Below, piece by piece: positions 1 through 11,727 of a stretch of 11,727 nucleotides of DNA. The notes below the pieces were generated by a model. The model made no database searches. It was not told the origin of the DNA and saw nothing but the letters and a program-made list of their open reading frames with translations. A program made the position numbers and the translations under genes. Position 1 is the first letter of the stretch, and each line of letters opens with the position of its first letter. The stretch lies in the UHGV virus genome UHGV-0322023; one strand, 5' to 3'. Source of the stretch: a virus.

Positions 1-629
1 CTGCGCTGCAGTATCGCGATGATGTGATCCGTAATGCCCGGCTTGAATGGGGACTGTCTGCGCCGGTGGCCGATTTCGCCGCGCAACTGCATCAGGAAAG
101 CGGCTGGCGACCTGATGCGGTCTCGCCGGCTGGCGCTCAGGGACTGGCGCAGTTCATGCCCGCCACTGCTGACTGGATAAGTCAGCTGATGCCGGGGCTT
201 AACAGCCGTGAGCCGTTTAATCCGGCATGGGCCATCCGGGCGCTGGTCAGCTATGACCGCTGGCTGTGGCAGCGCGTCAGCGCCGCCAGTGACTGCGAGC
301 GTATGGCCATGACACTGTCGGGCTATAACGGTGGTCTGGGCTGGGTACAACGGGACAGGCGGCTTGCATCACAGAAAGGTCTGGACAGCACCCGCTGGTT
401 CGGACATGTCGCCACGGTGAATGCCGGACGCAATGCGGCCAGCTGGCGGGAGAACCGCCATTATCCGCAGCGCATCCTGCGCGAACTGGCACCGCGATAT
501 CTCACATGGGGAGGCAGCAGTTGTGTGGCATCTGGTGAAAAAGCTGCCGTGGCGCGGCATTCTGCTGGTCATTCTTATCAATGCCTTTCTGGTCGGCCTG
601 TATGCCATGGGATACAGAAGTGGTCATGA
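1..629 (+). CDS. Lytic transglycosylase (SLT domain) phage endolysin, 5'-partial (frame continues upstream of the window; first full codon at 3)
   Basis: Open frame from window edge to TAA/TGA at 627-629 with no upstream stop. Translation carries the classic SLT catalytic motif (..AQLHQESGW...AGAQGLAQFMPATA..), with the catalytic Glu in QES. The track start at 24 is a GTG and probably not the real start. Sits in the lysis position of a Mu-like late operon. Confidence 0.8.
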   Translation, partial: ALQYRDDVIRNARLEWGLSAPVADFAAQLHQESGWRPDAVSPAGAQGLAQFMPATADWISQLMPGLNSREPFNPAWAIRALVSYDRWLWQRVSAASDCERMAMTLSGYNGGLGWVQRDRRLASQKGLDSTRWFGHVATVNAGRNAASWRENRHYPQRILRELAPRYLTWGGSSCVASGEKAAVARHSAGHSYQCLSGRPVCHGIQKWS

Positions 630-1173
630 CTCTGCAAAGCGTGACGGTGATACCGCGCTCAGTCAGTTGCAGTCAGCATTTGACGCGTACAAAACGGAGC
701 AGGCAACGCTTGAGAATGCTGCGCTGCGGGCCTGGGCCAGACGGTATCAGGAGCAGGTGGCTGCCGGGCAGCGGGCTGAAGCCGGTTATCTTGAGCAGAT
801 TGCTCAACTGGAGAGCCGGAATAAACAACTACAGGGGCAAATTAACGATGTCACACAGCGCTGGATTGATGAAAAAGGTAAGAGCCATCCCATTGAGTGC
901 GTGTTTACTCGCGGTTTCGTGCGCCAGTACAACGCCGCACTCGGATATGACAACGCATCCGTCGACAGCGGTCATTCAGACTCAGTTGCCGCCGCTGGCA
1001 CCCGCTCTGGCACAGCGACCGGGCAACCTGAAACCGCTGACGCCCGGTTACGCAATTCGGGTGTCTCCCAGCGTGACGTCCTCGCCAACATCATCGACAA
1101 CGCAGGGCAATGTCGTCGCTGGCGAAACCAGATAAACGCGCTGCTGGATGAACGGGAAGGATTACAGAAATGA
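523..1173 (+). CDS. i-spanin (Rz-like inner-membrane spanin subunit); start uncertain (GTG 523 preferred, GTG 535 or ATG 421 possible)
   Basis: N-terminal basic stretch then one hydrophobic TM helix (KKLPWRGILLVILINAFLVGLYAMGY), followed by a long polar, coiled-coil-like periplasmic region (QLQSAFDAYKTEQATLENAALRAW..LESRNKQLQGQINDV). GGGGAGG at 508-514 lies 8 nt upstream of GTG 523. Contains an embedded lipoprotein ORF in another frame, which is typical of Rz/Rz1. Confidence 0.6.
   Translation: MWHLVKKLPWRGILLVILINAFLVGLYAMGYRSGHDSAKRDGDTALSQLQSAFDAYKTEQATLENAALRAWARRYQEQVAAGQRAEAGYLEQIAQLESRNKQLQGQINDVTQRWIDEKGKSHPIECVFTRGFVRQYNAALGYDNASVDSGHSDSVAAAGTRSGTATGQPETADARLRNSGVSQRDVLANIIDNAGQCRRWRNQINALLDEREGLQK
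869..1135 (+). CDS. o-spanin (Rz1-like outer-membrane lipoprotein), fully embedded in the +1 frame of the i-spanin gene
   Basis: MKKVRAIPLSACLLAVSC: basic n-region, hydrophobic core and lipobox-like LAVS|C (Cys codon at 920-922). The predicted mature part is short and Pro/Ser/Thr-rich (TPHSD..PPLAPALAQRPGNLKPLTPGY..). Alternative start ATG 848. Embedded position matches the lambda Rz/Rz1 architecture. Confidence 0.55.
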   Translation: MKKVRAIPLSACLLAVSCASTTPHSDMTTHPSTAVIQTQLPPLAPALAQRPGNLKPLTPGYAIRVSPSVTSSPTSSTTQGNVVAGETR

Positions 1174-1496
1174 CACTGCAGGTTGAATTCTGGACGGTGG
1201 TGGGCTTTCTCATCACCTTCATGAGCTTTGTTGGCGGTATGGCCAAATGGCTGTTCAGTAAAGCGGAGGAACGTCAGGCTGCACGATTCGCCTCCCTTGA
1301 ACAGGCCCTGCAACAGTCCGCCTCCAACTGGGGCGAGCTGGAAAAAGAATTTATGCGATTTAAAGCGGATTTACCGCTGAATTATGTCCGTCGAGAGGAT
1401 TATATCCGTGGCCAGACAGTCATTGAGGCCAAACTGGACGCGCTTTATAACAAACTGGAAGTGGTACAGCAGTACCGCAATACCGGAGGTCAATAA
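1170..1496 (+). CDS. Small membrane protein with one N-terminal TM helix, unknown function; possible lysis accessory (holin/antiholin/releasin-like)
   Basis: ATG 1170 overlaps the i-spanin stop (ATGA); GGGAAGG at 1154-1160. N-terminal hydrophobic segment (FWTVVGFLITFMSFVGGMAKWLF) followed by a charged, helical soluble domain. Lies immediately after the spanins in the same operon. Confidence 0.55.
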   Translation: MTLQVEFWTVVGFLITFMSFVGGMAKWLFSKAEERQAARFASLEQALQQSASNWGELEKEFMRFKADLPLNYVRREDYIRGQTVIEAKLDALYNKLEVVQQYRNTGGQ

Positions 1497-1807
1497 TGGT
1501 CGATATTACCCGGGTACGCCGCGAATCCCTGCGCTGGAGTCTGCTGGTTGCCCTGAACAAGACCCGCCCTTACACCGCCAGCGAGACGCTGCTGCTGGAT
1601 GTGTCCCGTGCCATCTACCCGGACACCACACCGCTGGAACTGCGCCGCGAACTGGATTATCTGGCTGACCGTAAAATGGTTGAGCTGGAGAAAAAACCTT
1701 CTGGCGACTGGTTTGCTGACCTGACCCGCCTCGGCGTAGACCTGGTGGAATACACCGTGGAATGTGGTCCGGGTATTGCCCGCCCGGAAAAGTACTGGAG
1801 TGAATAA
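1496..1807 (+). CDS. Hypothetical phage protein, 103 aa, no TM segment; conserved-position small gene upstream of the small terminase
   Basis: ATG 1496 overlaps the upstream stop (TAATG); GGAGG at 1485-1489 is 6 nt upstream. Compact soluble protein; its stop overlaps the next start (TAATG at 1805-1809). Confidence 0.55.
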   Translation: MVDITRVRRESLRWSLLVALNKTRPYTASETLLLDVSRAIYPDTTPLELRRELDYLADRKMVELEKKPSGDWFADLTRLGVDLVEYTVECGPGIARPEKYWSE

Positions 1808-2352
1808 TGGCCAGACGCAGCACAATAGAAAAGCTGCCGGAAGACGTGCGCCGCTGGCTTGAACGGGCGCTGACTGAATCCGGCTTCAGCGGGTATAACG
1901 AGCTGGAGTCACTGTTGCGTGAGCGGGGGTACGTCATCAGCAAATCCGCTATCCATCGCTATGGACAGAAGATTGAGCGCCGCTATGGTGCTATCCGTGC
2001 GGCAACAGAAGCGGCCCGCATGCTGACCGAAGGCGCAGCAGACGATCAGGATGCGCGTTCGGAGGCTGTGATAGCCCTTATTCAGACCGAGCTGTTCGAG
2101 AGTATTGTCCAGTTGCAGGAGGCGGAAGAAGGCGAAGTCGATCCTAAAGAACGCGTGGCCCTGCTGTCGAAGGTGGCGAAGAATGTGGCTACGCTGTCCC
2201 GCGCGTCCGTCAACCTCAAAAAGTTCCAGTCTGAAGTACGGGCCAGAGCGCAGCAGGCAGCCAGCAACGCCGAGAAAATTGCCCGTAAGGGGGGACTGTC
2301 AAGCGACGCAGTACAGGCGCTTCGTCGCGAGATTCTGGGGATTGCCACATGA
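1807..2352 (+). CDS. Mu gp27-like protein (DUF3486-type), putative terminase small subunit
   Basis: N-terminus MARRSTIEKLPEDVRRWLERAL is typical of Mu gp27/DUF3486 proteins. Immediately upstream of, and coupled to, the large terminase (ATGA overlap at 2349-2352). Confidence 0.7.
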   Translation: MARRSTIEKLPEDVRRWLERALTESGFSGYNELESLLRERGYVISKSAIHRYGQKIERRYGAIRAATEAARMLTEGAADDQDARSEAVIALIQTELFESIVQLQEAEEGEVDPKERVALLSKVAKNVATLSRASVNLKKFQSEVRARAQQAASNAEKIARKGGLSSDAVQALRREILGIAT

Positions 2353-3944
2353 CAAAATCATCCGGAGTGATTTTAAACGCCGCTGGCGGCGGCCCCGAAG
2401 GGATGAGTCCCATGGACGGGAGGAATAACCTTGCTCCCGTTTTGCCTGATACCTCGGCGCTGGATGCCCCTCCCGTTCTGTTGCCTTACCAGCAGCGCTG
2501 GGTGGCAGACACCTCTCCGCTTAAGGTGATAGAAAAGAGCCGTCGTACCGGTATTACATGGGCTGAGGCATCCGATAACGTACTGACCGCCGCCTCTTCT
2601 GCGCCAGCAGGCGGGATGAATGTGTATTACATCGCTTATAACCAGGACATGACCGTCGAATACATTCAGGCGTGTGCGATGTGGGCACGGGCATTCAACT
2701 ATGCGGCCAGTGAAATTGAAGAAGGATTCTGGGAAGAGGACGACGACGACAAACACATCAAGACTTACACCATCAAATTTCCTGACTCCGGCTTTCGTAT
2801 TGTTGCGCTCTCCAGCCGCCCGTCTAACCTGCGTGGCCGTCAGGGTATTATTGTTATCGACGAAGCGGCGTTCCATGAGCAACTGGACGAACTGCTGAAA
2901 GCGGCGCTGGCGATGCTTATCTGGGGGGGAAAGGTACGCGTTATCTCCACCCATGACGGTGACGACAATCCGTTCAATACGCTTATCGGGGATATCCGTG
3001 CCGGACGTCAGGGAGGCAGCATACATCGCATCACTTTCCGGGAAGCCGTATCTGAGGGGCTGTTCCGGCGCGTCTGTCTGCGCACCGGGAAGGAATGGTC
3101 GGAGGCATCCGAGCAGGCCTGGATGGCATCGGTGTACAAATTCTACGGTGCCGGCGCATCCGAAGAGCTTGACTGTATTCCGGCCAACGGTGGCGGTGCC
3201 TGGCTGTCCCGTGCCCTGATAGAGTCCCGCATGTCCGCTGATACGCCGGTATTGCGTCTGACCTGCAAGGAAGGTTATGAACTGCTGTCTGATGAGGTTC
3301 GCTTCCGCGAGACGCAGGACTGGCTTGATGAGTATCTGAAACCATTGCTGGAGGCACTCCCCACTGATGCCCGCTCTTTCCTGGGGCGCGACTTTGGCCG
3401 TAGCGGTGATTTGTCGGTGGACTATCCCCTGCTGCAGGAGAAGAACCTGGTACGACGCGTGCCATTCGTACTGGAGCTGCGTAACGTGCCGTTCAGACAG
3501 CAGGAGCAAATCACCTGGTATCTGATGGATGGCCTGCCCGGTCTGCTGGGTGCAGCGTTTGATGCCCGTGGTAATGGTGCCTATCTGGCTGAATACGCCA
3601 TGCAGCGCTACGGCTCCGGCCGGGTTCAGCAGGTGATGCCAACCGAAGGCTGGTACCGGGAGCATATGCCTCCGGTCAAAGCTGCACTGGAAGACGGCAA
3701 CCTGGTGGACTTACCAAAGGATGAAGACACACTGGATGACCTGCGGGCCGTTCAGGTGGTGAACGGTGTCCCCCGCGTACCGGAGCAACGCTCAAAAGCA
3801 AAGGCTGACGGTGGTAAACGCCACGGGGATTCAGCCATCGCACTGGCGCTGGCGTATTTCGCCAGCCGTGAAATTAACAAAGGGCCGGTGAAGGCAAGCT
3901 CACGCCGTCGTCGTCAGGCGGCCCGTATGCTGGAGGGATTCTGA
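2349..3944 (+). CDS. Terminase large subunit (Mu gp28-like)
   Basis: 531-aa ORF with a deviant Walker A-like segment (KSRRTGITWAEA) and a Walker B-like hydrophobic run ending in DE (GIIVIDEAAF), plus an acidic C-terminal nuclease-like region. Sits between the gp27-like and portal genes. Start overlaps the upstream stop. Confidence 0.9.
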   Translation: MTKSSGVILNAAGGGPEGMSPMDGRNNLAPVLPDTSALDAPPVLLPYQQRWVADTSPLKVIEKSRRTGITWAEASDNVLTAASSAPAGGMNVYYIAYNQDMTVEYIQACAMWARAFNYAASEIEEGFWEEDDDDKHIKTYTIKFPDSGFRIVALSSRPSNLRGRQGIIVIDEAAFHEQLDELLKAALAMLIWGGKVRVISTHDGDDNPFNTLIGDIRAGRQGGSIHRITFREAVSEGLFRRVCLRTGKEWSEASEQAWMASVYKFYGAGASEELDCIPANGGGAWLSRALIESRMSADTPVLRLTCKEGYELLSDEVRFRETQDWLDEYLKPLLEALPTDARSFLGRDFGRSGDLSVDYPLLQEKNLVRRVPFVLELRNVPFRQQEQITWYLMDGLPGLLGAAFDARGNGAYLAEYAMQRYGSGRVQQVMPTEGWYREHMPPVKAALEDGNLVDLPKDEDTLDDLRAVQVVNGVPRVPEQRSKAKADGGKRHGDSAIALALAYFASREINKGPVKASSRRRRQAARMLEGF

Positions 3945-5437
3945 TGGCGAGGGGTATCTGGGTTTCACCCGATGAATTTGTTGCTTTTTCTGAGCCTCAG
4001 AAATCACTGACCGCGCAGATTGCCTCCCGCAGCCGCGCGATCGACTTTTACGGACTGGGCATGTATCTGCCCAATCCTGATCCCATTCTCAAGGCTCAGG
4101 GACGGGATATCCGTATCTACCGCGAACTGCGCACCGACCCGCTGGTCGGGGGCTGTATCCGCAGACGTAAAGCAGCGCTCAAATCGCTGGAGCGTGGACT
4201 GGAGCGCGGTCACGCTTCTGCCCGGGTCTTCCGTTTCATCCGCGACATGCTCGACGATCTGGATCTGTCCCGCATCATCGGTGAGATGAGCGATGCCGTG
4301 CTCTACGGGTATCAGCCCTGTGAAATCATGTGGGGCCGTTCGGTCAGGGCGTGGGCGGTGACGGATATTGTCGGCAAACCGCCTGAGTGGTTTCAGTTTG
4401 ATACGGACAACTGCCTGCGCTTCCGGGCGCGTGATGCGGGTGTGGAGGGTGAGCTGCTGTCACCGTCAAAATTCGTGGTGCCGGCACAGGATGCCTCGTA
4501 TGACAATCCTTACGGTTTCCCGGACCTGTCCATGTGCTTCTGGCCGGTCGCCTTCAAGAAAGGCGGGATGAAATTCTGGCTCCGCTTTGCCGAAAAGTTT
4601 GGCTCCCCGTGGGTGATCGGTAAGCACCCGAGGGGTGCAAATGATGCAGAGATTGAAAAACTGCTGGACTCCATGGAGCAGATGGTGGAGGACGCGGTGG
4701 CCGCCATCCCCGATGACAGCAGTATCGAACTCAAAGCAGCGGATGGCAAGGCGGACAGCAGCGAGGTATTCCGCGAGCTGATCACACTGTCACGCAGTGA
4801 GATCTCCATTGCATTACTCGGTCAGAATCAGACCACGGAAGCGAACAGTAACAAGGCCTCTGCACAGGCCGGGCTGGAGGTAACGGCTGATATCCGCGAT
4901 GCGGATGCGGACATCATTCAGGCGGCAGTGAATCAGGTCATCAGAACGGTGGTCACCCTGAACTTCGGCGATGTGCCGTGTCCGGTCTGGGCCATGTGGG
5001 AACAGGAGGCCATTGATGACACCCGTGCCACCCGCGACGAAAAACTCACCCGGGCGGGTCTGCGTCTGACCCCGCAGTACTTCATGCGGGAGTACCAGCT
5101 GCAGGAGGGGGATATTGACCTCTCTGATGCACCGGTTGCGGACGGGGCAGTGCCTGCGGAGTTTGCCGAGGCGATAAGCGCCGATCATGATGCACAACAG
5201 CAGCTTGACGACGCGCTGGACATTCTGATGAACGGAGGTGTGTTAAATGGCACGCTGGAACCCGTCCTGGCACCTCTGTTTAAGCGGGTCGAAAACGGGG
5301 TTAACCCGACTGAGCTGCTGGGCGAACTGGCGGAGCTCTACCCTCAGATGAACACGGACGATCTGCAGGAACGGCTGGCCCGCATTCTCTTTGTGGCAAA
5401 TATCTGGGGACGTCTGCATGAGCGTGACAACGGCTGA
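3944..5437 (+). CDS. Portal protein (Mu gp29-like, DUF935 family)
   Basis: 497-aa ORF directly after the terminase (TGATG overlap), with GGAGGG at 3932-3937. Size and position are typical of Mu-like portal proteins. Confidence 0.85.
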   Translation: MARGIWVSPDEFVAFSEPQKSLTAQIASRSRAIDFYGLGMYLPNPDPILKAQGRDIRIYRELRTDPLVGGCIRRRKAALKSLERGLERGHASARVFRFIRDMLDDLDLSRIIGEMSDAVLYGYQPCEIMWGRSVRAWAVTDIVGKPPEWFQFDTDNCLRFRARDAGVEGELLSPSKFVVPAQDASYDNPYGFPDLSMCFWPVAFKKGGMKFWLRFAEKFGSPWVIGKHPRGANDAEIEKLLDSMEQMVEDAVAAIPDDSSIELKAADGKADSSEVFRELITLSRSEISIALLGQNQTTEANSNKASAQAGLEVTADIRDADADIIQAAVNQVIRTVVTLNFGDVPCPVWAMWEQEAIDDTRATRDEKLTRAGLRLTPQYFMREYQLQEGDIDLSDAPVADGAVPAEFAEAISADHDAQQQLDDALDILMNGGVLNGTLEPVLAPLFKRVENGVNPTELLGELAELYPQMNTDDLQERLARILFVANIWGRLHERDNG

Positions 5438-6239
5438 ACTGGCGTACTGCATGACGCTTCCCCCGAAGCGGGCAGTCAGTTACCTGAAGTCCAAAGGGTA
5501 TCAGATTACCTGGGACTGGGAAGAAATGTGGCAGGAGGCCCATGCCCGCGCCTTTACCGTTGCTAAAGTGACCCGCCTGGATATCCTGGAAGATATTCGC
5601 GGGGCACTGCAGCAGGCTGTCGATGAAGGAAAAACCGATCGCTGGTTCCGGCAGGAGCTGGAGCCGGCGCTGAAGCGCAAGGGATGGTGGGGACCGCGTG
5701 ACACGACTGACCCGGTAACGGGTGAACCGGTCACCATTCAGCAGGGCAGTCCGTGGCGGCTCGATACCATCTTTCGCACCAATATGTCCGTACTCTACAG
5801 CGCCGGTCGTTGGGCGGAGCAGATGGAAAACGTCGACGACAGGCCGTACTGGATGTATACCGGCATCAACGACAGCCATACCCGCAGGAGCCATCTGGCG
5901 CTGCATGGTCTGGTGCTGCGCTGGGATGACCCGTTCTGGCAGGCATTTTACCCGCCGAACGGCTGGCGCTGCCGCTGTAGTGTGATTGCCCTGAGTGCGG
6001 CGGATGTACGTGCCCGTGGCCTGAAGGTTATCAGCTCCGGCTCTGCCATGGGCCAGGAACTGAAACTGGTCTCAGAGAAAACCGGCGAAATGCGGAACGT
6101 GGCTACCTTTAATACCGGCACCACGAAGGTGGCCACCGACGTCGGCTGGTCTTATGCACCGGGGGCAGCATACCGTCCCGACCTTTCCCGCTATCAGGGT
6201 ACGCTTCAGCCACTGGCACAACAGGAACTGAGAGGATAA
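5418..6239 (+). CDS. Head morphogenesis protein (Mu F / gp30-like, SPP1 gp7 family)
   Basis: Contains the conserved family motif region (..RRSHLALHGLVLRWDDPFWQAFYPPNGWRCRCS..). First ATG is 5418, preceded by GGGGA; the track start at 5391 is a TTG. Overlaps the portal 3' end by 20 nt. Confidence 0.85.
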   Translation: MSVTTAELAYCMTLPPKRAVSYLKSKGYQITWDWEEMWQEAHARAFTVAKVTRLDILEDIRGALQQAVDEGKTDRWFRQELEPALKRKGWWGPRDTTDPVTGEPVTIQQGSPWRLDTIFRTNMSVLYSAGRWAEQMENVDDRPYWMYTGINDSHTRRSHLALHGLVLRWDDPFWQAFYPPNGWRCRCSVIALSAADVRARGLKVISSGSAMGQELKLVSEKTGEMRNVATFNTGTTKVATDVGWSYAPGAAYRPDLSRYQGTLQPLAQQELRG

Positions 6240-6241
6240 CA

Positions 6242-6700
6242 ATGGCTTCCGATAACCTGGTCAGTATCACCATTAACGATAAATCCCTGCGCCGGAGCCT
6301 CCGTGCGCTGGACCTGGCTGCCACAGACCTGGAACCCGCGATGCGCAAAATCGCCGGAACCCTGCTGGCGGAAACACAGTTTAACTTTCTTGATGAGGGG
6401 CGTCCGGGGTGGATCCCCTCGCTGGCAGCGGAAGAACGTGACGGGCAGACACTGCAGGATACCGGGCGTCTGATGGGGTCAGTATCAACCGACCATGACG
6501 ACCGGCAGGCTGTTGTGGGGACCAACGTTGTTTACGGTGCCATTCACCAGTTCGGGGGTAAAACGGGGCGTAATGAGTCTGTTGAACTTCCGGCCCGCCC
6601 GTTCCTGCCGGTGACAGGGGATGGAGAACTACAGCCTGAAGTGGTAATCCCCATCCTCGATACCATTGTCCGCCATCTTGAATCAGCGGCCCGTCGCTGA
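6242..6700 (+). CDS. Virion morphogenesis protein (Mu G-like / Phage_tail_S family)
   Basis: 152-aa ORF starting 3 nt after the F-like stop, with AGAGGA 6 nt upstream. Position after the F-like gene and its size match Mu G. Confidence 0.7.
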   Translation: MASDNLVSITINDKSLRRSLRALDLAATDLEPAMRKIAGTLLAETQFNFLDEGRPGWIPSLAAEERDGQTLQDTGRLMGSVSTDHDDRQAVVGTNVVYGAIHQFGGKTGRNESVELPARPFLPVTGDGELQPEVVIPILDTIVRHLESAARR

Positions 6701-6914
6701 GGTTTCTCCCTTCAGGCGGGTGATTTATCATTGCCAGCGGATGAGGGGCTGTATTACCTTTATAAAGGCTTTACAGCCTCTGTTTTATAACCGCCTCCGG
6801 TTCACCGCATTGCTTTCCCTGTCCTTCTCTCCTGATGTTTTCTAAAGCAGATTAAAATCGCCGGGCCTGCATTTCTCACAAACTGTCTCCGACAACATAA
6901 CGCGGGACAGCAAA
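6701..6914 (+). promoter_or_regulatory. AT-rich noncoding island upstream of the protease/scaffold gene; candidate activator-dependent late promoter with an imperfect inverted repeat
   Basis: The only sizeable noncoding gap in the window. Contains the 8-bp palindrome TTTATAAA (6759-6766), a small hairpin AGGCT-TTAC-AGCCT (6766-6779), TTTTATAA (6783-6790) and a -10-like TAAAAT (6853-6858) about 55 nt upstream of ATG 6915. In Mu, a C-activated late promoter (P_I) sits upstream of gene I. Confidence 0.4.
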
Positions 6915-8030
6915 ATGTCAGCCATTCACATTTTTAAAGCCGGTACTCATACCGATATGCACGGCAAAAAACTGCCGTTCACGCCAGACGATCTTGCCGC
7001 CTGCGTGAAAGCCTATGACCCGTCCGTCCATGAAGCACCACTCGTGATTGGTCATCCCAGAACGGAAGACCCGGCGTGGGGCTGGGTGAAAGCCCTGTCG
7101 CTCAGCGGCGTCGATCTGATGGCAGAGCCTGCCCAGCTGGACCCGCAGTTTGCTGAGATGGTCACCGACGGACGATTCAAAAAAGTGTCCGCCTCTTTCT
7201 ACCTCCCGGATTCACCGTCCAATCCGAAGCCCGGCGTGCTCTACCTGCGCCATGTGGGCTTTCTCGGGGCACAGCCACCTTCCGTCAAGGGGCTGAAACA
7301 GGTGTCCTTCAGTGAGCAGGAAGAAGGTGTGGTGGAGTTCGCCGACTGGCAGGCCATCACGAATGCCTCCCTGTGGGGAAAGCTGCGCGATTTTCTGATC
7401 GCCCGCTTCAGTCTGGACGAAGCAGAAAAAGTCCTGCCGGAATGGCAGCTCAACAATCTGCGCGAAGAGGCGTACCGCGACACACCGTCGCAGGATGCAG
7501 CAGGTGCACAATTCAGTGAGACAGGCCCGGGGCCGTCTTCCGCAAGTAACGAGGAATCATCGATGACAAAAGAAGAGATTGAAGCCCTTCAGGAGGAGAA
7601 CCGCCGCCTGAAGCAGCAGGCTGCTGATCGCGATGCGCGTGATGCACAGGTCAGACAGGAGCAACTGCATAAGGACAATGTGGCCTTTGCAGAAAAACTG
7701 GTCGCAGAGGGCCGTCTGGCTCCCCGCGCCTCCTCCGTGGTGGTTGCCCTGCTGGATGCCGTCGCCGGTGGCGACAAGCCGGTGGAGTTTGCTGAGGGGG
7801 AAAGCCGCACACCGCTGGCGACCGCCTTTCGTTCATTGCTCTCCGACGGGGAGCCGGTGATGAATTTCGCCGAACAGGCCACAAAGGAGCGTGTCGGCGA
7901 CACGGTGAAGGTGGATGTGACGGAGTTTGCGGAAGCCGATCCTGAGCGTCTGGCCCTGCATCAGAAAGCAGTGGCCCTGTCGAAAAAAGAAGGCATCAGC
8001 TATGAGGCTGCTGTCGCACGCTGCCTGTAA
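6915..8030 (+). CDS. Prohead protease/scaffold protein (Mu I-like)
   Basis: 371-aa ORF. N-terminal domain (MSAIHIFKAGTHTDMHGKKLPF...PLVIGHP) is typical of Mu I-like proteases; C-terminal third is acidic, helical and coiled-coil-like (EEIEALQEENRRLKQQAADRDARDAQVRQEQ), as expected for a scaffold. Directly upstream of the major head gene. Confidence 0.85.
   Translation: MSAIHIFKAGTHTDMHGKKLPFTPDDLAACVKAYDPSVHEAPLVIGHPRTEDPAWGWVKALSLSGVDLMAEPAQLDPQFAEMVTDGRFKKVSASFYLPDSPSNPKPGVLYLRHVGFLGAQPPSVKGLKQVSFSEQEEGVVEFADWQAITNASLWGKLRDFLIARFSLDEAEKVLPEWQLNNLREEAYRDTPSQDAAGAQFSETGPGPSSASNEESSMTKEEIEALQEENRRLKQQAADRDARDAQVRQEQLHKDNVAFAEKLVAEGRLAPRASSVVVALLDAVAGGDKPVEFAEGESRTPLATAFRSLLSDGEPVMNFAEQATKERVGDTVKVDVTEFAEADPERLALHQKAVALSKKEGISYEAAVARCL
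7563..8030 (+). CDS. Possible nested, in-frame scaffold protein (Mu Z-like) from an internal start in the protease gene
   Basis: In-frame ATG at 7563 preceded by GAGGA (7551-7555) with about 7-nt spacing. The product (MTKEEIEALQEENRRLKQQ...) would be exactly the coiled-coil scaffold-like C-terminal domain. Confidence 0.4.
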   Translation: MTKEEIEALQEENRRLKQQAADRDARDAQVRQEQLHKDNVAFAEKLVAEGRLAPRASSVVVALLDAVAGGDKPVEFAEGESRTPLATAFRSLLSDGEPVMNFAEQATKERVGDTVKVDVTEFAEADPERLALHQKAVALSKKEGISYEAAVARCL

Positions 8031-8043
8031 TTAAGGAGAGAGC

Positions 8044-8997
8044 ATGTCTGATTACTTAAAAGGTAAACGTGTCGTTGATCCGGTACTGACCAGTATCGCC
8101 CGAGGCTATAAAAATGCCGCATTCATCGGCGAACGTATTTTCCCCGTCGTGCTGACGGACAAGGAAGGCGTGCGTGTGCCGACCTTCGGGAAAACCGCCT
8201 TTGTGGAATATGACACCGAGCGTGCCGTCGGGGCGGACAGCAATGTTCTGGTCCGTGAGAAAACCGGCACGCTTGATCTGGTGCTGGGTGAGCACGATCT
8301 GGCTGCGCCGGTGGACTATCGCGAACAGGCGGAGTCCATGTTTAACGAAGAGAGCAAGGCCATCCGTCGCGCCACGAACGGCGTGAACCTGCGCCGTGAA
8401 CTTATCGCTGCCCGTCTGGCTCAGGATGAAAAGGTCTACCGTACCGGGCACGTCAAAAAACTGACAGCCAGTGATCGCTGGGCCGGTGGTAAAGGGGACC
8501 CCATCGGGGTGATTGAAGCCGGTATGGAAGCGGTCCGTACGGCCACGGGGCTGCGTCCTAACCTGATGACCATGGGGGCCGGCGTGATGGCGCTGCTGAA
8601 GTTCCACCCGGCGATTCAGGCCGCCATCGGAGCCAACGAACGCAAGCGCATCACCACAGAGATCCTGCAGGACCTCTTTCAGATCGAAGAGGTCGTCATC
8701 GGTGCCCCGGTCTCCCTGCCGTCCATGAAAGCGGCAATGGATAAGAACAGCGTGCCGGCGGATATCTGGGGAGACAATCTGATGCTGCACTATGTCGGCA
8801 AACCGCAGCCGGGGGCGGACAGCGCGGACGAGAACGAGCCGTCCTTCGGCTACACCCTGCGTCGTAAGGGGATGCCTGTTGCCGACAAATACGACGGAGC
8901 CGGTGGCAAGGTGAAGTACTGCCGTTATACCGATATCTACAAAGTCGCCGTGGTTGGTGGCGATGCCGGGTATCTCATCACCGGTATCAGTAAATAA
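8044..8997 (+). CDS. Major head (capsid) subunit (Mu T-like)
   Basis: 317-aa ORF with AAGGAG at 8032-8037, immediately downstream of the protease/scaffold gene. Size and position match the Mu T major head protein. Confidence 0.8.
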   Translation: MSDYLKGKRVVDPVLTSIARGYKNAAFIGERIFPVVLTDKEGVRVPTFGKTAFVEYDTERAVGADSNVLVREKTGTLDLVLGEHDLAAPVDYREQAESMFNEESKAIRRATNGVNLRRELIAARLAQDEKVYRTGHVKKLTASDRWAGGKGDPIGVIEAGMEAVRTATGLRPNLMTMGAGVMALLKFHPAIQAAIGANERKRITTEILQDLFQIEEVVIGAPVSLPSMKAAMDKNSVPADIWGDNLMLHYVGKPQPGADSADENEPSFGYTLRRKGMPVADKYDGAGGKVKYCRYTDIYKVAVVGGDAGYLITGISK

Positions 8998-9006
8998 GGA
9001 GGCGTT

Positions 9007-9345
9007 ATGGGAACCACTCAGCAGGTCATTCTGATCACAACCGTAACGGCAGGGGCAGCACTGGCACAGCAGCGTTTTGTCGGGGCAGATAATACCCCCT
9101 GTAAAGCCGGTGCTGCAGCGCTCGGGGTTGCCGAAGTGGATGCTGTTACCGGTGACAGCACGCCGGTGAACGTTCTGGGCATTATTGCTGTCGAGGCCGG
9201 GGCCGCTGTCAGCCGTGGTGTGGCTGTACAGTCTGATGCTCAGGCCAGAGCCGTGCCGCAGTCCGGCGACGGTAAACCCTGTGGTATTGCCCTGGATGAA
9301 GCCACAGCAGAAGGCGACGTCATTCGTATCCTGCGCGGGGTGTGA
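9007..9345 (+). CDS. Small Gly/Ala/Val-rich protein (DUF2190-like), candidate capsid decoration/cement protein
   Basis: 112-aa ORF with a strong SD (AAGGAGG 8996-9002, 4 nt before ATG 9007). Strongly biased composition (A/G/V) with repeated GVA-type motifs, the pattern seen in small proteins encoded next to major capsid genes. Confidence 0.55.
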   Translation: MGTTQQVILITTVTAGAALAQQRFVGADNTPCKAGAAALGVAEVDAVTGDSTPVNVLGIIAVEAGAAVSRGVAVQSDAQARAVPQSGDGKPCGIALDEATAEGDVIRILRGV

Positions 9346-9346
9346 C

Positions 9347-9793
9347 ATGTACTGCACCCTGGAGGATTTGCTTGAGCAGGTGCCGGAGCGGACGCTTATC
9401 GAGCTCACCAGCGAAGAGATGGACTTCGACTCGCCTGCGACAGTGAATACCCGTGTGGTGGAGAGCTGTATCCGCTATGCCGACGAGCTGATTGATGCCC
9501 ATCTGCGCGGACGCTATATCCTGCCGCTGGCGGAGATACCGACCGTTCTGCGGGACATTGCCATCACGCTGGTCCGTTACCGGCTCTACGCCCGCCGCCC
9601 GGAAGGAGACCTCCCGGATACGGTGAAGGATGACCACAAAGAAGCGCTGCGGCAACTGAAGGAGTTACGTGATAACAGGCTCACGCTGGGGCTGCCGTCC
9701 ACTCAGAAAGATGTGCCTGAACCTGGCGAGTTTCGTGTACGCAGCCGCCCGGCCACTTTCGGCGGTCGTGACGGTTTACTGGAGAAATACTGA
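9347..9793 (+). CDS. Mu gp36-like protein (DUF1320 type), putative head-tail connector/head completion protein
   Basis: First ATG at 9347, 1 nt after the upstream stop; the track start at 9185 lies inside the upstream gene. N-terminus MYCTLEDLLEQVPERTLIELT is typical of DUF1320/gp36-type proteins, and the position after the capsid gene fits. Confidence 0.7.
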   Translation: MYCTLEDLLEQVPERTLIELTSEEMDFDSPATVNTRVVESCIRYADELIDAHLRGRYILPLAEIPTVLRDIAITLVRYRLYARRPEGDLPDTVKDDHKEALRQLKELRDNRLTLGLPSTQKDVPEPGEFRVRSRPATFGGRDGLLEKY

Positions 9794-10257
9794 TGAACGT
9801 TCTGCCCGTCCTTGATGCGGTACTGGCCCGGTTACGCGAGAAGCTGCCGCAACTGCAGGTGGAGTACTTCCCGGAGAAACCAGCTGAATACCGACTGAAT
9901 CATCCGGCCGGGGCGCTGCTGGTGAGCTATGCCGGGTCGCGCTTCGATAAGCCGGATGATACCGGTGCGGTACTCCAGTCTCAGACTATCCAGCTCTGCG
10001 TCACGGTGGTCTTTCGCCAGCTCAACGGTAAAAGAGGCGCGATTAATATCCTGGATGCTGTCCGCCGCATTCTCGGTGGCTACACCCCGCCCGGGTGCCG
10101 CCGTCGCATCTGGCTGACCCGTGAGGTGTTTATCGGCGAAGTCAGAGGGCTGTGGCAGTACGCCCTCGACTTTGCCACAGAAAGCGTCTTTATCGAAGAC
10201 AGCGACTTACCGTCCGGCCCACTGTTAACCGAAGTGAACTATGAGGAAAGCGAGTGA
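9793..10257 (+). CDS. Mu gp37-like protein (DUF1834 type), putative head-tail joining/tail completion protein
   Basis: 154-aa ORF whose ATG overlaps the upstream stop (TGATG at 9791-9795). Placement between the gp36-like gene and the tail sheath matches Mu-like prophage synteny. Confidence 0.65.
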   Translation: MNVLPVLDAVLARLREKLPQLQVEYFPEKPAEYRLNHPAGALLVSYAGSRFDKPDDTGAVLQSQTIQLCVTVVFRQLNGKRGAINILDAVRRILGGYTPPGCRRRIWLTREVFIGEVRGLWQYALDFATESVFIEDSDLPSGPLLTEVNYEESE

Positions 10258-10508
10258 TGAAAGAATACCGCTATTCCGGCCCCGCCAGCGGTGTCACGCT
10301 GTCGGACGGAACCGAAATCCTGCTCTGGCCGGGGAAGACGGTTTCCCTGCCGGAGGAGCATGACTACGTGAAGGTACTGGTGGCGCTGAAGCACCTGACG
10401 CCGGTACCTGAAGAGACTAAACCCGCCGTCACACCGGCTGTGCAGTCACCAAAGCGCAGAAGCAGCAGTGACAGCGAAGTGAAAACGGAGGACTCCCATG
10501 GCAGCTAA
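10257..10508 (+). CDS. Small hypothetical protein (83 aa), possibly Mu gp38-like; Pro/Ser-rich charged C-terminus
   Basis: ATG 10257 overlaps the upstream stop (TGATG); the track start at 10254 is a GTG. GAGGA at 10242-10246. The C-terminal half is low-complexity (PEETKPAVTPAVQSPKRRSSSDSEVKTEDS). Overlaps the sheath start by 11 nt. Confidence 0.5.
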   Translation: MKEYRYSGPASGVTLSDGTEILLWPGKTVSLPEEHDYVKVLVALKHLTPVPEETKPAVTPAVQSPKRRSSSDSEVKTEDSHGS

Positions 10509-11727
10509 CTATCTGCATGGCGTCGAAACCATTGAGGTGGAAAACGGAGCCCGCCCGGTTAAAACGGTGAAATCTGCCGTTATTGGCCTGATTGGTACCG
10601 CCCCGATGGGGGACGTCAATACGCTGGTGCAGTGCCTGTCTGAGAAAGATGCTGCTGCGTTTGGCAACCAGCTCACCGGCTTTACCATTCCGCAGGCGCT
10701 GGATGCGATTTATGACCATGGTGCAGGCACCGTTCTGGTCATTAACGTGCTTGATCCGGCTGTGCATAAAACCGCTGTGGCCGATGAAGATGTAGCGTTC
10801 GACAAGGCGACGGGCAAGGCACAGCTGGCTAATCCGGTGGTCGCGCAGCTGGTACTGAAACCGGACAACGATGGCCAGCCTTATGTGGAAGGTCAGGACT
10901 ACTCGCTTGATGCACAGACCGGGGCGATTACCAACCTCGGTAAGAGCATCGCGGCAGATGCAACGGTGAAGGCCAGCTATAACTATGCTGATCCAACTAA
11001 AGTCACCCCGGCTGATATCATCGGTGCCGTTAACGCGGCGGGCAACCGTACCGGTATGAAGCTGCTTAACGACAGCTTCAACCTGTTTGGTTACTTCGCA
11101 AAAATCCTGATTGCCCCGGTATTCTGCACCCAGAACAGCGTCTCGGTTGAGCTTATCGCCATGGCTGAGAAGCTGGGCGCGGTGACTTACATCGACGCGC
11201 CGATTGGTACCACTTTTGCTCAGGCTCTGGCGGGGCGTGGCCCGGAAGGCACCATTAACTTCAACACCAGCTCCGACCGCGTCCGTCTGTGCTACCCGCA
11301 CGTCAAGGTGTACGACGCGGTCACCAACAGCGAACGGCTGGAGCCGCTGAGCCAGCGTGCTGCAGGTCTGCGTGCCAGGGTCGACATGGACAAGGGTTAC
11401 TGGTGGTCGTCCTCCAACCAGGAGATTCTGGGTATCACTGGTGTGGAGCGCCAACTGTCAGCAATGATTGACGACCCGCAGAGCGAGGTGAACCTGCTCA
11501 ACGAACAGGGGATCACCACGGTATTCAGCAGTTACGGCAGCGGCCTTCGTCTGTGGGGTAACCGGACGGCAGCATGGCCAACGGTCACCCATATGCGTAA
11601 CTTTGAGAACGTAGCTCAGCAACAGGTGCCCGGCGGCCAGCTCCGTCTCCGGATTGCGGGCCGGATCAAACCAGCAACGGAAGCCCAGTACCGCACCATC
11701 ACCAGTCATTTTGCGACCGTAGGCGTT
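10498..11727 (+). CDS. Tail sheath protein (Mu L-like / P2 FI-like contractile tail sheath), 3'-partial (runs off the window end)
   Basis: ATG 10498 with a strong SD (GGAGGA 10487-10492, 5-nt spacer) and an open frame for 410 codons to the window edge. N-terminus MAANYLHGVETIEVENGARPVKTV parallels the P2 FI N-terminus (..YHHGVQVLEINEGTRVISTV..); also AGLRARVDMDKGYWW and GLRLWGNRT match sheath motifs. Not in the ORF track because there is no stop codon in the window. Confidence 0.85.
   Translation, partial: MAANYLHGVETIEVENGARPVKTVKSAVIGLIGTAPMGDVNTLVQCLSEKDAAAFGNQLTGFTIPQALDAIYDHGAGTVLVINVLDPAVHKTAVADEDVAFDKATGKAQLANPVVAQLVLKPDNDGQPYVEGQDYSLDAQTGAITNLGKSIAADATVKASYNYADPTKVTPADIIGAVNAAGNRTGMKLLNDSFNLFGYFAKILIAPVFCTQNSVSVELIAMAEKLGAVTYIDAPIGTTFAQALAGRGPEGTINFNTSSDRVRLCYPHVKVYDAVTNSERLEPLSQRAAGLRARVDMDKGYWWSSSNQEILGITGVERQLSAMIDDPQSEVNLLNEQGITTVFSSYGSGLRLWGNRTAAWPTVTHMRNFENVAQQQVPGGQLRLRIAGRIKPATEAQYRTITSHFATVGV

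What the first reader, a model, noticed from the sequence alone, without database searches (positions are those of the whole stretch)
523..1173. Three-frame coding in the lysis cassette: endolysin tail, i-spanin, and an embedded o-spanin lipoprotein
Positions 523-629 appear to encode both the C-terminal tail of the SLT endolysin (frame 3) and the N-terminus and TM helix of the i-spanin (frame 1). Positions 869-1135 encode both the i-spanin periplasmic domain and, in frame 2, a complete lipoprotein-type ORF (MKKVRAIPLSACLLAVS|C..., Pro-rich mature part). The embedded Rz1-like gene is a known architecture, but it is routinely missed by gene callers. The 107-nt endolysin/i-spanin overlap is unusually long, so either the i-spanin start is further downstream than I chose or the endolysin C-terminal tail is dispensable.
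Basis: partly seen in the sequence, partly recalled or inferred. Interest (0 to 1): 0.5.

Follow-up and report, generated by a model that had tools for sequence, protein, structure and literature searches.

The report
Embedded spanin pair; endolysin stop-codon loss
This is the ordinary lysis cassette of a BcepMu/Mu-like E. coli prophage, in which a small outer-membrane lipoprotein gene (o-spanin) lies inside the inner-membrane spanin gene in another reading frame; the unusually long endolysin/spanin overlap is a rare point mutation that removed the endolysin's stop codon.

Summary
All three ORFs are present as described: SLT endolysin (frame 3, to 629), i-spanin (GTG 523-1173, frame 1) and an embedded +1 lipoprotein ORF ending at 1135.

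**Embedded gene.** Its being open is not significant on its own. It is nevertheless a real gene. The ORF and its lipobox Cys are kept in all 21 intact homologues, down to 41% i-spanin identity. i-spanin wobble positions are far less variable inside the overlap (29/96 variable columns against 76/108 outside, p=1e-8). Over 973-1062 the +1 frame is more conserved than the host frame. Both proteins are homologous to the curated embedded pair of phage BcepMu (gp23/gp24) and to phage B3 Rz/Rz1. The family-wide start is ATG 848, not 869; the mature lipoprotein is the same either way.

**The 107-nt overlap.** It is allele-specific. A T-to-G change at 537 turns the ancestral stop TAA into GAA and is silent in the i-spanin. 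It adds 30 unconserved residues to the endolysin. Relatives overlap by 17 or 11 nt. Among 542 complete E. coli genomes carrying this segment, 513 match the TAA version exactly and 6 match the window.

**Verdict.** A known architecture and a new, essentially unannotated member. Low novelty.

The parts
3..629 (+). C-terminal 208 codons of the SLT-type endolysin (frame 3). The N-terminus lies left of the window. The last 30 codons (540-626) are a read-through extension.
   Evidence: Pfam SLT PF01464 E 7.5e-15 and phrog_669 endolysin E 4e-65. The full-length 272-aa form is seen in E. coli R9.
537..539 (+). Stop-loss site: GAA here, TAA in most relatives. G537 is also the silent third base of i-spanin Val5 (GTT to GTG).
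   Evidence: Alignment with PhiKM, KP12 and Phi06. Endolysin ends in relatives give a 17- or 11-nt overlap. Exact window 58-mer in 6/542 genomes and exact TAA 58-mer in 513/542.
508..514 (+). Shine-Dalgarno-like GGGGAGG, with GGAGG ending 8 nt before GTG 523.
   Evidence: Read directly from the sequence. The encoded 'GE(A/V)(A/V)AV' context is conserved in homologues.
523..1173 (+). i-spanin (Rz-like), 216 aa, GTG start, frame 1. Transmembrane segment about residues 10-31 (nt 550-615). Long helical region, then a variable linker (about residues 140-171), then a C-terminal helix. Cys126 is conserved family-wide.
   Evidence: phrog_1403 E 2.3e-91 over residues 3-216. Homologues are 216-217 aa. 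GTG is the only start in many homologues. Kyte-Doolittle 19-residue maximum 2.27. AF2 secondary structure, low confidence. BcepMu gp23 pairwise E 6e-10.
848..1135 (+). o-spanin (Rz1-like), frame 2, wholly embedded. 95-aa precursor from the conserved ATG 848 (88 aa if from ATG 869). Ends 38 nt before the i-spanin end.
   Evidence: ATG 24 codons before the Cys is present in 21/21 homologues with an SD-like purine run. ATG 869 is absent in 4 of 8 distant homologues. The curated BcepMu gp24 start corresponds to 848. BcepMu and JBD25 show the same 38-nt offset.
920..922 (+). Lipobox cysteine (L-A-V-S-C), the predicted lipidation site and first residue of the 71-aa Pro/Thr/Ser-rich mature o-spanin. 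The residue after it is Ala.
   Evidence: The G+LPPv2-type and PROSITE PS51257-type patterns both pick this Cys and reject the earlier Cys at 902-904. It is invariant in all homologues including B3, whereas the earlier Cys is not.
1170..1496 (+). Next gene in the operon: a 108-aa protein with an N-terminal transmembrane segment. Its ATG overlaps the i-spanin TGA (ATGA). It may belong to the lysis cassette; function unknown.
   Evidence: phrog_462 E 3e-35. 40% identical to phage B3 ORF28. Same position as Mu gp25, but no sequence similarity to it.

Best explanation
**What it is.** The region is the distal half of the lysis cassette of a BcepMu-like (Mu-like, transposable) E. coli prophage. The gene order is holin, SLT endolysin, i-spanin with an embedded o-spanin, then a small membrane protein, then the Mu gp26/gp27/terminase-like genes.

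**i-spanin.** It starts at GTG 523. It is predicted to be an inner-membrane protein with one N-terminal transmembrane segment and a mostly helical periplasmic domain.

**o-spanin.** It is translated from the +1 frame inside the i-spanin gene, most likely from ATG 848. By inference it is cleaved and lipidated at Cys (920-922) and sent to the outer membrane, because the residue after the Cys is Ala, not Asp.

**Inferred mechanism.** By analogy with lambda Rz/Rz1, the C-terminal parts of the two proteins bind across the periplasm. Once the endolysin has removed the peptidoglycan, the complex disrupts or fuses the outer membrane, which completes lysis.

**The 107-nt overlap.** It is not a design feature. 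The ancestral arrangement is a 17-nt overlap (GTG ... TAA), as in phage PhiKM, most E. coli copies and Mu itself. In this allele a single T-to-G change at 537 removed the stop. The change is silent in the i-spanin. The endolysin then reads on through the i-spanin's transmembrane-coding region in another frame and gains 30 unconserved residues.

**Shown versus inferred.** Shown: the ORFs, homology, conservation, dual-coding constraint, and allele polarity and frequency. Inferred: lipidation, topology, complex formation, the lytic role, and the neutrality of the tail.
For: **Context**
- 97% identical to Escherichia phage PhiKM, classified as Bcepmuvirus.
- Present in 637 of 5426 complete E. coli genomes.
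- Mu-type head genes lie downstream.
- The holin (Holin_2-3) and the full endolysin are seen in a 99.7%-identical copy.

**i-spanin**
- phrog_1403 Rz-like spanin, E 2e-91.
- Conserved GTG start.
- Transmembrane segment.
- Homology to BcepMu gp23 and to B3 Rz.

**o-spanin**
- Lipobox patterns pick the Cys at 920-922.
- Intact in 21 of 21 intact homologues.
- Wobble suppression in the overlap, p=1e-8.
- The +1 frame is more conserved than the host frame at 973-1062.
- Homology, and the same 38-nt end offset, as the curated BcepMu gp24; the same motifs as B3 Rz1.

**Stop loss**
- Alignment with three phage relatives.
- All outgroup endolysins end 11 or 17 nt after the i-spanin start.
- Allele counts: 6 window-type against 513 TAA-type, of 542 genomes.
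- Mu also has a 17-nt endolysin/Rz overlap.

**Literature**
- Embedded spanins are catalogued and are often unannotated (PMC6139136).
Against: - No dedicated SPII predictor (LipoP, SignalP) could be run. The lipobox call rests on pattern rules written from memory.
- The open +1 frame is not improbable by itself.
- The ribosome-binding sequences ahead of both candidate o-spanin starts are weak in the E. coli group: AGGGG 10 nt upstream of 848, and TGGA 3 nt upstream of 869.
- The mature o-spanin has no cysteine, unlike lambda Rz1. Any covalent dimer link would have to lie in the i-spanin.
- The AF2 model of the i-spanin is low confidence (pLDDT 54).
- No Pfam or NCBIfam model matches either spanin.
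- No functional data exist for this prophage.
Confidence: 0.9

Rival explanations
1. The frame-2 ORF is a chance open frame in a GC-rich gene. Its apparent conservation is only a by-product of selection on the i-spanin protein.
For: Synonymous shuffling keeps the span open in 36% of trials for the window. The signal-peptide part of the embedded ORF coincides with the most conserved i-spanin motif, DVTQRWIDEKGKSHPIECVFTRGFVRQYNAALGY. No Pfam, PHROG or NCBIfam model hits it.
Against: - i-spanin wobble positions would stay free under this model, but they are suppressed inside the overlap.
- At 973-1062 the i-spanin sequence is its most variable part, while the +1 peptide (LPPL..RP..PLTPGY) is conserved: cross-group identity 0.64/0.49/0.77 against 0.27/0.27/0.64.
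- The ATG, the SD-like run and the lipobox Cys are kept in 21 of 21 homologues.
- It is homologous to the curated BcepMu gp24.
Confidence: 0.03
2. The i-spanin starts downstream of 523 (for example at GTG 535), so the true overlap with the endolysin is shorter.
For: GTG 535 is in frame in this window.
Against: - GTG 535 is created by the same T537G mutation and is absent from relatives.
- GTG 523 is conserved and preceded by GGAGG at 8 nt. In at least 13 of the 28 loci examined it is the only start between the upstream stop and the transmembrane segment.
- The PHROG profile aligns from residue 3.
- Gene callers give 216-217 aa across the family.
- Any start before the transmembrane segment still lies inside the extended endolysin frame.
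Confidence: 0.04
3. The 30-residue endolysin extension is functional or adaptive. It might add regulatory cysteines, or change translational coupling to the i-spanin and hence lysis timing, rather than being a neutral accident.
For: The allele occurs in six complete genomes from human, poultry and wastewater isolates, in a prophage that otherwise looks intact. The tail carries two Cys on a periplasmic enzyme. Endolysin termination moves about 90 nt further downstream of the i-spanin start, which could change coupling (inference).
Against: It is rare: 6 against 513 of 542 genomes. The tail is the out-of-frame reading of the i-spanin transmembrane region and has no conservation of its own. Every outgroup keeps the short form. 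The six genomes may be one lineage.
Confidence: 0.08
4. G537 is a sequencing or assembly error.
For: It is a single-base difference from 513 other genomes.
Against: The same 58-mer is found in six independently assembled complete genomes, and RefSeq annotates the long protein WP_001610532.1.
Confidence: 0.02

Closest known systems
Burkholderia phage BcepMu gp23/gp24 (embedded two-component spanin; curated in Kongari et al. 2018, PMC6139136)
   Same: - +1-frame o-spanin wholly inside the i-spanin, ending 38 nt before the i-spanin stop.
- Shared i-spanin motifs CVFTxGFVR..NAA.G and DSGV.Q.D(I/V)LA (pairwise E 6e-10).
- Shared o-spanin motifs LPP.L..RP...PL.PGYA...SSPT.ST (pairwise E 2e-5).
- Holin, SLT endolysin, spanin order, followed by Mu-like head genes.
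- PhiKM, 97% identical to the window, is classified as Bcepmuvirus.
   Different: - Only about 31-35% identity.
- The BcepMu mature o-spanin has an internal Cys (..PMVCP..); the window's has none.
- The window's i-spanin has a second Cys (C197), found only in the close enterobacterial group.
- The window carries the endolysin stop-loss allele.
Pseudomonas phage B3 / JBD25 / JBD67 Rz-Rz1 (embedded family of four in PMC6139136)
   Same: The i-spanin is about 30-33% identical over more than 90% of its length. The B3 +1 ORF has a lipobox (LAAGC) followed by STPP...ALKQRPG...LTPSY, aligned with the window's. The downstream membrane-protein gene is homologous (40% identity), and so is the gp26/gp27/terminase synteny.
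   Different: B3 has an extra small ORF between the endolysin and Rz. Its o-spanin runs 7 nt past the i-spanin stop and has an internal Cys.
Lambda Rz/Rz1 (prototype embedded spanin)
   Same: The architecture: a +1 embedded lipoprotein gene. The o-spanin spans 0.50-0.94 of the i-spanin's length, within the typical 0.4-0.5 to 0.9-1 range reported in PMC6139136. The layout is transmembrane segment, helical region, linker, helix. The mature o-spanin is Pro-rich.
   Different: No detectable sequence similarity was found here. Both proteins are larger (216 and 71 mature residues, against 153 and 40). There is no Rz1 C29 equivalent.
Phage Mu gp22/gp23/gp23.1/gp25 lysis cassette (Chamblee et al. 2022, PMC9239132)
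   Same: Same overall gene order from the endolysin to gp26/gp27/terminase. Mu's endolysin and Rz overlap by 17 nt, like the ancestral state here.
   Different: Mu has no holin and uses a DUF2730 releasin. This prophage has a Holin_2-3 holin, and its gp25-position protein shows no similarity to gp25. Mu's endolysin is not an SLT enzyme (my own knowledge; the record and the paper call it only an endolysin / SAR endolysin).

Membership tests
Two-component spanin, embedded architecture (lambda Rz/Rz1 type) | The i-spanin has a single N-terminal transmembrane segment (type II inner-membrane protein). | tested here: met
   Kyte-Doolittle 19-residue maximum of 2.27 at residues 12-30. It is the only hydrophobic segment. 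Topology itself was not tested.
Two-component spanin, embedded architecture (lambda Rz/Rz1 type) | The i-spanin periplasmic domain is largely alpha-helical (coiled-coil), with a flexible linker. | tested here: inconclusive
   The AF2 model gives helices 10-118, 127-139 and 183-215 with a disordered 140-171, but mean pLDDT is 54. No coiled-coil predictor was run.
Two-component spanin, embedded architecture (lambda Rz/Rz1 type) | The o-spanin has a signal peptidase II signal with a lipobox Cys. | tested here: met
   The G+LPPv2-type and PROSITE PS51257-type patterns match at the Cys encoded by 920-922. The Cys is invariant in all homologues. LipoP and SignalP were not available.
Two-component spanin, embedded architecture (lambda Rz/Rz1 type) | Outer-membrane sorting: no Asp immediately after the lipidated Cys. 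| tested here: met
   The next residue is Ala (Ser in the distant group, Gly in BcepMu). The rule itself is taken from established knowledge of Lol sorting.
Two-component spanin, embedded architecture (lambda Rz/Rz1 type) | The o-spanin gene lies entirely within the i-spanin gene in another frame. | tested here: met
   848/869-1135 (frame 2) lies inside 523-1173 (frame 1).
Two-component spanin, embedded architecture (lambda Rz/Rz1 type) | The genes sit in a lysis cassette next to the endolysin and holin. | tested here: met
   The SLT endolysin is immediately upstream. A Holin_2-3 holin lies upstream of that in the 99.7%-identical copy.
Two-component spanin, embedded architecture (lambda Rz/Rz1 type) | At least one periplasmic Cys is available for homotypic disulfide links. 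| tested here: met
   i-spanin Cys126 is invariant, and is also present in BcepMu and B3. Cys197 is invariant in the close group. The mature o-spanin has none.
Two-component spanin, embedded architecture (lambda Rz/Rz1 type) | Both genes are needed for outer-membrane disruption, and the i-/o-spanin C-termini interact. | not testable with these tools
   Needs genetics and biochemistry.
BcepMu gp23/gp24 - B3 Rz/Rz1 sequence family | Detectable sequence homology of both subunits, and the same gene geometry. | tested here: met
   i-spanin against BcepMu gp23, E 6e-10. o-spanin against gp24, E 2e-5. tblastn to B3-like Rz, E 1e-7 to 1e-9. The 38-nt end offset is shared.
Unimolecular spanin (T1 gp11 type) | One protein with an N-terminal lipobox signal and a C-terminal transmembrane segment. 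| tested here: not met
   A six-frame scan of the whole window finds no ORF combining a lipoprotein signal with a hydrophobic C-terminus. The only credible lipobox ORF is the embedded one, whose C-terminal hydropathy maximum is 0.15. Only 11.7 kb of the prophage was available.
Mu gp25 releasin (DUF2730), considered for the ORF at 1170-1496 | Sequence membership in DUF2730. | tested here: not met
   No Pfam hit for it or for 20 homologues. BLASTP to Mu gp25 finds nothing. hhalign probability is 0.6%. Only position and N-terminal transmembrane topology resemble gp25.

The most novel reading that the evidence does not exclude
The stop-loss allele is a natural experiment on lysis-gene coupling. 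Removing the endolysin stop that normally sits 12-14 nt downstream of the i-spanin start codon, and adding a 30-residue, two-cysteine tail to a periplasmic transglycosylase, may measurably change endolysin activity or spanin expression. That would change lysis timing in the few E. coli lineages that carry it.
Probability: 0.15. Interest if true: 0.3.

Novelty: new member of a known kind. Interest (0 to 1): 0.15.

Why it matters
**Annotation.** The value is mainly in annotation. About 12% of complete E. coli genomes (637 of 5426) carry this prophage module. In none of the six annotated records inspected here is the o-spanin annotated. The i-spanin is variously labelled 'lipoprotein', 'hypothetical protein' or 'lysis system spanin subunit'. 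A protein search of 5.8 billion sequences finds essentially only artefactual fragments of the o-spanin.

**Practical use.** Recording the pair, with ATG 848 as the start and the lipobox Cys at 920-922, would correct these records.

**Textbook example.** The region is a clean example of dual-coding constraint: part of the overlap is more conserved in the embedded frame than in the host frame.

**The stop-loss allele.** It shows how a long gene overlap can arise in one step from a short coupling overlap. It does not open a new biological question.

Tried and rejected
1. **Open frame as evidence.** Synonymous shuffling shows the open frame is not improbable (P 0.02-0.40), so I dropped it as an argument.
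2. **Family libraries for the o-spanin.** Pfam, PHROGs and NCBIfam gave no hits. tblastn against phages found only the three close relatives.
3. **Earlier Cys (902-904, 'LSAC') as the lipidation site.** Rejected. It fails both pattern rules (too close to the N-terminus from ATG 869) and is not conserved in B3.
4. **ATG 869 as the start.** Possible, but less likely than 848. It is missing in 4 of 8 distant homologues, and in L021 it would give an uncharged n-region.
5. **Promoter and terminator scan of 1-2500.** Counts were at shuffle background. Nothing suggests an internal transcription unit.
6. **AF2 model of the i-spanin.** Low confidence. I used it only for secondary-structure layout and ran no fold search.
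7. **Downstream 108-aa membrane protein as a Mu gp25-type releasin.** No sequence support, although two UniRef names say DUF2730.
8. **Broken copies in relatives as evidence against the o-spanin.** The broken copies are in decaying prophages of host-restricted bacteria, where the i-spanin is also broken. They are not evidence against it.
Full report
**What is in the sequence.**
- A frame-3 ORF enters from the left edge and stops at 627-629. It carries an SLT transglycosylase domain (PF01464, E 7.5e-15) and matches phrog_669 endolysin.
- A frame-1 ORF is open from 421 to 1173, with GTG at 523.
- A frame-2 ORF is open from 581 to 1135, with ATG at 848 and 869 and a Cys codon at 920-922.
- 523-629 is read in two frames, and 848/869-1135 in two frames. 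No base is read in three.
- The next gene starts with an ATGA overlap at 1170-1173.

**Context.** Downstream lie Mu gp27-like, terminase, Mu portal, Mu F, virion-morphogenesis (Phage_tail_S), gp36 and gp37 genes. The first 1500 nt are 97% identical to Escherichia phage PhiKM, classified as Bcepmuvirus. The segment occurs in 637 of 5426 complete E. coli genomes. A 99.7%-identical copy in E. coli R9 supplies the parts left of the window: a Holin_2-3 holin and the endolysin N-terminus. A promoter and terminator scan is at background, consistent with one operon.

**The i-spanin and its start.**
- The 523-1173 product matches phrog_1403 'Rz-like spanin' at E 2.3e-91 over residues 3-216.
- It has one strongly hydrophobic segment, at residues 12-30.
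- Homologues in a 5.8-billion-protein collection are 216-217 aa long.
- In 28 loci examined, the GTG equivalent to 523 is conserved down to 41% protein identity.
- In many of those loci it is the only start codon between the upstream in-frame stop and the transmembrane segment.
- GGAGG (510-514) lies 8 nt upstream.
- The other in-frame GTG, at 535, exists only because of the mutation described below.

**Why the overlap is 107 nt.** An alignment with PhiKM, Klebsiella phage KP12 and phage Phi06_2974 B shows that PhiKM has TAA at 537-539 where the window has GAA.
- The T-to-G change at 537 is the silent third base of i-spanin Val5 (GTT to GTG).
- In PhiKM and in most E. coli copies the endolysin ends '...SSCVASG*', a 17-nt overlap.
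- In the KP12 type it ends '...SCVD*', an 11-nt overlap.
- Outgroups from Mixta, Trabulsiella, Limnobaculum, Apirhabdus, Pantoea, Buttiauxella and Pseudocitrobacter all show one of these two forms.
- Mu's own endolysin and Rz genes also overlap by 17 nt.
- The short overlap is therefore ancestral, and the window carries a derived stop-loss allele that adds 30 residues (EKAAVARHSAGHSYQCLSGRPVCHGIQKWS).
- These residues are simply the out-of-frame reading of the i-spanin's N-terminal coding region.
- A 58-nt probe across the site matches exactly in 6 of 542 genomes in its window form, and in 513 of 542 in its TAA form.
- The six genomes come from human, poultry and wastewater isolates, so this is not a sequencing error. 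RefSeq annotates the long protein.
- Whether the tail affects function is unknown. I regard it as most likely neutral or mildly deleterious.

**Is the embedded ORF a gene?** Openness alone proves nothing. After synonymous shuffling of the i-spanin the span stays open in 36% of trials for the window. Four independent lines of evidence do support it.

1. *Signal and composition.* The product carries a lipoprotein signal. Two pattern rules, written from my knowledge of the G+LPPv2 and PROSITE PS51257 definitions, both select the Cys at 920-922 (L-A-V-S-C). Both reject the earlier Cys. The mature 71 residues are rich in Thr, Pro and Ser, and the residue after the Cys is Ala.
2. *Conservation of the ORF.* In all 21 homologues with an intact i-spanin (81% down to 41% identity), the +1 ORF, the Cys and the motifs C-x-x-TTP, LPPL, RP, PLTPGY and SPT are kept. 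The only broken copies are in decaying prophages of Erwinia tracheiphila, Ca. Erwinia dacicola, Symbiopectobacterium and Mixta mediterraneensis. In every one of those the i-spanin is broken too.
3. *Dual-coding constraint.* i-spanin third-position pairwise diversity falls from 0.284 outside the overlap to 0.046 in the signal-peptide part and 0.105 in the mature part. Variable third-position columns are 76/108 outside against 29/96 inside (p=1.3e-8). In the distant group they are 90/108 against 49/91 (p=1e-5).
4. *The embedded frame is the better conserved one.* Over codons 151-180 (973-1062) the host protein is at its most variable, yet the embedded frame is conserved. Cross-group identity is 0.64/0.49/0.77 in the +1 frame against 0.27/0.27/0.64 in the host frame. 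Upstream of the embedded gene the +1 frame scores only 0.10-0.35. This cannot be a by-product of selection on the i-spanin.

**Start of the o-spanin.** The ATG 24 codons before the Cys (window 848) is present in 21 of 21 homologues. It is preceded by a purine run: AGGGG in the close group, and GGAG in the distant group. The ATG at 869 is absent in 4 of 8 distant homologues. The curated start of BcepMu gp24, with the same '...gaaacGGAGaattg...' context, corresponds to 848. I therefore place the gene at 848-1135 (95-aa precursor). Either start gives the same mature lipoprotein.

**Relation to known systems.**
- Kongari et al. 2018 (PMC6139136) list BcepMu/phiE255 and B3/JBD18/JBD25/JBD67 among embedded two-component spanin families.
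- Their tables give BcepMu gp23 at 12512-13112 and gp24 at 12819-13074. That is +1 frame, ending 38 nt before the i-spanin end. The window and all close homologues show exactly this offset.
- The window's i-spanin aligns to BcepMu gp23 (E 6e-10) and to B3-type Rz proteins.
- The window's o-spanin aligns to gp24 (E 2e-5) and shares its motifs with B3 Rz1.
- This is therefore an enterobacterial branch of a catalogued family.
- One difference: the mature o-spanin has no internal Cys. The universally conserved periplasmic Cys is i-spanin C126 (in ECVFTRG), with C197 added in the close group.
- A low-confidence AF2 model (pLDDT 54) gives the expected layout of a long helix, a disordered linker and a C-terminal helix.

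**Annotation state.**
- None of the fetched phage or RefSeq records annotates the embedded gene. They label the i-spanin 'putative lipoprotein', 'lipoprotein', 'hypothetical protein' or 'lysis system spanin subunit'.
- A search with the o-spanin returned 8 proteins. I read six. Five of them are chimeras, frameshifted hybrids or N-terminally truncated fragments.
- One 83-aa Salmonella 'hypothetical protein' is a proper call.

- SPII site: present by pattern rules, though no dedicated predictor was run.
- Loss in close homologues: not seen where the i-spanin is intact.
- Separate unimolecular spanin: none in this window, but only 11.7 kb of the prophage is available.

**Mechanism (inferred).** By analogy with lambda Rz/Rz1, the inner-membrane-anchored i-spanin and the outer-membrane-lipidated o-spanin bind through their C-terminal regions across the periplasm. 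After the holin-controlled SLT endolysin removes the peptidoglycan, the pair disrupts the outer membrane.

**Verdict.** It is a new and largely unannotated member of a known kind, of low novelty.

Noticed in passing
window 1170-1496 (+): A 108-aa protein with an N-terminal transmembrane segment, translationally coupled to the i-spanin (ATGA). It occupies the position that the releasin gp25 (DUF2730) has in Mu. It is 40% identical to phage B3 ORF28 and has more than 870 homologues. It shows no sequence similarity to Mu gp25: BLASTP finds nothing, hhalign gives 0.6%, and 0 of 21 members hit DUF2730. Two UniRef names nevertheless say DUF2730. It could be an unrecognised lysis accessory protein.
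   Followed up: partly
L004 1311-1500 (E. coli R9, 99.7% identical; just left of the window): The SLT endolysin has about 60 N-terminal residues with two hydrophobic segments (QITLIILFAFGLGVTAI and WWQLAGNLVIVWLLWCGGFF) before the catalytic domain, next to a separate Holin_2-3 holin. This may be a membrane-tethered or SAR-like endolysin. It was not analysed.
   Followed up: no
L010, L012, L015, L016, L026 (about 2450-3170 in each): Copies of the spanin locus are decayed in host-restricted or symbiotic bacteria (Erwinia tracheiphila, Ca. Erwinia dacicola, Symbiopectobacterium, Mixta mediterraneensis). The damage includes frameshifts, internal stops, a lipobox Cys-to-Tyr change and an insertion of about 2 kb in L016.
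   Followed up: partly
L029 1480-1496 (phage Mu): Mu's endolysin (Mup22) and Rz-like spanin (Mup23) genes also overlap by 17 nt. This is the same length as the ancestral overlap in the BcepMu-like E. coli prophage, although the endolysins are unrelated (unrelatedness is from my own knowledge, not tested here).
   Followed up: no
window 10429-11454 (-) and 6915-8030 (+): Two long ORFs have no Pfam hit at E<=0.001. The minus-strand 341-aa ORF runs against the otherwise uniformly plus-strand late operon and may not be a real gene.
   Followed up: no
window 1-1500, in E. coli complete genomes: Some genomes carry two or three copies of this lysis module (up to 3 places per genome; 708 places in 637 genomes). 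One copy is on a plasmid.
   Followed up: no

What the first reader, a model, noticed from the sequence alone, without database searches (positions are those of the whole stretch)
1170..1496. Single-TM small protein translationally coupled to the spanin gene: candidate lysis regulator
The gene starts inside the spanin stop (ATGA) and encodes a 108-aa protein with one N-terminal TM helix and a charged helical domain. No holin is visible in this window and the endolysin N-terminus is off-window. In phage Mu, lysis uses a SAR endolysin plus a small membrane releasin (gp25) rather than a canonical holin; by position and topology this ORF could be the counterpart, but that is a hypothesis from context only.
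Basis: inference. Interest (0 to 1): 0.55.

Follow-up and report, generated by a model that had tools for sequence, protein, structure and literature searches.

The report
Releasin-like membrane protein of Mu-like prophage
This small gene sits where phage Mu has its "releasin" (a protein that frees the cell-wall enzyme at lysis); it encodes a conserved inner-membrane protein that is probably a very distant relative, and headless phage-tail bacteriocins (tailocins) keep it next to their lysis genes, which points to a lysis role that no one has tested.

Summary
ORF 1170-1496 starts in an ATGA overlap with the i-spanin stop and ends in a TAATG overlap with the next gene. It encodes a 108-aa protein with one N-terminal transmembrane (TM) helix, predicted N-out/C-in, followed by an ~80-residue charged helix.

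The window is the late region of a BcepMu-like transposable prophage found in 638 of 5426 complete E. coli genomes. The protein belongs to the BcepMu gp25 family (PHROG 462, wrongly labelled "lipoprotein"). That family has no Pfam model but at least 1093 cluster representatives.

It is not a DUF2730 member by Pfam. It does occupy exactly the Mu gp25 (releasin) slot, directly upstream of the gp26 and gp27 homologues, and it has the same size and topology. Profile comparison gives weak, collinear similarity to DUF2730: 69-80% overall, 89% to one subfamily, only 3% to Mu's own.

New evidence comes from headless tailocin clusters (carotovoricin type). At least 20 of them keep this gene beside holin and SLT endolysin after losing all head and packaging genes, with dN/dS 0.018. 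That argues for lysis and against packaging.

Unlike Mu, relatives carry a putative holin upstream. The function is untested. I call it a releasin-like lysis accessory, confidence about 0.5.

The parts
3..629 (+). C-terminal ~200 residues of the SLT lytic-transglycosylase endolysin. The N-terminal ~60-66 residues are off-window. In this window the usual stop codon is GAA at 537-539, so the frame runs on to 629.
   Evidence: PF01464 SLT 7.2e-15 and PHROG 669 endolysin 1.2e-62. Full-length relatives are 240-246 aa with two N-terminal hydrophobic segments. The stop-codon change was seen in the alignment.
523..1173 (+). i-spanin (Rz-like), GTG start. Its stop codon overlaps the start of ORF108.
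   Evidence: PHROG 1403 Rz-like spanin 2.3e-91. RefSeq annotates the same coordinates as 'lysis system spanin subunit' in E. coli AF19.
869..1135 (+). Embedded o-spanin (Rz1-like), 88 aa, in the +1 frame inside the i-spanin gene. Signal MKKVRAIPLSACLLAVSC with a lipobox-like AVSC, and a Pro/Ser/Thr-rich mature part.
   Evidence: Read from the ORF translation and the sequence. BcepMu has the same embedded Rz1 arrangement. No profile hit, so the assignment rests on sequence features.
1154..1161 (+). Shine-Dalgarno-like GGGAAGGA, 8 nt before the ATG of ORF108.
   Evidence: Sequence.
1170..1496 (+). ORF108: BcepMu gp25-family membrane protein (PHROG 462), the candidate releasin-like lysis accessory.
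   Evidence: PHROG 462 2.9e-35. 873 and 1093 homologues. 50% identity to BcepMu gp25.
1188..1253 (+). Transmembrane helix, residues 7-28, predicted N-out/C-in.
   Evidence: Hydropathy and positive-inside count. Inside AF2 helix 7-104.
1371..1445 (+). Family signature motif LPLNYVRREDYIRGQTVIEAKLDAL, residues 68-92.
   Evidence: P69, Y72, V73, R75, D77, R80, E86 and K88 are >=90% conserved, and D90 is invariant, in 136 diverse members. Also.
1496..1807 (+). gp26-like winged-helix protein. Its start overlaps the ORF108 stop by 1 nt.
   Evidence: PHROG 436 6.9e-42, the same PHROG as Mu gp26. 61% identical to JBD67 and 54% to BcepMu gp26.
1807..2352 (+). Small terminase subunit (Mu gp27 family).
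   Evidence: PF11985 1.3e-56 and PHROG 426 3.7e-62.
2349..3944 (+). Large terminase subunit, marking the start of the head module.
   Evidence: Sub-threshold Terminase_6N hit, 5.8e-4, 20 bits against a cutoff of 22. The assignment rests mainly on synteny with BcepMu gp28 and Mu gp28.

Best explanation
ORF108 is a late gene of a BcepMu-like transposable prophage. It is co-translated with the spanin and the gp26-like gene. It encodes a bitopic inner-membrane protein with almost nothing in the periplasm, one TM helix, and an ~80-residue charged cytoplasmic helix. That helix probably oligomerises as a coiled coil and carries a nearly invariant motif, LPxxYVRREDYIRGQxVIEAKLDAL.

It is the BcepMu gp25 family. 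I read it as the counterpart, and probably a very diverged relative, of the DUF2730 releasin of phage Mu. On that reading it is an accessory lysis protein that acts from the cytoplasmic face of the membrane. It would help the Sec-exported, membrane-associated SLT endolysin become free and active, or tune the Holin_2-3 putative holin that triggers it, before the spanin breaks the outer membrane.

Shown here: the gene is real and under strong purifying selection; its topology and all-helical nature; its exact synteny with Mu gp25; and its retention beside holin and endolysin in headless tailocins. Inferred: homology to DUF2730, and the lysis function and mechanism.
For: 1. Same slot as Mu gp25. 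It lies immediately 5' of the gp26 homologue (PHROG 436 for both) and the gp27 small terminase. The same order is seen in BcepMu, JBD67, KP12_2 and E. coli AF19.

2. Same architecture as Mu gp25. The proteins are 108 vs 99 aa. Each has an N-terminal TM with no K/R before it and 4 K/R after it. The cytoplasmic parts are strongly charged and near neutral (12 K/R, 12 D/E vs 11 K/R, 12 D/E). Both are predicted all-helical, with a conserved mid-protein proline.

3. Weak but consistent sequence signal.
- hhalign of 159 family members against 118 DUF2730 proteins gives Prob 69-80% and P 4.5e-5 to 1.7e-6, collinear end to end.
- The real score is 30.9, against 12.2 +/- 2.3 (max 19.3) for 150 region-preserving column shuffles.
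- Against the Rhodobacterales-type DUF2730 subfamily, Prob is 89% and P 2.3e-6.
- Cross-family hmmsearch reaches 20 bits (p 2e-8). Reversed sequences reach at most 9.5 bits and i-spanin N-termini at most 8.4 bits.

4. Interchangeability. Pseudomonas phages JBD25 (DUF2730) and JBD67 (this family) have 98-99% identical holin-like and SLT genes and 92% identical TerL, but carry one or the other TM protein in the same slot.

5. Natural deletion experiment. Of 80 loci from 80 species, at least 20 are headless tail clusters in the order Holin_2-3, SLT, (spanin), this gene, (gp26), Gp37, sheath, tube. They include Pectobacterium, where the holin/lytic-transglycosylase/tail cluster is the tailocin carotovoricin (PMC13195805), and also Lonsdalea, Brenneria, Samsonia, Lelliottia, Phytobacter and Superficieibacter. 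All have lost TerS, TerL, portal and capsid genes. Five have also lost gp26 and four the spanin, yet all keep this gene intact. dN/dS is 0.018 at dS 0.58.

6. Every SLT endolysin linked to this family carries an N-terminal hydrophobic export or anchor segment. That is the class of endolysin on which a releasin acts (PMC9239132).
Against: - No PF10805 hit, no BLASTP similarity to Mu gp25 or to the JBD25 DUF2730 protein, and no NCBIfam model.
- hhalign probability against Mu's own subfamily is only 3%, and 45% with a shallower alignment. TM-plus-coiled-coil proteins are prone to spurious profile matches.
- The RR/RK junction motif of DUF2730 is absent.
- A putative holin is present upstream, so the releasin is not needed as a holin substitute.
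- Many partner endolysins look like ordinary cleavable signal-peptide proteins (...AxA|A(Q/E)PP). The E. coli enzyme has two TM segments. Neither is a classic SAR domain that needs help to leave the membrane.
- In Bacillus phage BalMu-1 the homologue sits with gp26/TerS, 26 kb from holin and endolysin.
- The TM protein type co-varies with the gp26 type.
- No member of this family has been tested experimentally.
Confidence: 0.5

Rival explanations
1. The protein works with the adjacent gp26-like winged-helix protein as a two-gene module. The module might be a membrane-tethered regulator of late gene expression or of particle (tail) maturation. On this reading its position next to the lysis genes in proteobacterial phages is incidental.
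For: - JBD25 and JBD67 differ by a swapped cassette covering the TM protein (16% identity), gp26 (25%) and TerS (45%), between near-identical flanks.
- The gp26 type tracks the TM-protein type among the eight proteobacterial phages compared. The two Gram-positive phages' gp26 form a third group.
- The two genes overlap and are adjacent in about 75 of 80 loci.
- In BalMu-1 the pair opens the late operon, far from the lysis genes.
- gp26 is also kept in most tailocin clusters.
Against: - Five headless clusters (Lelliottia, Phytobacter, two Superficieibacter, Brenneria izbisi) have lost gp26 but keep this gene directly after holin-SLT.
- Adjacent genes co-inherit without needing to interact.
- The one experimentally studied positional counterpart, Mu gp25, suffices together with the endolysin alone to cause lysis from plasmids (PMC9239132).
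Confidence: 0.2
2. It is itself a holin-type component: a one-TM holin, or an antiholin or timing partner of the Holin_2-3 protein. It would act on membrane permeabilisation and not on endolysin release.
For: - It is a small membrane protein encoded inside a lysis cassette and translationally coupled to it.
- It co-occurs with Holin_2-3 in 64 of 80 loci.
- A comparable extra factor acting at the pinholin level, Lcc6, has been described in phage LambdaSo (bioRxiv 10.1101/2024.01.23.576932).
Against: - No match to any holin or antiholin family in Pfam or PHROGs.
- 16 of 80 loci have the gene without a detectable Holin_2-3.
- The positional counterpart Mu gp25 showed no holin behaviour in DNP-triggering tests (PMC9239132).
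- The bulk of the protein is a conserved cytoplasmic helix, not membrane-embedded.
Confidence: 0.15
3. It is a DNA-packaging or head-assembly accessory of the gp26-gp27-terminase block.
For: It always lies at the 5' edge of the packaging genes in complete Mu-like phages, including Gram-positive ones.
Against: At least 20 headless tail clusters with no terminase, portal or capsid genes keep it under strong purifying selection.
Confidence: 0.05

Closest known systems
Phage Mu gp25 releasin (DUF2730, PF10805; Chamblee et al. 2022, PMC9239132)
   Same: - Transposable-phage late gene in the same slot, directly before gp26, gp27 and the terminase.
- About 100 aa, with one N-terminal TM, N-out/C-in.
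- Charged all-helical cytoplasmic domain with a mid-protein proline.
[quoted passage not shown]
- Weak collinear profile similarity (69-89%).
   Different: - No Pfam or BLAST match, and no RR/RK junction motif.
- It has its own invariant C-terminal motif (YVRREDYIRGQ.VIEAKLDA).
- The element also encodes a putative holin, whereas Mu has none.
- The endolysin is an SLT transglycosylase with a signal-peptide-like or two-TM N-terminus, not a lysozyme with a classic SAR domain.
- Function untested.
Type II DUF2730 proteins of Pseudomonas B3-like siphophages (JBD25, Fc02, H71; PMC9239132 Table S1)
   Same: - Paired with an SLT-type exported endolysin.
- JBD67, which carries a member of this window's family, has the same holin-like and SLT genes as JBD25 (98-99% identity), and its TM protein sits in the same slot.
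   Different: Different sequence family: PHROG 736/PF10805 versus PHROG 462 with no Pfam model. Identity is 16%. The two types come with different gp26 and TerS types.
BcepMu gp25 / phiE255 gp54 / B3-family 'putative inner membrane protein' (PHROG 462)
   Same: True family membership: 50% identity to BcepMu gp25, and the same gene order holin, SLT, Rz/Rz1, gp25, gp26, TerS.
   Different: Nothing essential differs. The family has no assigned function, and its database label 'lipoprotein' is wrong because the protein has no cysteine.
Carotovoricin (Ctv) tailocin lysis cassette of Pectobacterium (Yamada et al. 2006; PMC13195805)
   Same: The cluster opens with the same Holin_2-3, SLT, spanin and this family's gene (61% identity to ORF108), then gp26-like and tail genes.
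   Different: It is headless, with no terminase, portal or capsid genes. The papers I could read list holin and lytic transglycosylase but do not discuss this gene.

Membership tests
DUF2730 / releasin (Pfam PF10805) | Match to the PF10805 profile at or above the gathering score (24.9 bits) | tested here: not met
   No PF10805 hit at E<=1 for ORF108. Only 5 of 136 diverse family members give sub-threshold hits, best E 0.011. As positive controls, Mu gp25 scores 50.4 bits and the JBD25 protein 36.7 bits.
DUF2730 / releasin (Pfam PF10805) | Detectable homology by profile-profile comparison | tested here: inconclusive
   hhalign Prob 69-80% overall, 89% to the Rhodobacterales-type subfamily, 3% to the Mu-type subfamily, and 45% with a shallower alignment. 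The signal is well above shuffle, reversed and i-spanin controls but below the usual 95% standard.
DUF2730 / releasin (Pfam PF10805) | Single N-terminal TM with N-out/C-in topology, and the rest of the ~100-aa protein cytoplasmic | tested here: met
   TM 7-25(28), with 0 K/R before it and 4 K/R after it, identical in pattern to Mu gp25. AF2 predicts a single helix 7-104.
DUF2730 / releasin (Pfam PF10805) | [quoted passage not shown] | tested here: met
   It is the third gene after the endolysin (i-spanin, embedded o-spanin, ORF108). Transposase and Mu-type head genes are present in related prophages.
DUF2730 / releasin (Pfam PF10805) | Conserved twin-Arg or Arg-Lys at the TM/cytoplasm junction | tested here: not met
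   The ORF108 junction is ...GGMAKWLFSKAEERQ, and the family consensus is GKxLLxQxExRL. Mu gp25 has WAMRRSF.
DUF2730 / releasin (Pfam PF10805) | Required for release of a membrane-tethered (SAR) endolysin | not testable with these tools
   Needs genetics and fractionation. No published test exists for this family.
BcepMu gp25 family (PHROG 462) | Full-length profile match and the family motif | tested here: met
   PHROG 462 2.9e-35 over residues 1-106. The motif LPLNYVRREDYIRGQTVIEAKLDAL is present.
Lipoprotein (the label attached to PHROG 462) | Lipobox with an invariant cysteine after the signal sequence | tested here: not met
   ORF108 contains no cysteine at all.
Holin / antiholin | Match to a known holin family, or membrane-lesion activity | tested here: inconclusive
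   No holin family hit in Pfam or PHROGs. Activity is not testable here. The separate upstream gene in relatives matches Holin_2-3, PF13272.
SAR-endolysin partner system | Cognate endolysin has an N-terminal signal-anchor-release domain | tested here: inconclusive
   The N-terminus is off-window. Relatives show two hydrophobic segments (E. coli, KP12_2) or a signal-peptide-like segment ending AxA|A(Q/E)PP. The enzyme is clearly exported, but SAR behaviour versus cleavage cannot be decided from sequence.

The most novel reading that the evidence does not exclude
The TM coiled-coil protein and the adjacent gp26-like winged-helix protein form a conserved two-part, membrane-tethered device present in essentially all Mu-like elements, whether Gram-negative or Gram-positive, phage or tailocin. 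The device would couple a cytoplasmic late-stage signal (particle or DNA status) to the moment of lysis. On this reading DUF2730 releasins and the BcepMu gp25 family are two diverged versions of one ancient lysis-timing module that can work with or without a holin.
Probability: 0.12. Interest if true: 0.7.

Novelty: new variant of a known kind. Interest (0 to 1): 0.45.

Why it matters
Releasins were described only in 2022, from one protein (Mu gp25), and were defined bioinformatically by DUF2730. If the BcepMu gp25 family is a second, Pfam-invisible branch, three things follow.

- The releasin-type step is far more widespread than the DUF2730 census suggests. It would cover BcepMu-like and B3-like phages, a prophage present in about 12% of complete E. 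coli genomes, and carotovoricin-type tailocins.
- It would coexist with a holin and with signal-peptide-type SLT endolysins, which bears on how releasins work.
- Tailocin clusters offer a simple genetic system, lysis without heads, in which to test this.

It would also correct a propagated "lipoprotein" annotation.

Tried and rejected
- **Direct similarity to Mu gp25 or the JBD25 DUF2730 protein.** BLASTP found nothing.
- **Pfam and NCBIfam scans.** ORF108 and 136 relatives gave only scattered coiled-coil noise.
- **UniRef names.** Two close homologues (P0063, P0087) are named "DUF2730", but the current PF10805 model could not reproduce this. I treated the names as unreliable.
- **Structure route.** AF2 gives a single long helix for ORF108 (pLDDT 88.8) and two helices at low confidence for a Mu gp25 homologue. 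A fold search on such models would be uninformative, so I did not run one.
- **Packaging-accessory idea.** It was raised by BalMu-1 and by the JBD25/JBD67 cassette swap. I largely rejected it after finding headless clusters that keep the gene.
- **BceTMilo tailocin.** I checked it as a possible BcepMu-derived tailocin. It is P2/KL3-like and irrelevant.
- **The search for related loci with the most diverse alignment.** It failed for lack of a conserved stretch. The closer alignment worked.
- **Clustering DUF2730.** Single-linkage clustering at a loose threshold merged everything, so I redid it at 45% identity.
- **Martha 12B12 phage.** The region I fetched missed the DUF2730 gene, and I did not pursue it.
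Full report
**Observation**

The ORF at 1170-1496 is as described. Its ATG (1170-1172) overlaps the TGA (1171-1173) of the upstream gene. A GGGAAGGA Shine-Dalgarno-like element lies 8 nt upstream. Its TAA (1494-1496) overlaps the ATG of the next gene.

The product is 108 aa with no cysteine. It has one hydrophobic segment (core 7-25), with no basic residue before it and four within 15 residues after it, so the predicted topology is N-out/C-in. The remaining ~80 residues carry 12 K/R and 12 D/E. AlphaFold2 predicts one continuous helix from 7 to 104, mean pLDDT 88.8. No promoter-like or terminator-like site above chance separates it from its neighbours.

The gene is certainly real.
- It has 873 homologues in the 90%-clustered protein set.
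- A profile of 17 members finds 1093 cluster representatives at 50% identity (E<=1e-3), nearly all 100-130 aa.
- Among 12 Pectobacterium species, dN/dS is 0.018 at dS 0.58.

**Genomic setting**

The window is the late region of a BcepMu-like transposable (Mu-like) prophage. The first 2.4 kb match 638 of 5426 complete E. coli genomes, best identity 98.2%, and three phage records. The gene order in the window is:
- SLT endolysin, C-terminal part (PF01464, PHROG 669);
- i-spanin, 523-1173 (PHROG 1403, 2.3e-91), with an embedded o-spanin-like ORF at 869-1135;
- ORF108;
- a gp26-like protein, 1496-1807 (PHROG 436, the same PHROG as Mu gp26);
- small terminase (PF11985, Mu gp27);
- large terminase, portal and the rest of the head genes.

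In near-identical elements (E. coli AF19, "KP12_2") and in BcepMu itself, a Holin_2-3 gene (PF13272, 6.4e-41; PHROG 1528) lies immediately upstream of the endolysin. The full-length endolysin carries N-terminal hydrophobic segments. So this element is not holin-less like Mu, and its endolysin is exported rather than cytoplasmic.

**What family the protein belongs to**

ORF108 matches PHROG 462 (2.9e-35, full length). Other members include BcepMu gp25, phiE255 gp54, Pseudomonas phages B3, JBD67, JD18 and PM105, Stenotrophomonas and Ralstonia phages, and more distantly Bacillus phage BalMu-1 gp20 and Faecalibacterium phage Mushu gp22.

The PHROG label "lipoprotein" is wrong, because the protein has no cysteine. 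There is no Pfam or NCBIfam model. The most conserved part is a C-terminal motif, LPxxYVRREDYIRGQxVIEAKLDAL. D90 is invariant, and P69, Y72, V73, R75, D77, R80, E86 and K88 are >=90% conserved in 136 diverse members.

**Relation to the Mu releasin**

Chamblee et al. (PMC9239132) reported the following for Mu gp25.
- It is a 99-aa N-out/C-in membrane protein that defines DUF2730.
- It is required for release of the SAR endolysin gp22: a 25::cam lysogen does not lyse for about 3 h.
- gp22 plus gp25 expressed from plasmids suffice for lysis.
- gp25 is not a holin.

Direct tests of membership fail here. ORF108 gives no PF10805 hit at E<=1. Only 5 of 136 relatives give sub-threshold hits, no more than random coiled-coil families do. 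BLASTP finds nothing. The RR/RK junction motif is absent.

Deeper profiles do give a consistent weak signal.
- hhalign of 159 family members against 118 DUF2730 proteins gives Prob 69-80% and P 4.5e-5 to 1.7e-6, with an end-to-end collinear alignment.
- The real score of 30.9 compares with 12.2 +/- 2.3 (max 19.3) for 150 column shuffles that preserve the TM and cytoplasmic regions.
- Cross-family hmmsearch reaches 20 bits (p 2e-8). Reversed sequences score at most 9.5 bits, and i-spanin N-termini, which share the TM-plus-coiled-coil architecture, at most 8.4 bits.
- The link runs through the Rhodobacterales-type DUF2730 subfamily (Prob 89%), which shares MT.x.[DE]., the TM segment, and a K/R..D.RF element. 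It does not run through Mu's own subfamily, where Prob is 3%.

I read this as probable (about 60-70%) but unproven remote homology.

**Synteny evidence**

The slot is identical. In Mu, JBD25, B23, Pelagibaca phage P1 and Komp_PAO1_1, the DUF2730 gene lies directly before the gp26 homologue. TerS follows in Mu, JBD25, B23 and the Pelagibaca phage; the Komp_PAO1_1 record ends at gp26. In the window, BcepMu, JBD67, BalMu-1 and Mushu, the PHROG 462 gene takes that place.

JBD25 and JBD67 are a natural swap. Pairwise identities are: holin-like ORF 99%, SLT endolysin 98%, spanin 68%, TM protein 16% (DUF2730 versus PHROG 462), gp26-like 25%, TerS 45%, TerL 92%. So the same endolysin works with either TM protein. 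The TM protein travels with its gp26 and TerS type, a co-variation also seen among the eight proteobacterial phages compared.

That finding raised the rival idea that the protein belongs functionally to the 26/27 packaging block. BalMu-1 added to it: there the homologue sits with gp26 and TerS, 26 kb away from holin and endolysin.

**The tailocin test**

A scan of one genome per species found relatives in 254 species, and 80 loci were analysed with local HMMs.

| Loci | Gene order around the family gene (famA) |
|---|---|
| 33 | Holin_2-3, SLT, spanin / famA / gp26, TerS, TerL (the window's order) |
| 7 | Same order, but no spanin HMM hit |
| 16 | famA, gp26, TerS(-TerL), with no Holin_2-3/SLT hit upstream; mostly Betaproteobacteria, whose lysis genes I did not identify |
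| at least 20 | Headless: after famA (and usually gp26) come Gp37, tail sheath and tail tube, with no terminase, portal or capsid genes (Pfam confirmation) |

The headless loci are in Pectobacterium, Lonsdalea, Samsonia and Brenneria. In Pectobacterium the holin / lytic transglycosylase / tail cluster is the tailocin carotovoricin, conserved genus-wide (PMC13195805). Yamada et al. 2006, cited in PMC6813493, derive it from the ancestor of a Salmonella Typhi prophage. A further headless form occurs in Lelliottia, Phytobacter and Superficieibacter. There the order is simply Holin_2-3, SLT, this gene, Gp37, sheath, tube, with neither spanin nor gp26.

The gene is intact in all of these and is under strong purifying selection (dN/dS 0.018 in Pectobacterium, about 0.05 in the Lelliottia type). 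A tailocin needs lysis but not DNA packaging or heads. This makes a packaging or head role very unlikely and favours a lysis-associated role. The five clusters without gp26 also weaken, though do not exclude, an obligatory gp26 partnership.

**Mechanism**

What is shown: the protein is a membrane-anchored, all-helical, strongly charged cytoplasmic protein with a sharply conserved surface motif. It is co-translated with the spanin. It is genetically tied to an exported SLT endolysin and usually to a putative holin.

What is inferred: by analogy with Mu gp25, it promotes release or activation of the membrane-associated endolysin from the cytoplasmic side, or it modulates the holin.

Three points caution against a simple releasin model. 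A putative holin is present. Many partner endolysins look like cleavable signal-peptide proteins, with a conserved AxA|A(Q/E)PP junction. The E. coli enzyme has two TM segments. The long single helix argues against any enzymatic (for example protease) mechanism.

**Verdict**

The gene is best filed as a member of the BcepMu gp25 family: a releasin-like, probably DUF2730-related variant whose function has not been tested. Interest is moderate. The releasin idea is already known. What is new is the link of this large unannotated family to it, and its conservation in carotovoricin-type tailocins, which makes the idea directly testable.

Noticed in passing
window 537-539 (endolysin frame), extension to 629: The endolysin's usual stop codon (TAA in E. 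coli AF19) reads GAA here. The SLT ORF therefore runs on 30 extra codons to 629, overlapping the i-spanin gene. The same T-to-G change is synonymous (GTT to GTG, Val) in the spanin frame.
   Followed up: partly
L002:5811-6000 vs L003:6799-7000 (upstream of the window in relatives): The first ~55-60 residues of the SLT endolysin carry two hydrophobic segments and match a separate PHROG (5479). They differ completely between prophages whose catalytic domains are nearly identical, which suggests the membrane-anchor module is exchanged independently.
   Followed up: partly
L040-L057, L067, L069, L070, L072 (genome loci): These are headless BcepMu-derived tail clusters of the carotovoricin type. 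The order is Holin_2-3, SLT, (spanin), gp25-family gene, (gp26-like), Gp37, sheath, tube. The Lelliottia, Phytobacter and Superficieibacter form lacks both spanin and gp26. I am not aware that it has been described as a tailocin.
   Followed up: partly
L007 (JBD25) 3729-5522 vs L008 (JBD67) 2386-4269: There is a mosaic cassette swap between two otherwise 92-99% identical Pseudomonas phages. It covers the spanin 3' part, the TM protein, the gp26-like gene and TerS.
   Followed up: yes
L007:2898-2975 and L008:1570-1647: The SLT endolysin of JBD25 and JBD67 begins MKRLLTLGLLGLLSAC.... It contains a lipobox-like LSAC, so it could be a lipoprotein rather than the SAR endolysin it was classed as in PMC9239132.
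   Followed up: no
L001:4025-4219 (Mu gp24), L009:2735-2959, L011:2771-2998, L075:5729-6004: A small CxxC...CxxC protein is encoded directly upstream of the TM-protein gene in Mu (gp24), phage B23, Komp_PAO1_1 and a Rhodocyclus prophage. The Rhodocyclus copy hits Pfam zf-dskA_traR, and the Komp copy is annotated DksA-like. The window has no such gene.
   Followed up: partly
window 2349-2352 and 2403: The longest TerL ORF starts at an ATGA overlap with the TerS stop (2349). RefSeq annotation of the E. coli AF19 relative instead starts TerL 54 nt downstream. The TerL N-terminal domain only reaches a sub-threshold Terminase_6N score (20 bits against a cutoff of 22).
   Followed up: no
window 6700-6915: There is a ~215-nt gap between the virion-morphogenesis gene (ends 6700) and the next long ORF (6915). 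It is unusual in this otherwise tightly packed operon. The KP12_2 annotation places a 41-aa ORF there.
   Followed up: no
L013:20642-23387 (Bacillus phage BalMu-1): BalMu-1 carries a diversity-generating-retroelement set (Avd, reverse transcriptase and a SUMF1/EgtB-family gene, as annotated in the record) just before its holin and endolysin.
   Followed up: no

What the first reader, a model, noticed from the sequence alone, without database searches (positions are those of the whole stretch)
6701..6914. Only noncoding island in the window: AT-rich region with an inverted repeat upstream of the protease/scaffold gene
Every other gene junction is coupled or separated by under 15 bp, but here there is a 214-bp gap with lower GC. 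It contains the palindrome TTTATAAA (6759-6766), a hairpin AGGCT-TTAC-AGCCT (6766-6779), which together with TTTTATAA (6783-6790) forms an imperfect ~32-bp inverted repeat, and a -10-like TAAAAT (6853-6858) without a convincing -35. That is the signature expected for an activator-dependent late promoter (Mu has a C-dependent promoter, P_I, at exactly this junction). The dyad could instead be a weak terminator or attenuator separating packaging from head-structural transcription, or an operator for a different regulator.
Basis: partly seen in the sequence, partly recalled or inferred. Interest (0 to 1): 0.5.

Follow-up and report, generated by a model that had tools for sequence, protein, structure and literature searches.

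The report
Terminator plus Mor-activated late promoter
The 214-bp gap between two head genes of a Mu-like E. coli prophage most likely holds a transcription terminator for the upstream operon, then a promoter switched on by the phage's own Mor-type activator; this layout is already known from phage Mu, so it is a well-supported but ordinary regulatory junction.

Summary
The window is the lysis/head region of a BcepMu-like transposable prophage found in 637 of 5426 complete E. coli genomes.

The elements were mis-assigned.
- TTTATAAA, AGGCT/AGCCT and TTTTATAA are pieces of one hairpin (6744-6781, dG -23.6, z -4.2) and its U-tract. This is a terminator-like structure at the same relative place as the predicted terminator in Mu's G-I gap.
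- "TAAAAT" is not the -10. It overlaps the right half of a 16-bp dyad, TCTAA-AGCAGA-TTAAA (6841-6856).
- That dyad, a 23-nt spacer and the hexamer CAAACT (6879-6884) reproduce the Mor-dependent Mu Pm geometry. The dyad centre lies at -43.5 from a predicted start at A6892.

A matrix trained only on Mu, BcepMu and Pasteurella-phage sites ranks this site first of 80,714 positions in the prophage. Five further hits, all upstream of gene or operon starts, follow. The prophage encodes one Mor-family protein.

No transcription start, termination or activator dependence was measured. A Mu-like central gyrase site at 6716-6726 is possible but weakly supported.

The parts
6242..6700 (+). Mu G-like virion morphogenesis gene, the last gene of the upstream lysis/packaging operon.
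   Evidence: ORF. Pfam Phage_tail_S PF05069, E = 1e-22. Annotated as phage virion morphogenesis protein in the identical E. coli record.
6716..6726 (+). Conserved GCGGGTGATTT, 16 nt after the G stop. Candidate core of a Mu-SGS-like gyrase site. This is speculative.
   Evidence: Identical to the centre of the 133-bp 'Mu SGS' fragment of Sutormin et al.. It matches wild-type Mu, D108 and SfMu at 10 of 11 positions, in inverted orientation. It is conserved with 0-2 mismatches in the E. coli/Klebsiella clade only. It lies 264 bp from the prophage centre.
6744..6781 (+). 38-bp imperfect palindrome forming an RNA hairpin: 10-bp outer stem, internal loop, CCUU/AAGG inner stem.
   Evidence: dG -23.6 kcal/mol, z -4.2, 0 of 200 shuffles fold as well. 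Hairpins occur at the equivalent place in relatives and in BcepMu and Mu. Mu's record annotates a predicted terminator at the same relative position. The core TTTATAAAGG(C)TTTAC is conserved as far as BcepMu.
6782..6790 (+). GTTTTATAA, the U-rich tract after the hairpin. Together they make a terminator-like signal.
   Evidence: Read directly from the sequence. Mu's hairpin is likewise followed by GTTTTATC. The tract is not conserved in the 74% group.
6791..6832 (.). Variable, indel-rich spacer with no conserved element.
   Evidence: Alignment A4.
6836..6841 (+). T-rich stretch just upstream of the dyad, at about -56 to -51. Possible proximal UP-element subsite.
   Evidence: Invariant TTTT in relatives. 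In Mu Pm, positions -57 to -52 form a proximal UP subsite. This is an inference.
6841..6856 (+). 16-bp Mor-type dyad TCTAA-AGCAGA-TTAAA, the predicted binding site of the prophage's Mor-family activator.
   Evidence: Part of a 20-nt invariant block in relatives. The 14-bp core matches the Mu Pm Mor site GTAAAGCCGGTTAA at 11 of 14 positions. Literature definition of the Mor site. The pattern YTAA-N6-TTAA gives 10 matches at 6 sites in 40 kb against 0.8 expected. Top PWM hit at 31.6 bits.
6879..6884 (+). CAAACT, the predicted weak -10 hexamer, with A at position 2 and T at position 6. It lies 23 nt after the TTAA half-site.
   Evidence: Same spacing as TATCCT in Mu Pm. A nAnnnT hexamer sits at this spacing in all 9 training sites and in all 6 top prophage hits. 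It is conserved as CA(A/G/C)ACT in relatives while the spacer varies in sequence but not in length.
6892..6892 (+). Predicted transcription start, an A. This places the dyad centre (6848.5) at -43.5.
   Evidence: Inferred from the Pm geometry, verified on the Mu sequence against published numbering. Not measured.
6892..6914 (+). Predicted 23-nt leader with the Shine-Dalgarno GGGA at 6904-6907, 7 nt before the ATG.
   Evidence: Read from the sequence. Highly conserved in relatives.
6915..8030 (+). Mu I-like head protease/scaffold gene, the first gene of the head-structural operon.
   Evidence: ORF. 48.5% identical to BcepMu gp32, described as 'Mu I equivalent'.

Best explanation
The gap is the boundary between two late operons of a BcepMu-like transposable prophage. 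It has the same order of elements as the G-I gap of phage Mu.

(1) Terminator. RNA from the upstream lysis-packaging operon folds into the 6744-6781 hairpin followed by GUUUUAUAA. This probably terminates or attenuates transcription.

(2) Promoter. About 60 bp further on lies a promoter with no -35 element. A dimer of the prophage's single Mor-family activator is predicted to bind the 16-bp dyad TCTAA-AGCAGA-TTAAA (6841-6856), centred at -43.5. It would recruit sigma-70 RNA polymerase to the weak -10 CAAACT (6879-6884). Transcription would start near A6892 and give a 23-nt leader with SD GGGA before the I-like gene.

(3) Regulon. The same site type precedes the holin operon, a tail-assembly operon, the baseplate gpW operon and the dam gene, and also reads divergently from the holin site. 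One activator made at the end of the early operon would therefore switch on all late functions, in a two-tier cascade rather than Mu's three tiers.

Shown here: the sequence elements, their conservation, their geometry, their specificity within the genome, and the presence of a Mor gene.
Inferred: activator binding, the transcription start, termination, and timing.
For: Identity of the element
- The window is 100% identical to a prophage of E. coli R9 and 98.8% identical to phage PhiKM, a Bcepmuvirus.
- The prophage encodes one Mor-family protein (Pfam Mor, E = 5e-41).

The known system (literature)
- Mor and C dimers bind a 16-bp imperfect dyad made of two 5-bp inverted repeats separated by a hexanucleotide.
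- The dyad is centred at -43.5. The promoters have a -10 but no -35.
- On the Mu sequence, Pm reads AGTAA-AGCCGG-TTAAT, then 22 nt, then TATCCT. This numbering was checked against the published positions -57G, -56T and -55 to -53 AAA.

The window site
- The window has the same layout, with an 11 of 14 match in the 14-bp core.
- YTAA-N6-TTAA gives 10 matches at 6 sites in the 40.4-kb locus against 0.8 +/- 1.2 in shuffles. Five of the six sites lie upstream of operon starts.

Cross-phage test
- A PWM was trained on 9 sites from Mu Pm, BcepMu and Pasteurella phage AFS-2018a.
- It ranks window 6842 first at 31.6 bits. P_lys, P_W, P_dam, P_3 and the divergent reading of the P_lys dyad follow at 23.4-29.4 bits.
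- The next hit scores 16.0. The maximum over 20 shuffles was 16.3.

Footprint in relatives with ~74% identical I protein
- TTTTCTAAAGCAGATTAAAA is invariant. The spacer varies in sequence at constant length. The hexamer and leader are conserved.

Start-codon placement
- In five promoters the start codon lies 6-7 nt after the hexamer. These are E. coli/KP12 P_W, Pasteurella P_W, BcepMu P_I and P_W, and L045 P_I.
- This is expected only if that hexamer is the -10, giving leaderless mRNAs.

Terminator
- Hairpin z = -4.2.
- Hairpins followed by U-rich sequence occur after G in the L033-type relative, BcepMu and Mu; L030 has the hairpin without a U-tract.
- Mu's record annotates, in order, a gyrase cut site, a terminator and late promoter P_I in its G-I gap.
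Against: - There are no transcript data. The start site, termination and Mor dependence are all inferred.
- CAAACT matches TATAAT at only 3 of 6 positions.
- The dyad is weakly symmetric here (5-bp half-sites match at 4 of 5; 3 of 7 when extended), and its spacer AGCAGA is only half G/C.
- The BcepMu and Pasteurella training sites were picked by eye using the pattern first seen in E. coli. Only Mu Pm is truly independent.
- The U-tract is short, with 4 consecutive U. It is absent in L030-type relatives, and the hairpin sits elsewhere in the L032-38 group. Termination efficiency is therefore uncertain.
- Bases 6883-6890 can pair with the SD. This would matter only if transcription starts upstream of 6883.
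- The activator protein is about equally distant from Mu Mor (29% identity) and Mu C (42% over 76 aa). 'Mor-type' rests on the DNA site alone.
Confidence: 0.75

Rival explanations
1. TAAAAT (6853-6858) is the true -10. Transcription would start near 6865. The roughly 50-nt leader would contain a hairpin, CUGUCUCC pairing with GGGACAG, that hides the ribosome-binding site, so expression of I would also be controlled at translation.
For: - TAAAAT and TAATAT are 5 of 6 matches to the -10 consensus at the four + strand sites of the E. coli prophage.
- Complementarity to the SD is present at P_I, P_lys and P_3 and is retained in relatives. One A-to-G change keeps a U.G pair.
- The leader fold has z = -2.1.
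Against: - The hexamer reads TAAAAG in all relatives of the 74% group, at the BcepMu P_lys and P_I sites, and in L045. It reads TAACAG at P_dam. All of these lose the essential final T.
- It is the right arm of a dyad whose left arm is equally conserved.
- This model does not explain the fixed 23-nt distance to a nAnnnT hexamer, nor start codons placed 6-7 nt after that hexamer.
- In Mu Pm the homologous TTAAT is experimentally part of the Mor site at -40 to -36.
- No -35 lies upstream of it.
Confidence: 0.1
2. The left part of the gap (core 6716-6726, with the A/T-rich 6750-6790 as one arm) is a central strong-gyrase-site analogue. It would help synapse the prophage ends for replicative transposition, as in Mu. 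This does not exclude the promoter or the terminator.
For: - In Mu the gyrase cut site lies 20 nt after the G stop, with a terminator and P_I downstream.
- The Mu and FluMu site is stated to lie between gpG and gpI. A central position is required for its function.
- Here the core is 16 nt after the G stop and 264 bp (0.7% of the length) from the centre of the 38,151-bp prophage.
- GCGGGTGATTT matches the Mu core at 10 of 11 positions and is conserved in the clade.
- From my memory only: Oram & Pato 2004 (paper not held) found that the central site of the S. Typhi Mu-like prophage is cleaved by E. coli gyrase. That prophage is a BcepMu relative.
Against: - An 11-mer match with at most one mismatch between 133-bp and 214-bp sequences is expected by chance about 0.5 times (my calculation).
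- The orientation is inverted relative to Mu.
- The core is absent from BcepMu and more distant relatives.
- In the L032-38 group it is part of a hairpin stem and loop, which could explain its conservation.
- Two computational gyrase-site tests were uninformative because the Mu SGS itself did not stand out.
- By the same recollection, the S. Typhi site did not support Mu replication.
Confidence: 0.3
3. The 6744-6781 palindrome is an operator or auxiliary binding site for a phage or host DNA-binding protein, for example extra Mor half-sites of the TAAAG type, rather than a terminator.
For: - The core TTTATAAAGG(C)TTTAC is conserved from E. coli to BcepMu, although the I proteins are only 48.5% identical.
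- It contains three TAAAG units resembling the Mor half-site.
- The Pasteurella phage has tandem TTAAAGC repeats 60-100 bp upstream of its P_I site.
Against: - The half-site spacing is not the canonical N6, and no -10-like hexamer follows at 23 nt on either strand (reading of the sequence).
- In Mu Pm, sequences upstream of -57 do not affect activity.
- In BcepMu the same bases form the stem of a 13-bp hairpin followed by UUUGGUU, a typical terminator.
- CCTTTATAAAGG occurs only once in the prophage without mismatch.
Confidence: 0.12
4. The gap has no promoter. The I operon is expressed only by read-through from P_lys, and the conserved blocks reflect other constraints.
For: There are no direct transcript data. 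The -10 is weak.
Against: The site's first rank in the cross-phage PWM scan, its footprint-like conservation, and the identical architecture at four other intergenic late-gene junctions and in the experimentally defined Mu Pm.
Confidence: 0.05

Closest known systems
Phage Mu middle promoter Pm (Mor-dependent)
   Same: - 16-bp imperfect dyad of two 5-bp repeats separated by a hexanucleotide, ending 22-23 nt before a -10 hexamer.
- No -35 element. A/T-rich bases just upstream of the dyad. Dyad centre at -43.5.
- The site sequence is close: Mu GTAAAGCCGGTTAA, BcepMu GTAAAGCCGATTAA, window CTAAAGCAGATTAA.
   Different: - In Mu this site type drives only the middle operon, which encodes C. A second activator, C, with different sites (for example TTATGCCCCAATAA at Pmom) drives the late operons.
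- Here a single activator's sites sit directly before the lysis, head, tail, baseplate and dam genes.
- The -10 here (CAAACT) is weaker than TATCCT.
Phage Mu late promoter P_I and the Mu G-I intergenic region
   Same: - Same genomic junction: G-like gene, then a gap of about 200 bp, then the I-like protease/scaffold gene.
- Same order of elements: a conserved core just after the G stop, a hairpin ending in GTTTTAT, then an activator-dependent promoter.
- Both gaps lie at the genome centre.
   Different: - There is no alignable sequence homology across the gap.
- Mu P_I depends on C, and its site does not resemble the one here.
Phage Mu strong gyrase site (SGS)
   Same: Position immediately after G and at the centre of the element. 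10 of 11 identity to the cleavage-site core.
   Different: - The orientation is inverted.
- The similarity is within chance for its length, and no cleavage data exist.
- Arm phasing could not be distinguished from background.
Rho-independent (intrinsic) terminators
   Same: A stable hairpin directly followed by a U-rich tract, downstream of the last gene of an operon.
   Different: The stem is interrupted by a 3x3 internal loop and has an A/U-rich apex. The U-tract has only 4 consecutive U. The standard scan caught only the small inner 5-bp version.

Membership tests
Mor/C-family activator-dependent promoter (Mu Pm type) | 16-bp imperfect dyad: two 5-bp inverted repeats separated by a G/C-rich hexanucleotide. 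| tested here: met
   TCTAA-AGCAGA-TTAAA at 6841-6856. The repeats match at 4 of 5 positions. The spacer is only 50% G/C. The 14-bp core matches the Mu Pm site at 11 of 14 positions.
Mor/C-family activator-dependent promoter (Mu Pm type) | Dyad centred at -43.5 relative to the transcription start and overlapping the -35 region. | tested here: inconclusive
   The distance from the dyad to the -10-like hexamer is identical to Pm (TTAA + 23 nt + hexamer). This gives -43.5 if the start is A6892. The start itself is not measured.
Mor/C-family activator-dependent promoter (Mu Pm type) | A recognisable -10 hexamer and no -35 hexamer. | tested here: met
   CAAACT keeps A2 and T6 and is conserved as CAnACT. 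The sigma-70 scan finds no two-hexamer promoter on the + strand. The -10 is weak, at 3 of 6.
Mor/C-family activator-dependent promoter (Mu Pm type) | A cognate Mor/C-family activator encoded by the same element. | tested here: met
   L002 2112-2498 (-) matches Pfam Mor PF08765 with E = 5e-41. It is the only such gene in the prophage.
Mor/C-family activator-dependent promoter (Mu Pm type) | Transcription requires the activator, and the activator footprints about -56 to -36. | not testable with these tools
   Needs reporter fusions, EMSA or DNase I footprinting.
Mor/C-family activator-dependent promoter (Mu Pm type) | The same site recurs at the other promoters of the regulon. | tested here: met
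   Six PWM hits at 23-32 bits, from five dyads upstream of gene or operon starts, against a shuffle maximum of 16.3. Pattern count of 10 matches against 0.8 expected.
Intrinsic terminator | A stable G+C-containing hairpin immediately followed by a U-tract. | tested here: inconclusive
   The hairpin is significant (dG -23.6, z -4.2). The tract GUUUUAUAA is short. Relatives have hairpins after G, but not always with a U-tract.
Intrinsic terminator | RNA 3' ends map to the U-tract. | not testable with these tools
   Needs Term-seq or 3'-RACE.
Mu-type strong gyrase site | Central location in the transposable prophage, between G and I. | tested here: met
   Prophage spans L002 783-38933, centre 19858. 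The core is at L002 20116-20126.
Mu-type strong gyrase site | Sequence related to the Mu SGS core, with a phased, bendable arm. | tested here: inconclusive
   10 of 11 core identity, but inverted and within chance. Periodicity near the site is at the 8-15% level, and the Mu control is only at 10-20%.
Mu-type strong gyrase site | Strong, specific gyrase cleavage, and a requirement for rapid replication after induction. | not testable with these tools
   Needs Topo-seq or quinolone cleavage mapping and deletion mutants.

The most novel reading that the evidence does not exclude
Besides the terminator and promoter, the gap carries a functional central gyrase site (core 6716-6726) in a BcepMu-like E. 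coli prophage. The three-part node of gyrase site, terminator and activator-dependent promoter would then be a conserved design of transposable phages that share no sequence homology there. In addition, the complementarity between bases 6883-6890 and the SD would block translation of I on read-through RNA only. Several sister promoters (gpW in three lineages, I in BcepMu) would produce leaderless mRNAs from -10 hexamers held in the loops of GC-rich inverted repeats.
Probability: 0.25. Interest if true: 0.55.

Novelty: new member of a known kind. Interest (0 to 1): 0.35.

Why it matters
It gives a concrete, testable regulatory map for a prophage carried by about 12% of complete E. coli genomes.
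- One Mor-family activator is predicted to act through a defined site (consensus TTAAAGC|GCTTTAA, then 23 nt, then nAnnnT).
- That site precedes the lysis, head, tail, baseplate and dam genes.
- The map suggests that BcepMu-like phages run a two-tier cascade using Pm-like sites where Mu uses a second activator.
- The motif can be used to annotate late operons in related prophages of Klebsiella, Burkholderia and Pasteurella.
- It predicts leaderless late mRNAs.

The underlying mechanism is already well understood from Mu, so the finding extends a known system rather than revealing a new one.

Tried and rejected
- Rfam scan of 6400-7200 at permissive E-values returned only chance hits. The dam leader also had no family.
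- The sigma-70 promoter scan found nothing on the + strand. The terminator scan caught only the small inner hairpin, at chance frequency.
- Small ORFs in the gap: a 59-aa TTG ORF that overlaps the end of G, and 25-aa and 27-aa ORFs on the minus strand. KP12 annotates a 41-aa ORF in the homologous gap. All were rejected because the middle of the gap is indel-rich in relatives.
- Global alignment of the gap with Mu's G-I gap showed no real homology.
- Scoring against the published 133-bp gyrase consensus, by exact matches and by S/W pattern: the Mu SGS itself did not stand out, so the test is uninformative. The true PWM table was truncated in the stored supplement.
- A/T helical-periodicity power: the uncalibrated values looked good (top 1-3%), but with a matched local-maximum null the Mu SGS is only at 10-20% and this gap at 8-15%. 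Not discriminating.
- Deciding 'Mor-like or C-like' from the activator protein was ambiguous: 29% identity to Mor, 42% to C over 76 aa.
- Oram & Pato 2004 and Margolin et al. 1989 could not be read, as they are not held.
- One locus file (L002) was not available to the first scripts. Those analyses were redone later.

Full report
**1. What the window is**

The queried stretch is 100% identical to a prophage in E. coli strain R9 and 98.8% identical to Escherichia phage PhiKM, classified as a Bcepmuvirus. It is about 85% identical to Klebsiella phage KP12 and phage Phi06_2974 B. Similar DNA occurs in 637 of 5426 complete E. coli genomes.

The element is a Mu-like transposable prophage. I place its ends at L002 783-38933, which gives 38,151 bp with a 6-bp target duplication TCTGGC. 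The early operon is on the minus strand and ends with a Mor-family gene (Pfam Mor, E = 5e-41). The lysis, head and tail genes are on the plus strand.

The gap separates a Mu G-like gene (6242-6700, Pfam Phage_tail_S) from a Mu I-like protease/scaffold gene (6915-8030). The latter is 48.5% identical to BcepMu gp32.

**2. Check of the observation**

- The gap is 214 bp.
- GC falls to 0.47.
- Neighbouring junctions are 13 bp or less.
- There is no credible ORF and no Rfam family.

The small 5-bp hairpin is at chance level on its own. It is part of a larger 38-bp imperfect palindrome, 6744-6781, centred at 6762/6763. As RNA this folds at -23.6 kcal/mol, with z = -4.2 and 0 of 200 shuffles folding as well. 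TTTTATAA is not an arm of the palindrome. It is the T-run that follows it.

**3. The promoter**

*A recurring pattern.* The region upstream of the holin gene in the same prophage shares a pattern with 6838-6890. The gaps before a tail-assembly gene and before gpW share it too. The pattern is YTAA-N6-TTAA, then 23 nt, then a hexamer nAnnnT.
- In the 34.7-kb PhiKM genome the dyad pattern occurs on the + strand exactly four times, at these four junctions. One further copy on the minus strand lies upstream of the dam methylase gene.
- In the 40.4-kb E. coli locus it gives 10 matches at 6 sites against 0.8 +/- 1.2 in shuffles.

*Conservation in relatives with ~74% identical I protein.*
- TTTTCTAAAGCAGATTAAAA is invariant.
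- The next 13-14 nt vary in sequence but not in length.
- CA(A/G/C)ACTG and the leader are conserved.

*Other lineages.* The same architecture is present in BcepMu itself (P_lys CTAAAGCCGATTAA, P_I GTAAAGCCGATTAA, and a gpW site). It is also in Pasteurella phage AFS-2018a, where the site is the perfect palindrome TTAAAGCGCTTTAA.

**4. Link to a characterised system**

The literature states that Mor and C dimers bind a 16-bp imperfect dyad. The dyad consists of two 5-bp inverted repeats separated by a G/C-rich hexanucleotide and is centred at -43.5. The promoters have a -10 but no -35. Pm also has a proximal UP subsite at -57 to -52.

On the Mu genome the Pm region reads ...CTGTAAAC-AGTAA-AGCCGG-TTAAT-(22 nt)-TATCCT-GTGATGA-A. 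The published bases -57G, -56T and -55 to -53 AAA fix the numbering:
- dyad at -51 to -36;
- hexamer at -13 to -8;
- start 8 nt after the hexamer.

This is exactly the rule derived independently from the prophage. Applied to the window it gives:
- dyad 6841-6856, centre 6848.5;
- hexamer 6879-6884;
- start at A6892, which puts the dyad centre at -43.5.

Mu's C-dependent late promoters look different, for example TTATGCCCCAATAA at Pmom. The sites here are therefore Mor-type by sequence. The activator protein itself is about equally distant from Mor and from C.

**5. Cross-phage test**

A weight matrix was built only from Mu Pm, four BcepMu sites and four Pasteurella sites. It was scanned over both strands of the E. 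coli locus, 80,714 positions.

| Rank | Site | Strand | Score (bits) |
|---|---|---|---|
| 1 | P_I (window 6842) | + | 31.6 |
| 2 | P_lys | + | 29.4 |
| 3 | P_W | + | 27.1 |
| 4 | P_dam | - | 25.6 |
| 5 | P_3 | + | 24.3 |
| 6 | minus-strand reading of the P_lys dyad | - | 23.4 |
| 7 | next hit | | 16.0 |

The maximum in 20 shuffles was 16.3.

One caveat applies. The BcepMu and Pasteurella training sites were chosen using the pattern first seen in E. coli. Only Pm is fully independent.

**6. Which hexamer is the -10**

Three observations favour CAAACT over TAAAAT.
- TAAAAT loses its final T in many homologous sites.
- It is one arm of a dyad whose other arm is equally conserved.
- In five promoters the start codon lies 6-7 nt after the downstream hexamer:
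  - E. coli and KP12 gpW: AATACT-gccccc-ATG;
  - Pasteurella gpW: TAATAT-cagggct-ATG;
  - BcepMu gpW: CAACAT-ggccgc-ATG;
  - BcepMu I: GATGAT-gggcgcc-ATG;
  - L045 I: GAGACT-tcgaatc-GTG.

That placement makes sense only if transcription starts there, giving leaderless mRNAs.

**7. The upstream dyad**

Hairpins occur at the equivalent place in relatives.
- BcepMu has a 13-bp stem built from the conserved TTTATAAAGGCTTTAC core, followed by UUUGGUU.
- The L033 type has a 16-bp GC-rich stem followed by CCUUUAUAAAGG.
- Mu has CGGGAUUUU...GAAUCCCG followed by UUUUAUC.

The Mu record annotates three elements in order within its 196-bp G-I gap. They are a gyrase cut site 20 nt after the G stop, a predicted terminator, and late promoter P_I.

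The most economical reading is a terminator or attenuator for the lysis-packaging operon. Its strength is uncertain because the U-tract is short and is not conserved in L030-type relatives.

**8. Possible gyrase site**

*In favour.*
- GCGGGTGATTT (6716-6726) equals the centre of the 'Mu SGS' fragment used by Sutormin et al..
- It is conserved in the E. coli/Klebsiella clade.
- The gap lies within 0.7% of the prophage centre.
- Mu's SGS must be central and lies between G and I.

*Against.*
- Wild-type Mu, D108, SfMu and a Yersinia Mu-like phage have GCGGCTGATTT, so the match is 10 of 11.
- The match is in inverted orientation.
- Such a match is expected by chance about 0.5 times for these sequence lengths (my calculation).
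- The core is absent from BcepMu.
- Two computational tests failed their own positive control.

I recall that Oram & Pato 2004 found the central site of the S. Typhi Mu-like prophage to be cleaved by gyrase. That prophage is a BcepMu relative. The paper could not be read, so this remains a lead and not evidence. I give this non-exclusive reading about 0.3.

**9. Unexplained points**

- Bases between the hexamer and the predicted start can pair with the SD at P_I (6883-6890 with 6904-6910), P_lys and P_3, and in all relatives. With a start at 6892, only read-through RNA would carry the inhibitory arm.
- At several predicted leaderless promoters the -10 hexamer sits in the loop of a GC-rich inverted repeat.

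**10. Verdict**

The region is a new, well-supported member of a known kind. It consists of a terminator-like hairpin followed by a Mor-family-dependent promoter with Pm geometry, at the junction where Mu has its own terminator and P_I. All mechanistic steps remain inferred and need transcript mapping and reporter tests. These steps are activator binding, the transcription start, termination and timing.

Noticed in passing
L002 13063-13076 (upstream of holin ATG 13131; outside the window): A Mor-type dyad TTAACGCGCTTTAA has correctly spaced -10-like hexamers on both strands: GATGCT rightward and CAGGAT leftward. It looks like a bidirectional late promoter. In the 74% group the leftward side leads directly into the dam leader.
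   Followed up: partly
L002 32510-32561 (before the gpW/gp25 gene); also KP12, BcepMu ~30775-30825 and Pasteurella phage L062 28203-28255: The predicted -10 hexamer lies 6-7 nt before the ATG and no Shine-Dalgarno is present, so leaderless gpW mRNAs are predicted in three lineages. The hexamer sits in the loop of a GC-rich inverted repeat, for example GGGGGC[AATACT]GCCCCC.
   Followed up: partly
L002 11659-11472, minus strand (upstream of the dam methylase gene 10707-11471): A fifth Mor-type site, CTAAACCACATTAA followed at 23 nt by CATCAT, precedes a structured leader of about 130 nt before dam. The leader fold has z = -2.6 and there is no Rfam match. This may be an analogue of Mu's tightly controlled mom promoter.
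   Followed up: partly
L002 26130-26229: A canonical terminator, AGGGGCTCCGGCCCCTTTCTTCTT, sits immediately upstream of the Mor-type site before the tail-assembly gene. This repeats the terminator-then-promoter arrangement of the G-I gap.
   Followed up: no
L002 777-782 and 38934-38939: A 6-bp direct repeat TCTGGC flanks the prophage (5'-TGAAGGG...GCGCATCA-3'), which is inserted between ycbJ and elyC. Repeated GATAAATG-like motifs at both ends look like transposase binding sites.
   Followed up: partly
window 6883-6890 and 6904-6910: CTGTCTCC can pair with the SD region GGGACAG. Equivalent pairing exists at P_lys and P_3 and is retained in relatives. Its role depends on where transcription starts.
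   Followed up: partly
Sutormin 'Mu SGS' fragment compared with L064 17812-17944, L065, L066 and L067: The widely used 133-bp Mu SGS fragment differs from wild-type Mu, D108, SfMu and a Yersinia Mu-like phage by one base at the cleavage core (GCGGGTGATTT against GCGGCTGATTT). It may be a nuB-type up-mutation. The window carries the G version.
   Followed up: partly
L059 (KP12) 16646-16771: The KP12 record annotates a 41-aa hypothetical protein inside the homologous gap. The region is indel-rich among relatives, so this is probably an over-call.
   Followed up: partly
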